Source: a virus. Taken from it: a stretch of DNA of 64,000 nucleotides. The stretch lies in the IMG/VR virus record IMGVR_UViG_3300043570_001741, positions 1-64,000 of that record, one strand, 5' to 3'. This document shows positions 1 through 64,000 of this stretch, piece by piece. The notes beneath the pieces were generated by a model. That model did no database searches and was not told the DNA's origin. It worked only from the letters and a program-made list of their open reading frames with translations. Each line of letters starts with the position of its first letter. Within the stretch, counting starts at the first letter, position 1. The translations under genes were made by a program, and so were the position numbers.

Positions 1-2
1 CG

Positions 3-92
3 TTTGAAGATGTGGTTGACAATGCAAGAATTGAATCTGAAGCTGATGGAATTATAGACTTCACAGAACATAATCCTTTTGGTGAACCATAA
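3..92 (+). CDS. gp14: C-terminal end of neck protein gp14 (partial)
   Basis: Reads FEDVVDNARIESEADGIIDFTEHNPFGEP*; the DFxExNPFG C-terminus is typical of T4-like gp14, and it lies upstream of gp15. Confidence 0.8.
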   Translation, partial: FEDVVDNARIESEADGIIDFTEHNPFGEP

Positions 93-103
93 GGAGTTTT
101 AAT

Positions 104-832
104 ATGGGTGTTGGATATAATCCAAAAATAGTAAAGAGTGGATTGATGCTTCATCTTGATGCTGCTAACTTACGATCCTATCCCGGATCAGGTAACACAT
201 GGTTTGATATAAGCGGCAATGGTCGTAACGCTACGTTACTTAACGGAGTAGCGTATAGCTCAGAAAAAAGTGGTTGTTTAGATTTTAACAGAACAACCGA
301 TAGTTATGCTACGATTCCTCATGATGCAGCAATCTCAAGCCAAGTGTTTGGAGCTTCAACAACATTCACCCTAAGTGGATGGTTTGTTGTAGATGAATAT
401 GTAGATTATGCTACACTCATACAAAAAGCAAATGGAGGGTCGTATTCAAATTCCACCAATGGCATTTGGATGGAGGCAACAAATGAAATTCTAGGAATAT
501 CAGCATCCAACGTTGGTAGTAATCCAGCCGGAAGCACTGCAAGAGTATATTACAATGCTACTCCAGGGCAATGGTATAACGTTGTGTGGACTGGAGATGG
601 AACAACCGCAAGCTTGTATATAAATGGAGTTTTTATAAATTCTATTTTATTTTCTTCTTTAACAGTGGCCAGAAGTGAGAATAGTTCTCCCATTACAATA
701 GGAACTAGATCCACCATTAGTACGCCTGAGTTAGATGGTAGGATTGCAGTAGTCACAGCTTATAATATAGGATTTACTCAAAATCAAGTGTCACAGAATT
801 TTAATGCTATGCGTGGAAGGTTTAACATATAA
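104..832 (+). CDS. LamG/concanavalin A-like lectin domain protein (paralog 1)
   Basis: GLxLxLDAAN..SYPGSGNTWxD N-terminus, WYNVVWT..LYING beta-sandwich motif, QNFNAMRGRF end. Confidence 0.85.
   Translation: MGVGYNPKIVKSGLMLHLDAANLRSYPGSGNTWFDISGNGRNATLLNGVAYSSEKSGCLDFNRTTDSYATIPHDAAISSQVFGASTTFTLSGWFVVDEYVDYATLIQKANGGSYSNSTNGIWMEATNEILGISASNVGSNPAGSTARVYYNATPGQWYNVVWTGDGTTASLYINGVFINSILFSSLTVARSENSSPITIGTRSTISTPELDGRIAVVTAYNIGFTQNQVSQNFNAMRGRFNI
794..826 (+). repeat. 33-bp direct repeat, copy 1 (copy 2 at 1483-1515)
   Basis: CAGAATTTTAATGCTATGCGTGGAAGGTTTAAC is identical at the 3' ends of LamG paralogs 1 and 2. Confidence 0.9.
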
Positions 833-1521
833 TGGCATTAGCACATTCACCCTCAATCACAACTAAGGGTTTAGTATTATATTTGGATGCGGCTAATTCC
901 AAAAGTTATTCTGGAACAGGTAACACGTGGACTGATATGATTGGTGGCGGATCTTCTGTCGCTACCAACGGTCCTCAATTCAGTAGTAATAATGGTGGCT
1001 ATTTTAATATGGCTTCTGCGAGCTCGCAGTTTTTTCAGCATCCTGTTTATAGTGCGCTAAATATTACAAACAACCTTACATTAGAAGCATGGGTATATCC
1101 AACTACATGGAATAACATTGGGGGTGTGCTAACATACGGTACTGATGCTGCCGAACAATATGCATTATGGACCTCAAGTGGTAACCAGTTCGTATTCAGT
1201 AGTAACTGGCCAGGAACGTGGTATCAACTTTACAATGGATCTACTCTTAGTGCAGGAAATTGGTATCATGTGGTTGTTACGTTTGCTAGCGGTACAGCAA
1301 AAATGTATATCAATGGTGTGCTTGTAAATAGCACGAATGCATTTGGAATAACTACATTGCCGGCCGTTGCTAGTGCCTACCTAACAATTGGTAACAACCA
1401 TCCTGGTGGTGATGAAATGTTAAATGGTAGAGTTGGACTTACTAGAATCTACAATAGAGAATTATCATTACAAGAAGTTCAGCAGAATTTTAATGCTATG
1501 CGTGGAAGGTTTAACGTATGA
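832..1521 (+). CDS. LamG/concanavalin A-like lectin domain protein (paralog 2)
   Basis: Same family motifs (LVLYLDAAN, TLEAWV, WYHVVVT, MYING); translationally coupled to paralog 1. Confidence 0.85.
   Translation: MALAHSPSITTKGLVLYLDAANSKSYSGTGNTWTDMIGGGSSVATNGPQFSSNNGGYFNMASASSQFFQHPVYSALNITNNLTLEAWVYPTTWNNIGGVLTYGTDAAEQYALWTSSGNQFVFSSNWPGTWYQLYNGSTLSAGNWYHVVVTFASGTAKMYINGVLVNSTNAFGITTLPAVASAYLTIGNNHPGGDEMLNGRVGLTRIYNRELSLQEVQQNFNAMRGRFNV
1483..1515 (+). repeat. 33-bp direct repeat, copy 2
   Basis: Identical to 794-826. Confidence 0.9.
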
Positions 1522-2234
1522 GTGTACAATCAGGACCTAATGGCATCGAGAGTGGGTTAGTATTTTACCTAGATGCGGCTAATAGTAAGAGTTTTGCCAA
1601 TACTGGAAATACTTGGACCGACATGAGTGGCCTTGGAAATAATGGTACATTAGTAGGTGGTGCAGCTTATAACTCTGGTAATGCAGGCACGTTTTCTTTT
1701 GATGGAGTAAATGATTGTGTGAATTGTGGGAATGCAGCATCTTTAGACATTAGACGGACTATGACTTTAGAAGCATGGTTTAAAGTAAATTCCTTTAGTT
1801 TTTCTAGCGGGTGGAGCAATATTATCAATAAAATGAATGCGGCTGGAGACCAAAATACAAGAACGTATGCTGCATGGTTAAATTCATCACAATATGTCCA
1901 CCTTACAACAGCAGATTCTACTGGCCAAGAAGCCTTTAATACATCAGCCATTCTTGTTGCTAATCGATGGCATCATTGGGTAGGAATAATTGATAGAACA
2001 AATGGAAATGTTTTTCAATACATTGATGGCAATTTAAATACTAATGGCAGCGGTACTGTGAGAACAACCGATACTGTAACTCATTCCAATCCATTGTTTT
2101 TAAATATTCCAACGGGTAGTTGGGCTAATCACTTTCCAGGAAATATTGCAATTGCTAAAGTGTATAACCGTTGCTTAACCGCAAGTGAGGTTGTTCAAAA
2201 CTTTGCTGCTCACAGGGGTCGGTTTGGAATATAA
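1518..2234 (+). CDS. LamG/concanavalin A-like lectin domain protein (paralog 3)
   Basis: LVFYLDAAN, FDGVND, TLEAWF, WHHWVG, YIDG motifs; ATGA overlap. Confidence 0.85.
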   Translation: MSVQSGPNGIESGLVFYLDAANSKSFANTGNTWTDMSGLGNNGTLVGGAAYNSGNAGTFSFDGVNDCVNCGNAASLDIRRTMTLEAWFKVNSFSFSSGWSNIINKMNAAGDQNTRTYAAWLNSSQYVHLTTADSTGQEAFNTSAILVANRWHHWVGIIDRTNGNVFQYIDGNLNTNGSGTVRTTDTVTHSNPLFLNIPTGSWANHFPGNIAIAKVYNRCLTASEVVQNFAAHRGRFGI

Positions 2235-2247
2235 TAAATAAGCGACT

Positions 2248-3279
2248 ATGCTAGGAAACCAACACTTTTACAACAGAACCATACGTAAAATCGTAGTGGC
2301 TTTTGGCACTTTGTTTAATGACATTCAAATTGTTCGTTACAACAAAGACGTTAATCAATCTTATGAGACATATAAAGTACCTCTTTCATATGGACCAAAA
2401 GAACAATACATCACACGTATTACAAGTGACCCCGATTTAACAAGGTCTATTGCCACTCATGTGCCACGCATTTCATTTGAGATGACTGGTATGGCATATG
2501 ACTCAAGTAGAAAAAAAGTATCTACGTTACAGAATTTTGCTCTTGATGCTAACAATGGCCTAAAGACACAATATGCACCTGTACCATATGACTATGAGTT
2601 TTCTTTATCAATCTATGTGCGAAACACAGAAGATGGTACACAAATCATAGAACAGATTTTGCCATTCTTTACACCTGATTTTAATGTTACAGTTGATTTT
2701 ATTCCTGGCATGAATCAGAAGTATGACCTTCCAATTAAATTAGAGTCAGTAGCTACTAACGTTGAATATGAAGGTGACTTTTCTACAACCAGATTGATTG
2801 TTTGGGACTTGACATTCACAGTCAAAGGTTACATTTGGCCACCAGTCAAATCTGGTGGTGGTTTAATTGGTGCCTACAGTACAACTGCTAGTGCATATGG
2901 TTACACAAAGACTAATATCTTTATCGATACACAAGGCCGTGATGCTCAACGAATGTATGTTGACTATGCCAATGGTAACAATGTGTTCACCACAGGCGAA
3001 ACAATCAGAGTTGAAAATAAAGACGTTACTGGTAAGGTTGTTTACTTCAGTAACACAGAAAACGGTGTTCTAGTCCTTGGCGAACTAAGTAGTTTGGTAA
3101 CTGCTAACGACTTTGTTCTTGGTGATTACACCAATTCAAGGTACAAAGTAATCAGTTTAGATTTGACGCCGTTGAATGCAGCTGAGGTTATTGTTAGACC
3201 TGATCCTGCTAATACAGCACCAGATGACCAATTTGGATTTATTGATGAAATTACTGAATGGCCTGACACATTGATATGA
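2248..3279 (+). CDS. gp15: Tail sheath stabilizer/completion protein
   Basis: HFYNRTIRKIVVAFGTLFNDI, VPLSYGPKE, QIIEQILPFFTP motifs; synteny. Confidence 0.92.
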   Translation: MLGNQHFYNRTIRKIVVAFGTLFNDIQIVRYNKDVNQSYETYKVPLSYGPKEQYITRITSDPDLTRSIATHVPRISFEMTGMAYDSSRKKVSTLQNFALDANNGLKTQYAPVPYDYEFSLSIYVRNTEDGTQIIEQILPFFTPDFNVTVDFIPGMNQKYDLPIKLESVATNVEYEGDFSTTRLIVWDLTFTVKGYIWPPVKSGGGLIGAYSTTASAYGYTKTNIFIDTQGRDAQRMYVDYANGNNVFTTGETIRVENKDVTGKVVYFSNTENGVLVLGELSSLVTANDFVLGDYTNSRYKVISLDLTPLNAAEVIVRPDPANTAPDDQFGFIDEITEWPDTLI

Positions 3280-3668
3280 AAAAACTAAATGAAACTTTAT
3301 CGGAGGTTTTAGATTTAGAACCTATCGAAACAATTGCAACAGAGATTGTACCAGTTACAAACACTGTGGTAAATGATGATGCTGATTTTGCTAGACAAAA
3401 TATCCGTGAGTTGATTGAAAAGGGTAATTTAGCAGTTGATGGCATTCTGAATGTTGCCAAAGAGTCAGAACATCCAAGGGCATATGAAGTTGCCGCCAAT
3501 TTGATTAAGAACCTATCAGACTTGAATAAAGATTTGATGGAGATTCAGAAGCGCAAAAAAGATTTAGACCCACAGGCCGCTAAAAGAAGTGGTGATGTGA
3601 ATGTAGATAAGGCAGTATTTGTTGGTTCAACCACAGAACTGGTCAAGTTTTTAAAGAACAATAAATAA
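3276..3668 (+). CDS. gp16: Terminase small subunit
   Basis: D..ARQN, SEHPRAYEV, VFVGSTTEL motifs. Confidence 0.93.
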   Translation: MKKLNETLSEVLDLEPIETIATEIVPVTNTVVNDDADFARQNIRELIEKGNLAVDGILNVAKESEHPRAYEVAANLIKNLSDLNKDLMEIQKRKKDLDPQAAKRSGDVNVDKAVFVGSTTELVKFLKNNK

Positions 3669-3675
3669 GGATACT

Positions 3676-4110
3676 ATGGAACAATTAATCGAACAACTAA
3701 AAGTTATTCTAGGCACCAACTTTGGCCTGTATTTGAAAGCACACAACTATCATTGGAATGTTGAAGGTAATGATTTTCCACAATTCCATGGTTTTCTTGA
3801 TACATTTTATACTGAAGTGTTTGCTCAGAATGATCCGATTGCCGAACACATTCGTTATTTAAATGCATATGCACCAGGTTCTTTCAGTAGATTCTTAGAA
3901 CTATCTGCTGTAGAAGAAGCAACTACTGTGCCTGATGCATTGACCATGATGACCACTTTAAAGATGGATAATGATAGATACATTATGCAACTTCGTGCAG
4001 GTATTGTTTTGGCAGATGAGGCTGGTGAACCTGCGGTTGGCAACTTCTTGCAAGACCTATTAGGTGCTCATCAGAAGAAATCATGGATGCTTCGTAGTAT
4101 CACGAAATAA
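3676..4110 (+). CDS. dps: Dps family ferritin-like DNA-protection protein
   Basis: KAHNYHWNVEG..F.QFH, D.IAEHIR ferroxidase motifs, H.K..WMLRS end. Confidence 0.9.
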   Translation: MEQLIEQLKVILGTNFGLYLKAHNYHWNVEGNDFPQFHGFLDTFYTEVFAQNDPIAEHIRYLNAYAPGSFSRFLELSAVEEATTVPDALTMMTTLKMDNDRYIMQLRAGIVLADEAGEPAVGNFLQDLLGAHQKKSWMLRSITK

Positions 4111-4112
4111 TT

Positions 4113-4691
4113 ATGGATTTATATTATGTATATCAACATACTCGATTAGATGAAAATCTGATATTTTATGTTGGCAAAGGAAAAAATAATAGGCATTCCG
4201 AAAAAAATAACCGAAATCGATATTGGCACAATGTTGTTAATAAAGCTGGTTTTTCATCTCAAATTTTATATAGTAATTTAGATGAAGAACTTTCTTTGTT
4301 GATAGAAATAGAACTTATTGATAAGTATAAAAAACTTGGTATAAAATTGGTAAATATTACAAGTGGTGGTGAAGGTGTGTCTGGATTAAAACACACACCT
4401 GATTCTAAAAAGAAAATGTCAGAAAAAGCAAAAGGTAAAATAATTACCAATGATACAAGAATAAAATTATCTAAAGCATTAATTGGTATTAAAAGAAAAC
4501 CTTTTACGGCCGAACATAAAGCTAAAATTTCTGAAGCTTCAAAAAAACAAAAACGTACCATTACAGAAGAAACAAAAACAAAAATATCAAAATCCAACTC
4601 AGGTAAAAAAAGAACTTTAGAACAAAAATTAAAAATTTCTGAAGCAACAAAATTAGCTTACCAAAAAAGAATGGGTTTAAATAATGGTTGA
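4113..4691 (+). mobile_element. Free-standing GIY-YIG homing endonuclease with NUMOD3 repeats
   Basis: YYVYQH..IFYVGKG, E..LI, N.TSGGEG followed by repeated HT/S.E.K.KIS modules; AT-rich; abuts gp17. Confidence 0.85.
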
Positions 4692-6312
4692 TGCTGGCGG
4701 GTATCTGGGAAATTCCAACCTCAAAAGGACAGGCGTTGAACTGTCCTATACTGAGGAACAAGTTGCTGAAATTATAAAATGTACTGAAGACCCGGTCTAC
4801 TTCATTAAGACTTATGTTAAGATTGTTAACGTTGACCGTGGTTTAATTCCATTTGAGATGTGGCCGTTCCAAGAGGACATGGTCAGAACATTTCACAACA
4901 ATCGTTTTTGTATTGCAAAGATGCCTCGACAGGTTGGTAAAACAACTACAACTGTCGGTTATATGCTTTGGTCAGTTTTGTTCCAAGATGACTACAGTAT
5001 TGCCATTTTGGCCAACAAAGGTTCTCTTGCTCGTGACATTCTAGGCCGCATTCAATATGCGTATGAGTATTTGCCTCTATGGTTGCAACAAGGTATTATT
5101 GTTTGGAACAAAGGTAACATTGAACTAGAAAACAAATCTAAGATTGCTGCATTTGCAACATCAGCATCTGGTGTTCGTGGAGGCTCATACAACTTAATTT
5201 TCTTGGACGAATTTGCTTTCGTTCCTAAGAATATGGCTGATGAGTTCTTTACATCTACCTACCCTGTGATTTCATCTGGTAAAACGACAAAAGTTATTAT
5301 CGTTTCTACACCTTATGGTTTGAACCACTTCTATAAGATGTGGGTAGATGCTGAAGAAGGCCGTTCAACTTACAAACCACTTGAAGTCCATTGGTCACAA
5401 GTACCTGGCCGAGATGCGGCATGGAAAGAAGAAACTGTCCGTAACACCTCTGAAGAACAATTCAGACAAGAGTTTGAAACAGAGTTTATTGGTTCATCTG
5501 CAACTCTCATCTCTGGTTCTAAACTCCGTTCTATGGCGTTCTTTAACCCTATTCACCAAGAAGAAGGTTTGGACATATATGTACAACCAAAACCAGGTCG
5601 AATGTACATCGGTACAGTTGACTGTTCGGAGGGTGTTGAACAAGACTATTCTACCATTAATATTATTGATGTAACTGAGGTGCCTTATAAACAGGTTGCT
5701 AAATACCGCAATAACAAGTTGCCTCTGTTGTTCTTTCCAACTATCATTTATTCGCTATGTAAGAAGTATAATGAAGCATATGCTCTCATCGAAACGAATA
5801 ACGTGGGCCAGCAGGTCGTGGACATTCTCCATTACGATTTGGAGTATGAGAACATATATAAGCTAGAACACCACCACATCAAAGGGCAGGCAATTTCAGG
5901 TGGATTTAAACGTTCAACCTCTTTCGGTATTAAAACAACCAAGACAGTTAAGAAAATTGGTTGTGCCAACTTGAAGACTTTAATTGAAGGTGACAAACTG
6001 ATTGTCAATGACTTTGATACTATTGCAGAGCTTAATACCTTTGTCAGAGTTCGAGACAGTTATGAGGCAGAAGAAGGCAATAATGATGACTTGGCTATGG
6101 GGCTGGTACTATTTGCGTGGTTGGCTGCACAAAATTATTTCAAAGAAGCCACTAACATTGATATCCGTAGATACATGTTAGAGGAAAGAAATATGCTTGT
6201 GGAAGAAGATTTGGTACCAGTGGGAATTATTGATGATGGTCGCAAAGAAGAATATGTGCATGATGGTGCAGATGTTTGGTCAGAAAAAGGCTATCTATCC
6301 TCAAGATTCTAA
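4684..6312 (+). CDS. gp17: Terminase large subunit
   Basis: YLGNSNLK, PRQVGKTT Walker A, IFLDEFAF Walker B, NDDLAM nuclease motif. Confidence 0.97.
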   Translation: MVDAGGYLGNSNLKRTGVELSYTEEQVAEIIKCTEDPVYFIKTYVKIVNVDRGLIPFEMWPFQEDMVRTFHNNRFCIAKMPRQVGKTTTTVGYMLWSVLFQDDYSIAILANKGSLARDILGRIQYAYEYLPLWLQQGIIVWNKGNIELENKSKIAAFATSASGVRGGSYNLIFLDEFAFVPKNMADEFFTSTYPVISSGKTTKVIIVSTPYGLNHFYKMWVDAEEGRSTYKPLEVHWSQVPGRDAAWKEETVRNTSEEQFRQEFETEFIGSSATLISGSKLRSMAFFNPIHQEEGLDIYVQPKPGRMYIGTVDCSEGVEQDYSTINIIDVTEVPYKQVAKYRNNKLPLLFFPTIIYSLCKKYNEAYALIETNNVGQQVVDILHYDLEYENIYKLEHHHIKGQAISGGFKRSTSFGIKTTKTVKKIGCANLKTLIEGDKLIVNDFDTIAELNTFVRVRDSYEAEEGNNDDLAMGLVLFAWLAAQNYFKEATNIDIRRYMLEERNMLVEEDLVPVGIIDDGRKEEYVHDGADVWSEKGYLSSRF

Positions 6313-6335
6313 AAAACTAAATACTACATTAAGTA

Positions 6336-6343
6336 TATAAATA
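6336..6343 (+). promoter_or_regulatory. T4-type late promoter TATAAATA upstream of gp18
   Basis: Exact T4 late consensus; gp55 is encoded in the window. Confidence 0.8.
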
Positions 6344-6374
6344 CAATTGACCCAATAACAAAAAGGAGAAATCC

Positions 6375-8297
6375 ATGGCATTTCAGCTATCACCTGGGGT
6401 AAATGTGTCAGAAATCGACCTGACAACAGTAGTCCCATCAGTAGCCACATCAGTTGGCGCATTTGCAGGTCCGTTTTCGTGGGGTCCAGTCGGTGAAGTC
6501 GTTACCATTTCGGATGAGGTTCGCCTCGTTGAACGATTTGGTAAACCAGACAGTACAAATTATGAAAACTGGTTCTCAGCCGCAAACTTTCTTGCATATT
6601 CTAATAATCTTAAAGTTGTCCGTGCTTCTGGCACTGGTACATTAAACGCTTCTGCTAACGGCGCTGGCGTATTGATTAAAAATGAAGACGATTATACAGA
6701 CAATTATTCTACAGCAAACACATCACTTGGACCAGTAGCAGCACGTTATGCTGGTGCATTTGGTAACAGTCTTCGTGTTTCTATTTGCCCATCACCTGCG
6801 GCATTTTCTTCTAACTTGACCGTTACAGACTCTATGAGAGCTAACGCTCTTAACACTTTGGTTGATAACCAATTTGTTATTAATGTTAATGGTACTGCTA
6901 ACGCAGCTGCAAACGTTCAAGCTGGTGACCAAATTTCAGTTGATGCTGGAGTATCTTATATTCGTGTTGCTTCTGTTAATGCAACTGCGATTGTTGTTGC
7001 ATCTGCTTTGACTGCTAACGTTGCCGTTAATACTGCTATTCTTCGTAGATGGCAATATGCTGACCAGTTTGGTGTTGCACCAGGTACTTCTGACTACGCT
7101 ACAGCAGCCGGTGGTTCTAATGACGAATTGCACGTTATTGTTGTTGATGAAGATGGTAAGTTCTCTAATGGTATTGCTAATACAGTCCTTGAGAAGTTTG
7201 GTTTTGTTTCTAAAGCATCTGATGCTAAGACAAACGATGGTTCTTCCAACTACTATGTTAACGCATTGAATGACCGTTCACGTTATGTATGGTGGACTTC
7301 ACATATTTCTGGTAACTCAAGTTGGGGTAGCGCTGCTGCAGGCACAACATTTGATGCCGCAAACGGTACAAGAAACCCAGTTTATGCTTCTCTTGCAGGT
7401 GGTGCTGATGGTACTATTACTGCTGCTAGTACAATTACTGCATACGGACTGTTTGTTAATCCAGATTCCGTTGATATTTCATTAGTTGTTTCTGGTAGTG
7501 CTGATGCTACTGTTGAGGCATACTTGATTTCAAGTCTTGCTGAAGTGCGTAAAGACTGCTTGGTGTTCTTGTCACCATCTAAAGCTTCTGTTGTAGATAA
7601 CGCTGGTTCAGAATTGACTTCAGTAATTGCTTACCGTGATGCATTGACTTCAACTTCATATGCAGTTATGGACTCTGGTTACAAATACCAATTCGACAAG
7701 TACAATGACGTATACCGCTGGGTTCCATTGAATGGTGACATTGCAGGTATCTGTGCTCGTACAGACCTAGAGCGTGACCCATGGTTCTCTCCAGGTGGTG
7801 TTAACCGTGGTATCGTTAAGAACGTTATCAAATTGGCATGGAATCCAACTAAGGCTGAACGTGATAGCTTGTATGTTAAAGGCGTTAACCCAGTTGTTAC
7901 ATTCCCAGGTGAAGGTACTATCTTGTTTGGTGACAAGACAATGTTGGCTCGTCCATCAGTATTTGACCGAATCAATGTTCGCCGTTTGTTCGTTGTGCTT
8001 GAAAAGTCTATTGCTCGTGCAGCTCGTTCTTCAATGTTCGAATTCAACGACCAATTCACAAGAGCTCAGTTTGTAAACTTGGTTGAACCATACCTCCGTG
8101 ATATTCAGGGTCGCCGTGGTATTACTGACTTCCGTGTTGTTTGTGATGAAACAAATAACACAGCAAACGTAATTGATTCAAACCAATTCGTTGGCGATAT
8201 CTATATTAAACCTGCCCGTTCAATTAACTTTATTCAACTTAACTTTGTTGCAGTTCGCACAGGCGTTACATTTGAAGAAGTTGTTGGCCGCTTCTAA
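6375..8297 (+). CDS. gp18: Tail sheath protein
   Basis: MAFQLSPGV..EID, WFSPGG, RINVRRLF, FEFND motifs. Confidence 0.97.
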   Translation: MAFQLSPGVNVSEIDLTTVVPSVATSVGAFAGPFSWGPVGEVVTISDEVRLVERFGKPDSTNYENWFSAANFLAYSNNLKVVRASGTGTLNASANGAGVLIKNEDDYTDNYSTANTSLGPVAARYAGAFGNSLRVSICPSPAAFSSNLTVTDSMRANALNTLVDNQFVINVNGTANAAANVQAGDQISVDAGVSYIRVASVNATAIVVASALTANVAVNTAILRRWQYADQFGVAPGTSDYATAAGGSNDELHVIVVDEDGKFSNGIANTVLEKFGFVSKASDAKTNDGSSNYYVNALNDRSRYVWWTSHISGNSSWGSAAAGTTFDAANGTRNPVYASLAGGADGTITAASTITAYGLFVNPDSVDISLVVSGSADATVEAYLISSLAEVRKDCLVFLSPSKASVVDNAGSELTSVIAYRDALTSTSYAVMDSGYKYQFDKYNDVYRWVPLNGDIAGICARTDLERDPWFSPGGVNRGIVKNVIKLAWNPTKAERDSLYVKGVNPVVTFPGEGTILFGDKTMLARPSVFDRINVRRLFVVLEKSIARAARSSMFEFNDQFTRAQFVNLVEPYLRDIQGRRGITDFRVVCDETNNTANVIDSNQFVGDIYIKPARSINFIQLNFVAVRTGVTFEEVVGRF

Positions 8298-8323
8298 TAA
8301 ATAGAGAAACAGGAGAATATTAA

Positions 8324-8869
8324 ATGGCTTTTAATGTAAACGAATTCCGCTCACAGTTAACTGGAGACGGTGCCCGTCCAAATTTATTTGAAGTTTCGTT
8401 GCCGTTCCCTGCGTTCTCTGTTCCAGGAAACGCACAAGCAAAAACAACTTTCATGTGTAAATCAGCACAATTGCCTGGCTCAACGCTAGGTGTTGTGCCT
8501 ATGAATTACTTTGGTAGAGAGTTGAAGTTTGTAGGTAACAGAACTTTCGCAGATTGGACAATCACAATTATCAATGATGAAGATTTCGTCATTCGTAATG
8601 CTTTCGAACGCTGGATGGCTGGTATCAATTCACATGGTACTAATGTCCGTAACCCAGCTGCTTTGACACCAGGCGGTTATACTGTAGATGGTACAGTTAC
8701 ACAGTATGGTAAAAAAGGCGACTCTCTGAAGAAGTACAAGTTTATTGGCTTGTTCCCTTCAGACATTACTCCAATCGATGTTGATTGGGGTTCTAATGAT
8801 ACGATTGAGGAGTTTTCCGTGTCTCTCACCTATCAATGGTGGGAATCAGTATCAGACAATGTGATTTAA
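8324..8869 (+). CDS. gp19: Tail tube protein
   Basis: GARPNLFEV, GRELKFVGNRTF.DW.IT, IEEF.V motifs. Confidence 0.95.
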   Translation: MAFNVNEFRSQLTGDGARPNLFEVSLPFPAFSVPGNAQAKTTFMCKSAQLPGSTLGVVPMNYFGRELKFVGNRTFADWTITIINDEDFVIRNAFERWMAGINSHGTNVRNPAALTPGGYTVDGTVTQYGKKGDSLKKYKFIGLFPSDITPIDVDWGSNDTIEEFSVSLTYQWWESVSDNVI

Positions 8870-8900
8870 GGAGAAGGACTTCGGTCCTTTTCCATTTTTT
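8870..8900 (+). terminator. Rho-independent terminator with C(UUCG)G loop
   Basis: GGAGAAGGAC-TTCG-GTCCTTTTCC followed by a T-run. Confidence 0.85.
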
Positions 8901-8914
8901 AGAATGGATATAAT

Positions 8915-10573
8915 ATGGCAATAAAATTATTCGGGTTTACACTCGGAGAAAAGGACATTGTTCAGGAACAAAAACCTGAACAAGCTTCCTTTACGCTTCC
9001 AACAAGTGCAATGGATGATGGTGCAGTTACCATTACCCAGAATGCTTACTATGGAACATACGTAGATTTAGAAGGTGCAGTTCGTAATGAACTGGAACTA
9101 ATTACCCGCTATCGTGAGATGGCAAACCACCCTGAGTTAGAAATGGCCATTGATGATATCGTCAATGAAGCTATCACTCATGATGTTACTGGTCGTACTG
9201 TTGACATTGTTTTAGATAAACTAAAGCAACCAGAATCAATTAAGAAAAAGATTATTGAAGAATTCAATACTGTTCTTAAACTTTTAAACTTCAATAACCT
9301 TTCTGATGACTTGTTCAAACGTTGGTATATTGATGGTAGAATTTATTACCATGTTGTGGTCGATGAGAGTCAACCTAAACAAGGTATCCAAGAGTTAAGA
9401 TATATTGATCCACGTAAGATTCGTAAAGTACGTGAGATTAAAAAAGATAGAGACCCTAAAACAGGTACTCAAATTATTAAGTCTATTGCCGAATACTATG
9501 TCTATAATGACAAGGGTACTACGACACAACAATATAGCGCACAAGTATCTCAAGGTATTCGTATTGCGCCTGAGTCCATTCTAAATGTGACTTCTGGTTT
9601 GATGGATGCTAAGAATACATTTGTGATTTCTTATTTACATAAGGCTATTAAGCCTCTGAATCAGTTGCGTATGATTGAAGATGCGGTTGTTATTTACCGT
9701 ATTTCAAGAGCACCTGAACGCCGCATTTTCTACATTGACGTTGGTAACTTACCAAAAGGTAAGGCTGAACAATACTTGCGTGATGTTATGGTTAAGTATC
9801 GTAACAAGATGGTGTATGATGCTCAGACTGGTGAGTTGCGTGATGACCGTAAACACATGTCTATGCTTGAAGACTTCTGGTTGCCTCGCCGTGAAGGTGG
9901 TAAAGGTACAGAGATTACTACACTACCTGCTGGCCAAAACCTTGGTGAGTTGGAAGATGTTAAGTATTTCAGACAGAAACTTCTTCAGTCATTGAATGTG
10001 CCTATCAGCCGTTTAGAACCACAACAAGGTGGTATGATTGGTGTTGGTCGTACAACAGAAGTTACCCGTGATGAAGTTAAGTTCACTAAGTTTATTATTA
10101 GATTGCGTAATAAATTCTCTCAAATCTTTGACCATGCTTTGCGAACACAGTTGGTACTGAAAGGTATCTGTACTGCTGACGAATGGGATGAATTCAGAGA
10201 AGTAATCTATTATGATTACAAGAAAGATAATAACTTTACCGAAATGCGTGATGCAGAGTTGTTGCAAACTAGAGTACAACTGTTGCAAGTGGTTGACCCA
10301 TATATTGGTCGTTACTACTCCGCTGATTGGGTTAGAAGAAACATTCTACAAATGTCTGATGAAACCATTGATGAAATGGACAAACAGATTGCTGTAGAAG
10401 AAAAAGATGGAACTGGCGGACCGACAATGCCTATTCCTGGCCAAGAACAACAGGCCACTAATGAAGATTATCCTCCAGAGGATAATACAATTGATGATAA
10501 ATCCGCAGAATCTAAAACACCAACTTTAGATGCTGAAGTGGATAAATTTTCATCGAGACTAAATAGAAAATAA
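8915..10573 (+). CDS. gp20: Portal vertex protein
   Basis: YRISRAPERRIFYIDVGNLP, EDFWLPRREGGKGTEI motifs. Confidence 0.97.
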   Translation: MAIKLFGFTLGEKDIVQEQKPEQASFTLPTSAMDDGAVTITQNAYYGTYVDLEGAVRNELELITRYREMANHPELEMAIDDIVNEAITHDVTGRTVDIVLDKLKQPESIKKKIIEEFNTVLKLLNFNNLSDDLFKRWYIDGRIYYHVVVDESQPKQGIQELRYIDPRKIRKVREIKKDRDPKTGTQIIKSIAEYYVYNDKGTTTQQYSAQVSQGIRIAPESILNVTSGLMDAKNTFVISYLHKAIKPLNQLRMIEDAVVIYRISRAPERRIFYIDVGNLPKGKAEQYLRDVMVKYRNKMVYDAQTGELRDDRKHMSMLEDFWLPRREGGKGTEITTLPAGQNLGELEDVKYFRQKLLQSLNVPISRLEPQQGGMIGVGRTTEVTRDEVKFTKFIIRLRNKFSQIFDHALRTQLVLKGICTADEWDEFREVIYYDYKKDNNFTEMRDAELLQTRVQLLQVVDPYIGRYYSADWVRRNILQMSDETIDEMDKQIAVEEKDGTGGPTMPIPGQEQQATNEDYPPEDNTIDDKSAESKTPTLDAEVDKFSSRLNRK

Positions 10574-10767
10574 TGGAGATTAAAATGGAAGTTCAAGATT
10601 TTATTAATAGTGTTGCCACAGGCAATGCATCTGAAGCAAAAGACACTTTGAATGATTTGCTATCAGCACGAGCCTTTGATGCTTTGGCAGCAAAGAAAAT
10701 TGAAATTGCTCAATCTTTGTTCAATGATAAGCAAGCAGAGACACCAGAAACTACAGAAGCAGAATGA
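10573..10767 (+). CDS. gp67: Prohead core protein gp67-like (start may be 10585)
   Basis: Small acidic helical protein directly after gp20; positional call. Confidence 0.65.
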   Translation: MEIKMEVQDFINSVATGNASEAKDTLNDLLSARAFDALAAKKIEIAQSLFNDKQAETPETTEAE

Positions 10768-11543
10768 AATCGTTAAACGAATTTAAGTCTATTGTTGAAG
10801 AAGAAAAGTCGGACTATTCCAAGTTCGATGTTTTAGTTCGTGCTGGTCTGGCCAATAAGGCACAGATGCAACGAATTCATGCCGTGTTGGATAAAATGAA
10901 AGAAGAAAGACCTACTTTCAATAATGCAGACCGCATGATTGTCCAAAACCTTTTCAATAAAATGGTAGACTTAATTTCGAATAACAAACAGATTAACCAA
11001 CAAGCTCGCCGTTCAATTAAAGAAGTTACTGACGTAATTGACACGGCAGACTTTAAGGTTAGTCCAAGTGGTCGTAAATTAAAAGCACACAAGGTTGAAT
11101 TTGATACTGAAGTTAAAGAGTCTATTCAACTTGAAGGTGTAGATACACCACGTGACCCTCCTGCTGTTCTTGTACTAAAGCGCAAATCTATTCGTATGTA
11201 TCCAGACAATACTAGAATTGCCCTTTATTATAACAATACATTGGACAAATACTTTTCGATCCCTTATGGACCAAAAATTGATGCACCAATCCAATCTGAA
11301 GAAACTCAGATTCAAGAATCAGTTATGGATGCTTTGCATAGAATTGTAAAGACCAAACAACACGAACCAGTTCAATTTGCCGATGGTACAAAGATGAAAG
11401 TTGACCACTATACTGCGTCAGCAATTACTCAAGTACATAAAGCTTTGAACGATGATAATAAAAAGAAGTATGAGTCGATGGTAAATAAGTCTAAAGAACA
11501 TTTAGGCCGTGCTTCTGATTTTGCATTTAGGCATATGAAATGA
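10764..11543 (+). CDS. Hypothetical head-module protein
   Basis: ORF between gp67 and gp68; MKSLNEF..EE N-terminus resembles a capsid-targeting sequence. Confidence 0.6.
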   Translation: MKSLNEFKSIVEEEKSDYSKFDVLVRAGLANKAQMQRIHAVLDKMKEERPTFNNADRMIVQNLFNKMVDLISNNKQINQQARRSIKEVTDVIDTADFKVSPSGRKLKAHKVEFDTEVKESIQLEGVDTPRDPPAVLVLKRKSIRMYPDNTRIALYYNNTLDKYFSIPYGPKIDAPIQSEETQIQESVMDALHRIVKTKQHEPVQFADGTKMKVDHYTASAITQVHKALNDDNKKKYESMVNKSKEHLGRASDFAFRHMK

Positions 11544-11974
11544 CCTTTGTGGAATCTATTATACATAGAAAGTTGGATGAAGCAAGAGAAACAATTCATG
11601 CTCGTCTTAATGAAATCGTGTCTCAACGTCTTGAAGAAGCAAAGCGTTATATTGCAGCCGACATGTTTGAAGAAGTTATTTTAGATGAAGCAAGTTCAAA
11701 CATTATTAAAATGGGTAGAATTCAAAAGATTCGCCGTAGAATTAGAAGAAATGCTAAAGGTCGTATTGTCGTTCAAAAGAATGTTAAACGTTCAGGCATT
11801 AAAGGTTACAGAATTTCGGGCAATACACTTAAACGTATATCTGCTACATCACGCCTTCATAAAGCGAGAATGTTAAAGCGTTCTTGGAAAACAACACGTA
11901 AAGCTAAATTGCGCCGTTCATTGTTAAAAAGAAAAATGTCAATGCGTAGGCGCTCATCCATGGGAATAAAATAA
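11540..11974 (+). CDS. Basic prohead core protein, gp68-like
   Basis: Very Arg/Lys-rich C-half ending RKMSMRRRSSMGIK; position before gp21. Confidence 0.6.
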   Translation: MTFVESIIHRKLDEARETIHARLNEIVSQRLEEAKRYIAADMFEEVILDEASSNIIKMGRIQKIRRRIRRNAKGRIVVQKNVKRSGIKGYRISGNTLKRISATSRLHKARMLKRSWKTTRKAKLRRSLLKRKMSMRRRSSMGIK

Positions 11975-11975
11975 A

Positions 11976-12332
11976 ATGGCACTAGAAGTTACAAACTCAC
12001 TAAGAGGTCCATCTGTTATCAGATGCGTTGAACCTGGAACATACACTATCAATCTTACAGATTTGAGAAAAAATACAGTTATAGAAACAGTAACATCTGC
12101 CGATATTAAGCGTGTTACATGGTCAACGAATGGCAGTATTACTATTGTTCGTAATATTACTCCAGTCTTGTCACTACAAGGTTCTGGTGAAATGAGATTT
12201 GATGAATTTGGCCACTCGATTGCAAATAACAATACAGCTAATGTTGTTGTTACGATTGCAACTGGCGGCACTTTGGTTATGGAATTAAGTAAGCAAGCTA
12301 CATTCTCTGTAGATGTTAATACTGGAGCATAA
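11976..12332 (+). CDS. Hypothetical virion-associated protein
   Basis: 118-aa beta-rich ORF in the head module. Confidence 0.55.
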   Translation: MALEVTNSLRGPSVIRCVEPGTYTINLTDLRKNTVIETVTSADIKRVTWSTNGSITIVRNITPVLSLQGSGEMRFDEFGHSIANNNTANVVVTIATGGTLVMELSKQATFSVDVNTGA

Positions 12333-12336
12333 CCCA

Positions 12337-12987
12337 ATGAAATTAATTACCGAAACAATTGAAAGTGTTAAGTACCTATCAGAAGCTTCTGAGAATGGTA
12401 AAAAACACTTGTACATTGAAGGCACATTCCTAGTTGGCGATAAAGTAAATCGTAACAATAGAATGTATAAAATGAACACGTTACGTGAAGAAGTAAAGAG
12501 ATATAATGAAGAATACATTAAAACAAACCGTGCTTTAGGTGAACTAGGCCACCCTGACACACCATCTATTAACTTAGAACGTGTGTCACATAAGATTGTG
12601 TCCTTAGATGAAGATGGCAACACCTTCTATGGTAAAGCATTAATTCTAGAAACTCCTTACGGTCAAATCGTAAAGAATTTTATTGAGAACAATATTCAAG
12701 TTGGAGTGTCATCGAGAGCTATGGGTTCTGTTGTGCAAACAAGAGAAGGATACAACCTAGTTCAAGACGACCTTAAACTTGCCACGGCAGCTGACATTGT
12801 TGCCGACCCATCAGCCCCTGGCGCTTTCGTCAATGGTATTATGGAGAATAAAGAATGGATGTTTGTTGAAGGCCGTTTCGTAGAAATGGACTTTGATGAT
12901 GCTAAAAAACAAATAAGAGCGGCTTCTTCCAAACAAATAGAGGAAGTTGCGCTAAAATTATTTGAAAATTACTTACGAAAACTTTAA
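12337..12987 (+). CDS. gp21: Prohead core protease
   Basis: MKLITE, NRNNRMY, ALGELGHP, GVSSRAMGS, DIVADPSAP motifs; start set at ATG 12337. Confidence 0.95.
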   Translation: MKLITETIESVKYLSEASENGKKHLYIEGTFLVGDKVNRNNRMYKMNTLREEVKRYNEEYIKTNRALGELGHPDTPSINLERVSHKIVSLDEDGNTFYGKALILETPYGQIVKNFIENNIQVGVSSRAMGSVVQTREGYNLVQDDLKLATAADIVADPSAPGAFVNGIMENKEWMFVEGRFVEMDFDDAKKQIRAASSKQIEEVALKLFENYLRKL

Positions 12988-12990
12988 TTT

Positions 12991-12998
12991 TATAAATA
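12991..12998 (+). promoter_or_regulatory. T4-type late promoter upstream of gp22
   Basis: TATAAATA. Confidence 0.8.
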
Positions 12999-13020
12999 AG
13001 AAATCAAAAGGAGATTCCTA

Positions 13021-14019
13021 ATGGCAAACAGTAAACTAATGGAAGCCGCAGCCGATATTCTTGCAGGAAGCAAGAAGACAGCCTCAAGCATGCCAGCCCA
13101 AAAACTGCCTGGTGAGGTTCAAGACCTCGGTGGCCCAACTAATACAGATGCTCATCCAATGGGTGACTCTGAGAAGATTGATGCTACCAAAGGTGCTAAG
13201 AGCGCTACACCACCAGCTACAAAACCATCAGCAGCTTCTGCTGACACTCAGAACAAGCCAGTTGGTGGCAAAAAAACTATGAGTGAAGAAGAAATAACAC
13301 ATGACATGAATTCGTTGTTCTCAGATGACGATACCATTTCAGAAGATTTTAAATCCAAAGCTGCAACAATTTTTGAAGCTCGTGTCTTTGACCGTGTATC
13401 TCAAATTGAAGAAGAAACAGAAGAACGATATGCCGGCATGCTTGAAGAAGCAGTTGAGACTATCAAGGCCGACTTGACCGAAAAGGTTGATGACTACCTT
13501 TCTTATGTTGTTGAGCAATGGATGGCAGACAATGAAATTGCAGTTGAATCCGGTCTTCGTGCCGAATTGACTGAAGACTTCATTGGCGGCTTGAAGAATT
13601 TGTTCACAGAACATTACATCGATGTTCCTGCTGACAAAGTGGACCTAGTTGAAGAACTTTCTACTAAAGTGGAAGAACTAGAGTCTAAACTTAATGAAGA
13701 AATTGAAACAGGTATTCAATTGAAGAAATCGCTCATTGAATCCCATAAAGCAGAAATTGCACATGAAGTCTGTGATGGACTTGCAGCTACTCAAGCTGAA
13801 AAAGTAAAAGCACTTGCAGAGAGTGTTGATTTTTCTACAGAGGAAGAATACAAAGAAAAGCTTGAGACAATCCGTGAGAACTATTTCCCATCTGGCACTA
13901 AAAAGGCTGATGTGAGAGACCTACATGAGCAAGTAGAAGATGGTAGCGAGAAACAAGTAACCGCTGCTGATCCATACGTTGCTTCTGTCATGCAAGCAAT
14001 TTCGAAAACTAAAATTTAA
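13021..14019 (+). CDS. gp22: Prohead core scaffold protein
   Basis: FKSKAATIFEA, VDDYLSYVVEQWM, LFTEHYIDVP motifs; acidic. Confidence 0.93.
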   Translation: MANSKLMEAAADILAGSKKTASSMPAQKLPGEVQDLGGPTNTDAHPMGDSEKIDATKGAKSATPPATKPSAASADTQNKPVGGKKTMSEEEITHDMNSLFSDDDTISEDFKSKAATIFEARVFDRVSQIEEETEERYAGMLEEAVETIKADLTEKVDDYLSYVVEQWMADNEIAVESGLRAELTEDFIGGLKNLFTEHYIDVPADKVDLVEELSTKVEELESKLNEEIETGIQLKKSLIESHKAEIAHEVCDGLAATQAEKVKALAESVDFSTEEEYKEKLETIRENYFPSGTKKADVRDLHEQVEDGSEKQVTAADPYVASVMQAISKTKI

Positions 14020-14045
14020 TTAAACAAATCCACAAGGAGAATTAT

Positions 14046-15386
14046 ATGTATTTGTCAGAAAGTCTACAAAAGAAATGGGAAGGCGTACTGGAGCACCCAG
14101 ACCTCCCAGCTATTAAAGATCCATACCGTAAGGCCGTTACTGCTGTCGTGCTTGAGAACCAAGCCGTTGAAATGCAGAAATCTGCTGGTATGTTGTATGA
14201 AACAGCACCAACGAACTCTATGGGTTCTACAAACGGTGGTTTCCAAGGCGGTTCAGCTGCTGCAGGTCCTGTTGCCGGTTTCGATCCAATCCTTATCAGC
14301 TTGGTTCGCCGTTCATTGCCTAACCTGATTGCTTATGATATCTGCGGCGTTCAGCCAATGACTGGACCTACAGGTCTTATCTTCGCAATGCGTACTAAGT
14401 ATGCAGGTCAATCCGGTACTGAAGCCTTCTTCAACGAAGCTAACACTGGTTTCTCTGGTTTGGGTACCTCTGGTAACCAAGCATTTGCAGAAGGCACATT
14501 GCCAACAGAAATCTTCACAGGTAATGCCGCTGCTGTTGGTGCTATGTCAACAGCTCGTGCTGAAGCCTTGGGTGATGGCGCTGCTGCTAACGCATTCCAA
14601 GAAATGGCATTCTCTATTGAGAAAGTTACTGTTACTGCAAAGACTCGTGCTTTGAAGGCAGAATACTCAATGGAACTTGCACAAGACTTGAAAGCAGTCC
14701 ACGGTTTGGACGCAGAAACAGAATTGGCAAACATCTTGTCTTCTGAAATTCTTGCTGAAATTAACCGTGAAGTGGTTCGTACAGTTTATGCATCTGCTAA
14801 AATCGGTGCACAAGTTGGTACAACTACTGCTGGTGTGTTCAACCTTGACACAGACTCTAATGGTCGTTGGATGGTCGAAAAAGTTAAAGGTTTGGCATTC
14901 CAAATCGAGCGTGAAGCTAATACTATTGCCAAGACTACTCGTAGAGGCAAAGGTAACATCATGATTTGTTCATCTGATGTTGCTTCCGCTTTGGCAATGG
15001 CTGGTATCCTTGATTATCAATCTGCTCTCAGCTCACAAGTTAGCTTGACAGTTGATGACACAGGTAACACATTCGCTGGTACCATCTTCGGTCGTATCAA
15101 GGTCTATATTGACCCATACTTCCCAGCTAACTTCTCTAGCGAATTCGCTGTTGTTGGTTACAAAGGTACTAATGCCTATGACGCTGGTCTGTTCTACTGC
15201 CCATACGTACCGTTGCAAATGGTTCGTGCAGTTGATACGGGTACATTCCAACCAAAAATTGGTTTCAAAACTCGTTACGGATTGGTTGCAAACCCATTCG
15301 CAGAAGGTACTAACCAAGGTTTGGGTGCATTGAACACTCAAGCTAACAACTACTACCGTGCATTCCGCATCAGCAACTTGATGTAA
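14046..15386 (+). CDS. gp23: Major capsid protein
   Basis: LISLVRR, GVQPMTGPTGLIFAMR, ELAQDLKAVHGLDAE, QPKIGFKTRYG motifs. Confidence 0.98.
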   Translation: MYLSESLQKKWEGVLEHPDLPAIKDPYRKAVTAVVLENQAVEMQKSAGMLYETAPTNSMGSTNGGFQGGSAAAGPVAGFDPILISLVRRSLPNLIAYDICGVQPMTGPTGLIFAMRTKYAGQSGTEAFFNEANTGFSGLGTSGNQAFAEGTLPTEIFTGNAAAVGAMSTARAEALGDGAAANAFQEMAFSIEKVTVTAKTRALKAEYSMELAQDLKAVHGLDAETELANILSSEILAEINREVVRTVYASAKIGAQVGTTTAGVFNLDTDSNGRWMVEKVKGLAFQIEREANTIAKTTRRGKGNIMICSSDVASALAMAGILDYQSALSSQVSLTVDDTGNTFAGTIFGRIKVYIDPYFPANFSSEFAVVGYKGTNAYDAGLFYCPYVPLQMVRAVDTGTFQPKIGFKTRYGLVANPFAEGTNQGLGALNTQANNYYRAFRISNLM

Positions 15387-15413
15387 TCTAAACCTCCGTT
15401 AAGAGAGGTACTT

Positions 15414-15445
15414 AAAAGAGGGACAGAAATGTTCCTCTTTTTTTT
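15414..15445 (+). terminator. Rho-independent terminator after gp23
   Basis: AAAAGAGGGACA-GAAA-TGTTCCTCTTTT followed by a T-run. Confidence 0.8.
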
Positions 15446-15449
15446 GCTT

Positions 15450-15457
15450 TATAAATA
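15450..15457 (+). promoter_or_regulatory. T4-type late promoter upstream of gp3
   Basis: TATAAATA directly after the terminator, 5 nt before the ATG (near-leaderless transcript). Confidence 0.75.
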
Positions 15458-15462
15458 ACCAT

Positions 15463-16002
15463 ATGACAGCAATAACAAGAGCCCCAACTAATCCAAACTT
15501 TCTTCAACCGAATAAGTTTCAGTTGAACTTCTCACGCACACCTAATGTACAATACTTTGTGCAATCACTAGGCGTACCTGGTATATCATTGTCTGAAATC
15601 CCTACGACCAATCCTTTCCTTGACATATTCTCACCGGGCGAAAAGGCCATTTATGATTTGTTAAGTGTTACCTTTTTGATTGATGAGGAAATGAAATCGT
15701 GGTTGGAGATACACGATTGGATCCGTGCAATGACCTTCCCTAAAGAGTTTGAAGAATACCAAAAGTTGCCTAGACTTAATAAGTATGCGAGTATGGCTAA
15801 TCAAAAAATGCCACAATTCTCTGATGCAACTATTACCTTGTTGTCTTCAAGTAATAAACCTTATTACAGGTTTAAATTCCATGATGTTTTCCCAACATCT
15901 ATTTCTACCTTTGTTATGGCGGCAACTGATGACCCATCCAACCCAATGACGGCCGATGCCACATTCAGGTATAGTTATTACGATATTGAAAAACTATACT
16001 AA
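15463..16002 (+). CDS. gp3: Tail completion/tail tube terminator protein
   Basis: NFLQPNKF, F.IDEEMKSWLEIHDWI, SDATI, FPTSIS motifs. Confidence 0.85.
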   Translation: MTAITRAPTNPNFLQPNKFQLNFSRTPNVQYFVQSLGVPGISLSEIPTTNPFLDIFSPGEKAIYDLLSVTFLIDEEMKSWLEIHDWIRAMTFPKEFEEYQKLPRLNKYASMANQKMPQFSDATITLLSSSNKPYYRFKFHDVFPTSISTFVMAATDDPSNPMTADATFRYSYYDIEKLY

Positions 16003-16008
16003 AAACAC

Positions 16009-16037
16009 TTGACATTTAGTTACACTTAGTGTAACCT
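16009..16037 (+). promoter_or_regulatory. Sigma70-like promoter for uvsY with an overlapping palindrome
   Basis: TTGACA-17-TAACCT; GTTACAC-TTA-GTGTAAC at 16019-16035. Confidence 0.55.
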
Positions 16038-16058
16038 TCCGATAAGAGGAATTTTATT

Positions 16059-16496
16059 ATGAAACAGTTAGATGAGTTACTAGAAACATGGCGGCAAGAT
16101 TGTGATATCGACCGCACAGAGCCTGCTAGGGCATTGTTAGATATCCCCAAACTACACAGTAAGTATTTGAATATACTTTCAAGGCATCGTTTGCTTTCAA
16201 AAGAATCTGAGTTTAAGTATAACAAGATGAAGAAGTTGAAGTGGGAATACTACACAGGTAAGTTAGACGATGACGACCTTGCTAAGTATGGATGGAAACC
16301 ATTTCCATTTCTACTTAAATCCGACATCACTACATATATGGATAGTGATGAGGATATGAACAAACACTTGGCACACAAGGCGATGCATGATGAAATCGTT
16401 GACGTATGTACATCTATTCTCAAAGAGCTAAATAGTAGAACGTTCCAATTAAGGGACTTTATAGCATGGGAAAGATTCATACAAGGTGTCGGTTGA
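16059..16496 (+). CDS. uvsY: Recombination mediator protein
   Basis: IPKLHSKYL, KWEYYTGK, RTFQLRDFIAW motifs; adjacent to uvsW. Confidence 0.9.
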   Translation: MKQLDELLETWRQDCDIDRTEPARALLDIPKLHSKYLNILSRHRLLSKESEFKYNKMKKLKWEYYTGKLDDDDLAKYGWKPFPFLLKSDITTYMDSDEDMNKHLAHKAMHDEIVDVCTSILKELNSRTFQLRDFIAWERFIQGVG

Positions 16497-17955
16497 TTTA
16501 ATATTACATCATAAGGATGAGGCATTCATCCGTTTTGAGTGTGACAGAAACATAGCTCAAGAGTTATCAGACTATTTCACATTTCATGTTCCAGGTTACC
16601 AGTTTGTTCCTGCCTATAAGAATAGGCTTTGGGACGGGAAAATTAGGCTGGCAGACCTGAGAACATTTTTAATCTATCGTGGATTAATTCCTTACATTGA
16701 GAAGTTTTGTGAGGAACGAGAATACAAACTCGCATTAGACCCTATCATTAGTGTCACAGAAAACTTCTCCGCAATTGAGGCAGAACAATTTGCCAAGTCT
16801 TTGAATCTACCACATGAGGTTAGAGACTATCAATTGAAATCTTTTATTCAAGCAGTCCGTAATAAGAGGTTGTTATTATTATCACCAACTGCATCAGGTA
16901 AGTCTCTTATACTTTACCTTATCATTCGTTATTTGCAAATGGCGGATTACAAACGTGGCCTGTTAATCGTACCAACTACATCACTAGTTGAACAGATGTA
17001 TTCTGATTTTGCATCTTATGGTTATGATTCAGACCAGTATTGCCACAGACAGTATGCAGGTAAAGACAAACACACAAATAAGTTTTTGACCATTACAACA
17101 TGGCAATCAATATACAAAAACGAAAAAGATTACTTTGAACAATTTGATTTTGTTCTTGGTGATGAAGCACACCAGTTCAAAGCTAAATCTTTAACAACAA
17201 TTTTATCTGGTTGTACCAACACAAAATATAGAATCGGTACAACTGGTACACTAGATGGCACACAGACACACAGACTGGTACTAGAAGGTCTATTTGGTCC
17301 TGTTTACAAAGCAACTACAACTGCTGAGTTGATTGATAAAGGACAACTTGCCTCATTTAAAATTAAGTGTTTGATTTTAAAATATCCAGATGCAATTTGT
17401 AAAGAGGCTAGGTCTTGGGATTATAACCAAGAAATGGAATACATTGTAAAGAATAATGCACGTAATGAATTTATTAAGAACCTTGTTATGTCATTGAAAG
17501 GCAACTCTCTTGTTTTATTTCAGTTCGTAGAGAAACATGGTAAGAATTTATATGAGATTATCAAACAAGAAGCTGGTGATAGAAAAGTATTCTTTGTTCA
17601 CGGTGGTACAGACGTAGATATTAGAGAATCAATAAGGGCGATTACAGAGAAAGAAATAGACGCAATCATTGTGGCTTCATATGGTACTTTCTCCACAGGC
17701 GTGAATATTCGCAACCTACATAATATTATATTCGCATCACCTTCAAAGTCGAGAGTTAGAAACTTACAATCGATTGGTCGTGGTCTTCGTTTAGGTGAAA
17801 ATAAAGAACAAGCAGTTTTGTTCGATGTGGCTGATGACTTTAGAATAGGCAAATTTGCCAATTTTACATTGAAACATTTTGCCGAACGTGTTAAAATATA
17901 TGATGAAGAAAAATTTAATTACAAATTTTACAATATAGAGTTAAAAAATGCCTAA
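16486..17955 (+). CDS. uvsW: SF2 DNA helicase
   Basis: SPTASGKS, GDEAH, QSIGRGLR motifs. Confidence 0.95.
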   Translation: MSVDLILHHKDEAFIRFECDRNIAQELSDYFTFHVPGYQFVPAYKNRLWDGKIRLADLRTFLIYRGLIPYIEKFCEEREYKLALDPIISVTENFSAIEAEQFAKSLNLPHEVRDYQLKSFIQAVRNKRLLLLSPTASGKSLILYLIIRYLQMADYKRGLLIVPTTSLVEQMYSDFASYGYDSDQYCHRQYAGKDKHTNKFLTITTWQSIYKNEKDYFEQFDFVLGDEAHQFKAKSLTTILSGCTNTKYRIGTTGTLDGTQTHRLVLEGLFGPVYKATTTAELIDKGQLASFKIKCLILKYPDAICKEARSWDYNQEMEYIVKNNARNEFIKNLVMSLKGNSLVLFQFVEKHGKNLYEIIKQEAGDRKVFFVHGGTDVDIRESIRAITEKEIDAIIVASYGTFSTGVNIRNLHNIIFASPSKSRVRNLQSIGRGLRLGENKEQAVLFDVADDFRIGKFANFTLKHFAERVKIYDEEKFNYKFYNIELKNA

Positions 17956-18382
17956 CCTTTTAGAAACAAATATCAAAATCGTAAGATTACAAAGTGGTGA
18001 GGACATTATAGCTGATTGCATGGCAACAGAAGATGAAGAAATTATTTCACTAAAACAACCAATGCATATCATATTCAAAAGAATTGCATCTGGTAGAAGT
18101 GTTATGATGATGATGCCTTGGTTGCCTATTGAATTGATTAAAGAGAATGTGGCCAACGTATATGGTGCAGACATTCTAACCATGATAGACCCTAAAGATG
18201 ATTTGATTGAGTATTATCATAACTCAGTTAATGATGAAGACATGACAAAAGCTACAAGTGCTTCTATTCGCCCACAACTATTTGACGAGTATGATGATGA
18301 TGAAGAACCAACTGACGAAGAATTAGATGAAGAAGAACTCGAAGAATTGTTAGAAGAAAAGAAACAAAGTAAAATACATTAA
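17948..18382 (+). CDS. Conserved T4-like hypothetical protein downstream of uvsW
   Basis: IVRLQSGEDII..PW; acidic tail ending in KIH. Confidence 0.65.
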   Translation: MPNLLETNIKIVRLQSGEDIIADCMATEDEEIISLKQPMHIIFKRIASGRSVMMMMPWLPIELIKENVANVYGADILTMIDPKDDLIEYYHNSVNDEDMTKATSASIRPQLFDEYDDDEEPTDEELDEEELEELLEEKKQSKIH

Positions 18383-18399
18383 GTTATTGAGGACATATT

Positions 18400-19914
18400 A
18401 TGGCAAACGTGACATTCGTGGTACCAAGTAGTGCTAAAAAGGCCTATCAGGATTTAGCAAACTACCACTCAGCAATTGAACCACCAACATGGGCGTGTTT
18501 ACTTGCTCAATCAGTTAGAGCAAAAGGACATGAGCCTTGTATTCTGGACTTTGATGCAACACCAAAGACAGACGAAGATGCGGCAGAATCAATTGCCGAT
18601 ACAAAACCAAAGTTGGTAGTATTTGTTCTCTACGGACAAAATCCAAACTCAGGCACCACAATGATGATTGGTGCCACATCATTAGCAAAACAATTACGTA
18701 TTAGTCATCCAAATCTAAAGATTGCTTTTGTTGGCTCACATGTGTCTGCATTACCACATGAAGTAATTAAATATAACTTTGTTGACTTTGCTTTTATTAA
18801 TGAAGGTGTTCATGCCCTCCACGCATTGTTACAAACAGATTTAGTTAATGAGTTGGATAAAGTTCCAGGTATTTGGTACAAACAACATTCATTACATAGA
18901 CCATCAGCGCCTGCTAAAGTTGTTGAAACTAGAGACATGGACATTATGATGCCGGGTTATGCATGGGACTTATTACCTAAAAGAGAAAACCTATTAGACA
19001 CATATCGTGCTCACTATTGGCATACAAACTTCTTAGATGAAGGAAGAACACCATTTGCGGCAATTTACACATCATTAGGTTGCCAATTTGCATGTAACTT
19101 CTGTATGATTAACATTGTCAACAGAACTTCTTATGATATGGGAACAACATCGGCTGATTCTAAAGGTATGAGATTTTGGTCTCCAGAATTGGTATTAAAA
19201 GAATTCGAAGCCTTGTACAATTCAGGTGTTAGAACAATTCGTATTACAGATGAAATGTTTTTTCTTAATAAGAAGTTCTATGTGCCGATTCTACAAGGCA
19301 TTATTGACCGTGGTTTAAAATTTAATATGTGGGCATATGCTCGTGTTGATTCTATTCGTAAAGACCAACTTGCATTATTTAAAAAGGCTGGTGTAAATTG
19401 GTTAGCATTAGGCATCGAAGCAGGTAATCAAAACGTTAGACTTGAGATTGATAAAGGTCGTTTTGAACAAGTTGATATCCGCCAAGTTGTGAGTGATATC
19501 AAAGATGCTGGCATCAATGTACTTGGTAACTATATGTTTGGTTTTCCAACAGACACATATGAAACAATGCAAGAGACATTAGACCTTGCGCTTGAGTTGA
19601 ATTGTGAACATGCCAACTTCTATGCAGCTATGGCTTTGCCTGGTAGTCCATTGTATATGCATGCTAAAAGTAATAACTGGGAATTGCCGCAATCATTTGA
19701 AGAATATGCCTTCTTATCATATGATTGTAAACCAATGCGTACTAACACATTGACAGGTGCGGAAGTATTGAAGTTTCGTGATGATGCATGGCACACATAC
19801 TTCTCTAATGAAAACTTTATTAATTTGGTAGATGATAAATTTGGTGCTCAGTCTAAACAAAATGTAGAAAATATGGCCCAAATTCGTTTGAAAAGGAAAA
19901 TTCTAGGTGACTAA
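18400..19914 (+). CDS. B12-binding radical SAM enzyme
   Basis: N-terminal cobalamin-binding domain (EPP, GSHVSALP, NEG), CQFACNFC cluster motif, GIEAG. Confidence 0.9.
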   Translation: MANVTFVVPSSAKKAYQDLANYHSAIEPPTWACLLAQSVRAKGHEPCILDFDATPKTDEDAAESIADTKPKLVVFVLYGQNPNSGTTMMIGATSLAKQLRISHPNLKIAFVGSHVSALPHEVIKYNFVDFAFINEGVHALHALLQTDLVNELDKVPGIWYKQHSLHRPSAPAKVVETRDMDIMMPGYAWDLLPKRENLLDTYRAHYWHTNFLDEGRTPFAAIYTSLGCQFACNFCMINIVNRTSYDMGTTSADSKGMRFWSPELVLKEFEALYNSGVRTIRITDEMFFLNKKFYVPILQGIIDRGLKFNMWAYARVDSIRKDQLALFKKAGVNWLALGIEAGNQNVRLEIDKGRFEQVDIRQVVSDIKDAGINVLGNYMFGFPTDTYETMQETLDLALELNCEHANFYAAMALPGSPLYMHAKSNNWELPQSFEEYAFLSYDCKPMRTNTLTGAEVLKFRDDAWHTYFSNENFINLVDDKFGAQSKQNVENMAQIRLKRKILGD

Positions 19915-20506
19915 AGATGATTTAATTAATTTCGAGAACCGAATTGCCGATAGATTCAACAATGGTGATATTAGAGCACCAGTTCATCTTTATTCTGGCA
20001 ATGAGGAACAAATGATTGAGATAATGAAAGACGTTAGACCTGATGATTGGGTATTCTGTTCTTGGCGCTCACACTATCAATGCCTTCTAAAAGGTGTTCC
20101 AATGAATAAAGTGGAAGAAGAAATCGTAAAAGGCCACTCTATTACATTGTGTTTTACCGATTACAATATTTACTCCTCTGCTATTGTTGGTGGTGTTTTA
20201 CCAATTGCGGTGGGTACTGCTATGTCACTTAAACGTGATAAGAAAGATGCAATGGTATATTGTTTCTTAGGTGATATGACTTCTGAAACAGGTATTGCTC
20301 ATGAGTCTATTAAGTATGCCTTGAACCATAATTTGCCAATTAAGTTTATCATTGAAGATAATAGTAAGTCTGTATGTACCGACACAAGAGATGCTTGGGG
20401 TTTTAAAGAATTAACTTTCGAAAATGCTATTAATGATAAAATTGTTTATTACAAATATGATAACAAGTACCCACATGCAGGTGCTGGAAAGAGAGTGCAG
20501 TTTTGA
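19907..20506 (+). CDS. ThDP-dependent dehydrogenase E1 alpha-like subunit (short)
   Basis: HLYSGNEE, WRSHY, SAIVGG, GDM...EDN ThDP-binding variant. Confidence 0.85.
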   Translation: MTKDDLINFENRIADRFNNGDIRAPVHLYSGNEEQMIEIMKDVRPDDWVFCSWRSHYQCLLKGVPMNKVEEEIVKGHSITLCFTDYNIYSSAIVGGVLPIAVGTAMSLKRDKKDAMVYCFLGDMTSETGIAHESIKYALNHNLPIKFIIEDNSKSVCTDTRDAWGFKELTFENAINDKIVYYKYDNKYPHAGAGKRVQF

Positions 20507-21033
20507 AATACTTTGATGAATTAAAACGTAGCATGGAATGGCTTGCGACACATGAACGTGTGTTGTTTATGGGTCAGGCAGTAGCAGAACCAGGTACAGG
20601 CATGTCAAACACTTTGAAAGATATTGACCGCAGTAAGCTATTAGAGTTACCTGTTGCAGAAGATATGCAGATGGGTATGACTTTAGGTATGGCATTGAGT
20701 GGTCATATTCCAGTTAGCATCTATCCAAGATGGAACTTTCTATTATGTGCGACCAATCAGTTGGTGAGTCACCTAGATAAAGTGTCAGCAATGTCTGATT
20801 ATAAAGTAAAGACTATTATTCGTACAAGTATTGGTTCAGAAAGGCCATTACATCCACAGGCACAACACGTTGGTGATTTTACTGATGCATTTAAATTGAT
20901 GTGTAAAACGGTAGATATTATTAAACTTGAAAATCCTAAGGATATATTCCCTGCTTATGAACTTGCGTTATTGAGAGATGATAACCGTTCTACAATTATT
21001 GTTGAGTACGGAGATTATTATAATGAAAAATGA
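20503..21033 (+). CDS. ThDP-dependent E1 beta/transketolase pyrimidine-binding subunit (no C-terminal domain)
   Basis: GQAV, ELPVAE..QMG..GMAL, NQLV..LDK, QH motifs. Confidence 0.85.
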   Translation: MKYFDELKRSMEWLATHERVLFMGQAVAEPGTGMSNTLKDIDRSKLLELPVAEDMQMGMTLGMALSGHIPVSIYPRWNFLLCATNQLVSHLDKVSAMSDYKVKTIIRTSIGSERPLHPQAQHVGDFTDAFKLMCKTVDIIKLENPKDIFPAYELALLRDDNRSTIIVEYGDYYNEK

Positions 21034-22013
21034 TTATCACTAAAACACCATATCGTTTATCTCTATTTGGTGGCGGCACAGATTATCCTGCATGGTATAG
21101 TAAACATCCATGCAGGATTTTATCAGCTGCAATGGCAAACTATTGTTATATTACTGTTAAAGAGTTACCGCCATTCTTTGAACATAAAACAAGAGTGGTT
21201 TACTCCAAAATTGAAAGCGTTAACACAGTAGATGAGATAGACCATCCTTCTGTTAGAGCATGTTTACAACACATGGGGATTACAGGAGACATTTCTATTG
21301 TGCATGATGGAGACTTACCTGCACGTTCTGGCATAGGCTCCAGTTCTTCATTCACAGTTGGTCTATTGAATGCTCTACATGAATATAAGAATAAACCTTT
21401 TGGGTCTTTAAATTGCCTGGCAAAAGAAGCCATACACATTGAACAGAATGTTCTAGGTGAGAATGTAGGCATACAAGACCAAATCATGGCTGCATATGGC
21501 GGTATTCGTGTTATTAAAATGAATGAAAATGGTTGGTCAACAGAAGAATTAAAATTAGATTCTAATTACATTAAAAATCTAGAGTCTCATATCATGCTTG
21601 GGTTTTCTGGAGTAAGTAGATTTTCAGGAGAACATTCTTGTAAAGTTGTTACCAAAATTAAAGAAGATAAAATTCATAGTCAACTGACAGATATGGCAGC
21701 ACTTGCGGACAGCGCCATAAATAGTATTACCAGACATTGTAGTGTAGAAGAAATTGGAAAGTTACTACACGAAGGGTTTACTATCAAACAATCCATTGGT
21801 ACAGAACCATGGATTGATGATATCTACCAACATTCTTTACAATGTGGCTCATTAGGTGGCAAACTAATGGGTGCTGGCGGTGGTGGTTTTTTTATGTTTT
21901 TAGTACCACCTGAGAGACAAGGAGAATTTAAAAAACAAATGAGTTCTATTAAAGTGTGGGTGCCATTTAAATTTGATACAAATGGTAGCCAAATTATACA
22001 TCAATCAAACTGA
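21030..22013 (+). CDS. GHMP sugar kinase, HddA (heptose-7-P kinase)-like
   Basis: TPYRLSLFGGGTD, PARSGIGSSS, GIQDQ, GGKLMGAGGGGF motifs. Confidence 0.9.
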   Translation: MIITKTPYRLSLFGGGTDYPAWYSKHPCRILSAAMANYCYITVKELPPFFEHKTRVVYSKIESVNTVDEIDHPSVRACLQHMGITGDISIVHDGDLPARSGIGSSSSFTVGLLNALHEYKNKPFGSLNCLAKEAIHIEQNVLGENVGIQDQIMAAYGGIRVIKMNENGWSTEELKLDSNYIKNLESHIMLGFSGVSRFSGEHSCKVVTKIKEDKIHSQLTDMAALADSAINSITRHCSVEEIGKLLHEGFTIKQSIGTEPWIDDIYQHSLQCGSLGGKLMGAGGGGFFMFLVPPERQGEFKKQMSSIKVWVPFKFDTNGSQIIHQSN

Positions 22014-22021
22014 GGTTTATT

Positions 22022-23191
22022 ATGAAATTTCCATTAATGCGAAATAATATTTTGAGAAGTGAGTTAGATGCCGTCATTGAGCATTTGAAACAAGATGATC
22101 CAATTCTAACCAATGGCCCTAATTGCCGAGCATTCGAAGAAGAATGGTCTAAGTGGTTAGGCGTTAAGTATTCTGTTTTTGTTAACTCAGGTGCTTCTGC
22201 CAATCTGTTGTCAATGACCTTATTGAAGATTCAACACCCATTTGGTGGTGAAATCATTGTACCACCTTTGACATGGGTATCAGATATAGCTTCTGTATTG
22301 CAATGCGGATTCACACCAGTGTTTGTTGATATTGACCCAAGAACATTGGCAATGGATACAAAAGGTATTATTAATGCCATCACACCAAACACTAAGGCAG
22401 TTTTCTTATCACATATCCAAGGTTTTAATGGCCTTACTGATGAATTGTTGGATGAATTAAAGAAACGAGATATTCCTTTAATTGAAGATGTGTGTGAATC
22501 ACATGGTGCAACACATAAAGGTAAGAAACTAGGGTCTTTTGGTTGGACTTCTAATTTCTCATTCTACTATGCTCATCACATGACCACAATTGAAGGCGGT
22601 ATGGTTTGTACCAATGATGAAGAAACTTATCAGACCTTGAGAATGTTAAGGTCACATGGTATGGTTCGTGAGCTATCTAACCAAGACTATAAAGATTGTT
22701 GGATTGAAGATAATCCCGGTTGTAATCCAGAATTCATTTTTGCTTACCCGGCTTACAATATGCGTAACAACGAAATAGGCGGCATACTTGGTCGAAAACA
22801 GTTGCCAAACTTAGATGAAAATGTTAAAATAAGGAACTTTAACAATGAAAGGTTCTTACGTAACATAGATTCAAACAAATACTTTACTGATTTTGAGCTA
22901 GAAGGTGCTAGTAACTATGCATTCAACCTAGTGTTAAAAGATAAAGATAATGTTCGTTTGGCTAATCTTATGAAGACCTTGAAAGAATCTGGAGTTGAAT
23001 TCAGAAGAGGCAGTGCTGGTGGTGGTAATCAATTAAGACAACCTTATTTGAAAAACTTAATGCCTCCTGCACACTACGAAGAATTTAAAAACACGGAACA
23101 TATTCACTTCTATGGATTCTACATTGGTAATTTTCCATCAATGACAGTAAATGAAATTGATGAGATTTGTGAAATAATTAATAAGGTATAA
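22022..23191 (+). CDS. DegT/DnrJ family PLP enzyme, ColD/E1-type 3-dehydratase
   Basis: VNSGASAN, EDVCESHGA, SFYYAHHMTTIEGG (His at the usual catalytic Lys position). Confidence 0.85.
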   Translation: MKFPLMRNNILRSELDAVIEHLKQDDPILTNGPNCRAFEEEWSKWLGVKYSVFVNSGASANLLSMTLLKIQHPFGGEIIVPPLTWVSDIASVLQCGFTPVFVDIDPRTLAMDTKGIINAITPNTKAVFLSHIQGFNGLTDELLDELKKRDIPLIEDVCESHGATHKGKKLGSFGWTSNFSFYYAHHMTTIEGGMVCTNDEETYQTLRMLRSHGMVRELSNQDYKDCWIEDNPGCNPEFIFAYPAYNMRNNEIGGILGRKQLPNLDENVKIRNFNNERFLRNIDSNKYFTDFELEGASNYAFNLVLKDKDNVRLANLMKTLKESGVEFRRGSAGGGNQLRQPYLKNLMPPAHYEEFKNTEHIHFYGFYIGNFPSMTVNEIDEICEIINKV

Positions 23192-23192
23192 A

Positions 23193-24119
23193 ATGGCAAA
23201 TATTTTAGTGACAGGCGGTGCAGGGTATATTGGTTCTACACTTGTACCAATTCTTTTAAGTAAAGGACATAACGTAACTGTACTTGATAACTTTATGTAT
23301 GGCCAAACGTCTTTGAACCAATTGGCACACTTGAAAAACTTTAATGTGTTTAGTGGTGATGTTCGTATTAAATCTGACATTGCACCAATGTTAAAACAAG
23401 CTGATGTTATTATTCCATTGGCTGCATATGTTGGTGCACCATTGTGTAACAAGGATCCAATTGGTGCATCTTCTACCAATAAAGATGCCATCTTTTTGAT
23501 GCTTGATAACTTGTCACAGAATCAAGTCGTATTGATGCCTACAACTAATAGTGCCTATGGTACAGGTACATATTGTACCGAAGAATCATCATTGAATCCT
23601 ATTTCACTTTATGCCAAAGATAAAGTTGAAGTCGAGAAACGTTTGATGGATCATCCTAACTCCATTAGTTACCGATTGGCAACAGTATTTGGTATGTCAC
23701 CACGTATGAGAATTGATTTGCTTGTCAACGATTTTGTACACCGAGCCGTTAATGATGGATGTGCTGTGTTATTTGAAGGCCATTTCAAACGTAACTATGT
23801 TCATGTACGTGATGTTTCTAATGCATTTGTACATGCGCTAAATAACTTTGAAGACATGAAAGATGAAATCTACAATGTGGGTTTATCAGAGGCTAATGTT
23901 TCTAAATGGGAACTGTGTGAAGTGATTAAGAAATATATTCCTAGTTTCACATTTTTGGAAGCTGAAGTTGGTAAAGACCCTGACCAACGAAACTATATTG
24001 TATCTAATGAAAAGATTGAGGCAACTGGTTTCAAAACTCAACACACATTAGATTCAGGTGTTGAAGAACTCATTAAGGGTTATCGTATGATTAACAACCG
24101 TAAATATGGTAATGTTTAA
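23193..24119 (+). CDS. NAD-dependent nucleotide-sugar epimerase/reductase (extended SDR)
   Basis: TGGAGYIG, YAKDK (YxxxK), RLATVFG motifs. Confidence 0.9.
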   Translation: MANILVTGGAGYIGSTLVPILLSKGHNVTVLDNFMYGQTSLNQLAHLKNFNVFSGDVRIKSDIAPMLKQADVIIPLAAYVGAPLCNKDPIGASSTNKDAIFLMLDNLSQNQVVLMPTTNSAYGTGTYCTEESSLNPISLYAKDKVEVEKRLMDHPNSISYRLATVFGMSPRMRIDLLVNDFVHRAVNDGCAVLFEGHFKRNYVHVRDVSNAFVHALNNFEDMKDEIYNVGLSEANVSKWELCEVIKKYIPSFTFLEAEVGKDPDQRNYIVSNEKIEATGFKTQHTLDSGVEELIKGYRMINNRKYGNV

Positions 24120-24517
24120 TGGAATACAATAAGAAGAATTTAAAATTGGTGTCAGATATCATTATTAGAAATCTATCACCAGACTTATTACCTAAGAAAT
24201 GGGTTGAACGTAATTCAAACAACCCAATGTTTGGCCATTGTCATACCGCTTCTGGTTGCCTACAGAAAGTATTTGGTACAAAGAATATTAAACTATACCG
24301 TGCTTTAGATGATGAACAAATCTGGCATTGGTGGGTAGTAGATGTTAACGGAGATTTGATTGACCTGACTGCCGAACAATACTATTCTCAAGGGAGAAAC
24401 CCACCCTACAATGATGGGACCAAGGCATCGATACTAGGATTTGACTATCGTAAACGTGTCTTGAGGTTACTGGAAAAGGTAACTAAAGAATTATCTGAAA
24501 ACGGAACACCGCTATGA
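24119..24517 (+). CDS. Hypothetical protein (Cys/His/Asp, possibly transglutaminase-like)
   Basis: GHCHTAS...HWW...IDLT pattern. Confidence 0.55.
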   Translation: MEYNKKNLKLVSDIIIRNLSPDLLPKKWVERNSNNPMFGHCHTASGCLQKVFGTKNIKLYRALDDEQIWHWWVVDVNGDLIDLTAEQYYSQGRNPPYNDGTKASILGFDYRKRVLRLLEKVTKELSENGTPL

Positions 24518-24542
24518 TATGCTTATTTGAAGTTGTTGTCAA
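24514..24542 (-). promoter_or_regulatory. Antisense sigma70-type promoter upstream of gp55
   Basis: Minus strand TTGACA (24542-24537), 17-nt spacer, TATCAT (24519-24514). Confidence 0.55.
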
Positions 24543-24576
24543 GCGCTAATACAGGCAAATGTGAAAGAATATTATT

Positions 24577-25116
24577 ATGACTGAAAAGAAACCTAAACAC
24601 TATATTAACAACCCAGACTTCCTTGCCGCCTTGGTAAAGTATAGAAGTCAATGTGATGAGGCTAAGACTTTAGGTAAAGAAGACCCCAAGATACCAAACT
24701 ATATTGGTGAATGTTTCTTAAAGATTGCAGAACACCTATCACGTAAGCCAAACTTCATCTCCTATTCCTTCCGTGATGAGATGATTGCCGATGGTATTGA
24801 AAACTGCCTGATGTACTTCAGAAACTTTGACCCGGTAAAGAGTAACAATCCATTTGCTTATTTCACTCAAATAGTGTATTATGCTTTCTTACGCCGTATT
24901 ATGAAAGAGAAAAAACAGCTCTATGTCAAATACAAGGCAACACAACAGATTGGTATACTAGACGAATTTGAAATGTTTGAAGATGCAGATGGGCATCAGA
25001 AACAGTTCCAATTATATGACAATATCTCCGAATTCATTTTCAACTTTGAAGAAAGTAAGAGAAAGAAGAAAGAGGGTAAAGCTAAAGGTCTGGAAAAGTT
25101 TATTGAAGAAATATGA
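24577..25116 (+). CDS. gp55: Late transcription sigma factor
   Basis: HYINN.DF, YIGECFLKIA, EMIADGIENC, NPFAYFTQI motifs. Confidence 0.95.
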   Translation: MTEKKPKHYINNPDFLAALVKYRSQCDEAKTLGKEDPKIPNYIGECFLKIAEHLSRKPNFISYSFRDEMIADGIENCLMYFRNFDPVKSNNPFAYFTQIVYYAFLRRIMKEKKQLYVKYKATQQIGILDEFEMFEDADGHQKQFQLYDNISEFIFNFEESKRKKKEGKAKGLEKFIEEI

Positions 25117-26183
25117 AATTAGTTATTCTTGGTGACACACACTTTGGTGCTCGTGGTGATTCGTTAGATTTCCACAGATTCTTCCAAAGATTTTATGATG
25201 AGGTATTTTTCCCATACCTATTAGAGAATGATATTAAGGTAGTTGTACAGTTGGGTGATTTGTTTGATAGACGCAAGTTTATTAATTTCAATTCACTCTA
25301 TCTTGCTCGCAAATACTTTTTTAATAAGCTCAAAGAACACAACATTACAATGTACACTCTATTAGGTAACCATGATGTTGCCTATAAGAATACACTTGAA
25401 GTTAATTCATCAAGTATGTTATTGAAAGAGTATGATAATGTCACGGTGTTCGATGAGTTCGCCACAATCGATTTTGGTGGTGTTCCTATCGATGTGATAC
25501 CATGGCTATGCGATGACAATGAAGATGAAATCTTTACCAAAATCAAAGAATCGAAATCACAAATTTGTTTTGGGCATTTTGAGATTTCAGGCTTTGAGAT
25601 GGATAGAGGCAATGTTAGCGATGTAGGTATTGACAAGAAGACATTAAACAAGTATGATATGGTCATTACTGGTCACTTTCATCACAAATCGGATGATGGG
25701 AATATCTTCTACACAGGCACTCCTTATGAGATGACTTGGGCAGACTATCAGGATGATAAAGGCTTTCATGTCTTTGATACTGATACTAGAAATATGGAGT
25801 TCATAGTAAATCCAAATCGTATGTTCCGAAAGGTAATGTATGATGATTCAAAACAAGACTTTGAATCTTGGAAACAATATGACTACCCATCTTTGAAAGA
25901 CTGTTATGTGAAAGTTGTTGTTATCAATAAACAAAATCCATATTTGTTTGATAATGTATTAGACAACCTATACAAAGCAGGCCTATCTGATATTTCTATC
26001 GTAGAAGATTTTACTGATACCGCATTTGATACTGACCAAGATATTATTGACCAAGCGGAAGATACAATGACAATACTTTCAAAGTACATTGATAACCTTC
26101 AATTGCAGGTTGAACCAGAGAAATTAAAAAACATAATGCGTGAACTCTATGTTGAGGCATTGAATACAGAAGTAGCTGAATGA
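25113..26183 (+). CDS. gp47: Recombination endonuclease subunit (Mre11/SbcD-like)
   Basis: GDTHFG, LGDLFD, GNHD, GHFH motifs. Confidence 0.95.
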   Translation: MKLVILGDTHFGARGDSLDFHRFFQRFYDEVFFPYLLENDIKVVVQLGDLFDRRKFINFNSLYLARKYFFNKLKEHNITMYTLLGNHDVAYKNTLEVNSSSMLLKEYDNVTVFDEFATIDFGGVPIDVIPWLCDDNEDEIFTKIKESKSQICFGHFEISGFEMDRGNVSDVGIDKKTLNKYDMVITGHFHHKSDDGNIFYTGTPYEMTWADYQDDKGFHVFDTDTRNMEFIVNPNRMFRKVMYDDSKQDFESWKQYDYPSLKDCYVKVVVINKQNPYLFDNVLDNLYKAGLSDISIVEDFTDTAFDTDQDIIDQAEDTMTILSKYIDNLQLQVEPEKLKNIMRELYVEALNTEVAE

Positions 26184-27892
26184 TTATTTTTCGTAAGGTT
26201 CGTTGGAAGAATTTACTTTCAACGGGCAACCACTTTACTGAGATACAACTTGATGGTAACTCCAACACATTAGTTGTTGGTGAAAATGGATCAGGTAAAA
26301 GTACAATGCTTGATGCATTGTGTTTCGGCCTGTTTGGCAAAGCATTTCGTAATGTTAACAAGCCACAATTGTTGAATTCAATCAATCAAAAAGATTGTGT
26401 CGTTGAAGTTGAGTTTGATGCCAATAATAAATCATATAAGATTATTCGTGGTATTAAACCAAATGTGTTTGAGATTCAACAGAATGGTGACTTGTTAAAC
26501 CAAGATGCGGCTGCAAGAGACTACCAAGAATTCTTAGAGAAGTTCATTCTCAAAATGAATTACAAATCTTTCACACAGATTGTTATTCTTGGTTCGGCAT
26601 CATTCACGCCATTCATGCAGCTATCATCTTCTGACCGCAGAACTATTATTGAAGACTTACTTGACATTCAAATCTTCTCTACAATGAATGGGTTGGTAAA
26701 AGGTAGATTATCAGCCAATAAAGATTCAACTTCAAATAAGAAGTATGATATTGATTTGACAAAACAAAAATATGATTTAGAAAAGAAACATATTGATGAG
26801 TTGAAACAGAACAATGATGAGAAAGTGAAACAATATGAAGGTGAGATTGAACGTAATAATCAAACCATACAAACCTTACATGCAGAAATTGCTAATGCCT
26901 CAACATACGTTGCAGACTACTCTACCAAGGTGGCATTACAGGTTGAAACTGAGAATAAGGTTAAAAAACTTGGTAAGCTTGAATCACAAATTGAAAGCAA
27001 CTTATCCAAATTTCAGAAAGATATCAGTTTCTTTTCACACAATGATGATTGTCCAACGTGTAGGCAATCCATTGCCGCCGAGTTTAAAGAAGGACAAATA
27101 CAGTCCCTACAAACCAAGACTGAACAATGTGAACACGGGTTAAAAGAACTAGAAACGAAACTGTTAGAAGAACAGTCTAAGTTGAATGAGATTGCTGAAG
27201 TACAGAGAGCTATTCAGAAGTTACAAATTGATATTGCAACAAAGAACACTACCATTGTAGAAGTTAACAAGTATATTGTTAAGATGCAAAAAGAGGTAGA
27301 GTTATTGAAAGAGACAAAAGGTTCAACACAGCTACAAGAAACACAGCTGCAAGAACTCGCAAGTCAGTTGAAACAACTAGAATCAGACTTAAAAGAATTG
27401 ATAGAAGAAAAAACATATTATGAAACGGCAACGTCATTGTTAAGAGATACTGGTATTAAGACCAAGATTATCAAACAGTATTTGCCTATCATCAATAAGT
27501 TGGTCAACAAATATTTATCATCACTAGATTTCTTTGTAAACTTTAACCTAGATGAATCATTTAAAGAAACAATCAAATCAAGGCATCGTGATGACTTTTC
27601 TTACCACAACTTTTCTGAAGGTGAGAAACAACGTATTGATATGGCCTTGATGTTAACATGGCGTGCTGTTGCTAAGTTAAAGAACTCATCTAATACCAAC
27701 TTGTTGATTTTGGATGAAACATTTGATTCTTCATTAGACACTACTGGTACGGAAGAATTGATGAAGATTCTACACATGCTTGAGGGTGTTAACCTATTTG
27801 TTATTAGCCACAAGGGTGACATTCTACAAGATAAGTTTGCTAACGTAATTAGATTCGGTAAAGAAAAGAATTTTTCAAGGATAATAAAATGA
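26180..27892 (+). CDS. gp46: Recombination ATPase subunit (Rad50/SbcC-like)
   Basis: GENGSGKST, CPTC zinc hook, FSEGE signature, LILDE. Confidence 0.95.
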   Translation: MIIFRKVRWKNLLSTGNHFTEIQLDGNSNTLVVGENGSGKSTMLDALCFGLFGKAFRNVNKPQLLNSINQKDCVVEVEFDANNKSYKIIRGIKPNVFEIQQNGDLLNQDAAARDYQEFLEKFILKMNYKSFTQIVILGSASFTPFMQLSSSDRRTIIEDLLDIQIFSTMNGLVKGRLSANKDSTSNKKYDIDLTKQKYDLEKKHIDELKQNNDEKVKQYEGEIERNNQTIQTLHAEIANASTYVADYSTKVALQVETENKVKKLGKLESQIESNLSKFQKDISFFSHNDDCPTCRQSIAAEFKEGQIQSLQTKTEQCEHGLKELETKLLEEQSKLNEIAEVQRAIQKLQIDIATKNTTIVEVNKYIVKMQKEVELLKETKGSTQLQETQLQELASQLKQLESDLKELIEEKTYYETATSLLRDTGIKTKIIKQYLPIINKLVNKYLSSLDFFVNFNLDESFKETIKSRHRDDFSYHNFSEGEKQRIDMALMLTWRAVAKLKNSSNTNLLILDETFDSSLDTTGTEELMKILHMLEGVNLFVISHKGDILQDKFANVIRFGKEKNFSRIIK

Positions 27893-28464
27893 GTGAAATA
27901 CTAAGAATTGATACTAGTGCTGGTGTAACAAAAGCAACAGACACTATTGAAGACCTGCCTTTATATAATGATAATCATCCTATGTTAAAGGCTGTTATTC
28001 CAGAATATAGAATACAGTTGCCTAACCCATTGATGACCAAATTGGTTAAAAGGTTGAAACAAACAAAACTAAAATATGGCGGCATTGGCCTTTCTGCAAA
28101 CCAATGTGGTGTTATGGAAAGAGTATTCGTTATTGGGTATGAAGAAACTAATATGGTTTGTATCAACCCTAAAATCATTGATGCTTCGGCAGACTTGATT
28201 AAAGACAATGAAGGTTGCCTCTCTTTCCCTGGTTTATATGTTAAGATATCAAGGCCTAGTTGGTTGGAAGTAGAGTACGTTACTGAAAATGGCGAACTAA
28301 TACGACAAAGAATTGAAGGTCTGACTGCAAGATGTTTTGCACATGAATTGGATCATATGAATGGTACTAAGTTTACCGAACATGTTGGTCCAGTTGCACT
28401 CAGACTGGCTAAAGATAAACAAGAAAAACGCATTAAGAAACATGTGCGAAATAGAAAGAAATAA
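27889..28464 (+). CDS. def: Peptide deformylase
   Basis: GIGLSANQ, EGCLS, HELDH motifs. Confidence 0.93.
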   Translation: MSEILRIDTSAGVTKATDTIEDLPLYNDNHPMLKAVIPEYRIQLPNPLMTKLVKRLKQTKLKYGGIGLSANQCGVMERVFVIGYEETNMVCINPKIIDASADLIKDNEGCLSFPGLYVKISRPSWLEVEYVTENGELIRQRIEGLTARCFAHELDHMNGTKFTEHVGPVALRLAKDKQEKRIKKHVRNRKK

Positions 28465-29741
28465 TGGCATACGGATTTGACCCAAAAGATGATGTAGATA
28501 CGCAATGGACAAAATGGCATGCAGACTTTAAAGAGCCTGCTGTTTTGACTGATGAGACTTTACGTGAGAAAATCATTAGTGACCTTACATTTGTATCAAA
28601 GATGGATGTCAAAGAATATACATTATACCAAAAATGGTGTGAAGTGCAAGACAGATATCCTACAATGACTGTTAATGATTTGTGGGAAGGTGAGAAGGTT
28701 GTATTACAGAGTGATGTTCAACGTGATGCTATTGATGACATTAAGAACAACTTTTGGATTCCAGAAACACTTGAAGATTATCTGAAACTTGAACCTGAAA
28801 TGATTTACACAAACAAAGGTGAGAACTTGCCTGAATTGTGGAATTGTATTCGCACCTTTTCTTCTACAATGAAGAACAACTCTAACATTGGCCGCAATCT
28901 AAACTTCATCATTCGTGATAAGGTAACAAAGAAGTATCTTGGTGTTATTTGTATTTCATCAGACTTTCTTGATTTGACACCAAGAGATAATCACATTGGT
29001 TGGCCAAGAGAACTTAAAACACAAGGCGGTATGATTAACCATACTGCAATTGGTTCTACAATTGTTCCATTGCAGCCACTTGGTTTTAATTATGTTGGTG
29101 GTAAATTACTGGCACTTCTATGTCTTGCCGATCCTGTACAAGAATTGTGGAAGAAATTATATGGCGACACATTAGTTTCTGTAACTACAACTTCATTGTA
29201 TGGTAGAACTAAGGCTGATGGACTTTCTCAGTATGATGGTCTAGACCACTGGCAGAAAATGGGATTTACGGCAGGTTCGGTATCATTTGAACCAGAAAAA
29301 GAAACACGATATGATATTCGTGATTGGTTGAAAACAAAACATACACGTAAATACTTTGAATGGTATGTTGCAAAGAAGCCAAGCGGACAACCACATAAGC
29401 GTGACCATAAGAATCGTTCACTTCAGTTTGTTTATTCTAAATTGAATATTCCTAAAGAGTTGATTCGTACAGACCATGCTCGAGGCATTTATTGGTCGCC
29501 ACTATACGATAACTCTATTGATTACCTTAATAAGAAAATTGGTGATGATGACTTGGTTAAATCATTTGATACAAGCGTTGAAGCCTTAGTTGATATTTGG
29601 AGAACTAAACATGCCAAACCACGTATCAAACAATTGGCCAAAAAAGGCCGTAACAATAACGAAACCTTGTTCTATGACGACCTCTGTTATCTAACATGGG
29701 AACAGGCAAAAGAGAAGTATCTTTGCCAAGTTGGTCGTTAA
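28464..29741 (+). CDS. DUF4338/DruA-like protein (paralog 1)
   Basis: GRNL.FI, IVP.QP.GFNY.GGKLLA, TTTSLYG, SQYD motifs recalled for DUF4338; paralogous to 46245-47360. Confidence 0.7.
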   Translation: MAYGFDPKDDVDTQWTKWHADFKEPAVLTDETLREKIISDLTFVSKMDVKEYTLYQKWCEVQDRYPTMTVNDLWEGEKVVLQSDVQRDAIDDIKNNFWIPETLEDYLKLEPEMIYTNKGENLPELWNCIRTFSSTMKNNSNIGRNLNFIIRDKVTKKYLGVICISSDFLDLTPRDNHIGWPRELKTQGGMINHTAIGSTIVPLQPLGFNYVGGKLLALLCLADPVQELWKKLYGDTLVSVTTTSLYGRTKADGLSQYDGLDHWQKMGFTAGSVSFEPEKETRYDIRDWLKTKHTRKYFEWYVAKKPSGQPHKRDHKNRSLQFVYSKLNIPKELIRTDHARGIYWSPLYDNSIDYLNKKIGDDDLVKSFDTSVEALVDIWRTKHAKPRIKQLAKKGRNNNETLFYDDLCYLTWEQAKEKYLCQVGR

Positions 29742-29746
29742 AACGC

Positions 29747-29775
29747 TTGACAAACAGCCTATATAATTATATAAT
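29747..29775 (+). promoter_or_regulatory. Consensus sigma70 promoter for the tRNA-like RNA
   Basis: TTGACA (29747-52), 17-nt spacer, TATAAT (29770-75). Confidence 0.85.
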
Positions 29776-29785
29776 AGACACAAAT

Positions 29786-29848
29786 GCGGAGAGTCCGAGA
29801 CAGCCCGTCCCAACGGGCAGACAGGTTTAACTCCTGTTATCCGCTCCA
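29786..29848 (+). ncRNA. Non-canonical, truncated tRNA-Gly-like RNA (63 nt)
   Basis: Acceptor GCGGAGA/TATCCGC + T + CCA; T-arm ACAGG-TTTAACT-CCTGT; anticodon stem GCCCG/CGGGC with loop TCCCAA; D-arm reduced to GTC-CGA-GAC. Confidence 0.75.
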
Positions 29849-29875
29849 TTCCTAAGTCCCATGCGACTTCCCAAC

Positions 29876-29926
29876 TGTTGTTTTTACGCAACAGGCTCTT
29901 GACAAATCCTCCAGTTTTGATATAAT
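29876..29926 (+). promoter_or_regulatory. Sigma70 promoter with upstream TGTTG-N8-CAACA inverted repeat (CobT-like gene)
   Basis: TGTTG-TTTTTACG-CAACA at 29876-93, TTGACA 29899-904, 16-nt spacer, TGn-TATAAT 29921-26. Confidence 0.7.
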
Positions 29927-29953
29927 GGTTAGATAAATTCAAAAAGGTTTTGC

Positions 29954-32257
29954 ATGACAGCATTTACAGTAGAACAAAAATCTCAGCTTGCCAAGTTGAT
30001 GGCAACTGAGAACCTTACCATTCAACATTCAAAAATCCATACTGCCAAATTTGACCCAACTAAACGGATTCTTTATCTTCCTATGTGGAAAGATATGTCA
30101 AGTTTCATGTATGATTTGCTTGGCGGCCATGAGGTCGGTCATGCTCTTTATACTCCTGCGGATGGTTGGCATGATGTTGTTACCGATAAAAACAGAGGTA
30201 AGAATTATAAAGCTTTCCTTAATGTGATTGAAGATGCTCGCATTGAGAAAAAAGTTATTCGTAAATATCCAGGCCTTAAATCATCATTCCGTAAAGCATA
30301 TGCTGAATTAAGTGACCGTGATTTCTTTGGCATCCAACATCGTGACATTAACCATATGTCATTCATTGACCGATTGAATATCTATACCAAGAGCCAATAC
30401 AGCGAAAACATTAGATTTTCTGTTGAAGAAATGCAAATGATTGGTGAAGTTCAAATGCTTGAAACATGGAATGATGTGCTTCGGGTAACTGAAAAGATTT
30501 ATGGTTATTGTAAGAATGAACAATTTGAATTATCAATTGGTGATGATTTTGAATATGACGCTGAAGGCAATCCCTTAGATGAAGATGATACCAATTCCGA
30601 TTATGATTATGATACTGAATTGGATAATGGTGAATCTGGCGACAGCGAAGATTCGGATGAAACCTCAGATGAAACTACCGATGAAGAAACCGATGGTAAC
30701 TCTGATGGTGAAGGTGACGATTCCGATTCTGATGATGACGGCAACAATGTGAATCGTGATAAAGATTCGCAAATGTCCAATTTCGATTCAGAAGATTTTG
30801 ATCCAGAATGTGTAACTGACGATAACTACCGCAAAAACGAAGTGACATTGCTTGATGAAAAATGCAAGCCTTATGTGTACGCTAATATGCCTACACCTAT
30901 TTTGTCTAAAATTATCACACCTGCAAAACGGGTTCAAGAGTTGTTGACATTAGATTTTGCAAATCAGGTTAAAGATGGTTATATAACAGATGAAAGAATC
31001 AATGGTTTTGTACAAGAATTTCGTAATAGAAATGAACGTTACATTGCATTGCTTGCCAAAGAGTTTGAAATGCGTAAGGCTGCCAAATCATTCAGTAAGG
31101 CAAAGCAATCGGATACTGGTGATGTTGATGTTAACAAACTGGCTTCATACCGTTTTGATGACAATATCTTCCGTAAAATCATGCAAGTGCCAAAAGGCAA
31201 ATCACATGGTTTGATTCTGTTGCTTGATTATTCTGGTTCTATGTCAGATAACATGGCAGGTTCTATTGAACAAATCTTGGTTCTTTCCATGTTCTGCCGT
31301 AAAGTAAACATTCCATTCCATGTTTATGCATTCAGTAATGATTCTTCCACATGGTCAATTGATAATCCCAAGACTACTGCTGTACCACTTAGCGTTCTTG
31401 GAAATCCTATGGAAGTTCGTCAATGTTTTATGTACCAATCTGGTGAATTAAAATTTGAAGCTATTTCATTGCGTGAATATTTAAATTCTAAAATGACAAA
31501 TGCTGAATTTACCAAGGCCTTGCGTAACATGGTATTGTTGAAAAAGTCCTATGAAGGCGGTCGTTATGCTCGTGTTGTGCAAAGACCACATTCTGAAAGA
31601 CTTTCAAATACTCCTTTGACAGAAGCTTTGGTTGCAACACAAGCAATTATGAAAAACTTTAAACGTAGCAACAATTTGGATATTACAAACTTGGTAATTA
31701 TCCATGACGGTGATGCTGACTCCACTAATTGTGTGGCAAATGATGAAGGTGGTTACAATTGGTTTCATCCATTGTATGAGAATGTTATCCTTCAAGATAA
31801 CAAATTAAAATACCAGAAGCTAGTTAAGTCTAACAACTTAAGCAATGAAATGTTTGTTTCGGTTGCTGAGTGGTTTACCGCTACAACCAACTCTAAGATT
31901 TTTGGTTTCTTTATTGTTCCTCCTCATCGTTCAAAGGGCATCATTAGACATTACTACCATAATGAAAATAGATTACCTCTATACACTAAGCGTTCTGATG
32001 CTAACATAGATGCTGAGTTGATTAAACAACTGAAGCGTAAATTGGATACTCAGAAGTTTTTACATTCATTCAATCCTGGTTATGATTCGTTCTTCCTAAT
32101 TTCTGGTGGAAATGATTTAATGACCAATGATGGTGAAATTGAGGTTGATGGTAAACTTACAGCATCTAAGCTCAAGAATGCTTTTATGAAGTTCAATAAA
32201 GGCAAACAGATTAACCGAGTGTTAGTCTCCAAGTTCATTCAAGGCATTGCTGCCTGA
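29954..32257 (+). CDS. CobT-like protein with HExxH metallopeptidase-like, acidic linker and vWA domains
   Basis: HEVGHAL, NVIEDARIE, Asp/Glu-rich linker, LLDYSGSM MIDAS motif. Confidence 0.8.
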   Translation: MTAFTVEQKSQLAKLMATENLTIQHSKIHTAKFDPTKRILYLPMWKDMSSFMYDLLGGHEVGHALYTPADGWHDVVTDKNRGKNYKAFLNVIEDARIEKKVIRKYPGLKSSFRKAYAELSDRDFFGIQHRDINHMSFIDRLNIYTKSQYSENIRFSVEEMQMIGEVQMLETWNDVLRVTEKIYGYCKNEQFELSIGDDFEYDAEGNPLDEDDTNSDYDYDTELDNGESGDSEDSDETSDETTDEETDGNSDGEGDDSDSDDDGNNVNRDKDSQMSNFDSEDFDPECVTDDNYRKNEVTLLDEKCKPYVYANMPTPILSKIITPAKRVQELLTLDFANQVKDGYITDERINGFVQEFRNRNERYIALLAKEFEMRKAAKSFSKAKQSDTGDVDVNKLASYRFDDNIFRKIMQVPKGKSHGLILLLDYSGSMSDNMAGSIEQILVLSMFCRKVNIPFHVYAFSNDSSTWSIDNPKTTAVPLSVLGNPMEVRQCFMYQSGELKFEAISLREYLNSKMTNAEFTKALRNMVLLKKSYEGGRYARVVQRPHSERLSNTPLTEALVATQAIMKNFKRSNNLDITNLVIIHDGDADSTNCVANDEGGYNWFHPLYENVILQDNKLKYQKLVKSNNLSNEMFVSVAEWFTATTNSKIFGFFIVPPHRSKGIIRHYYHNENRLPLYTKRSDANIDAELIKQLKRKLDTQKFLHSFNPGYDSFFLISGGNDLMTNDGEIEVDGKLTASKLKNAFMKFNKGKQINRVLVSKFIQGIAA

Positions 32258-32258
32258 G

Positions 32259-32310
32259 TGTTGTATTAATACAACAGGGTGGTTGACAATACCTCCTGTT
32301 GTGTTATAAT
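32259..32310 (+). promoter_or_regulatory. Sigma70 promoter with upstream perfect palindrome (CobS-like gene)
   Basis: TGTTGTATTAATACAACA at 32259-76, TTGACA 32283-88, 16-nt spacer, TGn-TATAAT 32305-10. Confidence 0.75.
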
Positions 32311-32336
32311 ATACCCTATATTATGAAAGATTTATT

Positions 32337-33503
32337 ATGACAGCTCGTACTGAAATCCGTGAAAAGTTTATGTCCACTCTGCAAGCACTTGGCAAAGCCG
32401 AAGTGACTAAAGCAGAAATCAAATCCATTTGTGCAACTCTTGGCATTTCTGGTGCTCAATGGTTTACCAAAGAAGAATCGAACCGTGTTGGTCGTGGTAA
32501 ATACCTTGTACCTAATCCCGCATTAATATCAATGCAAGCCAATGTTGTGCCTATGAAAAAACCAGTTGAACAATCAAATCATAGAATTGTTAATGTAGTT
32601 ACTGACCTTGATACTACAAACTTAATTCCAACACCATATCGCAATTATGTCCCATTCGGTGACTTTGACGATATTGTTTCAATCGTGAAATCAAATCGAT
32701 TCTTTCCAGTATTCATTACTGGTCATTCAGGTAATGGTAAAACAATGTCTATTGAACAGGCCTGTGCAAAGGCTCGCCGTAAATTCATTTGCGTATCAAT
32801 GACACCTGAAACTGATGAAGGTGATTTGCTTGGTAACTATGTGTTGATTGATGGTAATATGGAATGGCGTGATGGTCCTGTAACAACAGCGGCTCGTCAA
32901 GGCGCTGTGTTATGTATTGATGAAATCGATTATGGTGCTCAGAACCTTTCCTCTTTGCAACGTGTACTTGAAGGCAAACCTTTCATGTTGAAAAAGAAAG
33001 GTGAATTGATTACACCTGCTGAAGGTTTCACCGTGTTTGCTACTGCAAATACTAAAGGTAAAGGTTCAGATGATGGTCGTTACATGTTCACCAATGTTTT
33101 GAACGAAGCGTTCCTTGAGCGTTTCCCCAATACATACGAACAACAATGGCCACCAACTAATATTGAAAAGAAAATCATTAAGAAAGAATTGGTTTCTGTT
33201 GGTCGTGATGATGAAGACTTTGCCGACAAACTGGTAATGTGGGCAGATACCATTCGTAAAACATTCTTGGATGGTGGTTGTGATGAAGTGATTTCCACTC
33301 GCCGTTTGGTACACATTGTGAATACATTTGGTATTCATGGTGATAAAATGAAATCTATTGGCTTGTGCTTAAACCGTTTTGATGATGACACAAAGGCAAG
33401 TTTTGTTGATTTGTATACCAAGATTGATGCAGGTATTAATCCTGATGCGCCACCTGTTATTGTGCCTGAAACCACACAACAATCGGAAGAAATTCCATTC
33501 TAA
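32337..33503 (+). CDS. CobS/MoxR-like AAA+ ATPase
   Basis: GHSGNGKT Walker A, LCIDEID Walker B, TANTKGKG, ISTRRL motifs. Confidence 0.9.
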   Translation: MTARTEIREKFMSTLQALGKAEVTKAEIKSICATLGISGAQWFTKEESNRVGRGKYLVPNPALISMQANVVPMKKPVEQSNHRIVNVVTDLDTTNLIPTPYRNYVPFGDFDDIVSIVKSNRFFPVFITGHSGNGKTMSIEQACAKARRKFICVSMTPETDEGDLLGNYVLIDGNMEWRDGPVTTAARQGAVLCIDEIDYGAQNLSSLQRVLEGKPFMLKKKGELITPAEGFTVFATANTKGKGSDDGRYMFTNVLNEAFLERFPNTYEQQWPPTNIEKKIIKKELVSVGRDDEDFADKLVMWADTIRKTFLDGGCDEVISTRRLVHIVNTFGIHGDKMKSIGLCLNRFDDDTKASFVDLYTKIDAGINPDAPPVIVPETTQQSEEIPF

Positions 33504-33540
33504 TAAATGCGGCAGAGATTATTCTTTGCCGTAAAAAGTG

Positions 33541-33569
33541 TTGACACACTCACTTAAACGTGTTATAAT
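33541..33569 (+). promoter_or_regulatory. Consensus sigma70 promoter
   Basis: TTGACA, 17-nt spacer, TATAAT with extended TG. Confidence 0.8.
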
Positions 33570-33647
33570 ATATCATATTTTGAGAGAATGAATCTCCTCT
33601 CAAATACTTCCCCTCAATTGAGATTCGTTTTTATTATGGAGACTACT

Positions 33648-33920
33648 ATGTCCGCTAAATCTAAAGTCCTCGCCTATCTTTCCAAGACTGGTTCTTACAA
33701 CACATTGACACCTACCAAGATGCAATCTGTTTTCGGTGTTGCAAATCCTTCCGCAACCATCAATGAATTGCGTAACGAAGGCTATGCAATCTACTTGAAC
33801 AGCCGTGTTACACCATCTGGTGACAAGGTTTCGTTCTATCGTTTGGGCACACCAACTAAACGTGTAGTTGCTGCTGGCATCGCCGCAATTCGTTCACAAG
33901 GAACACGTGCTTTTGCCTAA
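33648..33920 (+). CDS. Small winged-helix-like protein
   Basis: GGAG SD before ATG 33648; KVLAYL..LT...FGV.NPSATINELR..GY..Y pattern. Confidence 0.65.
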   Translation: MSAKSKVLAYLSKTGSYNTLTPTKMQSVFGVANPSATINELRNEGYAIYLNSRVTPSGDKVSFYRLGTPTKRVVAAGIAAIRSQGTRAFA

Positions 33921-33940
33921 TTCTTTATAGAATAACACTC

Positions 33941-33976
33941 AGAGGAGGGATATATAATAGTATCCCTCCTCTTTTT
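33941..33976 (+). terminator. Rho-independent terminator
   Basis: AGAGGAGGGATA..TATCCCTCCTCT followed by a T-run. Confidence 0.85.
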
Positions 33977-33993
33977 TATTTTATGGATACATT

Positions 33994-34809
33994 ATGGAAA
34001 TTGAAGTTAAACTTGAAGAACTAAAAAAGGCAAAGTTGTTTATTGCTACACCAATGTATGGTGGCATGTCACACGGCCTTTATGTTAAGTCTTGCTTAGA
34101 CTTACAAACTACAATGGCGAAATACGGAGTTGAAACTAAGTTTTCATTCCTGTTTAATGAATCGCTAATCACTCGAGCTAGAAATTATTTGGTTGACGAA
34201 TTCTTGCGCTCTGGTTTTACACACTTATTGTTTATCGATTCTGATATTCATTACAGTCCGCAAGATGTGTTAGCACTTCTAGCACTTGATAAGGATGTTA
34301 TTGGTGGTCCTTATCCTAAGAAATCTATCAACTGGGGTAATATCGCTTCTGCGGCACGTACACATCCAGGTTTGGAACCTAGAGAGCTTGAGAACCTTGT
34401 TGGCGAATATGTCTTCAACGTTGTTAAAGGCACATCACAATTTACTGTAACAGAACCACTTGAAGTTATGGAAATTGGTACAGGTTTCATGTTGGTTAAG
34501 AGTGAAGTGTTTGAGAAAATGGAAAAACAATATCCAACTATCAAATACAAACCAGACCATGTTGGCCAAGCAAACTTTGATGGCTCACGATACATCCATG
34601 CTTTCTTTGATACAGTAATTGATACCAAAGATAGTATTACAGGCGGTGGTTCTGAACGTTATCTAAGTGAAGACTATATGTTCTGCCAAATGTGGCGCAA
34701 GATGGGTGGTAAAATCTTCTTGTGTCCATGGATGAGAACACAACACATTGGTACATATGCCTTTACTGGTAATATGCCTGCTGTTGCACAGTACACAGGA
34801 AAACTATGA
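33994..34809 (+). CDS. GT-A fold glycosyltransferase-like protein
   Basis: IATPMYGG, ESLITRARN, FIDSDI (DxD), GTGFML, SEDY.FC motifs. Confidence 0.75.
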   Translation: MEIEVKLEELKKAKLFIATPMYGGMSHGLYVKSCLDLQTTMAKYGVETKFSFLFNESLITRARNYLVDEFLRSGFTHLLFIDSDIHYSPQDVLALLALDKDVIGGPYPKKSINWGNIASAARTHPGLEPRELENLVGEYVFNVVKGTSQFTVTEPLEVMEIGTGFMLVKSEVFEKMEKQYPTIKYKPDHVGQANFDGSRYIHAFFDTVIDTKDSITGGGSERYLSEDYMFCQMWRKMGGKIFLCPWMRTQHIGTYAFTGNMPAVAQYTGKL

Positions 34810-35159
34810 CGCCAAGGTTTGATGAAGAAGATACGGATGTAGTAAAAGCTTCTCAAACCGCCACTACTGGTGGTCGCAAATTCGATGGTAACAAGCTAGA
34901 ATACGGCTTGTTACCGCCGAAGGCATTAGAAGCTACTGTTGACGTTCTTACATTTGGTGCCCAAAAGTATGAGCGTGATAATTGGAAAAAAGTACCTGAT
35001 TCAAAACGCAGGTATTTTGATGCCCTACAGAGGCATTTATGGGCTTGGAAAACGGGTGAAATTGAAGATGTTGAATCTGGCAAACATCACCTTGCTCATG
35101 CTATGTGTTGCCTCATGTTTCTATATGAACATGATACAATCCATTCTGTGAATGATTAA
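34806..35159 (+). CDS. dATP/dGTP diphosphohydrolase (DUF5664-like)
   Basis: GRKFD..K, FGAQKY..DNW, A..RH, D.ESG..HLAHA motifs. Confidence 0.85.
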   Translation: MTPRFDEEDTDVVKASQTATTGGRKFDGNKLEYGLLPPKALEATVDVLTFGAQKYERDNWKKVPDSKRRYFDALQRHLWAWKTGEIEDVESGKHHLAHAMCCLMFLYEHDTIHSVND

Positions 35160-35176
35160 TTTTTTTGGAGTATATT

Positions 35177-35863
35177 ATGAAACTATCGAGTGAAACCCTT
35201 TCCGTCTTAAAGAATTTTGGTACTATTAACCAAGGTCTGTTCTTTAAAACTGGTAAAACCCTAAAGACCGTATCGTCACACAAGAACATTCTTGCACAAG
35301 TGACAATCAATGAAGAAGTGCCTACAGATTTTGGTGTTTATGACCTAAACAACTTTTTGTCGGTTGTTTCTTTACACAAAGATGACCCATCATTTGAGTT
35401 TGATGAAAAACATGTTGTAATCGTTGGCAACAAAGGCCGTTCTAAGATTAAGTACCGCTTCTGTGACCCTACAATGATTAACACGCCACCAGAAAAAGAA
35501 CTGACAATGCCTGAGGCTGAAATTACTTTCAACCTAACGTCAGAAGATTTTGATTGGATTCTCCGTGCGGCATCTGTGTTGTCTTCACCACAAATTGCTA
35601 TTGAATCTGATGGTACAGAAGTAAACATTGTGACATTAGACACACAAAATGATTCTGCTCATACTGATGCATTGAAACTTGATACTGTTGGTAATGGTAG
35701 TAAGTATCGTATGATTTTCAAAACAGAAAATGTTAGCAAGATTTTGCCTGGAACATATGATGTATCCATTTCATCAAAAGGCATCTCACATTTCAAAAAC
35801 AAAAATGTAACATTGCAATACTGGATTACTACAGAACAAGGTAGTAAATTCTCCAAAGAATAA
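35177..35863 (+). CDS. gp45: Sliding clamp
   Basis: MKLSSETL.VLKNF..IN, FGVYDLNNFL motifs. Confidence 0.95.
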   Translation: MKLSSETLSVLKNFGTINQGLFFKTGKTLKTVSSHKNILAQVTINEEVPTDFGVYDLNNFLSVVSLHKDDPSFEFDEKHVVIVGNKGRSKIKYRFCDPTMINTPPEKELTMPEAEITFNLTSEDFDWILRAASVLSSPQIAIESDGTEVNIVTLDTQNDSAHTDALKLDTVGNGSKYRMIFKTENVSKILPGTYDVSISSKGISHFKNKNVTLQYWITTEQGSKFSKE

Positions 35864-35902
35864 TTGTTCTTTTTTTTATTATGATTTATGTGAAAGGTTC
35901 CT

Positions 35903-36835
35903 ATGGAACATCTATTGTGGACAGAGAAGTATCGGCCTCAAACAATCGAGGATTGTATTCTACCAGAAAGGTTGAAAAAACCATTCCAAGAATACGTGAA
36001 TCAGAAAAACATTCCCAATCTTCTGCTGGCTGGTGGGGCAGGAGTAGGGAAGACAACAGTAGCGAAAGCCATGTGCAACGAAATCGGTTGCGACTACATG
36101 GTAATCAATGGTTCTGACGAATCAGGTATTGACACATTCAGAACCAAGATTAAGAATTATGCCTCGTCAATGAGTTTAACTGGTGGCCGCAAGGTCATCA
36201 TCATTGACGAAGCTGATTATTTGAATCCTAATTCTACACAACCAGCCTTACGTAATGCTATTGAAGAATTTGCAAGCAATTGTTCATTCATTTTCACATG
36301 TAATTACAAGAATCGTATCATTGAACCATTGCATTCACGTTGTGCAGTTATTGAATTCTCGTTGAAGAATGGTGAGAAAGCCAAGATGGCCTCTGCGTTC
36401 TTTAAGAGAGTTCAGAATGTTTTGCAAAGTGAAAATGTTGAGTATGAAGACAAGGTTATTGCTGAGTTAACAAAGAAACACTTTCCAGATTTTCGCCGTA
36501 TTCTAAATGAGTTACAGCGTTACTCACAGTTTGGTAAAATCGATACAGGCATTCTTGCTCAAATCGGTGATGTTTCTATTGATGAAGTTGTAAAGTTTAT
36601 CCGTGATAAGGACTTTGGTGCTATTCGTAAATGGGTTGCAACCAATGAAGTGGATTCTGGTACATTATTCCGTAAGATTTACGATTCGATGTATGATGTA
36701 ATGAAACCTCAATCTATTCCACAAGCAGTATTGATTCTTGCTGACTACCAGTACAAGTCTGCTTTTGTGGCCGACCATGAGATTAATACAGTTGCTTGCT
36801 TGACAGAAATCATGGTGAATTGTGAGTTTGTATGA
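35903..36835 (+). CDS. gp44: Clamp loader large subunit
   Basis: LWTEKYRP, GAGVGKTT, DEAD, LHSRC motifs. Confidence 0.96.
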   Translation: MEHLLWTEKYRPQTIEDCILPERLKKPFQEYVNQKNIPNLLLAGGAGVGKTTVAKAMCNEIGCDYMVINGSDESGIDTFRTKIKNYASSMSLTGGRKVIIIDEADYLNPNSTQPALRNAIEEFASNCSFIFTCNYKNRIIEPLHSRCAVIEFSLKNGEKAKMASAFFKRVQNVLQSENVEYEDKVIAELTKKHFPDFRRILNELQRYSQFGKIDTGILAQIGDVSIDEVVKFIRDKDFGAIRKWVATNEVDSGTLFRKIYDSMYDVMKPQSIPQAVLILADYQYKSAFVADHEINTVACLTEIMVNCEFV

Positions 36836-37122
36836 TTTTAGATTTATTCAAACCTACAGTAGAATGGATTAAAAATGACTGGTACAGTAATCGTTTTCGT
36901 TTTGGCGTTGAGCTTATTGCTTGGGGTATCAGTATTGGGTGTTCTATTACCATGGCTCTCACAGTCCCGAATCCTCCCCTACTATATCTTTACCCTATTT
37001 GGATTGTCGGCTGTGGTCTCTACGCTTGGGCTGCTTGGACTCGCAAATCTTTTGGCATGTTGGCTAACTACATGCTTTTGGTAACAATTGATTCTGTTGG
37101 ATTGATTAGGATGCTAACATGA
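36832..37122 (+). CDS. Small membrane protein inserted between gp44 and gp62
   Basis: Three hydrophobic segments; ATGA overlaps on both sides. Confidence 0.7.
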   Translation: MILDLFKPTVEWIKNDWYSNRFRFGVELIAWGISIGCSITMALTVPNPPLLYLYPIWIVGCGLYAWAAWTRKSFGMLANYMLLVTIDSVGLIRMLT

Positions 37123-37502
37123 GTCCATTTGATTATGTCAATTCAATCCTACAAAACAAGAAACAGTTAATTGTAGATGAGGCTACAGAAAAGGAATATG
37201 CACCTTTTCTAGTCAATCGCAGTCTTTCCTATCATAAAGACTGTATCATGTATGCAAATGAGATGAACCGGAGGCACTTCCTCGATAAAAAACTACAGAA
37301 TGATTTCCTTCTAAATACGGTAAGGTCACAGAAAAGACCATTTGCTAAGTGGGCTAAAGTTGAAAAAAGTGAAGATTTAGAATGTATAAAGCAAGTCTAT
37401 AATTTCTCCAATTCTAAAGCTCGTGACGCCTTGCGTCTCCTTAGCAAAGAACAAATCCAAGAATTAAAAGAAAAAACCGACACCGGTGGATTAAGGAAAT
37501 GA
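37119..37502 (+). CDS. gp62: Clamp loader small subunit
   Basis: PFDYVNSI, PFLVNRSLS, ANEMN, KRPFAKW motifs. Confidence 0.93.
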   Translation: MSPFDYVNSILQNKKQLIVDEATEKEYAPFLVNRSLSYHKDCIMYANEMNRRHFLDKKLQNDFLLNTVRSQKRPFAKWAKVEKSEDLECIKQVYNFSNSKARDALRLLSKEQIQELKEKTDTGGLRK

Positions 37503-37503
37503 T

Positions 37504-37908
37504 ATGGTTGATTTATCAAAGTTCGTTGAGGTTATTCTTAACGAACAGGATGATTTTTTAAAGGTTCGTGAAACCCTAACAAGAATTGGTGTATCCTCTC
37601 GCAAAGAGAAAGTGTTATACCAATCTTGCCATATTCTGCATAAGCAGGGTAAGTATTATATTGTACACTTTAAAGAATTGTTTGCATTAGACGGAAAACC
37701 ATCTAATATTTCTGAGAATGATATTCAAAGACGTAATGCTATTGCCAATTTATTAGAAGAATGGGGTCTGATTAAAATCTTGAATAAAGAAATTATGACT
37801 GACAACATTGCACCATTACATCAAATTAAAATTATAGCTTTCAAAGAGAAAGACCAATGGGAACTTATTGCTAAGTATAACATTGGTAAGAAAACTCAGG
37901 ATTATTGA
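37504..37908 (+). CDS. regA: Translational repressor
   Basis: DFLKVRETLTRIG, LYQSCHILHKQGKYYIVHFKELF motifs. Confidence 0.96.
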   Translation: MVDLSKFVEVILNEQDDFLKVRETLTRIGVSSRKEKVLYQSCHILHKQGKYYIVHFKELFALDGKPSNISENDIQRRNAIANLLEEWGLIKILNKEIMTDNIAPLHQIKIIAFKEKDQWELIAKYNIGKKTQDY

Positions 37909-37922
37909 TATGGTGATACATT

Positions 37923-38105
37923 ATGAAAACAGAACCAAAAAAAGTACAATTGAAAAACCTCTACACGGGTGATATTGTGTGGACGGATAATTATAATGAT
38001 GTTAACAAAATAAATGAAGTTGAGTTTATACTTGTCTATAAAGAGAGTAACCCACAACGAAAGTATTTTGTTAACCGCTTGGCATTCGAAACGCTAACTA
38101 AATAA
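37923..38105 (+). CDS. Hypothetical protein
   Basis: 60-aa ORF with a GGTGA SD-like site. Confidence 0.55.
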   Translation: MKTEPKKVQLKNLYTGDIVWTDNYNDVNKINEVEFILVYKESNPQRKYFVNRLAFETLTK

Positions 38106-38110
38106 TTAAA

Positions 38111-38283
38111 CCCACTCGGGATGGGACAAGGTGGGAGGTAACCTTGTTAAACACCTTCAACGAACCCACCTTAGGGCCGTTTGATGCTACGGTAACAAGG
38201 CGTCCGTGCAATTGAACTGCCACACGTTAGTTGGTCCAGTATAAAGTAAGCTGGATGATATGCCTTCGGGGTATCAATTTTAT
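38111..38283 (+). ncRNA. Structured RNA with tandem predicted pseudoknots (hsp20 leader or independent ncRNA)
   Basis: GC-richer intergenic region with several hairpins whose loops pair with downstream sequence; ACTAAATA late-promoter-like site just upstream. Confidence 0.6.
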
Positions 38284-38286
38284 CAA

Positions 38287-38301
38287 CTCGCTTAATAGGA
38301 G
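38287..38301 (+). promoter_or_regulatory. ROSE-like SD-sequestering hairpin (RNA thermometer)
   Basis: CTCGCT-TAAT-AGGAG: the U(U/C)GCU motif pairs with the SD of an sHSP gene. Confidence 0.6.
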
Positions 38302-38307
38302 AAAACT

Positions 38308-38778
38308 ATGACTCGCTTTACAACATTGTATCCTCAGTTTGTTGGATTTGACCAATTGTTTAATGAGCTCGAAAGACTCGTTGAAGGTCAAGCACCGACA
38401 CGCAACACTTCTTTTCCACCACATAACGTAATCAAAGTAGATGACAGTCATTATGTCGTTGAACTGGCCGTTGCTGGTTTTGCCAAGGATGAAATCGACA
38501 TTGAGTTGGACGATGGACTTCTTGTTGTCAAAGGTGAAAAGAAAGATAAGGACACCGAAGTAACATATATCCATCGTGGTATTGGTACTCGTTCGTTCAC
38601 AAAATCTTTAACAATTGCTGATACAGTTGAAGTCCGTGGTGCAGAATTCAAGGATGGAATTTTGCGAATTGGTTTGGAGAATGTAATTCCTGAACACAAG
38701 AAACCACGTAAAATTGAAATCGGTAATGGATTAAAGTTACCTAAACCACAACTGCTTCAAGAAAAAGAAACAGTTTAA
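38308..38778 (+). CDS. hsp20: Small heat shock protein (IbpA-like)
   Basis: GFDQLF, FPPHN, LAVAGF, YIHRGI, DGIL.I.L motifs. Confidence 0.93.
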   Translation: MTRFTTLYPQFVGFDQLFNELERLVEGQAPTRNTSFPPHNVIKVDDSHYVVELAVAGFAKDEIDIELDDGLLVVKGEKKDKDTEVTYIHRGIGTRSFTKSLTIADTVEVRGAEFKDGILRIGLENVIPEHKKPRKIEIGNGLKLPKPQLLQEKETV

Positions 38779-38781
38779 TTG

Positions 38782-38802
38782 ATGGAGCTTCGGCTCCATT
38801 TT
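38782..38802 (+). terminator. Terminator with C(UUCG)G loop
   Basis: ATGGAGC-TTCG-GCTCCAT-TTT. Confidence 0.75.
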
Positions 38803-38810
38803 AATATATT

Positions 38811-39599
38811 ATGTCATTACTTGTTCTCAGTCATTTCCATAAAGATTTTCCAATTAACCTCAATTCGTCTTGGTTGATTCCATCCTTTGCGGGTGATAAA
38901 CTATCAATTAAGGCAGTTGATGCTACAGAAGAAATCAAAGACTTCCGACACTACTATGTTGGTGTAAGTGACGAACAATTTTATCGTGCAATGGGTGCTC
39001 AAGCAACTGAGTATATGATGTTAAAGTCTTCAACAAATCTTCCTGATTATGTTGGATGTTTAACCTATCGTAGATATCTTTTGCTGAACGACCAGATACC
39101 ACAAGATAAAGTCAATATGCCTCCGACACAAGAGGTTGCTGACCAATTTGGTACAAAAGAAGAAAAAGATTTGATTGAAGAACTATTCAAGTCATATGAT
39201 GTAATCACCAATAAGAATGTTACCTTTAATTGTTCAATCGAGCAACAATACTTAATGTATGAACTGCCTGAACATTGGTTCCTATTCAAAGAGGCTATTA
39301 CAAAATTATGTCCTGAATATGTAAATGATATGTCGTGGTTTACAGAGAACAACTCAATGCACGCTGAAACATCCTATATTATGAAACGTGAATGCTTTGT
39401 TAAGTATGCTACTGAGTTGTTCCAAATATTAAAGTATGTTTTCGATAATTGTAGTGAAGTTTATCCAGTACAAGATGGAAGATGTAGTGAAATATATCCT
39501 TGGAGATATCCTGGTTATTTGGGTGAAAGGTTTTTACCTTTCTTTGTTTATGCAAATAAATTGAAAGCGAAGCAATTTCCACTTGCTATTTTAATATGA
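38811..39599 (+). CDS. DUF4422-like glycosyltransferase-associated protein
   Basis: YVG..YRRY, QY...H, YIMK...F.KY...LF, R..GYLGER motifs. Confidence 0.7.
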   Translation: MSLLVLSHFHKDFPINLNSSWLIPSFAGDKLSIKAVDATEEIKDFRHYYVGVSDEQFYRAMGAQATEYMMLKSSTNLPDYVGCLTYRRYLLLNDQIPQDKVNMPPTQEVADQFGTKEEKDLIEELFKSYDVITNKNVTFNCSIEQQYLMYELPEHWFLFKEAITKLCPEYVNDMSWFTENNSMHAETSYIMKRECFVKYATELFQILKYVFDNCSEVYPVQDGRCSEIYPWRYPGYLGERFLPFFVYANKLKAKQFPLAILI

Positions 39600-40054
39600 A
39601 ACAGAAATTTATAGATGCACACATGAAAGTGGCTGAAGTATATGCAGGATTATCTTCAGCAAAGAGACTTCAAGTTGGTGCAATTATTGTAAAAGATGAC
39701 CGCATCATTTCTATTGGCTACAATGGTATGCCAAGTGGATGGGATAACAACTGTGAATATGTTGCTGATGTTCATCCTAGTGATCCTAGATATGATTACA
39801 ATAATTTTAGCAAAGAACTTAAAACCAAACCAGAGGTACTACATGCCGAAACCAATGCAATCGCTAAATTGGCTAGGACTACTGAGAGTGGTTTAGGTGC
39901 TACTATGTTTGTAACTCATGCGCCTTGTATTGATTGTGCCAAGTTGGTTTTCCAAAGTGGTATCAATAGTGTTTATTATCGGAATAGTTATCGTGATGAT
40001 GACGGAATTGAATTTTTAAAGAAGTGTAACGTAGAGGTAATTAAATATGACTAG
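39596..40054 (+). CDS. cd: dCMP deaminase
   Basis: GYNG, HAETNAI, PCIDC motifs. Confidence 0.92.
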   Translation: MKQKFIDAHMKVAEVYAGLSSAKRLQVGAIIVKDDRIISIGYNGMPSGWDNNCEYVADVHPSDPRYDYNNFSKELKTKPEVLHAETNAIAKLARTTESGLGATMFVTHAPCIDCAKLVFQSGINSVYYRNSYRDDDGIEFLKKCNVEVIKYD

Positions 40055-40412
40055 TGTTTTTAAAGATGTTGAAACGTTTATGACGGCTGCAGGCCAAACT
40101 ACAGATACGGATAATGGTGAACAAGCATTGTTGTACCGAAGGCTAATCAATGAAGAATACCACGAATTCATTGATGCTGTTAGTAAGAATGATGATGTTG
40201 AAACCATCGATGCCTGTTTTGATACTATGTGGGTAATCATTGGGTATATGAAGTCTCGTGGTTGGGACACAAAGGGTGTTTGGGATGAAGGTTCCCTTAG
40301 TAACCTAAAGAAGATTGATAGCAAAACTAAAACGGTAATCAAACGTGAAGACGGCAAAGTTCTTAAACCTGAAGGTTGGAAGAAGCCAGATTTCACCAAG
40401 TTTGCCAAGTAA
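40047..40412 (+). CDS. MazG-like/PRA-PH nucleotide pyrophosphohydrolase
   Basis: LINEEY.EF, DACFD, SN..K, REDGKVLKP motifs. Confidence 0.85.
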   Translation: MTSVFKDVETFMTAAGQTTDTDNGEQALLYRRLINEEYHEFIDAVSKNDDVETIDACFDTMWVIIGYMKSRGWDTKGVWDEGSLSNLKKIDSKTKTVIKREDGKVLKPEGWKKPDFTKFAK

Positions 40413-40416
40413 AAGC

Positions 40417-40445
40417 TTGCAATTTATTAAGAAGTCTGTTATAAT
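40417..40445 (+). promoter_or_regulatory. Sigma70-like promoter
   Basis: TTGCAA, 17-nt spacer, TG-n-TATAAT. Confidence 0.65.
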
Positions 40446-40475
40446 ACATTATCGTATATTTTTTAAGAGGTAAAT

Positions 40476-40694
40476 ATGAATTTACGTGAAGTGGCCAAAA
40501 GGTTGGTCAATGAGTACAAAATGCCTCATGCGGACAGATATGAACTGTTCTTGCGTGAGTTTGATAACAAGGTCGAGGTTGTTGGTTGGATGCAAGACCC
40601 AACCATTGATGCTCACAAGTTTAACGGCCGTGAGATGCTTATCCCAAAACGTTGGGTTACCATTGGTGTAGTTGATGCGGAGGTTCGTGTATGA
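40476..40694 (+). CDS. Hypothetical protein
   Basis: GAGG SD; 72 aa. Confidence 0.6.
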   Translation: MNLREVAKRLVNEYKMPHADRYELFLREFDNKVEVVGWMQDPTIDAHKFNGREMLIPKRWVTIGVVDAEVRV

Positions 40695-40987
40695 ATCTCC
40701 AATTAATTACTTTCAAAACAAACCACACCCTTTTGGCTGAGGTTGTGGAAGAATCAGGTTATATTCTGGTAAAGAAACCTGTTCAATGCATCATGCAACC
40801 AACTAAAGATGGCCCTATGATGGCATTCTCTCCTTTTATCCAATTCTGTGAAGAATTTGAAACTGGTATCAGAATCAATAATGAGGACATTCTTTGTACC
40901 ACAACTCCTTTACGGGAATTGATGAATCAGTATAGTGAAATGTTTGGGTCTGGCATTCAAATTGCCACATCTATTCCAAAATTCTGA
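40691..40987 (+). CDS. Conserved T4-like hypothetical protein upstream of gp43
   Basis: Sm-like beta pattern ending Y.EMFGSGIQI. Confidence 0.65.
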   Translation: MNLQLITFKTNHTLLAEVVEESGYILVKKPVQCIMQPTKDGPMMAFSPFIQFCEEFETGIRINNEDILCTTTPLRELMNQYSEMFGSGIQIATSIPKF

Positions 40988-40999
40988 TATAATGTATGA

Positions 41000-43540
41000 A
41001 TGACTAATCAATATTACACTAACGTTGTCGGTGTTGGCAACAATATTTTCTATCGTGGTGTAAAAGACGGCCGGCGTGTTAAGTATAAAATTGCTTACAC
41101 GCCGACTTTGTTTTTACGCTCTAATAAAACCACTAACTTCAAAACACTTGAAGGTGAATATCTTGAGCCTATGAAGTTCGAAGGTATGCGTGAGGCTCGT
41201 GATTTCGTTAAACGTTATGATGGTGTTCAAGGCTTTGATGTATTTGGTAATGCCAACTTTCAATATGCTTTCATTGCTGACCAACACAAAGGTATGATTG
41301 ATTGGGACATTAACCATGTTTCAATTGCAGTTATCGATATTGAAGTTGGTTCTGAAAATGGTTTCCCTGACCCATATCAAGCAAATGAACCTATCACAGC
41401 TATTTGTGTCAAGTATTTGAATGGTGTTGCAACTGTATTTGGTTGTGGTGAGTTTAGAAATGACCGTGAAGATGTTATCTACACCAAGTGTGATGATGAA
41501 TATGACCTGTGTAAAAAGTTTTTGGCCTTTTGGTCAGAAAATTGTCCAGATGTAATTTCTGGTTGGAATGTTAAGTTCTTTGATATTCCATATCTTGTGA
41601 ATCGTATCACTAAAATTCTCGGTGATGACGATGTTAAGAAACTATCACCATGGAATTATATCAATAGTCGTAAGGCTGTTGTGAACAATCGTGAGCTAAT
41701 TGCATATGAATTCACAGGTGTTTCCACATTAGATTATATTGAATTGTACAGATGGTATGCGCCAGGTGGTAAATCACAAGAGTCATATCGTTTGGATAAT
41801 ATTTCACAAGTTGAATTGGGTGAAGGTAAGATTTCATATGATGAGTTCGATAACTTGCATCAGTTGTATCGTTTAGATTACCAAAAGTTTATTGAGTACA
41901 ACATCAAAGACGTAGAGTTGATTTTCAAACTAGAGAACAAGTTGAAGTTGATTGAGTTGGGCTTGACTCTTGCTTATGATACCAAAACAAACTACGAAGA
42001 TATCTTTGCACAAACTCGTATGTGGGATTCTTTGATTTACAATTACTTGTTGGACAAAAAGATTATTGTTCCTCCTAAAGTTGTAAAGAGTAAGACTGCG
42101 GCCTTTGAAGGTGCCTATGTTAAAGACCCACAAGTCGGTATGCATAACTATGTGGCATCATTTGACTTGAACAGTTTGTATCCTCACCTGATGATGCAAT
42201 ATAACATTTCACCTGAAACATTGGTTGAGCCACATGATTATACTCCTGAGATGAGACAAATCATTTCTTCTGGTGTAAGCGTTGATAAATTGTTGCTTAA
42301 AGAAGTTAATCTATCAAATATGAGTGGTGTAACTATTACTCCAAATGGTCAATTCTTCTCAACAACTAAAAAAGGTTTCTTACCTCAGATGCTAGAAGAA
42401 ATGTATGTGGATCGTTCAAAGTTTAAGAAAATGATGATTCAAGCTAAGAAAGATTATGAAGTTGAGACTGATCCTAATAAAAAGTATGAACTGAAAAACA
42501 AGATTGCTCGTTATGATAACCTGCAATTGGCCAAGAAAGTCTCTCTCAATAGTGCTTACGGTGCTCTAGGTTCCCAGTATTTCAGATTCTATGACCTTAG
42601 AATGGCCTTGGGTGTTACTACTGCTGGTCAATTTTCTATTCGTTGGATCGAAGCTAAAATTAACCAGTACATGAACAAGTTGCTAGATAGTGATAAAGAC
42701 TATGTGATTGCTTCTGATACTGATTCGATTTACCTCCGTCTTGGTGAATTGGTTGAAAAAGTTTATGGTAAGAAAAGTGGTGTGCCTGAACAAAAGATTA
42801 TTGAATTCATGGACAAAGTTTGTGAAGAAAAACTTCAACCACACATAGATAAATCTTATACAGAGTTGGCTGATTATGTTCATGCCTATGCTCAGAAGAT
42901 GCAGATGAAACGTGAAGGTTTGGCTAACAAAGGTATTTGGACTGCCAAGAAACGTTACATTCTAAATGTGTTTAATAATGAAGGTGTGCAGTACAAAGAA
43001 CCTAAGATGAAAGTCATGGGCCTTGAGATGATTAAGTCATCTACACCTGCTGCCATCCGTGAGAAGATGAGAAAATCAATTGACATTATGATTAACGGCA
43101 CCGAATCCGATATTCATAAATTCATTGAAGATTTCAGAAATGAATTTAAGCAGTTGCCGGCTGAAGATATTTCTTTCCCCCGTGGTCTGAATGGTCTGAA
43201 AGAATACTCTGACAATGTGACTCTATATAAGAAGGGTACACCAATCCATGTGAAGGGTGCTATTCTTTATAACACCAAACTGAAAGCAATGAAACTTGAT
43301 AAAAAGTATGCATTGATTCAAGAAGGTGAGAAGATTAAATTCACATATTTGAAACAACCAAATCCCATGAAAGATACGGTTATTTCATACCCAAATAGAT
43401 TGCCAGTGGAGTTTGGCTTGCAAGAGTTTATTGATTATGATATGCAATTCAATAAGGCATTCCTTGAACCAATTAAAGTAATTTTAGATTGCATGAATTG
43501 GACAACAGAACAACAGAATTCCTTAGAGAGTTTTTTTTAA
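41000..43540 (+). CDS. gp43: Family B DNA polymerase
   Basis: DIEV exonuclease motif, SFDLNSLYP, K..LNSAYG, ASDTDS; no intein-sized insertion. Confidence 0.98.
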   Translation: MTNQYYTNVVGVGNNIFYRGVKDGRRVKYKIAYTPTLFLRSNKTTNFKTLEGEYLEPMKFEGMREARDFVKRYDGVQGFDVFGNANFQYAFIADQHKGMIDWDINHVSIAVIDIEVGSENGFPDPYQANEPITAICVKYLNGVATVFGCGEFRNDREDVIYTKCDDEYDLCKKFLAFWSENCPDVISGWNVKFFDIPYLVNRITKILGDDDVKKLSPWNYINSRKAVVNNRELIAYEFTGVSTLDYIELYRWYAPGGKSQESYRLDNISQVELGEGKISYDEFDNLHQLYRLDYQKFIEYNIKDVELIFKLENKLKLIELGLTLAYDTKTNYEDIFAQTRMWDSLIYNYLLDKKIIVPPKVVKSKTAAFEGAYVKDPQVGMHNYVASFDLNSLYPHLMMQYNISPETLVEPHDYTPEMRQIISSGVSVDKLLLKEVNLSNMSGVTITPNGQFFSTTKKGFLPQMLEEMYVDRSKFKKMMIQAKKDYEVETDPNKKYELKNKIARYDNLQLAKKVSLNSAYGALGSQYFRFYDLRMALGVTTAGQFSIRWIEAKINQYMNKLLDSDKDYVIASDTDSIYLRLGELVEKVYGKKSGVPEQKIIEFMDKVCEEKLQPHIDKSYTELADYVHAYAQKMQMKREGLANKGIWTAKKRYILNVFNNEGVQYKEPKMKVMGLEMIKSSTPAAIREKMRKSIDIMINGTESDIHKFIEDFRNEFKQLPAEDISFPRGLNGLKEYSDNVTLYKKGTPIHVKGAILYNTKLKAMKLDKKYALIQEGEKIKFTYLKQPNPMKDTVISYPNRLPVEFGLQEFIDYDMQFNKAFLEPIKVILDCMNWTTEQQNSLESFF

Positions 43541-43552
43541 AAAGAGGTTAAA

Positions 43553-44608
43553 ATGAGTTTACTTGAGAAATTGAAAAAGAATTCGACAATTAAAGATAGT
43601 GCAATTCTATCTAAGTCTAAATTCTTCACAGAAAAAGATATGATTCCGACTGCCGTGCCAATGATTAACGTTGCACTATCTGGTCGGTTAGATGGCGGCA
43701 TTACACCAGGCCTTACAATGTGGGCAGGTCCATCTAAACACTTCAAGACAGCGTTTAGTTTGTTGATGGCTAAATCTTACATGGACAAATATCCAGAAGC
43801 AATTCTATTGTTCTATGATTCAGAGTTTGGTACACCAGTTAAATACTTTGAAACATTTGGTATTGATATGGATCGTGTGTTGCATACACCATTGACCAAT
43901 ATTGAACAGTTGAAGTTTGATATTATGCAACAGTTTGAAAACATTGAACGTGGTGATAAACTTATGGTTATCCTCGATTCAATTGGCAATTTGGCTTCGA
44001 AGAAAGAAGTTGAAGATGCTCTTGAAGGCAAATCAGTTGCAGATATGTCTAGAGCAAAACAAGTTAAGAGTTTGTTCCGTATGGTAACACCACACTTAAC
44101 CATTAAAGATATTCCTATGGTTGTTGTGAATCACACATACAAAGAAATTGGAATGTTCCCTAAAGATATTGTTGGTGGTGGTACAGGTTCATATTACTCA
44201 GCTGACAACATTTATATTCTCGGTCGTCAACAAGACAAAGAAGGTACTGAAATTGTTGGTTATCATTTTATTATCAATGTCGAAAAATCACGTTATGTTA
44301 AAGAAAAATCTAAAATTCCTATCTCTGTATCTTTTGACGGTGGCATCAGCCGTTACTCTGGTCTGCTTGACCTTGCTATTGAATCCGGACATGTGGTTAA
44401 ACCTGCCAATGGTTGGTATGCAAAAGTAGACCAAGCAACTGGTGAAGTTGGTGACAAGAAACGAATTGCTGACACAACGTCAGCTGAATTCATGGAACCA
44501 ATTTTAAAAGATCCGAAATTTAAACAATTCATTAAACACAAATATGAAATCGCTTATGGCAGCATTATGGGAGAAACTCCCGTGGTCGAAGAAACCGAAG
44601 AAAGTTGA
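43553..44608 (+). CDS. uvsX: RecA-like recombinase
   Basis: GPSKHFKT, YDSEFG, DSIGNLAS, GGGTG motifs. Confidence 0.96.
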   Translation: MSLLEKLKKNSTIKDSAILSKSKFFTEKDMIPTAVPMINVALSGRLDGGITPGLTMWAGPSKHFKTAFSLLMAKSYMDKYPEAILLFYDSEFGTPVKYFETFGIDMDRVLHTPLTNIEQLKFDIMQQFENIERGDKLMVILDSIGNLASKKEVEDALEGKSVADMSRAKQVKSLFRMVTPHLTIKDIPMVVVNHTYKEIGMFPKDIVGGGTGSYYSADNIYILGRQQDKEGTEIVGYHFIINVEKSRYVKEKSKIPISVSFDGGISRYSGLLDLAIESGHVVKPANGWYAKVDQATGEVGDKKRIADTTSAEFMEPILKDPKFKQFIKHKYEIAYGSIMGETPVVEETEES

Positions 44609-44894
44609 GTATCGGTTCCAACAAAGTGAGTCTGATGACTCAACTTTGGTAGAAATCACATCGGGTGAATACACCGGTGTGGTTTACTCTTATGGTATGG
44701 TTAAATTGAAGCCCGAATCGGTGATACCGATACTTCAGTTTAACTATAACATTTATCATTCAGGTCAACATGACAAGCAGGCCTTGCAAAATAATGATAA
44801 TTTTGTTACAATCATAGGTGACATACTTACAGAAATTATTATACAAAATGAATCGACTAGAACAAACGATACTGAAGAATCTGATATACAATGA
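44544..44894 (+). CDS. Hypothetical protein at the gp40 position
   Basis: ORF between uvsX and gp41, ending IGDIL..II. Confidence 0.55.
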   Translation: MKSLMAALWEKLPWSKKPKKVEYRFQQSESDDSTLVEITSGEYTGVVYSYGMVKLKPESVIPILQFNYNIYHSGQHDKQALQNNDNFVTIIGDILTEIIIQNESTRTNDTEESDIQ

Positions 44895-46248
44895 GGACTT
44901 TACCCGTAAAGTTTTGCCATTCATCAAGTCGGATTACTTTGCCGACAATACAGAGAAGGTAGTATTCAAAGAAATCTTTGAGTTTGTAAACAAATACAAA
45001 AATCTACCGACTCATGAATCTCTCATCATTAATTTCACCGAGAGTAAAAAACTAACTGAACCTGAAGTAAGACAATCAATTGAACTTCTTAAAGAATTAC
45101 ATTCAAGTAAAGAAGAAAAGGTTGAGAGTAAATGGTTAATTGAGCAAACTGAGAAGTTCTGCCAAGATAAAGCCATCTACAATGCCATCATGGAATCAGT
45201 ATCAATCCTTGATGACAAACACGGAGATAAACCTAAGGGTGAGATTCCAAAACTACTGAGTGATGCTCTTGGTGTTTCTTTTGACCAACACATTGGCCAT
45301 GATTACATGGCAGATTATGATTCTCGTTTTGATTTCTATCACAAGGTAGAATCTCGTATCAAGTTTGACCTTGATATCTTCAATAAGATTACAAAAGGCG
45401 GACTGCCGACCAAGACCTTGAACATTGCACTTGCAGGTACTGGTGTTGGTAAATCATTGTTCATGTGTCACGTTGCCGCTGGTTGCTTGAATCAAGGTCA
45501 TAATGTTTTGTACATTACAATGGAAATGGCCGAAGAACGTATTGCAGAACGTATCGATGCTAATTTGCTAAATATTGATTTGAATGAACTTCACACAATC
45601 AGTAAAGAAGACTATGAACGTAAATTCAAGGTGTTACAAAACAAGGCTCATGGTAAATTGATTATCAAAGAATATCCAACTGCTAGTGCTTCATCACTAC
45701 ATTTCAGAGCATTGTTAAGTGAATTGCATCTGAAGAAGAACTTTGTTCCACATATTATCTTTATTGATTATTTGAACATTTGTGCATCTTCACGTATCAA
45801 GGCAGGTGGTTCTGTTAACTCTTATACTTACATCAAGTCTATCGCTGAAGAACTGCGTGGTTTGGCTGTTGAACACAATGTGCCAATTGTTTCTGCAACA
45901 CAAACAACTCGTAGTGGTTTCAGCAATTCGGATCCAGGCCTTGAAGATACTTCAGAATCATTTGGTTTGCCTGCAACTGCCGACTTTATGTTTGCATTGG
46001 TGACTAATGAAGAATTGCAACAATTAAACCAAATCTTGGTGAAACAATTGAAGAATCGATACTCTGACCCTAACAACTTCAAACGATTCGTTGTTGGTGT
46101 TGATAGAGCAAAGATGCGGCTGTATGATGCAGAAGATTCAGCACAGGCAGATATTGTTGATGCAGGTCAAGTTGAAGATAAACCTTTGAATACATTTGGA
46201 AACCGTGAGAAGAAATTCAGTAAGAATTTTGGTGGACTTAAAGTATGA
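44848..46248 (+). CDS. gp41: DnaB-like replicative helicase
   Basis: AGTGVGKS, TMEMAE, FIDYL, SATQTTR, QLKNRY motifs; start set at ATG 44848. Confidence 0.96.
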   Translation: MNRLEQTILKNLIYNEDFTRKVLPFIKSDYFADNTEKVVFKEIFEFVNKYKNLPTHESLIINFTESKKLTEPEVRQSIELLKELHSSKEEKVESKWLIEQTEKFCQDKAIYNAIMESVSILDDKHGDKPKGEIPKLLSDALGVSFDQHIGHDYMADYDSRFDFYHKVESRIKFDLDIFNKITKGGLPTKTLNIALAGTGVGKSLFMCHVAAGCLNQGHNVLYITMEMAEERIAERIDANLLNIDLNELHTISKEDYERKFKVLQNKAHGKLIIKEYPTASASSLHFRALLSELHLKKNFVPHIIFIDYLNICASSRIKAGGSVNSYTYIKSIAEELRGLAVEHNVPIVSATQTTRSGFSNSDPGLEDTSESFGLPATADFMFALVTNEELQQLNQILVKQLKNRYSDPNNFKRFVVGVDRAKMRLYDAEDSAQADIVDAGQVEDKPLNTFGNREKKFSKNFGGLKV

Positions 46249-47360
46249 CATTAACTAAAGAACAAGCCGTACATTGTGCAAATGTATTCTCCAACTACTT
46301 TGATAAGTTTGGTCGTATTGATGAATACATGAGAGAACAGAAACTAAATTCAATGGCCGAAAGACCATTTACTTTGCCTGGCATGGGACCAGAAGAAGAT
46401 TTGTTTTCTGATTTCACTATGTCACCTGCTGATATGGAATTTGAAATCATGGAGTTACCACAAGATAGGTGGGACATTTATCTCAATATGATTTCAAGTC
46501 ACTCAAACATGACCAGTATTCCTGGTCGGTGTTTAAGATTGGCAATTTGGGAAAAGAAATCACAGAAGTGGGTTGGTTTTATTCGTCTTGGTTCTCCTGT
46601 TATCAATTGTAAACCACGCAACGAAATGCTTGGCCAAGTATTCACGCAACATGAAGGTGGTGCTCAATTGTTCAATCAATGTGCCGCTATGGGTTTTGTG
46701 ATTGTACCTGCACAACCATTTGGTTTCAATTATCTCGGTGGTAAATTACTTGCAGCCATTTGTACAACACATGAAGTACGTAGAATGTTGGATGAAAAGT
46801 ATAAGATGACCACCTGCTTGTTTGAAACAACCAGTTTGTATGGTTCTTCAAAGGCAGTATCACAGTATGATGGTATGAAACCTCTGATTCGTTTCAAAGG
46901 TTTAACTGATAGTGATTTCTTGCCGATGTTACATGGTAAAACTTATAGTGACCTCAAAGAATACATTGAGAATATCATTGGTGAACCACTTGCACCAGAA
47001 GGTGCTTCTTCACGCAAGTTGAAGATTTCTAATGCAATGGTGTCTATGATTAAGATTGGCCTCAAAGGCACACCAGAGGCTACTAAGTTTGCACAGACGA
47101 TTGAGAATGCCAAGAATCTGAATGAACAGAAACGTTACTTCATTTCAGACTATGGTTTTAAGAACATGGTTGATTTTGTAAATGGAAAGACTGACAAGTT
47201 AATTCCAGGTGAGAACTATGAGAAACATAATCTGGCCAATATTACAGAGTGGTGGCGTAAGAAGGCTATCAATCGATTTGAGACCTTGAAGACAGAAGGT
47301 CGTATTCGTACAGAACAAGAAGTCTGGACTGGTGATAAAGTGCTTGACATAATTCGGTAA
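46245..47360 (+). CDS. DUF4338/DruA-like protein (paralog 2)
   Basis: IPGR, GFIRLGSP, IVP.QPFGFNYLGGKLLA, ETTSLYG, SQYDG motifs; translationally coupled to gp41. Confidence 0.7.
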   Translation: MTLTKEQAVHCANVFSNYFDKFGRIDEYMREQKLNSMAERPFTLPGMGPEEDLFSDFTMSPADMEFEIMELPQDRWDIYLNMISSHSNMTSIPGRCLRLAIWEKKSQKWVGFIRLGSPVINCKPRNEMLGQVFTQHEGGAQLFNQCAAMGFVIVPAQPFGFNYLGGKLLAAICTTHEVRRMLDEKYKMTTCLFETTSLYGSSKAVSQYDGMKPLIRFKGLTDSDFLPMLHGKTYSDLKEYIENIIGEPLAPEGASSRKLKISNAMVSMIKIGLKGTPEATKFAQTIENAKNLNEQKRYFISDYGFKNMVDFVNGKTDKLIPGENYEKHNLANITEWWRKKAINRFETLKTEGRIRTEQEVWTGDKVLDIIR

Positions 47361-47377
47361 TTCTGGTAGGATAAATA
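47344..47377 (+). promoter_or_regulatory. Overlapping sigma70-like and late-type promoters
   Basis: TTGACA-17-TAGGAT with extended TG, plus ATAAATA at 47371-77. Confidence 0.5.
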
Positions 47378-47392
47378 CTCCAAAAAGGAGTA

Positions 47393-48727
47393 TTGATGAC
47401 ACCAGCAGATTTAAAGAAAGAAGCCGGCAAAGGTCCATATAAAGGAATTGCACGTAGTCAAATTATTAAATTGAAAATTGCTGACGGAAAAGAGTTTACT
47501 TTAAACAATGGAGCTAAAGTAAAAGGCACCAATTGGGATGAGAAAACCTATACTCTATTTGTCGGCACTCGTAAAATTTCTTTGAAAGAGGTTAAGAAAG
47601 ACCCCGACTTTGGCGGTGGTGGTTCTGGTGCTGGTGCTGATGTTACTGCTATCGTTGAATGTGGTCAAGCATTAGTTTGTTCCTTGATTTATAATGTGAT
47701 AAAAAAAGAAATTAAATGGGAAGATTTGACGTATGATGGCCTACAAAAGGCAATGCAATATTGCGATTTGTCTGAAACCTTTGATACAATCATAGACCGT
47801 TCACCTCCAGAGTGGGTACAATCATATGTAAAATCAGCAAACATATTGTATAGAAATTATAAAATGTCTGGAACACCTGTGTATTTTCATAGAGGTTCTA
47901 AATTTATGAACGAAGTATATTCTGGAAAAAAGATTGTATTTGATGCTGATAAAAAATCAGATAACCCACAAGCACCAGGTTCTTTTTCTGATGACAAATG
48001 GAATCCAGGAGATATTTGGATGACCACTTTAAAAACTGTGCCAAAAATTAGTACCGATTCTTGGGCTTCATTGAACAAAGACATTTATGACTTAGCTAGA
48101 GCCAAAAAATTAGTTGGTGTGTCTTTAAAAAAGGTTGGCGCTTCAGCACACATTGAAGAATATAACGCATTATCGGCTAAACAAACAAAAGAATATCGAT
48201 ATGCCAGTTTCAGAGTAACATCTGCTTCAGAACGTGGCCCATTACCTCCATTCTTCAATTCTATTGACTTGTACATGTCCATTGGCGATAGAGAAGTACA
48301 GTTTCGAGCTACATCTGGTGAAGCCAGCTGGCAAGGAGAAATTAAAGGAGCAACAGCTGCCGGTGGTAAAATTGGTGGTGGTAATGTCAACTTCTATTTG
48401 AAAAAATATGTTGGTAAAGGTTTATTTGATAAGAGTGAAGATGAAGTTTTAAAATTCGTTAAGACAAAAGACTTTTTTCCAGAATTTTATGCACTATATA
48501 AAAAACACTTTGATGGCAAAATATTACCATATGAAGAATTTGTTATGAATGCTAATAATAAACAAAAAGATTCAAAAGGATATCTGTTCTCTAAATATAT
48601 GAACATGAAATTTATTGATATATTCCTAAGTGCAAACACGGCTACTCGTAATAAAATTGCTACCGACTTTGTGAGATATGCTGCTTCGAATACAGACCAA
48701 AGTTCCTTTTTCGTAAAAATATCCTAA
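47393..48727 (+). CDS. Hypothetical protein, possibly a PD-(D/E)xK nuclease-like fold
   Basis: E..Q...DKWNPGDIW...VGVSLKK pattern. Confidence 0.5.
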   Translation: MMTPADLKKEAGKGPYKGIARSQIIKLKIADGKEFTLNNGAKVKGTNWDEKTYTLFVGTRKISLKEVKKDPDFGGGGSGAGADVTAIVECGQALVCSLIYNVIKKEIKWEDLTYDGLQKAMQYCDLSETFDTIIDRSPPEWVQSYVKSANILYRNYKMSGTPVYFHRGSKFMNEVYSGKKIVFDADKKSDNPQAPGSFSDDKWNPGDIWMTTLKTVPKISTDSWASLNKDIYDLARAKKLVGVSLKKVGASAHIEEYNALSAKQTKEYRYASFRVTSASERGPLPPFFNSIDLYMSIGDREVQFRATSGEASWQGEIKGATAAGGKIGGGNVNFYLKKYVGKGLFDKSEDEVLKFVKTKDFFPEFYALYKKHFDGKILPYEEFVMNANNKQKDSKGYLFSKYMNMKFIDIFLSANTATRNKIATDFVRYAASNTDQSSFFVKIS

Positions 48728-48728
48728 A

Positions 48729-49961
48729 ATGAAATTCACACAATTTTTAACCGAATCAAAAAAAGAAGGTGCTAACCTTCACCTAGAACACATTGAAGAT
48801 GAAGTTCTGAATCGTGGTGTATCTGGTGTTAGAGATGCAATCAACTTCTTGCAATCTCTCCGTGACATGCTCGCAGGCCATTCTAATTCTAAAGTGAACC
48901 TAACTACAAAATGGGATGGTGCACCTGCTATTTTCTGTGGTATTAATCCAGACAATGGCAAATTCTTTGTTGGTACTAAAGGTGTATTCAATGCCAATCC
49001 TAAGTTAAACTACACCGATGCAGACATTGATGCAAACCATGCTTCAGAAGGATTAAACTCCAAACTTAAAGTTGCATTACGTTATTTGCCAAAATTAGGC
49101 ATTAAGGGTGTATTACAAGGCGACATGATGTTTGCTAAAGGTGATATACAGAACAAAACAATTGATGGTGAAGACTACATCACATTTCAACCAAATACAA
49201 TTGTCTATGCTGTGCCTGCTGATTCTAAGTTAGCACAAATGATGTTGGCTGCTCAGATGGGTGTGGTGTTTCATACTTCATATACAGGTAAAACATTCTC
49301 TGATATGAAAGCCTCATTCAACATTGATATTAAGAATCTTACAACAACCAAAGATGTTTGGTTCCGTGATGCTTACTTTGTTGATGCTTCAGGCACTGCC
49401 TCATTTACCGAAGAAGAAACAAGAACTGTCACATCTATTCTGTCTCAAGCAGGCAGAACTTTTCAAACAATCAATTCATTAAACTTGAATCGTATTTCAA
49501 CAAGTGATGTTATTCTTACATACATTAAAACATTCAATAACACCAAAGTGCGTGAAGGTCTGAAGATTAAAGACACAAGAGCTCACACACTAGAGTTGAT
49601 TCGTTGGGTTGAGGCTAAATTGAACAAAGACATTATTGATGCCAAGAAGGAAGAAACCAGACAGAAACGTATCAAAGAGAAAACAGAGATTATGCGTTTC
49701 TTCCGTAATGCGTCAACAGACTTGAAAAACATTTTTGATTTGATGAATCAGTTGGTTGATGTTAAGAATATGATTGTTAAGAAGTTGCAACAAATGAAAC
49801 AAGTAACCAATACATTCTTACGTACTGATGATGGTTTCAAAGTTACCAATCCAGAAGGTTTTGTGGCAGTTGATAGGTTAAAAGGTAATGCTGTTAAGTT
49901 GATTGATAGACTGGAATTTGCTCATGCTAACTTTAATGCCGCTAAGAATTGGAGCAAGTAA
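48729..49961 (+). CDS. Conserved T4-like protein (DUF6267-like)
   Basis: HLEHIED, TKWDGAPA, QGD, PEGFV, KLIDRLEF motifs; KxDG resembles ligase-family motif I; N-terminus MKFTQFLTE. Confidence 0.65.
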   Translation: MKFTQFLTESKKEGANLHLEHIEDEVLNRGVSGVRDAINFLQSLRDMLAGHSNSKVNLTTKWDGAPAIFCGINPDNGKFFVGTKGVFNANPKLNYTDADIDANHASEGLNSKLKVALRYLPKLGIKGVLQGDMMFAKGDIQNKTIDGEDYITFQPNTIVYAVPADSKLAQMMLAAQMGVVFHTSYTGKTFSDMKASFNIDIKNLTTTKDVWFRDAYFVDASGTASFTEEETRTVTSILSQAGRTFQTINSLNLNRISTSDVILTYIKTFNNTKVREGLKIKDTRAHTLELIRWVEAKLNKDIIDAKKEETRQKRIKEKTEIMRFFRNASTDLKNIFDLMNQLVDVKNMIVKKLQQMKQVTNTFLRTDDGFKVTNPEGFVAVDRLKGNAVKLIDRLEFAHANFNAAKNWSK

Positions 49962-50239
49962 TGGATAAGAAATTTGATTTAACCGAAATCTTAGCCGAGT
50001 ATGGTGAAGACGACTTTGGATTTACGGCAACTGACGAAGAAGAATACAATGCGGTTATTGCGGAAAAAGATGAAACAGTTGAAGAATACAAAGCAAGATT
50101 AGAAGCAGTTGAAAAGTTGATTCTGCCTTTCTTAACTAGGTTGTTAAAGACTGCTGACCAACCGATTATTAAGTGGCCTAACCGCAAGCCGGCATTAGAG
50201 GCACAAATTCAAAAGATATTAAACCTAACACGAGGTTGA
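49961..50239 (+). CDS. Hypothetical protein
   Basis: DDFGF..., LILPFL..L, IIKWPNR pattern. Confidence 0.6.
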   Translation: MDKKFDLTEILAEYGEDDFGFTATDEEEYNAVIAEKDETVEEYKARLEAVEKLILPFLTRLLKTADQPIIKWPNRKPALEAQIQKILNLTRG

Positions 50240-50240
50240 A

Positions 50241-50576
50241 ATGAAATTTACCGAATTCGATGAACTAATGGAAGCAGCCTATGCAGGCAATATCGGTATC
50301 ATGGAACTGATTAAGTTTAAAAGTAATGCTAGTCCAGAACAGAAAAAACAGTTTGATGACCATGTGAAGAACAAGCGCCACAAAGACGCATGGAAGATGG
50401 TCCAAGACGTTACAGGAGTCAAACTACATAAGAGTGTGCATGAAGAAATTAAACCTGATATCCTGCCTAAATCTGGCGCAGGTGCATGGGGAACAGATAC
50501 TCTGGCAAACAACTATAAAAAAGGCACGCCTGGCCAAAACATTACCTCATTTAAAGACTACAAAACAACTAAGTAA
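50241..50576 (+). CDS. Hypothetical protein (putative internal head protein)
   Basis: MKFTEF..E N-terminus; GT..L...YKK.TPGQ motif. Confidence 0.55.
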   Translation: MKFTEFDELMEAAYAGNIGIMELIKFKSNASPEQKKQFDDHVKNKRHKDAWKMVQDVTGVKLHKSVHEEIKPDILPKSGAGAWGTDTLANNYKKGTPGQNITSFKDYKTTK

Positions 50577-50593
50577 ACCAACTGGAGTATATT

Positions 50594-51430
50594 ATGAAAG
50601 ATTTGATAATCGGTGCAAGTACCAACTATGATTGGGACAAATTAAAATATTGGATTAATTCCATTAATAAATCGGGATTTGAAGGTGATAAAGTCCTGAT
50701 TCTAATGAACTGTGATGCAGCCACAGTTAAAAAAGTTAACGCAGCAGGTTTTAAAGTTATTGGATTCAACCAAGATTCCGATGGTAACTTGACCTACAAA
50801 TCAGAAATGCCAATCCACGTTGAGCGATTTGGCCATATCTACGAATATCTCCGCAAAAATGAATATCGTTACGTCATTACGACAGACGTAAAGGATGTTA
50901 TTTTCCAATCCAACCCTATTGACTTCTTAGAAGCAAATTGCCTTAGACATAATCTGGTGTTTTCTTCTGAGAGCATGTTATACAAAGACGAACCTTGGGG
51001 CAACCAAAACCTGTTGGAGACTTTTGGCCCTTATGTACACGGAATTTACAAAGAAAATGAAATCTATAATGTTGGTGTTCTTGCTGGTACTGGCTCTGCG
51101 GTGCGTGATTTGGCAATTAACATCTTCACCATGGCAGCAAACTGTCCGATACCAATTTGCGACCAATCAACATTTAACTTCATGGTCTCTATGAGTCCTT
51201 ATAAAGAAACTTCTCTTTATACTCAATCAGAAACAGGTTGGGCTTGCCAGTTGGGCACAACAGCAGACCCTAGTAAGATTAATCAATTTAAACCACATCT
51301 GTTAGAACCATCTCCTTCTATGTACCGAGGTATTGTGACCACATCAAAAGGAATTCCATACCATATTGTTCATCAATATGATAGAGTGCCTGAAATGCGC
51401 CGGATGATTGAGGAGAAATACGGTGAGTAA
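50594..51430 (+). CDS. Glycosyltransferase-like protein
   Basis: TDVKDVIFQ, N.GV..G, DQ..FN, IVHQYDR motifs. Confidence 0.7.
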   Translation: MKDLIIGASTNYDWDKLKYWINSINKSGFEGDKVLILMNCDAATVKKVNAAGFKVIGFNQDSDGNLTYKSEMPIHVERFGHIYEYLRKNEYRYVITTDVKDVIFQSNPIDFLEANCLRHNLVFSSESMLYKDEPWGNQNLLETFGPYVHGIYKENEIYNVGVLAGTGSAVRDLAINIFTMAANCPIPICDQSTFNFMVSMSPYKETSLYTQSETGWACQLGTTADPSKINQFKPHLLEPSPSMYRGIVTTSKGIPYHIVHQYDRVPEMRRMIEEKYGE

Positions 51431-52133
51431 CGCATTAGTAATGGCAGGTCATGTAAGAACCTTTAAAAGTATCGCAGAAGAACTAACACATTTTATTCGC
51501 TTCAATGAATTGGATGTGTATCTGTATATTTGGGATGAAGGCAACCAAGATGAAATTGATTTTGTTGTTAAGACTTTGAAGCCAATTAAATGGAAGGCAG
51601 AGAAGAATGAAATTTATCTGCCAGAATTCCTTGAGGCTGAACAAAGAATCGTAACAAAAAATCCAAAAGAACTTATTACACCAGATAAAAACTTTGCAAC
51701 ACTATCGATGCACTTTGCACGTAGAAAAGCATTTGAGTTGATTGAAAAAGAATATGATAATGTTGTATTCTCCAGATTTGATACACATATGAATGCCTTC
51801 AGAATCAAAGCAATTGTTTCTGAATTTCCTGATGCAGTTGTTACACCAACCAATGAGCAGTATGGTATGGTGTCTGATATCTTTGCTATTGTTCCATGGA
51901 AATATGCAGACAACTACTTCTTCTACCCACGAGCAGAAGATATCTTGTCACGTAGATTCAATAAGAAAATGAAAGAATGGTTATCAGTTAAATTCTATTG
52001 GGAAAATGCTCAAAGAGATATCCGTTTACATGATGAGAATAGATATTGCCCACACATGTTGTGTATGAGAAACTTTTTTGAAACAAACACACCATATACT
52101 GTTGTTGATTTGCCTGTATTTTTAAGAAGATGA
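51423..52133 (+). CDS. Glycosyltransferase-like protein
   Basis: GHVRT, DVY.YIW, YD.V..SRFD motifs; GTG start after a GGAG SD. Confidence 0.6.
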   Translation: MSNALVMAGHVRTFKSIAEELTHFIRFNELDVYLYIWDEGNQDEIDFVVKTLKPIKWKAEKNEIYLPEFLEAEQRIVTKNPKELITPDKNFATLSMHFARRKAFELIEKEYDNVVFSRFDTHMNAFRIKAIVSEFPDAVVTPTNEQYGMVSDIFAIVPWKYADNYFFYPRAEDILSRRFNKKMKEWLSVKFYWENAQRDIRLHDENRYCPHMLCMRNFFETNTPYTVVDLPVFLRR

Positions 52134-52134
52134 T

Positions 52135-52833
52135 ATGAAAATTGCTTTATGTTTATCTGGCCAAGCCAGAAGTTTCAAACAAGGTTATGAATACTATAAA
52201 AGAAACCTATTAGACAAACACGATGTGGATATATTCATTCACACATGGGAAGCTGAAGGCCTTGAAGAACTCCGTCAGTTGTATAAACCTGTAAAGATGG
52301 TGGTTGAGAAACCATTGGTTGGTGATTTTGATAAGAAGTACACAAACACACCAAATGCACAGGCACACCCATCACGCTTCACGGTGGCTATGTTGTATTC
52401 TATTTTCCAAACTATGTTGTATAAGACAGAACAGGAAATGGATAAAAAGTTTCTGTATGATTGGGTTATCAAGTCACGTACAGATTATGCCTTGAATGTG
52501 GAGATTCCATTTGCAGATTTGGATCCAACTAAGTTGTATATTCCAAATTGCAGAATGGTGCCTGAACGTGATTTTGGTAATGACCAATTTGCATTTGGTA
52601 ATTCAAATGTGATGAATCGTAGAATGTCAATTTACTTGAATATGGAACACTACTATGACCAAGGTGTTCAGATGATTGGTGAAGATATGATGAGAGCTCA
52701 TCTACACCACCACAGTCTTATTGGTGAGAATCTAGTTTATGTGAACATGAACAACCCATTTCCACCTGGCCAATTTAACGGCACTTGGCATAGTTTAATT
52801 AGGGATGATGCTGCCGAATGGAAGAAAAAGTAA
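52135..52833 (+). CDS. Glycosyltransferase-like protein (paralogous to the previous gene)
   Basis: MKIALCLSGQAR, DIFIHTW, YDWVIKSRTD, NDQFAFG motifs. Confidence 0.65.
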   Translation: MKIALCLSGQARSFKQGYEYYKRNLLDKHDVDIFIHTWEAEGLEELRQLYKPVKMVVEKPLVGDFDKKYTNTPNAQAHPSRFTVAMLYSIFQTMLYKTEQEMDKKFLYDWVIKSRTDYALNVEIPFADLDPTKLYIPNCRMVPERDFGNDQFAFGNSNVMNRRMSIYLNMEHYYDQGVQMIGEDMMRAHLHHHSLIGENLVYVNMNNPFPPGQFNGTWHSLIRDDAAEWKKK

Positions 52834-53558
52834 TTAAAGAACTTAAAGGACATTCTGGTAGTAAAATCTATCTAATGTCTGATAAGTATAAAAAATTCAT
52901 TAGAAAAGTTGGTAACACAGAAAGAAACTACGAGAGGTTAATTTCTCTCGCTGGTTATTATCCTGTACCTAACATCTTTGAATACAAAGACCCCGTGTTG
53001 GATATGGAATATATTCATGGCCTAGACATGAAGAACTATTTGTTATCTGGTTCAACACAGAATTTAACCAATTTTCTATTAGATATATTAAGTAGTTTTG
53101 CGGATAGTGTGGTTGACAAAGACTACACAGAAGTGTATAATAAGAAGTTGGAATGGGTTGATAAAGAAGATTTGCCTTTTACCAAAGATGAATTGATTGC
53201 TAAGTTGCCTAAAATTCTACCACAGTCACAGTATCATGGTGATTTGACTTTGGAGAATATACTGCATACAAGCAACGAATTCTATATGATTGACGCAGTT
53301 ACTATTGAATATGATTCATACATATTTGATATTGCTAAACTCAGACAGGATTTAGAATGCAAATGGTTTCTACGTGATACAAACCTGATGTTAGATGTTA
53401 AGTTGTCAAGCATTCAGAAAAGAATTCTAAAAGAGTTTCCATTAGCCAACAATGATTATATTCTAATATTGATGTTGTTGCGAGTATACCTACACACAAA
53501 ACCAGGCGACATGGAAAGACAATTTATAGTGAAAGAGATTAATAGATTATGGAAGTAA
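52818..53558 (+). CDS. APH/choline-kinase-like phosphotransferase
   Basis: GHSGS, MEYI, HGDLTLENI, MID, DIAKLRQD motifs. Confidence 0.8.
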   Translation: MEEKVIKELKGHSGSKIYLMSDKYKKFIRKVGNTERNYERLISLAGYYPVPNIFEYKDPVLDMEYIHGLDMKNYLLSGSTQNLTNFLLDILSSFADSVVDKDYTEVYNKKLEWVDKEDLPFTKDELIAKLPKILPQSQYHGDLTLENILHTSNEFYMIDAVTIEYDSYIFDIAKLRQDLECKWFLRDTNLMLDVKLSSIQKRILKEFPLANNDYILILMLLRVYLHTKPGDMERQFIVKEINRLWK

Positions 53559-54247
53559 TTGTACCGGCCGCAGGCCTATCAACTAGGTTTCCAAATATGA
53601 AACCAAAATATCTTCTGTTAGATAAAAATGACAGAATGATGTTAGCTAAATCCATCAACCCATATTTGTCTGAGGGTCACAATGTTACTGTTGGTATTCT
53701 TCAGGCACACATTGACAAATACGATTCTTACAACCTTTTAAAGGCTCAGTTTGGTGATAAGATTAACATTATTGTTATTCCAAAAGTAACAAGTGGTCCT
53801 GCTGATACTGTTTATCAGATTATTAAGGCTGCAAATATACCTGAAGACTCTGAGTTTTTGATTAAAGACTGTGATAGTTACTTCACACATACCAATACAC
53901 CTGGCAACTATGTCTGTATTAGTAGAATTGCAAACCATTTCATGTTAAGTAATTTGGCTGCCAAGAGTTTCGTGGTTTCAAATGAACAAGGCATTATTAC
54001 TGATATCATTGAGAAGAAAGTGGTATCTGATAAGTTTTGTGTTGGTGGTTATAAGTTTGAATCCATCAAACTCTATGTTGATACATATGAGAAATTAAAT
54101 AGTAATGTACATAATGAAATTTTTGTTTCACACATCATACAAGAATGCCTAATGAACGATTGTATCTTCTTTGAGAAGGATGTACAAGGTTATAATGATG
54201 TTGGAACAATAGAAGATTGGCGAAAATATAATGAGTCTCTTACCTGA
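53549..54247 (+). CDS. NTP-transferase (sugar/alcohol-phosphate nucleotidyltransferase)
   Basis: VPAAGLSTRF..KPK, KDCD, EKK, DVGT motifs. Confidence 0.8.
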   Translation: MEVIVPAAGLSTRFPNMKPKYLLLDKNDRMMLAKSINPYLSEGHNVTVGILQAHIDKYDSYNLLKAQFGDKINIIVIPKVTSGPADTVYQIIKAANIPEDSEFLIKDCDSYFTHTNTPGNYVCISRIANHFMLSNLAAKSFVVSNEQGIITDIIEKKVVSDKFCVGGYKFESIKLYVDTYEKLNSNVHNEIFVSHIIQECLMNDCIFFEKDVQGYNDVGTIEDWRKYNESLT

Positions 54248-54941
54248 TAAAAACCTAATCATTGTCACATCGGCATTGGCACCAAACATAGGTGTTATTC
54301 CAAATGAAGACAGATATAAACAAACGATTGATTCGTTGGTGTCTCTACGTAAACACTTTCCAAATGATATCATTTTATTTACTGATGGTTCACCAAATGA
54401 AGTTGACCAAAAATGGTTAGAAAACATTTCAAACCATGCCGACATTATGGCAGTGTGGCACCAAGACAAAGATGTGAACCACTATGCAAGCGGTGGTATG
54501 AAAAGTCAGGCTGAACTTGTGTTGTTAATGAAAACAATTAATGTGTTGTACAACAATCCAGACTTGATGAGTATGATGCATAGTGTTAAACGTATCTTTA
54601 AATACTCGGCACGTACAGTATTGCTTGATGAGTTTGATTTAAAAGAGTATGATGGTCTATTTGGAAAGTATGTGTTTAAGAAGGCCATTCCATCTTGGAT
54701 GCCTGATGAAGCTAAGTTGATGTTAACAGACCACTTGTACATCACTAGGATGTATTCATTGTGCCCATCATTGGTGAAGGATTACATGGCAACTTTGATG
54801 GCTTGTTTAGAAAATACTAATCAAGGAATGGATACAGAACACGCACACCACATGAACATAGATAAACGATACGTGATTGAATTTGATAAACTGCATTGTT
54901 CTGGCATAATGGCCAGTACAGGCGCAACTGAGGTATATTAA
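54231..54941 (+). CDS. Hypothetical glycosyltransferase-like protein
   Basis: IVTSA, R..QT..S..S, DGS, FKYSAR, D.EH motifs. Confidence 0.5.
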   Translation: MSLLPDKNLIIVTSALAPNIGVIPNEDRYKQTIDSLVSLRKHFPNDIILFTDGSPNEVDQKWLENISNHADIMAVWHQDKDVNHYASGGMKSQAELVLLMKTINVLYNNPDLMSMMHSVKRIFKYSARTVLLDEFDLKEYDGLFGKYVFKKAIPSWMPDEAKLMLTDHLYITRMYSLCPSLVKDYMATLMACLENTNQGMDTEHAHHMNIDKRYVIEFDKLHCSGIMASTGATEVY

Positions 54942-54942
54942 T

Positions 54943-55626
54943 ATGGATTTAAAAGAATACTGGCTAAACAACAACGGCAAAAAGATTACAAAGTGGACTC
55001 ATTACTTTTGGGTATATGACCGACACTTTGCGGCACTACGAGATAAACCAATTAAGATGTTGGAGATTGGTGTATTGAATGGTGGTTCATTGGAAATGTG
55101 GAAGAAATACTTCCATCCTGATAGTACAATCGTAGGTATTGATATTACACCTAGTTGTAAAGACTTTGAAGATGCTGAGAATAATGTTCATGTCCGCATC
55201 GGTGACCAATCTGATCCAGAATTCTTACAAAGCCTTGTAGATGAATTTGGTGAGTTTGATTTGGTTTTGGATGATGGCAGTCACCATGTTGACCATGTGA
55301 ACAAAACATTCCAGTCCTTGTATCCAAAGATTGCTAAAGATGGTGTTTACTTCATTGAAGATACACATGCGGCATATTGGAATTCTCATGGAGGTTCTAT
55401 TGACCATCCAGATTCAATCAACAATGTGGCCAAGACCATGATTGATAAGTTGAATGCAGACCACACCAAAGGTCAAATTGCACCAGATTTCTTCACACAT
55501 GAAACAAAGTGCATGTCGTGTTATGATAGTATTGTGGTGTTTGAGCGTGGTAATGTGGGTGCTAAAATTCCACAAGAGTATGGTGGACCAAAATCTGATG
55601 AGGTTTTGATTATCAGAACTCACTAA
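54943..55626 (+). CDS. Class I SAM-dependent (sugar O-)methyltransferase
   Basis: KW.HYF..Y, LEIGV..GGS, GDQSD, DDGSH, IED motifs. Confidence 0.85.
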   Translation: MDLKEYWLNNNGKKITKWTHYFWVYDRHFAALRDKPIKMLEIGVLNGGSLEMWKKYFHPDSTIVGIDITPSCKDFEDAENNVHVRIGDQSDPEFLQSLVDEFGEFDLVLDDGSHHVDHVNKTFQSLYPKIAKDGVYFIEDTHAAYWNSHGGSIDHPDSINNVAKTMIDKLNADHTKGQIAPDFFTHETKCMSCYDSIVVFERGNVGAKIPQEYGGPKSDEVLIIRTH

Positions 55627-55666
55627 ATACTAAATAAGACATTAACAACTGCTGCAGAGGCGGGAC

Positions 55667-57853
55667 ATGAAATTTAGAGAATTTATTACTGAGAATAAAG
55701 AGAAACATGCGGTCATGGCGTTTGGCCGTATGAATCCACCTACAACCGGACATGAAGTCTTGGTCAATAAGGTTAAATCGGTTGCAAAACAAGTTGGTGG
55801 TTCCCATCACATCATTCTGTCTCATTCACAAGATGCCGCTAAGAATCCTCTTACTGCGGCACAAAAAGTAAAACATGCCAAAAGGTTCTTTCCAGATACA
55901 AACATATCTGTTGCAACCAAAGAAGAACCAAACTTCCTAACACAAGCAGCCAAGTTACACAAACAAGGTGTAACACATCTACACATGGTCGCAGGCGCTG
56001 ACCGTACCGCAGAGTACCACAAACTGTTGCACAAATACAACGGGACACATGAAGGTGCTCTTTTCAACTTCAAAAAGATAACTGTACATAACGCAGGTGA
56101 ACGTGACCCTGATGCTGAAGGTACAGAAGGCATGTCCGCTTCAAAGATGCGTAAACATGCAGGCTCTGGTAATTTTGATGACTTTAAACAAGGCATTCCA
56201 AAACATGTGCCAGAACACCATGCGAAAGAATTATTCCGTGATGTTCGTAAAGGCATGAGCATTAAAGAGTCTATTGACCTTAACGAAGAATTTGAAATTC
56301 TTTTGGAAGGCGTACACGACCAATCCATCTTCAAAGCTATCTTCTTAGCAGGTGGTCCTGGTTCTGGTAAAGATTATGTGTTAGACAATACACTTGATGG
56401 TCAAGGTTTAACAGAAATTAATTCAGACAAGGCACTTGAGTTCTTAATGGACAAAGAAGGTCTTGATAAGATGATGCCTGTTGGCGAAACAGAGAAACGT
56501 GACTTTGTTCGTGGTCGTGCAAAGAACATTACAGAGTTGCGTCAACAACTTGCACTATTAGGTCGCAATGGTTTGATTATCAATGGTACAGGTGATGATG
56601 TAGCTAAAACAAAACGCATCAAAGACCAATTAGAAAAACTTGGTTACGATACTGCCATGTTGTTGGTGAATACAAGAGATGATATCTCCGCTCAAAGAAA
56701 TATTGAACGTGGCCAACGTGGTGGTCGTGCGGTACCAGAACCAATTCGTAAAGAAAAGTGGGATAGTGTACAGTTAGCACGTACTGAATATGCTCAAATG
56801 TTTGGTGATAAGTATAAAGAATTTGATAACTCTGAAGACTTGAGGCAAGCTGATCCTGAAACAGTTAAGGCAAAGAAGTCTGAGCTGTTACAATTATATA
56901 CAGGTTTTAAAGAATTCGTTTCTACACCACCACAGTCAGAAGAATCTAAATTTTGGGTTGCTAATGAGTTGGATAAGAAAGACACTTTACCAGTTCAAAC
57001 TGATGGTGCTGAACAACTGCCTGCGTCTGATGATGCAACTGGTGAAGAAGCTAGAAAACTCGGTCTACAATACTATGGTTTTGGTAGATATGGCAGAAAT
57101 GGTAAAGTTACACATCGTTCTGTACATGGTCAATTGGTTTTGGTCAATAAAGAAGAACCAAAACAACCAAAGATTCCTGTGAGTAGTTCATCACAGAAAC
57201 CTGTTAAACCGGTTGTTAAAGAATCATCTGATTTGATATATGAAGATGGTTTGTTACGAGACAAGGCCGGTAAATTGCGTGTCTTCATGCTTAGAAATAC
57301 TGCAGCAAAAGAAGCACACACTAAAAATGGAACCATTATTAAACACAATAATGGTTATGTTGTTAAACTTAATGGAGAAAATAAAAATGCTAAATTATCT
57401 GAAGAAATTATTTCAAACCAAACCAAAAGAACAAGCTCCTTTGGTGAGTCCAGTTCTGGAAGAAATCGTAGTACCGGTGCCAGTGATAGAACCAACACCG
57501 GAACCAGTGCCAGTTCCAGTACAGGAAGTTGTTGTGGAACCAGCACCTGCACCTGTGACACCAAGCCAACCACCGAAGAAACAACCCGTAGCAAAATCAC
57601 ACTTGCAGAAATCCGCACCCGCCAAAAAGAAAAAGTAATTGAGTCTATCAATAATGGTGAATCTGGTCTTTCGATGGCTGCATCTGGTGAGAACCTTGGC
57701 CGTGATACAACAAGAATTAAGACACTAAAGAAACCATTAGAAGAACTGACTGGCGATGAAACAACCATGAGTATCGGTGACCAAAAAGAAGGCGAACTGA
57801 AACGAATTGGTATTAATCTTAAAACATTTAAATCTAAAAAGGTTATAGGATGA
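55667..57853 (+). CDS. Cytidylyltransferase-like nucleotidyltransferase fused to a P-loop kinase (zeta-toxin/AAA_33-like) and a low-complexity tail
   Basis: FGRMNPPTTGH and MSASKMR; second domain FLAGGPGSGK, INGTG, RN.ER. Confidence 0.8.
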   Translation: MKFREFITENKEKHAVMAFGRMNPPTTGHEVLVNKVKSVAKQVGGSHHIILSHSQDAAKNPLTAAQKVKHAKRFFPDTNISVATKEEPNFLTQAAKLHKQGVTHLHMVAGADRTAEYHKLLHKYNGTHEGALFNFKKITVHNAGERDPDAEGTEGMSASKMRKHAGSGNFDDFKQGIPKHVPEHHAKELFRDVRKGMSIKESIDLNEEFEILLEGVHDQSIFKAIFLAGGPGSGKDYVLDNTLDGQGLTEINSDKALEFLMDKEGLDKMMPVGETEKRDFVRGRAKNITELRQQLALLGRNGLIINGTGDDVAKTKRIKDQLEKLGYDTAMLLVNTRDDISAQRNIERGQRGGRAVPEPIRKEKWDSVQLARTEYAQMFGDKYKEFDNSEDLRQADPETVKAKKSELLQLYTGFKEFVSTPPQSEESKFWVANELDKKDTLPVQTDGAEQLPASDDATGEEARKLGLQYYGFGRYGRNGKVTHRSVHGQLVLVNKEEPKQPKIPVSSSSQKPVKPVVKESSDLIYEDGLLRDKAGKLRVFMLRNTAAKEAHTKNGTIIKHNNGYVVKLNGENKNAKLSEEIISNQTKRTSSFGESSSGRNRSTGASDRTNTGTSASSSTGSCCGTSTCTCDTKPTTEETTRSKITLAEIRTRQKEKVIESINNGESGLSMAASGENLGRDTTRIKTLKKPLEELTGDETTMSIGDQKEGELKRIGINLKTFKSKKVIG
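57387..57638 (+). CDS. Nested overlapping small Pro/Val/Glu-rich protein (alternate frame)
   Basis: GGAG SD before ATG 57387; MLNYLKKLF amphipathic start, PV/PE repeats, basic tail. Confidence 0.6.
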   Translation: MLNYLKKLFQTKPKEQAPLVSPVLEEIVVPVPVIEPTPEPVPVPVQEVVVEPAPAPVTPSQPPKKQPVAKSHLQKSAPAKKKK

Positions 57854-58143
57854 AATCATTTAAAGCATTCATAACAGAAACGCCTGCTTGGACACGTAAA
57901 GAGGGCAAGAACCCTGAAGGTGGTTTAAACCGCAAGGGTATTGAATCTTATCGCCGTGAAAATCCAGGTTCTAAACTATCGATGGCAGTTACAACTAAGC
58001 CATCAAAATTGAAGCCTGGTTCTAAGGCCGCAAATCGTAGAAAATCATTCTGTGCTCGTATGGGCGGCATGGAAGGCCCAATGAAAAAACCTAATGGTGA
58101 ACCAACTCGCAAAGCCCTTGCACTCAAAAAATGGAATTGCTAA
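57850..58143 (+). CDS. Small basic protein (DUF6321-like)
   Basis: AWTRKEGKNPEGGLN, RRKSFCARM, KWNC; N-terminus MKSFKAFITE. Confidence 0.7.
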   Translation: MKSFKAFITETPAWTRKEGKNPEGGLNRKGIESYRRENPGSKLSMAVTTKPSKLKPGSKAANRRKSFCARMGGMEGPMKKPNGEPTRKALALKKWNC

Positions 58144-58746
58144 ATGTCAACTAACACAACATTCAAAATCTTTACCGACAAAATGGGCGGTACAAGAGCC
58201 AACACATATATTGGTACAACTGGTGAAGTATTTTATGATGTAGACGGCACATCAGCAATGAGGCTATCTAATGGCGTAACACCTGGTGGTATACCATTTG
58301 GCGTTTCTTCTGTTAGTGCATCATATGCTCCTGAATTTAAAACTGTTTCTGGTAATACGTTACCTGGTACCGTAACAACTGGCGCTTATGTTAAACAAGG
58401 TGCAATTGTTCATTTTAGAGTCAATGTTAATTTTGCAAATACATCAGATTTTGGAAGTGCTAGTCAATATAAACTAACATTGCCTTTTCCTGCGGCAGCA
58501 ACAGTAACAATTCGTGGTGGATCATTGCACAGTAAACCTGCTAATCCAGCAAACAATGCAATATATCACATTGCTGGAATTACTGACATTGAAGAACCTG
58601 CTTCTTCAAATACGGAGATGTTACTTTATTATTCTGGTAGTACAACAGACTTAGCATGGAAATCAACTACGCCAGTTAATGCAACATCAAATGTTAGCCA
58701 TTTTGATATTAGTGGTGCTTATGAAACGTCATCACTAACCGTATAA
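58144..58746 (+). CDS. Hypothetical structural/fiber-like protein
   Basis: YIG..GE.FYD...RLS.G.TPGG N-terminal motif; LTLPF..A; beta-rich. Confidence 0.55.
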   Translation: MSTNTTFKIFTDKMGGTRANTYIGTTGEVFYDVDGTSAMRLSNGVTPGGIPFGVSSVSASYAPEFKTVSGNTLPGTVTTGAYVKQGAIVHFRVNVNFANTSDFGSASQYKLTLPFPAAATVTIRGGSLHSKPANPANNAIYHIAGITDIEEPASSNTEMLLYYSGSTTDLAWKSTTPVNATSNVSHFDISGAYETSSLTV

Positions 58747-58775
58747 TTTAATAAAAACAAAAACAGGAGAAACTC

Positions 58776-60317
58776 ATGTATTCAGATAACAAACAAATTC
58801 GTGATGTAGCAGATGTTGCTGCACGAATCATGGCTGGTTTACCACCACTTGAAGAAAAATTGCATCCAAATCAACAAAAGATTGATGTGGTTGACGATGA
58901 AAAGATTGATGGTAAAGATTTTGCCAAACTTCGTAAGATGAAGAAGGAAGAAATCGAGATTGAAGAAGAAAGTCATCAATCTAAGACTACAATGAAACAC
59001 ATTCCAAATCCAACACCTGCACAAAAACAAGCAGCTAAAGATATTAAACCCGGCGTTGGCGGTTATCGTGACCGTATTGATATGCTTAAAAGTGCCGGCG
59101 TTAAAGAGGAAGTTGAAGCAATCGATGAAGTTAAGATGGCTGATTTGCCATCAACTAAAGTTCAAGGTCGTGCATATGGTTCATCTAAACCAGAAGCAAG
59201 TGCATTTGATGTACTAAAAGGACCAAAAGATAAAGAATTGAAATCTATTGAGTCTGAGAAGAAGAAAAAGAAAATGTCTGAAATGGTTGCCACATATAAA
59301 GATGGCGGCATGAAGGCATTCTTTGAGTCTATTGAGAAAGAGGAAATGATTTCTGAAGAACCTGATTCTGCTCAATTTGCAAAAGAATTGGAAGACCAAA
59401 AGAAACGTGCAGCTGGTACTAAACCACAAGCTGAAGTTGCTAAACCATCCGTTCAAGCAGTTCAACAAGAAAGAATTGAAATTACCGATGAAATGATTTT
59501 TGAAGTTCTTGAAAATGCTGGTATTGATTTTGAATCATTGAGTGATGATGAATTGCAAATAGCTGCAAATGAGGCATATGAAGTTCTTCATGAAATTTCA
59601 ACAAAGACTTTAGCTAAAGCCGCTAGTGCTGCTTCTGACCCTGATGCAGACTATCATTATGGTAAGTCACACGACCCGCAAAAGTTTGCAGACCATGCTA
59701 AAAAGACTAAAGATGCAAAATCAGCAGCTGCTGTTCAAGGTGCCGCTGATGCGAAAGGCCACTATACAAGACCAGGGCATAGTCTTGGGTCCTATGATAA
59801 ACTTGCACACAGAACTCCTGCTCGTGTGACTGGTGTTGGAAAAGCAAATAAACAAGATGTTAACAAATTAAAAAAGAGTATAAGTCTAAATGCTGAAGCA
59901 ACTGAACAAGACATTTACGTTATCGATGCAGATTTGGCTAATGGTGTAGATGCTGTTAACATTGAAGAACGTACATTGACTGCCGGTGAGACAAAGAAGA
60001 AAGAAGAAATTGTTAAATCTATGAAAAAAGGTTTGGCAGGTTTCAAAGAGCGTTATGGTGACCGTGCTAAGAATGTCATGTATGCAACCGCCACTAAAAA
60101 TGCCATGAAAGAAGAAAAAGAAGACCATCATCAAAAAGGTTACGACCATGTGCGTGAGCCTATTTCTGATGAACCATATCTCGATAATGCTCGTGTAAGA
60201 TTTAACGAATTAAAAAAACAAAATCCTCATAAAAAAGGATCTCAAGAGCACAAAGATTGGCATTCTGGAGCATCAGCTGCATATGAAGAACATAAAGACA
60301 TATTAAGAGGCAAATAA
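58776..60317 (+). CDS. Large modular charged protein (putative internal head protein)
   Basis: Lys/Glu-rich modules separated by EE(V/I)E..(D/E)E linkers. Confidence 0.6.
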   Translation: MYSDNKQIRDVADVAARIMAGLPPLEEKLHPNQQKIDVVDDEKIDGKDFAKLRKMKKEEIEIEEESHQSKTTMKHIPNPTPAQKQAAKDIKPGVGGYRDRIDMLKSAGVKEEVEAIDEVKMADLPSTKVQGRAYGSSKPEASAFDVLKGPKDKELKSIESEKKKKKMSEMVATYKDGGMKAFFESIEKEEMISEEPDSAQFAKELEDQKKRAAGTKPQAEVAKPSVQAVQQERIEITDEMIFEVLENAGIDFESLSDDELQIAANEAYEVLHEISTKTLAKAASAASDPDADYHYGKSHDPQKFADHAKKTKDAKSAAAVQGAADAKGHYTRPGHSLGSYDKLAHRTPARVTGVGKANKQDVNKLKKSISLNAEATEQDIYVIDADLANGVDAVNIEERTLTAGETKKKEEIVKSMKKGLAGFKERYGDRAKNVMYATATKNAMKEEKEDHHQKGYDHVREPISDEPYLDNARVRFNELKKQNPHKKGSQEHKDWHSGASAAYEEHKDILRGK

Positions 60318-62315
60318 ATGAAAACGTGGTCTGAGTTTCTTACTTTACGTGAAAGGTGTTGGCCTGGTTACAAATCTGTGCCAGGTAAAAAAGCATATTC
60401 ACCTGGTTCTTGCGTAAAAGAATCTCCTACTATTGAAGAAGATTTGCGTAAATGGTTTAGTAAAACGGATCCAAAAGGTGGTTGGAAAAGGATCAATAGT
60501 AAGGGTGAAGCAATTGGCCCTTGTGCAAGAGAACCTGGTGAACCTAAGCCTAAGTGTATGTCTAACGAAAAGAGAGCTTCTTTAAGTAAAAAAGAAAGAG
60601 CATCTGCCGTTGCGTCTAAAAGAAAACATGACCCTAATCCTGAAAGAAAGGGTCCACCAATAAATGTGTCTAACTTTGGAAAAGGAAAGATAAGCGAAGA
60701 TATGGAAAACTTAAACGAAAAAAATGTACCAACAAGTCCAGAAAAATGGGCTCAGGCAAAAGCACAGGCTAAATCTAAGTTTGATGTTTACCCTTCTGCT
60801 TATGCCAATGGTTGGGCTGCAAAGAAATATAAAGCAATGGGTGGCGGTTGGAAATCAGTCAATGAAGTTAAAGAAGTTGGAGATGATCCAACTGGTGATA
60901 TCCCACCTGATAATCTTGTAAGAAAAGGCACTAAGGTTGTTGCTAAGCAGACGCAATTTGAAGAAACAGAGATGCTTGATGAACTATCTAACAATTTGTT
61001 ATCTCGTTACAAATCTGCTGCTACTAAACAATCTTCAAGTCTTGGTAAAGAAATGCAATCTGATTCCAGTAAGACCAAAAAGAATACAGAACTACAGAAC
61101 AAGAGGTTTTCAGGTACTATGAAAGCAACCACTAAACAATTTGCTAACGATATGAAAAACGAAGCTAAGGATCCTGGTGAATATGACCAAGAAGGTGACA
61201 TGGCCATGACACAATTGCGTAGTATTATTTACCACGCACAAGAGTTGCATGACCAATTAGATAAGGATGACAATCTTCCAGAGTGGGTTCAGTCTAAGAT
61301 TACTTTAGCGCAAGATTATATGCAAACTGCCCATGATTACATGTACTCACAGAAGAATGTAACAGAAGAAGTTGAATTGACTGAAGGTCGTCCATCACAA
61401 CGCCATCCATTGGAAGGCCATGAGTATCACAAAAAATCTGATGAGGCTTTGGTTCACATTGCTAAAGATGCACATGCAGCCGCTGAAGCAATGAAGTCAC
61501 ACAATCCAACTGCTGAGAACAAGTATCGTGACCAAGCCAATGATTCTGCAACAGTAAGACACTATCGTAAGACACATGGTATGGCTGATTGGTACAAAAA
61601 GAAGTATGGTCACATAAATGAAAGTGATGCATACGATAAAGATGTTAAACCTTCTGATAAACCACATGATAAAGAAGCCGCTGCAAAGCGTGCTAAAATT
61701 GCCGCAGTAATGGCAAGAAAGAAAATGGCTAAAGAAGAAGTTGAACAATTGGATGAGTTGTCACCTAGTACCTTACAGAGTTACAAAGTTGCTGGCCACA
61801 AGAAGTATGATAGTATTAGAAATAATACTGATGCTGATTCGATGGCTAAGAAATCTAAATTGGAAAAAGGTATTAAAACTGCTCATGCCAAGCAATTTCC
61901 ATCTAAACCTGCAGCACCTGCACCAAAGAAAGACCCTAATAGTCGTGGTTACGAACAAGGTCGTTATATGGGCGACAGCGTTGAACATGATGAATCATTA
62001 ATAGAGGGTGAAAGTTGGAAGGTAGATACAGGTTGGAAAAAATCTAAGTCGGATGAAGTTACAGATAAGTCTGGTGCAAAACATACAGCAATGTCTAGAG
62101 CAAAACATTTGGCCAAAATGGCTGCAAAGAAAAATGCCAATCCAACTAAGTCAATGCGTGAAGATGCAGAACCTGTTGAGAAAGAACCTGAAGAAGCACC
62201 AAAGAAAAGTCGTAAGGCTCAAATTGTTAAAGATGCTAAGAAATCTAAAACCGCATCAGCTGATAAGTTTCAATCGGAACCAGAATTAGGTTCCACTATC
62301 ACTAAAAATTATTGA
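60318..62315 (+). CDS. Large modular charged protein (putative internal head protein)
   Basis: MKTWSEF..E start; CWPGY, LRKWF, KFDVYPSAYANGW (DUF5872-like), LPEWVQSKIT modules. Confidence 0.65.
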   Translation: MKTWSEFLTLRERCWPGYKSVPGKKAYSPGSCVKESPTIEEDLRKWFSKTDPKGGWKRINSKGEAIGPCAREPGEPKPKCMSNEKRASLSKKERASAVASKRKHDPNPERKGPPINVSNFGKGKISEDMENLNEKNVPTSPEKWAQAKAQAKSKFDVYPSAYANGWAAKKYKAMGGGWKSVNEVKEVGDDPTGDIPPDNLVRKGTKVVAKQTQFEETEMLDELSNNLLSRYKSAATKQSSSLGKEMQSDSSKTKKNTELQNKRFSGTMKATTKQFANDMKNEAKDPGEYDQEGDMAMTQLRSIIYHAQELHDQLDKDDNLPEWVQSKITLAQDYMQTAHDYMYSQKNVTEEVELTEGRPSQRHPLEGHEYHKKSDEALVHIAKDAHAAAEAMKSHNPTAENKYRDQANDSATVRHYRKTHGMADWYKKKYGHINESDAYDKDVKPSDKPHDKEAAAKRAKIAAVMARKKMAKEEVEQLDELSPSTLQSYKVAGHKKYDSIRNNTDADSMAKKSKLEKGIKTAHAKQFPSKPAAPAPKKDPNSRGYEQGRYMGDSVEHDESLIEGESWKVDTGWKKSKSDEVTDKSGAKHTAMSRAKHLAKMAAKKNANPTKSMREDAEPVEKEPEEAPKKSRKAQIVKDAKKSKTASADKFQSEPELGSTITKNY

Positions 62316-62327
62316 GTGGTTGACAGG

Positions 62328-62335
62328 TATAAATA
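62328..62335 (+). promoter_or_regulatory. T4-type late promoter
   Basis: TATAAATA. Confidence 0.75.
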
Positions 62336-62366
62336 AACAATCAAATCAGACAAATAGGAGAACAAT

Positions 62367-62720
62367 ATGTCTTTATGGGGAAATTTAGATGCCGCTAACA
62401 ATGCGCCAAAGTTTGCTGGCACTGGCGGTATCGGCTTAACAGCCAACACACAACAATTATTTTCAAACACAACATTTGCTACAACAAGCACTTCTTTAGG
62501 TATAGCAGGCCAAGCAACTGGTGTCTTTGGCATTAGTGTTACAGAAACAGCCAACACAGGCGGCGGCAGAGCCAACACAGCTGGCGCTCATGCTGGTTGG
62601 GTAATGCGTAAAGAAGGCACTGGCGGTCGTGCTGGTCGTATTCAAACAGAAACATTGGTTGCTATGGGCTCAATGACTGGTGACTTTGCAACTGCAAACA
62701 CCACTTATCCAGGTATCTAA
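62367..62720 (+). CDS. Hypothetical virion protein
   Basis: MSLWGN.D, HAGWV..GTGGRAGR...ETLVA motif; late promoter and AGGAG SD. Confidence 0.65.
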   Translation: MSLWGNLDAANNAPKFAGTGGIGLTANTQQLFSNTTFATTSTSLGIAGQATGVFGISVTETANTGGGRANTAGAHAGWVMRKEGTGGRAGRIQTETLVAMGSMTGDFATANTTYPGI

Positions 62721-63097
62721 TGCGATTCTCTGAATATATCCGTGAGATGGAAATTGGTGCGGTCTCAGGGCCTGCACCAACACCAGCACTCATGGATACA
62801 AATTTAGATAGTCTGAATAAGCGTTTGGATTATGATACTGATGAAAAGTTTTTATCTCCTGAGTCTGGTATACAAAGGATTCGTAGAGTGTTGCACTTGT
62901 ATGGTTATGACATGCCAGCACTTTACGATGCCGATCCAGAAGGAGATGAGGTGGTACTCGACCTAGATACGGATTTAGGCGTGTACATTTTATATACTCT
63001 CACCGATGATAATGATTATGAGTTTTATGCTGAGATTGGCCATGAAAGTCGTATGCAAGAGCTTTTATCGGATGAGGGAGAACCAGAAGAAGAATAA
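62720..63097 (+). CDS. Hypothetical acidic protein
   Basis: MRFSEYIRE start; coupled ORF. Confidence 0.55.
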   Translation: MRFSEYIREMEIGAVSGPAPTPALMDTNLDSLNKRLDYDTDEKFLSPESGIQRIRRVLHLYGYDMPALYDADPEGDEVVLDLDTDLGVYILYTLTDDNDYEFYAEIGHESRMQELLSDEGEPEEE

Positions 63098-63490
63098 ATG
63101 TCCTTTGATGATTTGACAAATGAAAATATAATGATGTATGCAATGAAAGCTTATGATAGGCCTAATTGTATAATGAGTGAGTTTAAAGACGATTTAAAAC
63201 GATTTAATTACCTAAAGAGATTATTCCTTAGGTACCGTAAATATGATGAAATGAGAGAACAACTGGTAATAAACCATCTAGTCGTTCTCTATAACGTTTT
63301 TGGACCAGAAGTTGCAACAAGAATGTTGTTTTTCAAAATGTCAAAAGAAGACTATTCGGCACTTAAAACATACTTGATATTTTTAAGTATTATGCCAGAT
63401 AGAGTGAAAGGTATTAAAGGACATGATATCATATCTTCGGAGATTCCTGTAGACCAAAAAGTTGTGGATGTATTAAGGGATATCAAATGA
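63098..63490 (+). CDS. Conserved T4-like hypothetical protein (DUF7207-like)
   Basis: YAMKAYD.P, EF..DLKRF.YLKRL, NHL..LYNVF motifs. Confidence 0.75.
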   Translation: MSFDDLTNENIMMYAMKAYDRPNCIMSEFKDDLKRFNYLKRLFLRYRKYDEMREQLVINHLVVLYNVFGPEVATRMLFFKMSKEDYSALKTYLIFLSIMPDRVKGIKGHDIISSEIPVDQKVVDVLRDIK

Positions 63491-63660
63491 AACCGGTTAA
63501 AGAAGATGTTGGTGCCGGTGTACCAACAAATAATGTAAGTGGCGGCCAAGTAGCCGCTCTTGGCGTTGGCCCACAAGGTGAACCTGGCGTTAAGAAGAAA
63601 AAGAAGGGTGTTCCTTCTTTCACAACATTCATTAAGAGAAAAGCGAATGTGGCTTCTTAA
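63487..63660 (+). CDS. Small hypothetical protein (57 aa, not in the ORF track)
   Basis: MKPVKEDVGAGVPTNNVSGGQVAALGVGPQGEPGVKKKK...; ATGA overlap. Confidence 0.6.
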   Translation: MKPVKEDVGAGVPTNNVSGGQVAALGVGPQGEPGVKKKKKGVPSFTTFIKRKANVAS

Positions 63661-64000
63661 TTGGTTACCAAATTGGATATTCTATGCGATGGGGTTAATC
63701 GGTGTATTAACCTTGGTGGTTACATATTTCATTAAGTTCTTACCAATTCCATTCGTTTACATGTACAAAACTCCATTGCAGTTGTTATCGATTGCAATGA
63801 TTGTTATTGGCACATTCATGGCTGGTGCAATATATGATAATGAAGCATGGCTTGCCCGTGTCAAAGAATTAGAAGCTCAGGTAGCTGAATCTGAAAAGAA
63901 ATCTGTCGAGAAAAATGTAGAGATAGTAGAGAAGATTGTACATAAAGAAAAAGTCATCAAAGAAAAAGGTGACGATATCATTAAGTATATTGACCGAGAA
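63647..64000 (+). CDS. Membrane protein, i-spanin (Rz)-like (partial)
   Basis: MWLLNWLP.., two hydrophobic segments then a coiled coil (WLARVKELEAQVAESE..IIKYIDRE); runs off the window. Confidence 0.55.
   Translation, partial: MWLLNWLPNWIFYAMGLIGVLTLVVTYFIKFLPIPFVYMYKTPLQLLSIAMIVIGTFMAGAIYDNEAWLARVKELEAQVAESEKKSVEKNVEIVEKIVHKEKVIKEKGDDIIKYIDRE

What the first reader, a model, noticed from the sequence alone, without database searches (positions are those of the whole stretch)
28464..29848. DUF4338/Mom-like gene paired with a dedicated non-canonical tRNA-Gly-like RNA: candidate tRNA-dependent DNA hypermodification system
Seen in sequence: 5 nt after the DUF4338-like stop codon is a perfect TTGACA-17-TATAAT promoter, followed by a 63-nt RNA (29786-29848). 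It keeps the Gly identity elements (G1-C72, C2-G71, G3-C70, U73, encoded CCA) and a perfect T-stem. It has a D-arm reduced to a 3-bp mini-hairpin, a TTT instead of TTC T-loop, a 2-nt variable region and a 6-nt anticodon loop (TCCCAA). Established: non-proteinogenic tRNA-Gly species serve as glycyl donors for GNAT-fold Fem transferases, and phage Mu Mom is a GNAT-fold enzyme that makes N6-carbamoylmethyl-adenine (from memory, reported to use Gly-tRNA-Gly). Inference: the RNA is chargeable by host GlyRS but ribosome-incompetent, and it supplies glycine to the DUF4338 protein, which may modify phage DNA against restriction.
Basis: partly seen in the sequence, partly recalled or inferred. Interest (0 to 1): 0.92.

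Follow-up and report, generated by a model that had tools for sequence, protein, structure and literature searches.

The report
Phage mini tRNA-Gly mimic beside GNAT
A group of uncultured T4-like phages carries a conserved 63-nt shrunken tRNA-Gly look-alike that cannot decode and sits right after a DruA-family acyltransferase gene, so it may be a private glycine donor for a Mom-like DNA modification, but that role is untested.

Summary
Window 29786-29848 encodes a 63-nt mini-cloverleaf behind a perfect sigma-70 promoter that starts 5 nt after the stop codon of a DruA/DUF4338 gene.

- **The RNA is real and new.** ARAGORN and Rfam do not call it. It recurs in about 100 distinct related viral contigs. 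In 27 distinct sequences, 16 of 21 base pairs show compensatory changes.
- **Glycine identity is kept.** G1-C72, C2-G71, G3-C70, G4-C69, U73 and CCA never vary among them, and a CC always sits in a 4-6-nt, non-decoding "anticodon" loop.
- **Linkage to DruA is tight.** A search for the RNA motif alone found the DruA gene directly upstream in 78 of 78 informative contigs.
- **The protein is a GNAT.** The AlphaFold model has pLDDT 94.5. Its best structural neighbour is phage Mu Mom (Z 9.9, 186 residues), which a 2026 paper shows transfers glycine from Gly-tRNAGly to DNA adenine.
- **DNA context.** Some homologs are fused to ParB-N or UDG domains.

Weaknesses:
- There is no sequence homology to Mom.
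- The Z margin over ordinary GNATs is under 1.
- The RNA-DruA adjacency arose once; a sister clade of 47 orthologs lacks the RNA.
- Charging, donor role and DNA modification are all untested.

I found no cultured-phage record carrying the RNA and no paper describing it.

The parts
28464..29741 (+). DruA/DUF4338-family GNAT gene (425 aa), copy 1
   Evidence: Pfam PF14236, E 2.5e-17. PADLOC DruA1, E 3.7e-17. AF2 model pLDDT 94.5, pTM 0.92. GNAT core at about residues 105-369. Best structural match Mu Mom 8bv8, Z 9.5-9.9.
29747..29775 (+). Dedicated sigma-70 promoter of the RNA (TTGACA-17-TATAAT)
   Evidence: 12/12 match. A promoter scoring 10/12 or better, with its -10 box ending 9-12 nt before G1, is present in 39 of 67 distinct related loci, against 0.4% of random positions.
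29786..29848 (+). 63-nt non-decoding tRNA-Gly-like RNA. Acceptor stem 29786-29792 with 29838-29844; D mini-hairpin 29793-29801; CC-loop arm 29803-29818; T arm 29821-29837; U73-CCA 29845-29848.
   Evidence: Cloverleaf is the MFE fold, z -3.76. Covariation shown. Model R1 scores 91 bits, the only copy in the genome. Not called by ARAGORN or Rfam.
29875..29894 (+). Hairpin (CUGUUGU-loop-GCAACAG) after the RNA; possible 3' boundary of the transcript or an operator of the next promoter
   Evidence: Predicted in the fold of 29776-29960. A similar TGTTG...CAACA hairpin follows the RNA in most related loci. No U tract follows it, so it is not a canonical terminator.
46245..47360 (+). Second DruA-like GNAT paralog (371 aa), with no RNA beside it
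   Evidence: Pfam PF14236, E 1.9e-09. 37% identity to copy 1 over the GNAT core. It follows a DnaB/gp41-like helicase gene. No second R1 hit in the genome.

Best explanation
The RNA is a phage-encoded, non-proteinogenic tRNA-Gly derivative that serves as a private glycyl carrier for the adjacent DruA-family GNAT.

Proposed steps:
1. A strong early promoter makes a short precursor. RNase P and 3' trimming would release a 63-nt molecule ending in the encoded UCCA.
2. The host glycyl-tRNA synthetase charges it through the acceptor-end identity set (G1-C72, C2-G71, G3-C70, U73), perhaps helped by the CC in the loop.
3. It lacks the D-loop/T-loop elbow nucleotides and a 7-nt anticodon loop, so it stays out of EF-Tu and the ribosome.
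4. The GNAT takes the glycyl group from its 3' end and transfers it to an acceptor. The most likely acceptor is an exocyclic amine of a DNA base, as phage Mu Mom does. This would protect phage DNA from host nucleases without draining translational Gly-tRNA.

Shown here: the RNA's existence, structure, conservation, promoter, invariant identity elements and non-decoding loop; its linkage to the gene; the GNAT fold.

Inferred: processing, charging, exclusion from translation, the donor role, and DNA as acceptor.
For: RNA under selection:
- 91.9% of cells are paired and 11 of 21 pairs have compensatory changes in 30 type-A sequences.
- Across all types, 93.5% of cells are paired and 16 of 21 pairs have compensatory changes. 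Acceptor pairs 1-4 never vary, while pair 5 shows five pair types.

Glycine identity and loss of decoding:
- Of 55 distinct cloverleaf RNAs, 53 start GCGG and end CCGCUCCA; the other 2 have GCGA and UCGCUCCA.
- The middle loop carries CC in all (one exception looks like a misfold), and loop length is 4, 5 or 6 nt in 54 of 55.
- G18/G19 and U55/C56 are absent. The staphylococcal non-proteinogenic tRNAGly lack the same nucleotides and bind EF-Tu weakly (PMC4574755; PMC7826273).

Linkage to the gene:
- Nearly every one of the 80 DruA-selected loci with enough downstream DNA carries the RNA.
- A scan for the RNA motif alone found DruA directly upstream in 78 of 78 informative loci, including loci where an insert of about 520 bp separates them.
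- Types A, B and C and tandem pairs replace one another at the same spot.
- Marine relatives carry odd tRNA-Gly genes 4-5 kb from the gene. Examples are HTVC008M (anticodon ACC, non-canonical T loop, its only tRNA) and L232/L222 (6-nt anticodon loops).

Protein:
- It has a GNAT fold, and Mom is the top match in two searches, with 172-186 aligned residues against about 150 for other GNATs.
- Homologs are fused to or neighbour ParB-N and UDG domains. A DndF fusion is reported in PMC10853773.

Precedent:
- Mom transfers Gly from Gly-tRNAGly to N6-adenine of dsDNA.
- Mom accepts all three tRNAGly isoacceptors but not Gly-tRNAAla, and probably reads the acceptor end.
- The authors note possible competition with translation (PMC13219725).
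Against: - No sequence-level relation to Mom: the Pfam Mom model does not hit, and hhalign probability is 1% or less against both Mu Mom and a 28-sequence Mom profile.
- Mom's Z-score exceeds acetyl-CoA GNATs by less than 1, and Foldseek gave only weak generic GNAT hits.
- The family keeps a Q-x-x-G motif at the beta4-alpha3 junction, so acyl-CoA use is not excluded (my reading).
- The RNA-DruA adjacency has a single origin: one clade of 104 against a sister clade of 47 without it, needing only 2 changes. Synteny alone could therefore maintain it.
- A complete 170.5-kb genome of the sister clade has no such RNA. Neither does Pelagibacter phage Mosig.
- Cyanophage and ParB- or UDG-linked homologs also lack it.
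- The phage already has a canonical tRNA-Gly(UCC).
- It is unknown whether GlyRS reads CC in a tetraloop.
- There are no expression, charging or DNA-modification data.
Confidence: 0.5

Rival explanations
1. The RNA is a glycyl carrier, but the acceptor is not DNA. The DruA-like GNAT, or another phage enzyme, would add glycine to a protein N-terminus, a peptide, a lipid or a small molecule, as L/F-transferase, Fem, MprF or PacB do.
For: The evidence that the RNA is a non-decoding glycine acceptor is the same. Most known aminoacyl-tRNA-dependent GNATs act on peptides, proteins or lipids (PMC13219725 discussion). A peptide deformylase gene, which processes N-termini, lies directly upstream in the window, in Mosig, and in 38 of 60 informative loci.
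Against: Fusions and neighbourhoods of DruA homologs point to DNA: ParB-N, UDG and DndF. The closest structure is the DNA-modifying Mom, not FemA, which scored Z 8.0. The link to deformylase may be plain synteny.
Confidence: 0.15
2. The RNA is a decoy or sponge. It would be an abundant early tRNA-Gly mimic that absorbs a host factor aimed at tRNA-Gly or Gly-tRNAGly, such as GNAT toxins of the AtaT/TacT type or tRNA nucleases. Its position next to DruA would be only inherited gene order.
For: The RNA has a strong early promoter. The acceptor end is conserved while the body changes quickly: types A, B and C and tandem copies. The adjacency has a single evolutionary origin. GNAT toxins specific for Gly-tRNAGly are cited in PMC13219725.
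Against: This does not explain why the RNA stays next to the GNAT gene through an insertion of about 520 bp and changes in flanking genes, with 78 of 78 linkage. No tRNA-Gly-directed defence system is known for these unknown hosts. A nuclease decoy would be expected to keep a native anticodon loop, which is the part that has been lost.
Confidence: 0.15
3. The RNA is a cis-acting tRNA-like processing or stability element, or a relic tRNA kept for RNase P or 3'-end processing of neighbouring transcripts, with no role as an aminoacyl carrier.
For: It lies between two genes and is followed by a conserved hairpin. In compact loci only a -10 box is visible, so read-through from the DruA gene is possible.
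Against: Most loci have a dedicated consensus promoter. The invariant G1-G4/C69-C72, U73 and encoded CCA, together with a conserved CC loop, are unnecessary for a processing signal. Changes are compensatory, not decay.
Confidence: 0.06

Closest known systems
Phage Mu Mom (Pfam PF25680), a Gly-tRNAGly-dependent GNAT that makes N6-carbamoylmethyl-adenine in dsDNA (Silva et al. 2026, PMC13219725)
   Same: Both are phage-encoded GNAT-fold enzymes. Mom is the best structural neighbour of the window protein (Z 9.5-9.9, 172-186 residues aligned). Both have extra helices late in the GNAT core, at residues 279-334 in the model, and Mom's helix-turn-helix-like insert is described. A glycine-specific tRNA-type molecule is implicated in both.
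   Different: There is no detectable sequence homology. Mom uses host tRNAGly isoacceptors and is expressed late. Here a private, non-decoding mini-tRNA sits under an early-type promoter. Whether the catalytic residues R111 and S124 have equivalents was not established. No activity is known for the window protein.
Non-proteinogenic tRNAGly isoacceptors of Staphylococcus, glycyl donors for FemX/A/B (PMC7826273, PMC4574755)
   Same: Both are extra tRNA-Gly copies that keep GlyRS identity, lack G18/G19 and U55/C56, and are meant to escape EF-Tu so that a transferase can use the glycine outside translation.
   Different: The staphylococcal species are full-length tRNAs with a normal 7-nt UCC anticodon loop, and tRNA finders detect them. 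The phage RNA is 63-70 nt, has a 3-bp D hairpin and a 4-6-nt loop, and is invisible to ARAGORN and Rfam. It is virus-encoded and its partner enzyme is different.
DruA (DUF4338, PF14236) of type I Druantia anti-phage systems
   Same: The window protein matches the Pfam and PADLOC DruA models above threshold. An Aravind-lab paper calls DUF4338 a GNAT domain (PMC10853773).
   Different: It is encoded by a phage and no DruB-E genes are next to it. Its neighbours are a deformylase gene and CobT/CobS-like genes. The function of DruA itself is unknown, so membership gives no mechanism.
Canonical phage tRNA genes, for example this phage's own tRNA-Gly(UCC) in its 23-tRNA cluster
   Same: Both share the acceptor end GCGG...CCGCUCCA and an encoded CCA, so the RNA probably descends from a phage tRNA-Gly.
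   Different: The RNA has no decoding loop, no elbow nucleotides and a minimal D arm. It sits alone, 57 kb from the tRNA cluster, under its own promoter.

Membership tests
Canonical tRNA (Rfam RF00005 / ARAGORN definition) | Recognised by tRNA covariance model or ARAGORN | tested here: not met
   ARAGORN finds no tRNA in the window. Rfam gives no tRNA hit even at E up to 10. Variant types in 8-10 related loci are also not called.
Canonical tRNA (Rfam RF00005 / ARAGORN definition) | 7-nt anticodon loop with U33 and a 3-nt anticodon | tested here: not met
   The loop is UCCCAA, or CCCA closed by a covarying pair. Of 55 distinct relatives, 54 have loops of 4-6 nt.
Canonical tRNA (Rfam RF00005 / ARAGORN definition) | D loop with G18 G19 and T loop with U54-U55-C56 (elbow) | tested here: not met
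   The D arm is the 9-nt hairpin GUCCGAGAC and the T loop is UUUAACU.
Canonical tRNA (Rfam RF00005 / ARAGORN definition) | 7-bp acceptor stem, 5-bp T stem with a 7-nt loop, discriminator base plus CCA | tested here: met
   Pair 6:67 is a G-A mismatch in most type-A copies but is paired in some relatives.
Bacterial tRNA-Gly identity set for GlyRS (G1-C72, C2-G71, G3-C70, U73, C35, C36; established knowledge recalled from memory) | G1-C72, C2-G71, G3-C70 and U73 | tested here: met
   These are invariant in 27 distinct RNAs of all types, while pairs 5-7 vary. 53 of 55 have GCGG and CCGCUCCA ends.
Bacterial tRNA-Gly identity set for GlyRS (G1-C72, C2-G71, G3-C70, U73, C35, C36; established knowledge recalled from memory) | C35 C36 presented in an anticodon loop | tested here: inconclusive
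   CC or CCC is always in the loop, but in a 4-6-nt loop on a 6-9-bp stem. Whether GlyRS reads it there is unknown.
Bacterial tRNA-Gly identity set for GlyRS (G1-C72, C2-G71, G3-C70, U73, C35, C36; established knowledge recalled from memory) | Actual glycylation by GlyRS | not testable with these tools
   This needs an aminoacylation assay.
Non-proteinogenic tRNAGly (Staphylococcus Fem donors) | Loss of G18/G19 and U55/C56 together with weak EF-Tu binding | tested here: inconclusive
   The nucleotide losses are met. EF-Tu affinity cannot be tested here.
Non-proteinogenic tRNAGly (Staphylococcus Fem donors) | Full-length tRNA with a UCC anticodon in a 7-nt loop | tested here: not met
   The RNA is 63 nt with a 4-6-nt loop.
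Mom family (Pfam PF25680) | Match to the Mom profile or sequence homology to Mu Mom | tested here: not met
   The Pfam scan at E up to 10 gives only DruA, while Mu Mom hits PF25680 at 2.4e-75. hhalign probability is 1.1% and 0.1%.
Mom family (Pfam PF25680) | GNAT fold with an extra helical insert, closest in structure to Mom | tested here: inconclusive
   Mom ranks first (Z 9.5 and 9.9; 172 and 186 residues aligned), but other GNATs score 9.0-9.2.
Mom family (Pfam PF25680) | Catalytic R111 and S124 equivalents; Gly-tRNAGly-dependent modification of dsDNA | not tested
   No residue-level superposition was available, and the activity needs an experiment.
DruA / DUF4338 (PF14236) | Match to the family model above the curated cut-off | tested here: met
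   63.4 bits against a cut-off of 27. PADLOC DruA1, E 3.7e-17.
DruA / DUF4338 (PF14236) | Part of a Druantia type I operon (DruB-DruE beside it) | tested here: not met
   The neighbours are SbcC/D-like genes, a deformylase gene, a CobT-like gene and an AAA_5 CobS-like gene. The context is a phage genome.
GNAT superfamily | GNAT fold | tested here: met
   The ranked structural matches are almost all GNAT or GNAT-like acyltransferases, covering residues 105-369. 26 representatives score Z 8 or more.

The most novel reading that the evidence does not exclude
DruA-family GNATs as a whole are aminoacyl-tRNA-dependent nucleic-acid modifying enzymes, a second and sequence-unrelated lineage beside Mom. 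In type I Druantia, DruA would mark self DNA, playing the role that the methylase DruM plays in type II. Phages would have captured the enzyme and, in one lineage, evolved a private, ribosome-blind mini tRNA-Gly to feed it. That RNA would be the first virus-encoded non-proteinogenic tRNA and a new RNA family invisible to tRNA finders.
Probability: 0.3. Interest if true: 0.92.

Novelty: new variant of a known kind. Interest (0 to 1): 0.8.

Why it matters
**If the reading is right**
- It would be the first dedicated, non-decoding aminoacyl carrier RNA encoded by a virus.
- It would be a second enzyme family for tRNA-dependent DNA hypermodification.
- It would give the first concrete, testable hypothesis for DruA, whose role in type I Druantia defence is unknown.

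**Even without the enzyme link**
- The RNA is a well-supported new family of miniaturised tRNA mimics, seen in about 100 distinct viral contigs, that standard tRNA and Rfam annotation miss.
- It shows a graded series: a near-normal tRNA-Gly with a 6-nt anticodon loop, then 67-70-nt forms, then the 63-nt form. This documents how a tRNA can be stripped down to its synthetase-recognition end.
- It would also be a compact natural scaffold for studying the minimal requirements of GlyRS, RNase P and EF-Tu discrimination.

Tried and rejected
- **Near-identical DNA in cultured phages:** no match for the 2.6-kb region or for the RNA alone.
- **Single-protein locus searches** with distant homologs P0008 and P0026 found nothing in IMG/VR.
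- **Contigs of P0008, P0014 and P0026** were too short or had no DNA, so they were uninformative.
- **Foldseek against PDB** gave only weak generic GNAT hits, none at E 0.001 or better.
- **hhalign of the DruA-like profile** against Mu Mom and against a Mom alignment gave no signal.
- **Sequence search of the PDB** gave only a marginal Ebony hit.
- **N-terminal 106 residues folded alone** gave pLDDT 62.6 and pTM 0.26, so no fold search was made and no claim about a winged-helix domain is offered.
- **Independent RNA-DruA associations outside the clade** were not found in cyanophages S-SSM7 and S-SCSM2R, a marine single-cell virus, or ParB- and UDG-linked homologs. S-SSM7 has only a normal tRNA-Gly 3.2 kb away.
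- **R1 hits in three large genomes of the RNA-less clade** were ordinary tRNA-Cys genes.
- **A weak RF00005 hit in Mosig** lies inside coding sequence.
- **My first test of the downstream gene** was flawed, because the longest HSP starts about 900 nt into the gene. Only its upstream counts are used.
- **The detailed claim that A49-U65 and A51-U63 weaken EF-Tu binding** could not be confirmed in the papers read, so it is not used as evidence.
Full report
**Setting.** The window is the first 64 kb of a 157,713-bp, about 95% complete viral contig. It is a T4-like myophage. The nearest cultured relatives of the focal protein are Pelagibacter phages Mosig and HTVC008M (Kyanoviridae), at 56-59% identity. 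The genes around the finding are:
- SbcD/SbcC-like recombination nuclease genes,
- a peptide deformylase gene,
- the DruA-like gene,
- the RNA,
- a 767-aa gene annotated 'peptidase' in relatives (CobT-like),
- an AAA_5 CobS-like ATPase gene.

The phage has an ordinary cluster of 23 tRNAs at 86.6-90.3 kb of the contig. The cluster includes a canonical tRNA-Gly(UCC).

**The observation.**
- The stop codon of the 425-aa ORF is at 29739-29741.
- A 12/12 TTGACA-17-TATAAT promoter lies at 29747-29775.
- The 63-nt RNA is at 29786-29848.

Its minimum-free-energy and centroid fold is a cloverleaf (-25.8 kcal/mol, z -3.76). It has a 7-bp acceptor stem with one G-A mismatch, a 3-bp D mini-hairpin, a 6-bp stem closing a CCCA loop, a 2-nt connector, a 5-bp T stem with loop UUUAACU, and then U73-CCA. 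ARAGORN and Rfam, even at E up to 10, do not see it.

**Is the RNA real?** Yes.
- A protein-based search of IMG/VR returned 80 loci whose DruA-like protein is 72-93% identical. Nearly every locus with enough downstream DNA carries the RNA 24-66 nt after the stop codon. In five loci it lies about 550 nt after the stop, beyond an inserted stretch.
- For thirty distinct 63-nt versions aligned without gaps, 91.9% of cells are paired. Eleven of 21 pairs have changes on both sides. No shuffle of 500 reached the observed value on four of five measures, and sliding the partners gave about 40% pairing.
- The pair closing the loop switches between U-A and C-G. The 'six-base loop' is therefore really a tetraloop.
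- A covariance model (R1) finds a single copy in the phage genome, at 91 bits.

**A family, not one RNA.** The same position holds other versions in some relatives.
- One 67-70-nt form has T loop UGCGAAU or UGCAAAU and a GUCCA loop. Another has loops CACCC or AUCCC.
- Longer-armed type-A forms and tandem pairs also occur.
- All fold as reduced cloverleaves. None is called by ARAGORN or by Rfam at gathering score.
- Across 27 distinct sequences of all types aligned to the model, 93.5% of cells pair and 16 of 21 pairs show compensatory change. This alignment is fitted to the structure, so it leans towards it.
- Acceptor pairs 1-4 (G-C, C-G, G-C, G-C) never vary, whereas pair 5 shows five pair types.
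- Of 55 distinct sequences whose MFE is a cloverleaf, 53 begin GCGG and end CCGCUCCA; two have GCGA and UCGCUCCA.
- The middle loop carries CC in all (one exception looks like a misfold). Its length is 4 nt (37), 5 nt (14), 6 nt (3) or 7 nt (1).

My searches required those ends. However, within the RNA-bearing clade only two loci lacked a match, and both simply have no RNA there. The invariance is therefore not an artefact of how the sequences were found.

The unvarying part is exactly the acceptor-end identity set of bacterial tRNA-Gly (G1-C72, C2-G71, G3-C70, U73), which I state from established knowledge recalled from memory. The parts needed for decoding are gone: the 7-nt anticodon loop and the elbow nucleotides G18/G19 and U55/C56. 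Staphylococcal non-proteinogenic tRNAGly lack the same elbow nucleotides and bind EF-Tu weakly (PMC4574755, PMC7826273).

**Own promoter.** In 39 of 67 distinct loci a promoter matching at least 10 of 12 positions ends 9-12 nt before G1. Only 0.4% of random positions in the same loci do so. Compact loci keep a -10 box only.

**Linkage to the GNAT gene.** I scanned IMG/VR for the RNA motif alone, without reference to the protein. This gave 80 listed loci. All 78 with upstream DNA have the DruA-like gene directly upstream, at protein identities down to 60%. The RNA was never seen without the gene.

The reverse does not hold.
- A second, more diverse locus set and a tree of 151 distinct orthologs show the RNA-bearing genes as one clade of 104: 98 with RNA, 2 without, 4 uninformative.
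- A sister clade of 47 has no adjacent RNA. Presence or absence needs only two changes on the tree, so the adjacency arose once.
- Inside the clade the RNA type changes at least a dozen times.
- In the sister clade, a complete 170.5-kb genome has no such RNA. There the gene is followed by a small winged-helix gene.
- Pelagibacter phage Mosig has none either.
- Several marine members do carry peculiar tRNA-Gly genes 4-5 kb away. HTVC008M's only tRNA has anticodon ACC, T loop AGCGUUA and no GG in the D loop. L232 and L222 have near-normal tRNA-Gly bodies with 6-nt anticodon loops; ARAGORN reports a two-base anticodon 'cc' for L232. L223 has T loop UGCAAGU.

This gives a graded series from a disabled but full-size tRNA-Gly to the 63-nt form. 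More distant homologs show no such RNA: cyanophage proteins between gp44 and gp62, and ParB- or UDG-linked proteins.

**The protein.**
- Pfam and PADLOC place it in DruA/DUF4338, which an Aravind-lab paper calls a GNAT domain (PMC10853773).
- With 60 homologs, AlphaFold2 gives pLDDT 94.5 and pTM 0.92.
- Foldseek finds only weak GNAT matches.
- VIA-align against 48,161 representative chains ranks phage Mu Mom (8bv8_B) first: Z 9.5, rmsd 4.1, 172 residues. The second look ranks 8bv8_A first: Z 9.9, rmsd 4.3, 186 of 222 residues.
- Ordinary acetyl-CoA GNATs follow at Z 9.0-9.2 with about 147 residues aligned. The longer aligned span fits a shared helical insert late in the fold, but I could not make a residue-level superposition.
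- By sequence there is no relation to Mom.
- Domain fusions of homologs point to DNA: ParB N-terminal domain (three representatives), a UDG-superfamily domain, and a separate ParB-N gene overlapping the start of another homolog.

**Literature.** Silva et al. (Nat Commun 2026, PMC13219725) show the following.
- Mom transfers glycine from Gly-tRNAGly to N6 of adenine in dsDNA, and a rearrangement follows.
- All three E. coli tRNAGly isoacceptors work, but Gly-tRNAAla does not.
- Recognition is probably at the acceptor end.
- The authors suggest late expression may limit competition with translation.

I found no paper linking DruA or DUF4338 to tRNA, and none describing a phage tRNA-like RNA of this kind.

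**Most likely mechanism (confidence about 0.5).** The RNA is a private, ribosome-blind glycyl carrier. It would be transcribed early, trimmed to G1 and CCA, and charged by the host GlyRS through its acceptor end. It would be ignored by EF-Tu and the ribosome, and used by the adjacent GNAT as glycyl donor. The acceptor is most probably a DNA base.
- Shown: structure, selection, promoter, identity elements, loss of decoding features, linkage, GNAT fold.
- Inferred: every biochemical step.

The asymmetry fits an optional helper for an enzyme that can otherwise use ordinary tRNA-Gly, as Mom does: the RNA is never seen without the gene, but the gene occurs often without the RNA. It is equally what inherited gene order would give. 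That is the main reason confidence is not higher.

**Rivals.**
- The glycine goes to a non-DNA acceptor (0.15). The conserved deformylase neighbour is a faint hint towards protein N-termini.
- The RNA is a decoy for host factors aimed at tRNA-Gly (0.15).
- The RNA is a cis processing element or relic (0.06). The invariant identity set, the encoded CCA and the dedicated promoter make this unlikely.

**Novelty.** The components have precedents: non-proteinogenic tRNAGly for Fem enzymes, and tRNA-dependent DNA modification by Mom. A virus-encoded, miniaturised, non-decoding tRNA-Gly tied to a DruA-family GNAT has not been described, as far as the searched literature, Rfam and cultured phage records show. 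I class it as a new variant of a known kind.

**Prior notes.** An earlier first-reader note on the same coordinates exists.

Noticed in passing
L087:1501-1574 (Pelagibacter phage HTVC008M, record 91140-91213): The only tRNA of HTVC008M is an odd tRNA-Gly. It has anticodon ACC, T loop AGCGUUA, no GG in the D loop and an encoded CCA. It lies 4 kb downstream of that phage's DUF4338 gene and is not among the features annotated in this stretch of the record. It may be non-proteinogenic too.
   Followed up: partly
L232:12545-12619; L222 about 4.6 kb after its DruA gene; L223:3408-3482: Marine viral contigs carry near-full-size tRNA-Gly genes with 6-nt anticodon loops (UUCCAU, UUCCCA) or an altered T loop, 4-5 kb from the DruA-like gene. 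They look like intermediates between a normal tRNA-Gly and the 63-nt form.
   Followed up: partly
L043, L054, L081, L083, L084, L100, L105, L124, L125, L135, L157, L172 (between the DruA stop codon and the RNA): An insert of about 520-740 bp separates the gene and the RNA in a dozen loci, yet the RNA is kept. It may be a small mobile gene on the opposite strand. Its content was not examined.
   Followed up: no
Similar hairpins follow the RNA in most related loci. It could be a transcript end or an operator.
   Followed up: partly
window 46245-47360: This is a second DruA-like GNAT paralog, sitting after a gp41/DnaB-like helicase gene. Cyanophage DruA-like proteins of about the same size (about 380 aa) sit between gp44 and gp62 (S-SSM7 'putative cytoplasmic protein'). 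The one in S-SCSM2R is annotated 'methylcarbamoylase mom', although the window's DruA-like protein does not match the Mom family.
   Followed up: partly
L237:8346-9817; L001:5304-5696: In the clade without the RNA, the DruA gene is followed by a small winged-helix gene (HTH_39). About 1.2 kb further on is a dATP/dGTP diphosphohydrolase N-terminal domain gene. Mosig has a MazG gene directly after its DUF4338 gene. These are possible links to nucleotide-pool or DNA-modification functions.
   Followed up: no
window 29747, 29899, 32283, 33541 (+ strand): Four perfect 12/12 sigma-70 consensus promoters occur within 4 kb. This points to very strong host-RNA-polymerase-driven early transcription of this block.
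   Followed up: no
L289:2208-3989, L292:906-3796, L291:1283-3205: DruA-like GNATs are fused to a ParB-N domain, next to a resolvase gene on a marine contig. Another follows a separate ParB-N gene near an integrase gene. Another is fused to a UDG-superfamily domain. These contexts are mobile-element and DNA-related.
   Followed up: partly

What the first reader, a model, noticed from the sequence alone, without database searches (positions are those of the whole stretch)
29786..29848. Miniaturised tRNA-like RNA with its own strong early promoter
Independent of the enzyme hypothesis, this is a nearly D-armless tRNA mimic reminiscent of mitochondrial tRNAs. All stems are intact apart from one G-A mismatch, while the loops are altered, which argues for selection rather than random decay. 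Alternative roles are a decoy for host anticodon nucleases or a stringent-response modulator. Standard tRNA finders may miss it.
Basis: seen in the sequence. Interest (0 to 1): 0.75.

Follow-up and report, generated by a model that had tools for sequence, protein, structure and literature searches.

The report
Phage mini tRNA-Gly beside Mom-like enzyme
A lake-water T4-like phage encodes a conserved 63-base stripped-down glycine tRNA just after a Mom-like GNAT enzyme gene; it is probably a private glycine carrier for chemically modifying DNA, not a tRNA for making protein.

Summary
Window 29786-29848 is a 63-nt mini-cloverleaf behind a perfect TTGACA-17-TATAAT promoter. ARAGORN and Rfam miss it. 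It is not decay: I found over 70 distinct sequence variants (63-70 nt) in more than 130 viral contigs, with compensatory changes in the acceptor, anticodon-like and T stems. All keep the bacterial GlyRS identity set (G1-C72, C2-G71, G3-C70, U73, a CC in the loop) and an encoded CCA. All lack what translation needs: the D arm is a 3-bp hairpin, and the loop is a CCCN tetraloop or has G33.

The decisive fact is linkage. In all 76 evaluable loci of the close clade, the RNA lies directly downstream of a DUF4338/DruA-type GNAT gene (window 28464-29741). In a reverse search, 41 of 42 elements had that gene upstream. The best solved structural match of the GNAT is phage Mu Mom, ranked first twice but statistically tied with other GNATs. 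Mom transfers glycine from Gly-tRNAGly onto DNA adenine (Nat Commun 2026).

Best reading (about 55%): a dedicated, non-translational glycyl donor for a Mom-like DNA hypermodification. Charging and transfer are untested. The scan's companion note e1-5731127 had already proposed the enzyme link.

The parts
28464..29741 (+). DUF4338/DruA-family GNAT gene (425 aa), the constant upstream partner of the RNA
   Evidence: Pfam PF14236, E 2.5e-17, 63.4 bits. AF2 model pLDDT 94. GNAT fold; best solved match is Mu Mom 8bv8_B at Z 9.5 (whole protein) and 11.4 (core), 168 residues aligned. A homologue lies directly upstream of the element in 76/76 evaluable close loci.
29747..29775 (+). Own sigma-70 promoter (TTGACA-17-TATAAT); predicted start 2-6 nt before G1
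   Evidence: 12/12 consensus match. In relatives, a -10-like hexamer lies 9-11 nt upstream of G1 in most contexts, and nucleotide -1 is U in 98 of 106 contexts, the preferred RNase P context. The start site is inferred, not observed.
29786..29848 (+). 63-nt mini tRNA-Gly-like RNA (whole element)
   Evidence: Fold; covariance model 77 bits; covariation.
29786..29792 (+). Acceptor stem 5' strand (G1 C2 G3 G4 A5 G6 A7). It pairs with 29838-29844. G1-C72, C2-G71, G3-C70 and G4-C69 are invariant.
   Evidence: Pairs 1-4 are invariant in 29/29. Pair 5 occurs as U-A, A-U or C-G. Pair 6:67 is a conserved mismatch.
29793..29801 (+). Vestigial D arm: 3-bp stem with 3-nt loop (GUCCGAGAC). No G18G19 and no 8-9 linker.
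   Evidence: The six stem positions are invariant in the 63-nt class. Compensated as GUU/AAC and GUG/CAC in the 67-70-nt classes.
29803..29818 (+). Anticodon-arm analogue: 6-bp stem capped by a CCCA tetraloop (29809-29812)
   Evidence: Four of six pairs show double changes. Pair 23-28 is C-G 17 / U-A 12. A CC is retained in the loop of every variant seen.
29821..29837 (+). T arm: 5-bp stem (A49-U65, C50-G64, A51-U63, G52-C62, G53-C61) and 7-nt loop UUUAACU
   Evidence: 99.3% paired; four pairs have double changes. U54, A57 and A58 are kept; 55 and 56 are not canonical.
29838..29848 (+). Acceptor 3' strand (29838-29844), discriminator U73 (29845), encoded CCA (29846-29848)
   Evidence: CCGCUCCA is invariant in all family members. 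It has the same 3' end as the phage's canonical tRNA-Gly(UCC).

Best explanation
The element is a phage-encoded, miniaturised derivative of tRNA-Gly. It serves the upstream DUF4338 (DruA-family, Mom-like) GNAT enzyme as a private glycyl carrier.

Proposed steps:
(1) It is transcribed from its own strong sigma-70 promoter with a leader of a few nucleotides. RNase P trims the 5' end (U at -1), and the encoded CCA forms the 3' end.
(2) The host GlyRS charges it with glycine. The RNA keeps the bacterial glycine identity set: G1-C72, C2-G71, G3-C70, purine4-pyrimidine69, U73 and a CC in the distal loop.
(3) It cannot enter translation. It has no D-loop/T-loop elbow, no 7-nt anticodon loop with U33, and weak EF-Tu-type T-stem pairs. 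Its glycine is therefore reserved for the enzyme.
(4) The GNAT takes the glycyl group from the 3' end and transfers it to a target. The target is most likely adenine N6 in phage DNA, as shown for Mu Mom, giving a restriction-blocking hypermodification.

Shown here: the structure, conservation and covariation of the RNA; its tRNA-Gly ancestry; its linkage to the GNAT gene; and the GNAT fold with Mom as best structural match. Inferred: transcription start and processing, charging, exclusion from translation, glycyl transfer, and DNA as the target.
For: RNA is real and selected. In 29 distinct 63-nt homologues, 92% of cells are paired and 11 of 21 pairs change on both sides. The covariation score is 0.32 against 0.11 in shuffles (0/500) and at most 0.09 for slid registers. 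More than 70 distinct sequences of 63-70 nt all fold to the same mini-cloverleaf.

tRNA-Gly ancestry. The family model's only other hit in the genome is the canonical tRNA-Gly(UCC) at 89864-89937 (31 bits). That tRNA shares GCGG...CCGCUCCA with the element. The 67-70-nt relatives still have 7-nt loops reading U-G-(U/C/A)CC-A-A.

Identity set. It matches the published determinants G1C72, C2G71, C35, C36, U73 and purine4:pyrimidine69 (PMC10464925).

Linkage.
- All 76 loci of DruA-like genes (>=72% identity) with enough downstream sequence carry the element on the same strand. It lies 24-70 nt after the stop codon, and about 550 nt after it in five loci.
- Among loci fetched through the downstream CobT-like gene, all 26 with the element have the GNAT gene directly upstream, and no locus without that gene has the element.
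- In the reverse scan for the RNA motif, 41 of 42 evaluable elements have the gene upstream.

Enzyme.
- DUF4338 is called a GNAT domain in PMC10853773.
- The AF2 models are confident (pLDDT 94 and 92.5).
- Mu Mom (8bv8) ranks first against 48,161 PDB chains for both models. It scores Z 9.5 and 11.4 with 168 aligned residues, against 139-149 aligned residues for the next GNATs.
- Mom is the first named GNAT in the viral library.
- A cyanophage homologue has been annotated 'methylcarbamoylase mom' on structural grounds (PMC12801897).
- Family members fused to ParB_N and to DndF point to DNA as the target.

Precedent.
- Mom transfers Gly from Gly-tRNAGly to N6-adenine in dsDNA. It needs the tRNAGly body but accepts all isoacceptors, and is thought to read the 3' acceptor end (PMC13219725).
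- S. aureus non-proteinogenic tRNAGly escapes EF-Tu through A49-U65 and A51-U63 (PMC7826273). The mini-tRNA has A49-U65 in 24/29 and A51-U63 in 27/29 sequences.
- The phage encodes no GlyRS, so charging would fall to the host enzyme.
Against: No sequence-level homology to Mom could be shown. The protein does not hit Pfam Mom PF25680 even at E<=10. Profile-profile comparison of DUF4338 with a 30-member Mom alignment gave nothing. Mom's essential R111 and S124 have no evident counterparts. Structurally, Mom leads the other GNATs by less than 1 Z unit, which is a tie.

The family keeps a Q-x-x-G...GGK stretch at the usual GNAT CoA-pyrophosphate site. Acyl-CoA chemistry is therefore not excluded.

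A D-arm-deleted tRNAGly was a very poor substrate for L. plantarum alpha2beta2 GlyRS (PMC10464925). Charging of this RNA is thus not assured.

The enzyme occurs without the RNA in marine relatives (Pelagibacter phages Mosig and HTVC008M), in a 55-59% identity clade, and in some close relatives. The RNA is therefore an accessory, not a requirement. One locus (L208) has the RNA without an adjacent enzyme gene.

There is no direct evidence of a 63-nt transcript.
Confidence: 0.55

Rival explanations
1. The RNA partners with the GNAT, but not as an amino-acid donor. It could be the enzyme's substrate (for example acetylation of the loop cytidines as TmcA does, or N-acetylation of its glycyl end as TacT/AtaT2 do). 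It could also be a scaffold, or an inhibitor that holds a potentially toxic enzyme in check.
For: The same linkage data apply. The family keeps a GNAT motif-A-like Q-x-x-G...GGK segment. The CCC loop and the D hairpin are conserved almost to the base, which suggests direct protein recognition. TmcA (2zpa) appears among the weak Foldseek hits. Mom over-expression is toxic (PMC7261163).
Against: It does not explain why the complete GlyRS identity set and the encoded CCA are invariant. It does not explain why a phage would carry an enzyme only to modify its own small RNA. The enzyme also exists without the RNA in many relatives, which fits an optional donor better than an obligatory substrate or antitoxin.
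Confidence: 0.15
2. The RNA is a decoy or sponge for host defences that attack tRNA-Gly through its acceptor end. Examples are toxSAS enzymes such as FaRel2, which pyrophosphorylate the CCA end of tRNAGly, GNAT toxins that acetylate Gly-tRNAGly, and anticodon nucleases.
For: The RNA has a strong constitutive-type promoter. The tRNAGly acceptor stem and CCA are invariant. FaRel2 selects tRNAGly by inspecting the acceptor stem (bioRxiv 10.1101/2024.07.05.602228, abstract). The phage also carries 23 canonical tRNAs, a trait often linked to tRNA-targeting defences.
Against: A decoy has no reason to be tied to one particular enzyme gene in 76/76 loci. The 63-nt class has no anticodon loop, which rules out anticodon nucleases. 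The conserved CC loop and the D hairpin are unnecessary for an acceptor-stem decoy.
Confidence: 0.1
3. The element is a cis-acting processing or regulatory signal (for example an RNase P cleavage site or a transcript punctuation mark between the GNAT gene and the CobT-like gene), not a free RNA with its own function.
For: No terminator follows the element. One metatranscriptome contig from a relative runs from inside the element (29800) into the downstream gene.
Against: The element has its own consensus promoter, and the downstream gene has a second one. Nothing in a punctuation role requires the glycine identity set, the CC loop and a fixed CCA. Tandem copies occur, separated by 3 nt as in tRNA clusters. 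The element follows the GNAT gene rather than the downstream gene, which is found without it.
Confidence: 0.05
4. The element is a decaying tRNA-Gly pseudogene, or an odd but translating tRNA-Gly(CCC).
For: It clearly derives from tRNA-Gly. Its loop contains CCC.
Against: Compensatory changes across more than 70 variants show selection on structure. No relative has a normal tRNA at this site. A tetraloop closed by a covarying pair, G33 in the longer forms, and the absence of G18G19, Psi55 and C56 are incompatible with ribosomal decoding as currently understood.
Confidence: 0.04

Closest known systems
Phage Mu Mom with host Gly-tRNAGly (tRNA-dependent adenine hypermodification to 6-NcmdA; PMC13219725)
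   Same: A phage GNAT-fold enzyme is associated with tRNA-Gly, and Mom is the best solved structural match of the neighbouring protein. Mom discriminates the tRNAGly body, probably through the acceptor end, which is the invariant part of the mini-RNA.
   Different: Mu uses the host's ordinary translational tRNAGly and encodes no RNA of its own. Here the phage supplies a dedicated, translation-incompetent mini-tRNA. The enzyme belongs to Pfam DruA/DUF4338, not Pfam Mom. It is 425 aa against 241 aa, with extra N- and C-terminal regions, and shows no detectable sequence homology to Mom. Its product and target are unknown.
Non-proteinogenic tRNAGly isoacceptors of Staphylococcus aureus (glycine donors for FemXAB; PMC7826273)
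   Same: These are tRNA-Gly variants charged by the normal GlyRS but diverted from the ribosome to a GNAT-fold aminoacyl transferase. They share the weak EF-Tu T-stem pairs A49-U65 and A51-U63 and the loss of canonical D-loop/T-loop elbow residues.
   Different: The staphylococcal tRNAs are full-length with normal anticodon loops, can still decode, are cellular, and feed cell-wall synthesis. This RNA is 63 nt, has a tetraloop instead of an anticodon loop, and is phage-encoded next to its presumed enzyme.
D-arm-lacking mitochondrial tRNAs (nematode/mite type)
   Same: Small size and an extreme reduction of the D arm, with the acceptor and T helices kept.
   Different: Mitochondrial armless tRNAs keep a 7-nt anticodon loop and decode on specialised ribosomes. 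ARAGORN's mitochondrial modes do not call this element. This one is bacterial in type (U73, encoded CCA, sigma-70 promoter) and cannot decode.
DruA of type I Druantia (Pfam PF14236)
   Same: The neighbouring protein is a member of this Pfam family.
   Different: Druantia DruA is a bacterial defence component of unknown mechanism with no known RNA partner. Here the family member is a phage gene in a T4-like replication/recombination module, paired with a tRNA-like RNA.

Membership tests
Canonical bacterial tRNA (Rfam RF00005 / ARAGORN) | Recognised by tRNA covariance or heuristic models | tested here: not met
   ARAGORN in standard, -ps90, -mt and -mtmam modes gives no call at 29786-29848. Rfam gives no tRNA hit at gathering scores or at E<=10. 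None of the family is called in 342 related loci.
Canonical bacterial tRNA (Rfam RF00005 / ARAGORN) | Four-arm cloverleaf: 7-bp acceptor stacked on a 5-bp T stem, discriminator base and CCA | tested here: met
   MFE fold. Pair counts and covariation on 29 homologues. Position 6:67 is a conserved mismatch.
Canonical bacterial tRNA (Rfam RF00005 / ARAGORN) | 7-nt anticodon loop with U33; D loop with G18G19 pairing to Psi55/C56 of the T loop | tested here: not met
   The loop is a CCCN tetraloop closed by a covarying pair. The D arm is a 3-bp/3-nt hairpin and the T loop reads UUUAACU. Longer relatives have G33.
Bacterial tRNA-Gly (GlyRS identity) | G1-C72, C2-G71, G3-C70, U73, C35/C36, purine4-pyrimidine69 (PMC10464925) | tested here: met
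   All acceptor determinants are invariant in every family member with one exception: one variant has A4-U69, which is still purine-pyrimidine. A CC is present in every loop. The CC cannot be numbered 35/36 in the tetraloop forms.
Bacterial tRNA-Gly (GlyRS identity) | Is actually aminoacylated with glycine | not testable with these tools
   Needs a charging assay. Caveat: a D-armless tRNAGly was poorly charged by L. plantarum GlyRS.
Non-proteinogenic tRNA-Gly (S. aureus type) | Weak EF-Tu T-stem pairs (A49-U65, A51-U63) | tested here: met
   A49-U65 in 24/29 and A51-U63 in 27/29 sequences, compared with PMC7826273. EF-Tu affinity itself was not measured.
Non-proteinogenic tRNA-Gly (S. aureus type) | Loss of elbow residues | tested here: met
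   No G18G19, and positions 55 and 56 of the T loop are not canonical.
Pfam DruA / DUF4338 (PF14236), neighbouring protein | HMM match above the gathering score | tested here: met
   63.4 bits against a cut-off of 27, E 2.5e-17, residues 113-356. The structural nearest clusters in the ESM Atlas are DruA clusters with TM 0.82.
Mom family (Pfam PF25680), neighbouring protein | HMM or profile similarity to Mom | tested here: not met
   No PF25680 hit at E<=10. hhalign of the DUF4338 profile against Mu Mom and against a 30-sequence Mom profile gave probability <=1%. PF25680 is not found in the genome.
Mom family (Pfam PF25680), neighbouring protein | GNAT fold with a Mom-type extra helical insertion late in the fold | tested here: inconclusive
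   The GNAT fold is clear. Mom ranks first with Z 9.5/11.4 and the longest alignment (168 of 202 residues), but lies within 1 Z of ordinary GNATs. The model has three helices (279-326) between two late strands. An invariant R340-G341 aligns with Mom R196-G197 only in a weak 17-column hhalign match.
Mom family (Pfam PF25680), neighbouring protein | Uses Gly-tRNAGly to modify adenine in dsDNA | not testable with these tools
   Biochemical. Only the genomic association with a tRNA-Gly-like RNA was shown here.

The most novel reading that the evidence does not exclude
The pairing shows that the whole DUF4338/DruA family consists of aminoacyl-tRNA-dependent nucleic-acid-modifying transferases like Mom. 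That family includes DruA of type I Druantia, the DndF-fused and ParB-fused forms, and the giant-virus homologues. It also shows that a lineage of freshwater T4-like phages has evolved an orthogonal minimal tRNA: 63 nt, chargeable by GlyRS but invisible to EF-Tu and the ribosome. This RNA acts as a private cofactor that uncouples DNA hypermodification from host translation.
Probability: 0.3. Interest if true: 0.85.

Novelty: new variant of a known kind. Interest (0 to 1): 0.78.

Why it matters
tRNA-dependent DNA hypermodification was established only recently, for a single enzyme (Mu Mom) that borrows the host's translational tRNAGly. A phage-encoded, miniaturised tRNA-Gly fixed next to a Mom-like GNAT would matter in four ways.

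(1) It would be the first virus-encoded non-translational aminoacyl carrier.

(2) It would give a testable biochemical handle on the large, uncharacterised DUF4338/DruA family (881 clusters at 50% identity). That family includes a core Druantia defence protein.

(3) It would define a natural minimal GlyRS substrate that escapes EF-Tu and the ribosome, which is of interest for orthogonal tRNA engineering.

(4) It shows that tRNA finders systematically miss a conserved class of phage tRNA-like genes present in well over a hundred lake-water viral contigs.

Tried and rejected
- Rfam at gathering and at E<=10, and ARAGORN in four modes: no call for the element.

- Sequence homology of the neighbouring protein to Mom: no hit from Pfam or NCBIfam scans, an HMM search of PDB sequences, or two hhalign runs. 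Foldseek against the PDB gave only weak GNAT hits with E>1e-3.

- The covariance model on Pelagibacter phages Mosig and HTVC008M: no element. Instead, both share a different conserved hairpin in the intergenic stretch just upstream of the peptidase gene (directly after the DUF4338 gene in HTVC008M, after an intervening MazG gene in Mosig).

- More distant DUF4338 genes. P0010 (44% identity) is followed directly by an overlapping small ORF. P0027 returned no DNA. The pattern search with P0041 found nothing.

- Expression. Six RNA-library runs held a small share of the 501-nt stretch. The four that I laid are assembled contigs from relatives (90-97% alike) and mostly cover 29851-30100. One contig starts at 29800. 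No contig covers the whole element. Contigs cannot show ends, and small structured RNAs are normally lost from such libraries, so this says nothing either way about a 63-nt species.

- Phage-encoded GlyRS: no credible match. PF02091 scored 15.7 bits, below its cut-off, and PF00587 gave none.

- Complex prediction was not used because the tool does not take RNA.

Full report
THE OBSERVATION

Window 29786-29848 reads GCGGAGA-GUCCGAGAC-A-GCCCGU-CCCA-ACGGGC-AG-ACAGG-UUUAACU-CCUGU-UAUCCGC-U-CCA. Its minimum-free-energy and centroid structures are the same mini-cloverleaf, at -25.8 kcal/mol with z = -3.76 against dinucleotide shuffles. A 12/12 sigma-70 promoter (TTGACA-17-TATAAT, 29747-29775) starts 5 nt after the stop codon of the upstream gene. 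Its -10 hexamer ends 10 nt before G1. No intrinsic terminator follows. A second consensus promoter (29899-29926) serves the next gene.

ARAGORN misses the element in standard, relaxed and two mitochondrial modes. Rfam misses it at gathering scores and at E<=10 on the local stretch. The description is therefore correct, and so is the remark that standard finders miss it.

GENOMIC SETTING

The window is the first 64 kb of a 157.7-kb, 38% G+C viral contig. DNA runs holding a 501-nt stretch around the element are lake-water metagenomes. Gene order around the element is a gp47/gp46-like nuclease pair, peptide deformylase, a DUF4338 protein, the RNA, a CobT-like 'peptidase', and a CobS-like AAA ATPase. 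The T4-like Pelagibacter phages Mosig and HTVC008M (Kyanoviridae) share the recombination-endonuclease gene, the DUF4338 gene and the peptidase in the same order.

The phage has 23 canonical tRNAs in a cluster at 86.6-90.3 kb, all with encoded CCA. They include tRNA-Gly(UCC), GCGGGAU...AUCCCGCUCCA.

THE RNA IS CONSERVED AND STRUCTURALLY CONSTRAINED

Loci fetched through the downstream gene, through the upstream gene and through an RNA motif yielded more than 70 distinct variants in over 130 viral contigs.

Twenty-nine distinct 63-nt members align without gaps. On this alignment:
- 92% of cells are paired and 11 of 21 pairs change on both sides.
- The covariation score is 0.32, against 0.11 in shuffles (0 of 500 reach it) and at most 0.09 when the 3' partners are slid.
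- Acceptor pair 5:68 occurs as U-A, A-U and C-G.
- T-stem pair 50:64 occurs in five types.
- The anticodon-arm pairs occur in two to three types each.
- Positions 23 and 28 are C-G (17) or U-A (12) and never unpaired, so the loop is a CCCN tetraloop, not a 6-nt loop.
- The 6:67 mismatch is itself conserved (27 of 29).

Longer classes (64-70 nt) keep the same architecture. Their D hairpins are GUU..AAC or GUG..CAC, which are compensated versions of GUC..GAC. Their distal stems are longer, with 5-nt loops, or they have 7-nt loops reading U-G33-(U/C/A)CC-A-A. Some relatives carry two copies in tandem, a CCC type followed by a UCC type, 3 nt apart.

No relative has a normal 74-76-nt tRNA-Gly at this position.

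WHAT IS KEPT AND WHAT IS LOST

Invariant in every member are G1-C72, C2-G71, G3-C70, U73, the encoded CCA, and a CC in the distal loop. G4-C69 is invariant except for one A4-U69 variant. This is the published bacterial GlyRS identity set, including the purine4-pyrimidine69 preference (PMC10464925).

A covariance model of the family finds only two things in the whole phage genome: the element (77 bits) and the canonical tRNA-Gly (31 bits). The RNA is thus a tRNA-Gly derivative.

Everything specific to ribosomal function is lost. There is no G18G19/Psi55-C56 elbow, no U33, and in the 63-nt class no anticodon loop at all. The T stem starts A49-U65, N50-N64, A51-U63. In Staphylococcus aureus non-proteinogenic tRNAGly, the A49-U65 and A51-U63 pairs lower EF-Tu affinity (PMC7826273). 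The phage's own canonical tRNA-Gly has C51-G63.

Nucleotide -1 is U in 98 of 106 sequence contexts. The -10 element sits 9-11 nt upstream in most. Both fit a very short leader removed by RNase P. Processing is inferred, not observed.

THE KEY FACT: LINKAGE TO A GNAT GENE

The upstream ORF (28464-29741, 425 aa) belongs to Pfam DruA/DUF4338.

- Of the 80 closest viral loci encoding this protein (>=72% identity), 76 have enough downstream sequence. All 76 carry the RNA on the same strand, 24-70 nt after the stop codon. In five it lies about 550 nt after it.
- Among 75 loci fetched through the downstream CobT-like gene, the 26 that carry the RNA are exactly the 26 in which a DruA-like gene was found. 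In loci where another gene precedes the CobT-like gene, the RNA is absent.
- In the reverse direction, an RNA-motif scan gave 43 full elements. Forty-one have the gene immediately upstream, one lies at a contig edge, and one (L208) lacks the gene.

The linkage is not symmetrical. Marine Pelagibacter phages, a 55-59% identity clade and a few close relatives have the enzyme without the RNA. The RNA therefore behaves as an accessory of the enzyme, not the reverse.

WHAT THE ENZYME IS

DUF4338 has been called a GNAT domain on comparative grounds (PMC10853773). My AlphaFold models are confident: whole protein pLDDT 94, core residues 100-372 pLDDT 92.5.

- Against 48,161 PDB representatives, the best match in both searches is the crystal structure of phage Mu Mom (8bv8_B). 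It scores Z 9.5 and 11.4, with 168 of 202 residues aligned. The next GNATs score Z 8.9 and 10.8 with 139-149 residues aligned. FemA scores Z 7.9 and 10.1.
- Mom is also the first named GNAT in the viral structure library.
- A cyanophage homologue of this protein has been annotated as Mom on structural grounds (PMC12801897).
- Sequence and profile methods do not connect the two families. I therefore file the protein under DruA/DUF4338, 'Mom-like in fold', and not as a Mom family member.
- Fusions of the domain to ParB_N and to DndF point to DNA-directed functions.

WHY THIS MATTERS FOR MECHANISM

Silva et al. (Nat Commun 2026, PMC13219725) showed that Mom transfers glycine from Gly-tRNAGly to N6 of adenine in double-stranded DNA. 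An on-base rearrangement then gives N6-carbamoylmethyl-adenine. All three tRNAGly isoacceptors work, but Gly-tRNAAla does not, and recognition probably lies at the acceptor end. They note that drawing on the translational pool may be costly. That paper mentions neither DUF4338 nor any phage-encoded tRNA-like partner, and I found no other report of one.

Consider an RNA that retains only the glycine identity set, the acceptor/T helix and CCA, that has shed everything needed for EF-Tu and the ribosome, and that is glued to a Mom-like GNAT gene. It is best explained as a dedicated glycyl donor for that enzyme. The closest functional analogy is the non-proteinogenic tRNAGly that feeds FemXAB in S. 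aureus.

The phage encodes no GlyRS, so the host enzyme would have to charge it. This is the weakest inferred step, because a D-arm-deleted tRNAGly was a poor substrate for one alpha2beta2 GlyRS.

RIVALS

- The RNA could be a substrate, scaffold or inhibitor of the GNAT rather than a donor. The family keeps a motif-A-like Q-x-x-G...GGK segment.
- It could be a decoy for acceptor-stem-directed tRNAGly toxins such as the toxSAS FaRel2. That does not explain the gene linkage or the conserved CC loop.
- A decoy for anticodon nucleases, or a stringent-response mimic, is hard to reconcile with a tetraloop.
- A pure cis-processing role does not explain the identity set or the separate promoters.
- Pseudogene decay is excluded by the covariation.

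EXPRESSION

Metatranscriptome contigs from relatives cover the downstream leader and gene. One contig begins inside the element. None covers the whole element. This is uninformative for a 63-nt RNA.

VERDICT

The enzyme-coupled reading, already proposed in the scan's companion note e1-5731127, is strongly supported at the level of genomic association. It is plausible but unproven at the level of chemistry.

I class it as a new variant of a known kind: tRNA-dependent DNA hypermodification and non-proteinogenic tRNAGly. The new feature is a virus-encoded, miniaturised, non-decoding tRNA.

Noticed in passing
window 29876-29893 and 32259-32276; also genome 79429, 84088, 102529, 104713: An inverted repeat TGTTG-N8-CAACA sits a few nucleotides upstream of the -35 box of several consensus promoters. 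Six of 15 plus-strand copies in the genome precede a promoter-like site. The same motif precedes the CobT-like gene promoter in many related contigs. It could be a regulator binding site or a transcript-end hairpin. It matches the scan's note e1-5731142.
   Followed up: partly
L030 859-926 and 930-998; L150 1877-1944 and 1947-2015; L290 2872-2938 and 2943-3009: Some relatives carry two mini-tRNA-Gly genes in tandem, 2-4 nt apart. Usually this is a CCC-loop type followed by a 67-70-nt type with a 7-nt loop U-G33-UCC-A-A. The second copies look like intermediates between a canonical tRNA-Gly(UCC) and the 63-nt form.
   Followed up: partly
L208 2157-2219 (minus strand): This is the one locus where the mini-tRNA, with its own promoter, sits between a 207-aa ORF (in the position of the peptide deformylase gene; not scanned) and the CobT-like gene, with no DUF4338 gene. 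The enzyme gene may have been deleted or moved. The contig is only 6.5 kb.
   Followed up: partly
L165 3630-3665 and L164 4215-4250 (Pelagibacter phages HTVC008M and Mosig): These marine relatives lack the mini-tRNA. Both share a conserved hairpin-like stretch (GCUGUGCGA..UGACGCA) preceded by GUAGAACA, in the intergenic stretch just upstream of the peptidase gene (directly after the DUF4338 gene in HTVC008M, after an intervening MazG gene in Mosig). Whether it is a remnant of the element or another RNA is unknown.
   Followed up: no
L291 and L347, downstream of the DruA-like gene (about 2817-3100): In close relatives of the L220-type enzyme (90-92% identity), the mini-tRNA slot is occupied by a promoter plus a small ORF. 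This shows recent gain or loss of the RNA.
   Followed up: no
protein of window 28464-29741: Structural homologues of this DUF4338 protein occur in giant viruses (Faunusvirus, Yasminevirus, Dasosvirus; Foldseek E 1e-20 to 1e-9). They also occur as ParB_N fusions in a 235-member, mostly viral cluster.
   Followed up: no
window 29954-33503: The downstream 767-aa protein (PHROG 'peptidase', HExxH-like motif, weak CobT similarity) and the 388-aa AAA_5/CbbQ-like ATPase form the CobT/CobS-like pair common in T4-like marine phages. Their function is unresolved. They occur with or without the GNAT-RNA module.
   Followed up: no

Follow-up and report, generated by a model that had tools for sequence, protein, structure and literature searches.

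A candidate ROSE-like RNA thermometer preceded by two separable pseudoknotted modules in the hsp20 leader of an uncultured T4-like lake phage

What occupies the 202-nt gap that precedes hsp20 in an uncultured T4-like lake phage with a genome of 157.7 kb? We analyzed a stretch of 64,000 nucleotides from this phage (IMG/VR record IMGVR_UViG_3300043570_001741, positions 1 to 64,000; hereafter the window), in which the order is gp62, regA, a 60-aa ORF, the gap, and hsp20. A preliminary description had proposed that positions 38111-38307 form an RNA of ~200 nt with up to four tandem pseudoknots ahead of hsp20; the sequence and coordinates it gave were correct, and the leader does precede hsp20. It had also pointed to a late-promoter-like CTAAATAA just upstream, which is present and overlaps a sigma70-like TTGGCA-16-AATAAT. 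This promoter region scored 10/12 in a consensus scan. In relatives the same site carries TATAAATA, the counterpart of CTAAATAA in this phage, and/or a perfect TTGACA-17-TATAAT, 6-8 nt upstream of the first module. The transcript is predicted to start at ~38110-38114, at the foot of hairpin H0. The features of the locus are as follows.

37504..37908, + strand: regA (translational repressor) gene (Pfam PF01818, 152.6 bits)
38079..38106, + strand: promoter region, sigma70-like TTGGCA-16-AATAAT overlapping T4-late-like CTAAATAA (38098-38105)
38111..38125, + strand: H0, 5'-terminal hairpin of module A, CCCA 38111-14 with UGGG 38122-25, loop CUCGGGA
38126..38158, + strand: PK1, H-type pseudoknot of module A; S1, ACAAGGU 38126-32 with ACCUUGU 38141-47; S2, GGAGGU 38134-39 with ACCUUC 38153-58; linker UAAAC 38148-52
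38165..38176, + strand: P1 hairpin of module B, CCC/GGG, near-invariant loop ACCUUA
38177..38204, + strand: P2 hairpin and probable PK2, CCGU 38177-80 with ACGG 38189-92, and GAUGCU 38183-88 with GGCGUC 38199-204
38205..38235, + strand: PK3 as revised, GCCAC 38219-23 with G 38230 and UGGU 38232-35, U38231 bulged; hairpin loop ACG 38224-26 with CGU 38205-07
38236..38254, + strand: P4 hairpin (module C), CCAGU 38236-40 with GCUGG 38250-54, conserved loop AUAAAGUAA
38257..38275, + strand: ROSE-like hairpin 1, GAUAU-G-CC, UUCG loop, GG-GUAUC, followed by a U-rich linker (38276-86)
38287..38301, + strand: ROSE-like sensor hairpin, CUC-G-CU 38287-92 with Shine-Dalgarno (SD) AGGAG 38297-301, UAAU loop, G38290 bulged
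38308..38778, + strand: hsp20 (IbpA-like small heat-shock protein), downstream of the leader (Pfam PF00011, 69.5 bits)

Our best explanation, to which we give about an even chance, is that 38111-38307 would serve as the 5' leader of hsp20 mRNA and comprise three RNA modules that can be separated: a ROSE-like thermometer, with modules A and B-C as additions whose role is probably structural and may be protective. We compared this leader with at least ~120 related hsp20 leaders and with at least 79 distinct copies of the central module. Compensatory changes were present in five helices, and neither any of 500 shuffles nor any slid control reached the observed covariation. G-U pairs were tolerated solely when the + strand was read, so the fold is that of an RNA of the gene strand. 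The nested minimum free energy of the leader was ordinary compared with shuffled sequence (z = -0.49), and the case therefore stands on covariation, not energy. The Rfam search over the 64-kb window gave no family at its cut-off, and only ROSE_3 appeared in the local E-value scan; the 5' ~145 nt of the leader (38111-38254) had no Rfam match, with thresholds of E ≤ 10 for this phage and E ≤ 1 for 20 relatives. ARAGORN found no tRNA or tmRNA in the window, and a DNA similarity search against 50,697 phage records yielded no match.

By sequence, the last ~60 nt are a predicted short two-hairpin ROSE-like RNA thermometer of the ROSE_3 type, which the preliminary description had missed. Rfam ROSE_3 (RF02523) aligns end to end at 38254-38313 (25.3 bits, E value 0.0065, below the 43-bit gathering cut-off). 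A match at the same place was found in 13 of 20 relatives, with 25-36 bits except for one (L078) at 47.2 bits, above the cut-off, and the cultured Methylophilales phage Melnitz gave a ROSE_3 match of 34.1 bits. We take the tie to ROSE_3 to hold for the phage group as a whole, this copy alone lying below the cut-off. Hairpin 1, which is aligned to the first hairpin of ROSE_3, is the UUCG hairpin (38257-75) of the preliminary description and is real: it occurs in nearly all related hsp20 leaders, with 100% pairing and 4 of 7 pairs covarying in 30 relatives, and is followed by 4-7 U in most relatives. The sensor hairpin was 98.7% paired in 30 relatives, and the motif YU(U/C)GCU...AGGA was present in 105 of 119 distinct hsp20 leaders among the matches listed. 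Homology and conservation show the fold, and we infer its temperature response from the family.

In the proposed mechanism, this module (38257-38301) would sequester the SD AGGAG in a weak hairpin by means of CUCGCU with a bulged G, so that translation of the phage chaperone should rise with temperature. ROSE hairpins depend on non-canonical pairs beyond nearest-neighbor models. With ViennaRNA, the isolated sensor hairpin had -4.4 kcal/mol at 20 °C and -2.5 at 37 °C; the partition function, in which rival pairings with the coding sequence occur and whose nearest-neighbor model misses non-canonical pairs, gave no rise in SD accessibility with temperature. The preliminary description had suggested a translational control element, and the ROSE-like part is the evident candidate for one; the pseudoknots are not.

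Upstream of the thermometer, module A (38111-38158) consists of a hairpin at the predicted transcript start and then an H-type pseudoknot. In H0, GGGAUGGGA is identical in every copy and GGGATGGG is likewise invariant; the only variation in the 5' arm is C/U opposite G, which fits the pairing without proving it by double changes. The register CCCA 38111-14/UGGG 38122-25 is preferred because the alternative leaves too small a loop in relatives. Of the two CCC..GGG hairpins proposed earlier, the second (38165-67/38174-76) stands, and the first needed this change of register, its CCCA pairing with UGGG 38122-25 and not with the first G run. Both the stem and the loop-downstream pairing of PK1 were confirmed by compensatory changes. 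Among 22 distinct relatives, S1 was 97.7% paired with both-sided changes in 4 of 6 pairs, S2 had both-sided changes in 6 of 8 pairs, and the covariation was matched by none of 500 shuffles. The covariance model of module A (R1) scored 35.3 bits here (E value 2.5 × 10−7), and modules A and B-C each have a single copy in the 157.7-kb genome. The loops of module A vary in length and sequence by subclass (GGGAGGUA here versus AUGCCGCUGAAG elsewhere).

Module B-C (38165-38254) is best drawn as a pair of interlocked pseudoknots with a hairpin on either side; no linkers separate its helices, which therefore can stack as one rod. P1 was 95.7-98.1% paired, and its outer pair alternates between CG and UA (6 sequences). 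The P2 stem CCGU/ACGG is conserved as the preliminary description had it (96.5-99.3% paired), and the loop pairing of PK2 is plausible: pairing reached 90.9-95.7%, nearly every change falls on one side (C/U opposite an invariant G), and the second pair is broken in 26 of 78 sequences. In the L095 lineage (GAUGUU/AAUAUC), 4 of 6 PK2 pairs are changed, one of them on both sides, and all six are still paired. For PK3, the stem CGUG/CACG drawn earlier is essentially right (3 bp solid, one pair covarying), but its partner pairing CAAUUGA/UUAGUUG, 80% paired with no compensatory change in relatives, gives way to the revised hairpin, in which 6 of 6 pairs covary (98.1% paired) and which RNAalifold recovered independently. 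The 3-bp stem of the revised PK3 was 100% paired, with one pair UA in 50 sequences and AU in 27. The stem CCAG/CUGG (38236-39/38251-54) of the proposed PK4 covaries and was 100% paired; as P4, all 5 of its pairs were changed on both sides among 79 distinct sequences in the matches listed. The loop pairing AUAAAGU/AUUUUAU, by contrast, consists of A/U pairs only, was 83-86% paired, and has no compensatory change in relatives. Separately, we set aside a kissing interaction between the P1 loop ACCUUA and the P4 loop UAAGGU, a perfect 6 bp in one subtype; a G-to-A change in the other subtype, which includes this phage, is uncompensated, and by inspection ACCUUA never varies.

Compensatory changes in both helices, the criterion for an H-type pseudoknot, were found in PK1 and the revised PK3, and comparative data back at least two pseudoknots here, probably three. 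The four as first drawn do not survive as a set: among their loop-downstream pairings, that of PK1 covaries and that of PK2 changes mostly on one side, while the PK3 partner was wrong and the PK4 tertiary pairing is unsupported. The idea of an undescribed ncRNA holds in part. The RNA is real and its 5' ~145 nt lie outside Rfam; the 60 nt at its 3' end belong or come close to an already described family, that of the short ROSE-like thermometers, and in place of a single ncRNA there are separable modules A, B-C, and ROSE.

From their distribution, modules A and B-C are optional, portable additions. In most relatives the intergenic region spans 50-85 nt and holds ROSE alone; in subsets it spans 150-205 nt. 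Most relatives are without modules A and B-C, each of the two occurs without the other, and B-C is also seen where ROSE or hsp20 is absent. Among the matches listed, module A was always accompanied by ROSE (25/25), the ROSE element directly followed B-C in 64 of 74 copies, about 8 of 74 distinct B-C copies occurred without ROSE or hsp20, and 63 of 74 distinct B-C copies lay no more than 900 nt downstream of a regA-like gene, with 9 abutting the regA stop codon. The B-C carriers that lack hsp20 are L433, L399, L404, L405, and L470; L433, a close relative, keeps B-C while hairpin 1, ROSE, and hsp20 are absent. Downstream of B-C without hsp20 there is often a U-rich tail, after which comes a new sigma70-like promoter of an unrelated gene. 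Whichever module leads, it starts 6-8 nt past TATAAATA or a sigma70 -10 box. In ~20 copies, B begins 1-7 nt past a stop codon, with no promoter space, and is therefore internal or 3'-terminal there, not 5'-terminal. Capture together with a host ibpA was also considered and rejected: identity to the 80 closest bacterial Hsp20 genes, mostly alphaproteobacterial, does not exceed 50%, ROSE was found beside none of the 20 tested (Rfam, E ≤ 0.1), and module A beside none of the 80.

Modules A and B-C may guard the mRNA end against 5'-end-dependent decay or exonucleases, and may also let the thermometer fold independently of upstream RNA. A structural role seems most likely for them, with mRNA protection or protein binding as our best guess. 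A first module right at the transcript start is the arrangement expected of a 5' stabilizer, and the nuclease-resistant leader of the preliminary description is still a live guess. The ~20 internal or 3'-terminal B copies speak against a 5' stabilizer. For end protection a plain 5' hairpin would do, which leaves the elaborate knots and the invariant loops, namely GGGAUGGGA, ACCUUAGG, GGCGUCCG, AAUU, and AUAARGUAA, unexplained.

It is possible, and we put it forward tentatively, that aquatic T4-like phages carry B-C, perhaps with A, as an autonomous and portable RNA device, a linker-less pseudoknot stack that would block ribonucleases at either transcript end or serve as a docking site for a phage protein such as RegA or Hsp20. 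If this is true, the device would not be a thermometer accessory but would represent a new class of stability or regulatory RNA elements in bacterial viruses.

Somewhat unlikely, in our estimate, is that A and B-C form a putative protein operator, which Hsp20 would bind in its own leader, repressing translation until titrated by aggregated proteins, or which RegA, whose gene is just upstream, would bind. E. coli IbpA represses its own translation via its 5' UTR, and this self-repression needs Arg93, an aromatic residue at 34, and a cationic 97/98 (PMC10474464). The phage Hsp20, which is 47% identical to Salmonella IbpA, retains Arg 93, Phe 34, and Lys 97; in addition, invariant single-stranded loops in A and B-C suggest sequence-specific recognition, and B-C is bound to the regA neighborhood in the 63 of 74 listed copies noted above. 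However, position 98 is Ser here in place of Lys98, and K98A abolishes repression in E. coli (PMC10474464). Neither A nor B-C is present in most related phages that share these Hsp20 residues, and B-C also turns up in the five carriers in which hsp20 is missing.

We consider it quite improbable that B-C, with or without A, is a stand-alone, trans-acting small ncRNA for which the hsp20 position is merely a favored insertion spot. Such an RNA would arise from the promoter at 38079-38106 or be cut from the regA transcript, and would end at P4 or at hairpin 1 with its U run. The copies of B-C that lack ROSE or hsp20 and run into a U-rich tail and a fresh promoter are consistent with it, as are L433 and the 4-7 U that follow hairpin 1 in most relatives. 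On the other hand, no terminator was called at hairpin 1 or P4 in this phage, L010, or L154 by a simple scan that is blind to a bulge or a 9-11-nt loop; among the matches listed, ROSE comes directly next in most B-C copies and module A is never apart from it; and there is no known target complementarity.

Only a very small probability attaches to module A or B-C being the aptamer of a ligand-sensing riboswitch, a second input to hsp20 control. The modules resemble small aptamers in their compact pseudoknots and conserved junction and loop nucleotides, and they are located in a 5' UTR. Yet neither this leader nor 20 relatives matched an Rfam riboswitch, the loops of module A are unlike between subclasses and therefore conserve no fixed pocket, and the downstream genes vary. 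No alternative pairing with the SD or a terminator was found; an 8-bp helix in the minimum free energy fold (AAGGUGGG 38128-35 with CCCACCUU 38165-72) was missing from relatives and was dropped. Finally, that the pairings are chance complementarity in a spacer, or that one strand is coding, deserves next to no credence and is already refuted by the covariation counts: set against the ordinary folding energy and a 41-aa GTG ORF on the minus strand (38098-38223) are compensatory changes in five helices that beat every control, more than 100 conserved module copies in IMG/VR, and 1-2-nt indels inside the leader among relatives, which break the frame of the ORF and exclude it.

ROSE thermometers are regarded as devices of alpha- and gammaproteobacterial heat-shock genes, and very few phage RNA thermometers are known. 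In a large group of aquatic T4-like phages, cultured Pelagibacter and Methylophilales phages among them, hsp20 as a rule carries a ROSE-like element, which suggests temperature gating of a chaperone by phages. The pseudoknot modules, backed by covariation, present in more than 100 IMG/VR copies, and absent from Rfam, supply two candidate families for an RNA database, and with them the modular evolution of RNA in phage leaders can be put to the test. Should they prove to block nucleases or to act as protein operators, mRNA control in bacteria would gain useful parts.

The closest known systems are the short two-hairpin ROSE-like thermometers of Pseudomonas ibpA (Rfam ROSE_3, RF02523; Krajewski et al. 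2013, PMC3669281). Like these, the phage element sits in the 5' UTR ahead of a small heat-shock gene of the IbpA type and has two hairpins, the first a stable GAUGCC...GGGUC-type stem and the second pairing U(U/C)GCU with the SD AGGA around a bulged G. Unlike these, it belongs to a lytic T4-like phage, its promoter is phage-late or sigma70 and not sigma32, its sensor hairpin is shorter (5 bp and a bulge), and a U run follows hairpin 1. To our knowledge, no ROSE element is preceded, as in this phage, by ~145 nt of pseudoknotted RNA. The E. coli and Salmonella ibpA leader (ROSE_2) is likewise a small heat-shock mRNA leader with a thermometer, the response of the phage leader being predicted, and in E. 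coli it combines the thermometer with a binding site of its own product (PMC10474464). It differs in that the Salmonella control scored 95.2 bits for ROSE_2 while the phage leaders were unmatched, and Lys98 is not kept in the phage protein.

Other parallels concern the upstream modules. In the T4 gene 32 mRNA leader, an H-type pseudoknot at the 5' end nucleates cooperative gp32 binding along an unstructured, A/U-rich leader. Our leader shares with it a 5'-most H-type pseudoknot upstream of the ribosome-binding site in a T4-type phage mRNA; in contrast, the RNA that follows is folded, the leader precedes a chaperone gene, and neither sequence similarity nor an Rfam match links the two. Tandem pseudoknot stalks in plant-virus 3' UTRs (for example, the upstream pseudoknot domain of TMV) and exonuclease-resistant viral RNAs are found at the 3' end in RNA viruses of eukaryotes. 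They resemble our modules in consecutive pseudoknots, adjoining and coaxially stackable helices, and a proposed role in stability, with no relationship in sequence or demonstrated fold, and with nuclease resistance here only proposed. In the literature searched, we found no report of a ROSE-like element common to aquatic T4-like phages. Three phage RNA thermometers have been counted, namely those of lambda cIII, SPbeta blyA, and a fourU-type element before a gut phage sigma70 gene (PMC11182007). Like these, the leader described here would be a phage-encoded, temperature-responsive control of translation, as predicted by analogy; unlike these, which are neither ROSE-type nor on a small heat-shock gene, it pairs a ROSE-like element with hsp20.

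We found no DNA-level similarity between this virus record (157.7 kb, estimated completeness 95%) and GenBank phage records. Its Hsp20 is 63-82% identical to proteins from hundreds of IMG/VR contigs, versus at most 46% for cultured-phage counterparts. The genes and leader elements are as follows.

Genes and leader elements around hsp20 (window positions)
37119-37502: clamp-loader small subunit (PF16790)
37504-37908: regA (PF01818, 152.6 bits)
37923-38105: 60-aa ORF without a Pfam match
202-nt intergenic gap before hsp20, containing:
38111-38158: module A, hairpin H0 with invariant GGGAUGGGA, then pseudoknot PK1
38165-38254: module B-C, with PK2, PK3 and the PK4 stem
38257-38275: ROSE-like hairpin 1, stable, UUCG loop
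38287-38292 with 38297-38301: ROSE-like sensor hairpin, CUC-G-CU with Shine-Dalgarno (SD) AGGAG, UAAU loop, G38290 bulged
38308-38778: hsp20 (PF00011)

The 60-aa ORF is kept in several relatives, with the motif NLYTGE..., NP.RKY.VN..AF; among the loci compared (L-numbers, mostly related IMG/VR contigs), L033, L062 and L034 encode it and L001-L008 lack it.

Rfam returned no family at cut-off over the window. A permissive scan of 37800-38600 gave a sole meaningful match, the ROSE thermometer family ROSE_3 (RF02523), which aligned end to end at 38254-38313 with 25.3 bits against a cut-off of 43 (E = 0.0065). ROSE_3 matched the equivalent position in 13 of 20 related loci, exceeding the cut-off once (L078, 47.2 bits), and scored 34.1 bits in Melnitz-3, a cultured phage of Methylophilales. 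Inspected by eye, the cultured Pelagibacter phages Mosig and HTVC008M share this layout, with TATAAATA, a hairpin, UUUGCU...AAGGAGG and AUG. The pattern YU(U/C)GCU...AGGA lay within 50 nt of the start in 105/119 distinct hsp20 upstream regions; where it was missing, hsp20 was mostly a second operon gene, with the element on the first. Across 30 aligned relatives, hairpin 1 and the sensor hairpin were 99-100% paired, and 4 of the 7 pairs of hairpin 1 covaried. Because of this alignment, its recurrence and the conserved paired hairpins, we assign the 3′ part of the leader, by architecture and homology, to the ROSE-like thermometers; it would gate Hsp20 translation by temperature. In a ViennaRNA temperature series, modeled SD accessibility showed no increase on warming.

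The anti-SD motif CUCGCU recurs at 38312-38317 in hsp20 codons 2-3 (ACU CGC U), so the SD could pair with the upstream or the downstream copy. This second copy is not conserved, relatives beginning ACA CGC, ACA CUU or otherwise. In L152, L095 and L125 a helical ORF of 70-100 aa (e.g., MLTFINNGIDAVETAKKTFVKTF...) stands between the ROSE element and hsp20, which has a plain SD, such that the thermometer would gate a two-gene operon. The top cultured-phage Hsp20 match, L489 (MG065691.1, "UNVERIFIED: Campylobacter phage A11a," 73709-74904), is an enterobacterial-type ibpA with ROSE_2 at 100.4 bits, near-identical to the Salmonella control; it looks like bacterial DNA inside an unverified phage record.

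In most relatives, hsp20 lies only 50-85 nt from the upstream gene, a space taken up by a late promoter and the two hairpins of the ROSE-like element; in subsets the distance is 150-205 nt. With further long leaders gathered through IMG/VR pattern scans, the additional RNA resolved into two units, modules A and B-C, observed as A+ROSE, B-C+ROSE, A+B-C+ROSE (the window) and B-C alone. The hsp20 leaders of L033, L122, L239 and L299 carry a second middle-module variant, missed by the B-C covariance model (R2), which has loop motifs ACCUUAGG and GGUAAG in common with the middle module and seemingly its own pseudoknot, pairing last-loop UCGG with upstream CCGR. A further insert of ~70 nt (GUCUACUGCAAUUGCGCUCCCUA...GCGAAGGGUUUG) separates modules A and B in L104, L144, L186 and L286 and may be a fourth module.

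The preliminary description had drawn four pseudoknots in this leader, and the first, PK1, was borne out: a per-sequence search recovered its topology in all copies of module A. The arms of its first helix change in step (ACUACC/GGUAGU, ACUAGC/GCUAGU, ACCAGC/GCUGGU, ACAAGGU/ACCUUGU), as do those of the second (UGCCGCUG/CAGCGGUG, UACCUGUG/CACAGGUG, UACAUGUG/CACAUGUG, GUGAGGGG/CCCCUCGC, GGAGGU/ACCUUC). Across 22 distinct copies aligned with MAFFT, the first helix was 97.7% paired with two-sided changes at 4/6 pairs, and the second had such changes at 6/8 pairs. None of 500 shuffles equaled this covariation, and slid controls all fell far below it. The module A covariance model (R1) found a single copy genome-wide, the one in the window, and 25 among 100 pattern-fetched contigs, all 25 leading into ROSE and hsp20 or into ROSE, a small ORF and hsp20.

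For module B-C we scored a specified structure against three alignments, comprising 30, 35 and 79 distinct sequences; the largest was built with R2, a model that omits the pseudoknot pairs. P1 (CCC/GGG around ACCUUA) was 96-98% paired with one covarying pair, and P2 (CCGU/ACGG) 96.5-99% paired. PK2 (GAUGCU with GGCGUC) is probable: it was 91-96% paired, and four pairs vary only between C and U opposite an invariant G, changes that pairing predicts. Its second pair is broken in one third of sequences, and a true double change occurs only in L095 (GAUGUU with AAUAUC, six of six paired). The other two proposals stood in part. For PK3, the P3 stem CGU/ACG holds, with two invariant pairs and a third alternating between UA (50) and AU (27), but the proposed partner CAAUUGA/UUAGUUG was 80% paired with zero double changes. 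Instead, the 3′ section of the P3 loop (38219-38223) pairs with sequence past the stem (38230 and 38232-38235); this helix was 98% paired with double changes at 6/6 pairs and as many as five pair types at a position. RNAalifold found it unaided, including pair 38223-38230 (CG 25, UA 9, GC 1). The stem and this covarying helix make PK3 a true pseudoknot, drawn differently. For PK4, the stem (P4, 38236-38240/38250-38254) was 100% paired with 5/5 pairs covarying, but the loop pairing consists of A/U pairs without compensation. No linker nucleotides separate P1/P2, PK2/P3 or PK3/P4, so the helices could stack as one continuous rod. G-U pairs are frequent on the + strand, so it is gene-strand RNA that folds. 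A coding reading of this stretch was ruled out by 1-2-nt indels among relatives.

In any leader, the first module begins 6-8 nt past TATAAATA and/or a sigma70-type -10 box. The late-promoter-like site noted earlier is present in the window as CTAAATAA, overlapping TTGGCA-16-AATAAT; L154 has a 12/12 TTGACA-17-TATAAT ending 7 nt 5′ of module A. This placement puts the probable transcript start at the base of a helix. By contrast, B begins only 1-7 nt past a stop codon in ~20 distinct copies that lack module A, and in nine of these the stop is that of regA. In some relatives a tiny ORF, MWTKPEAVEMRYGFEITMYVMNR or MVWTTPTATDMRFGFEVTMYVMNR, follows regA and lies just upstream of module B (L035:1240-1320, L427:2430-2505); it may resemble the PqqA precursor peptide. 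Downstream of B-C, among 74 distinct copies with enough flank, 64 had ROSE, two a ROSE-like variant and eight neither; these eight (L399/L408, L404, L405/L448, L417, L427, L433, L470, L475) run into a U-rich tail and then another promoter-like site ahead of an unrelated gene. L433, a close relative of the window phage, lacks hairpin 1, ROSE and hsp20 but retains B-C after regA. A regA-like gene lies within 900 nt of B-C in 63/74 copies. Copies lacking ROSE and hsp20 argue that B-C is an independent unit, whose favored site is the regA-hsp20 gap.

The data establish the folds, how well they are conserved, their modular use and their association with a ROSE-like element. We favor a structural role for both modules, which would protect the mRNA end, bar ribonucleases or insulate the thermometer from neighboring RNA, because they are optional, open the predicted transcript in many phages, have helices that can stack into a rigid rod and, in module A, keep a constant topology while loops vary. 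A structural role leaves the invariant loops unexplained, so a protein operator is a serious rival. For E. coli IbpA to bind its own leader, position 93 must be Arg, position 34 aromatic and positions 97 and 98 cationic (PMC10474464); phage Hsp20 retains the Arg, the aromatic residue and the positive charge at 97, but position 98 is Ser, and the modules are absent from most phages with equal Hsp20 residues. A stand-alone small RNA, backed by the B-C copies without hsp20, ranks second among the rivals to a structural role, and a riboswitch is unlikely.

The closest 80 bacterial Hsp20 genes encode proteins at most 50% identical; Rfam, run on 20 of these loci, found no ROSE, and R1 found module A in 0/80, giving no apparent sign of recent capture of gene and leader from a sampled host. 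Literature searches on phage, hsp20 and RNA thermometers turned up no description of a phage hsp20 with a ROSE-like element, and a paper from 2024 (PMC11182007) puts the phage thermometers at just three, with no ROSE type among them. The ROSE_3 alignment of the window shows two hairpins, the layout known from the short ROSE-like elements of Pseudomonas ibpA (PMC3669281).
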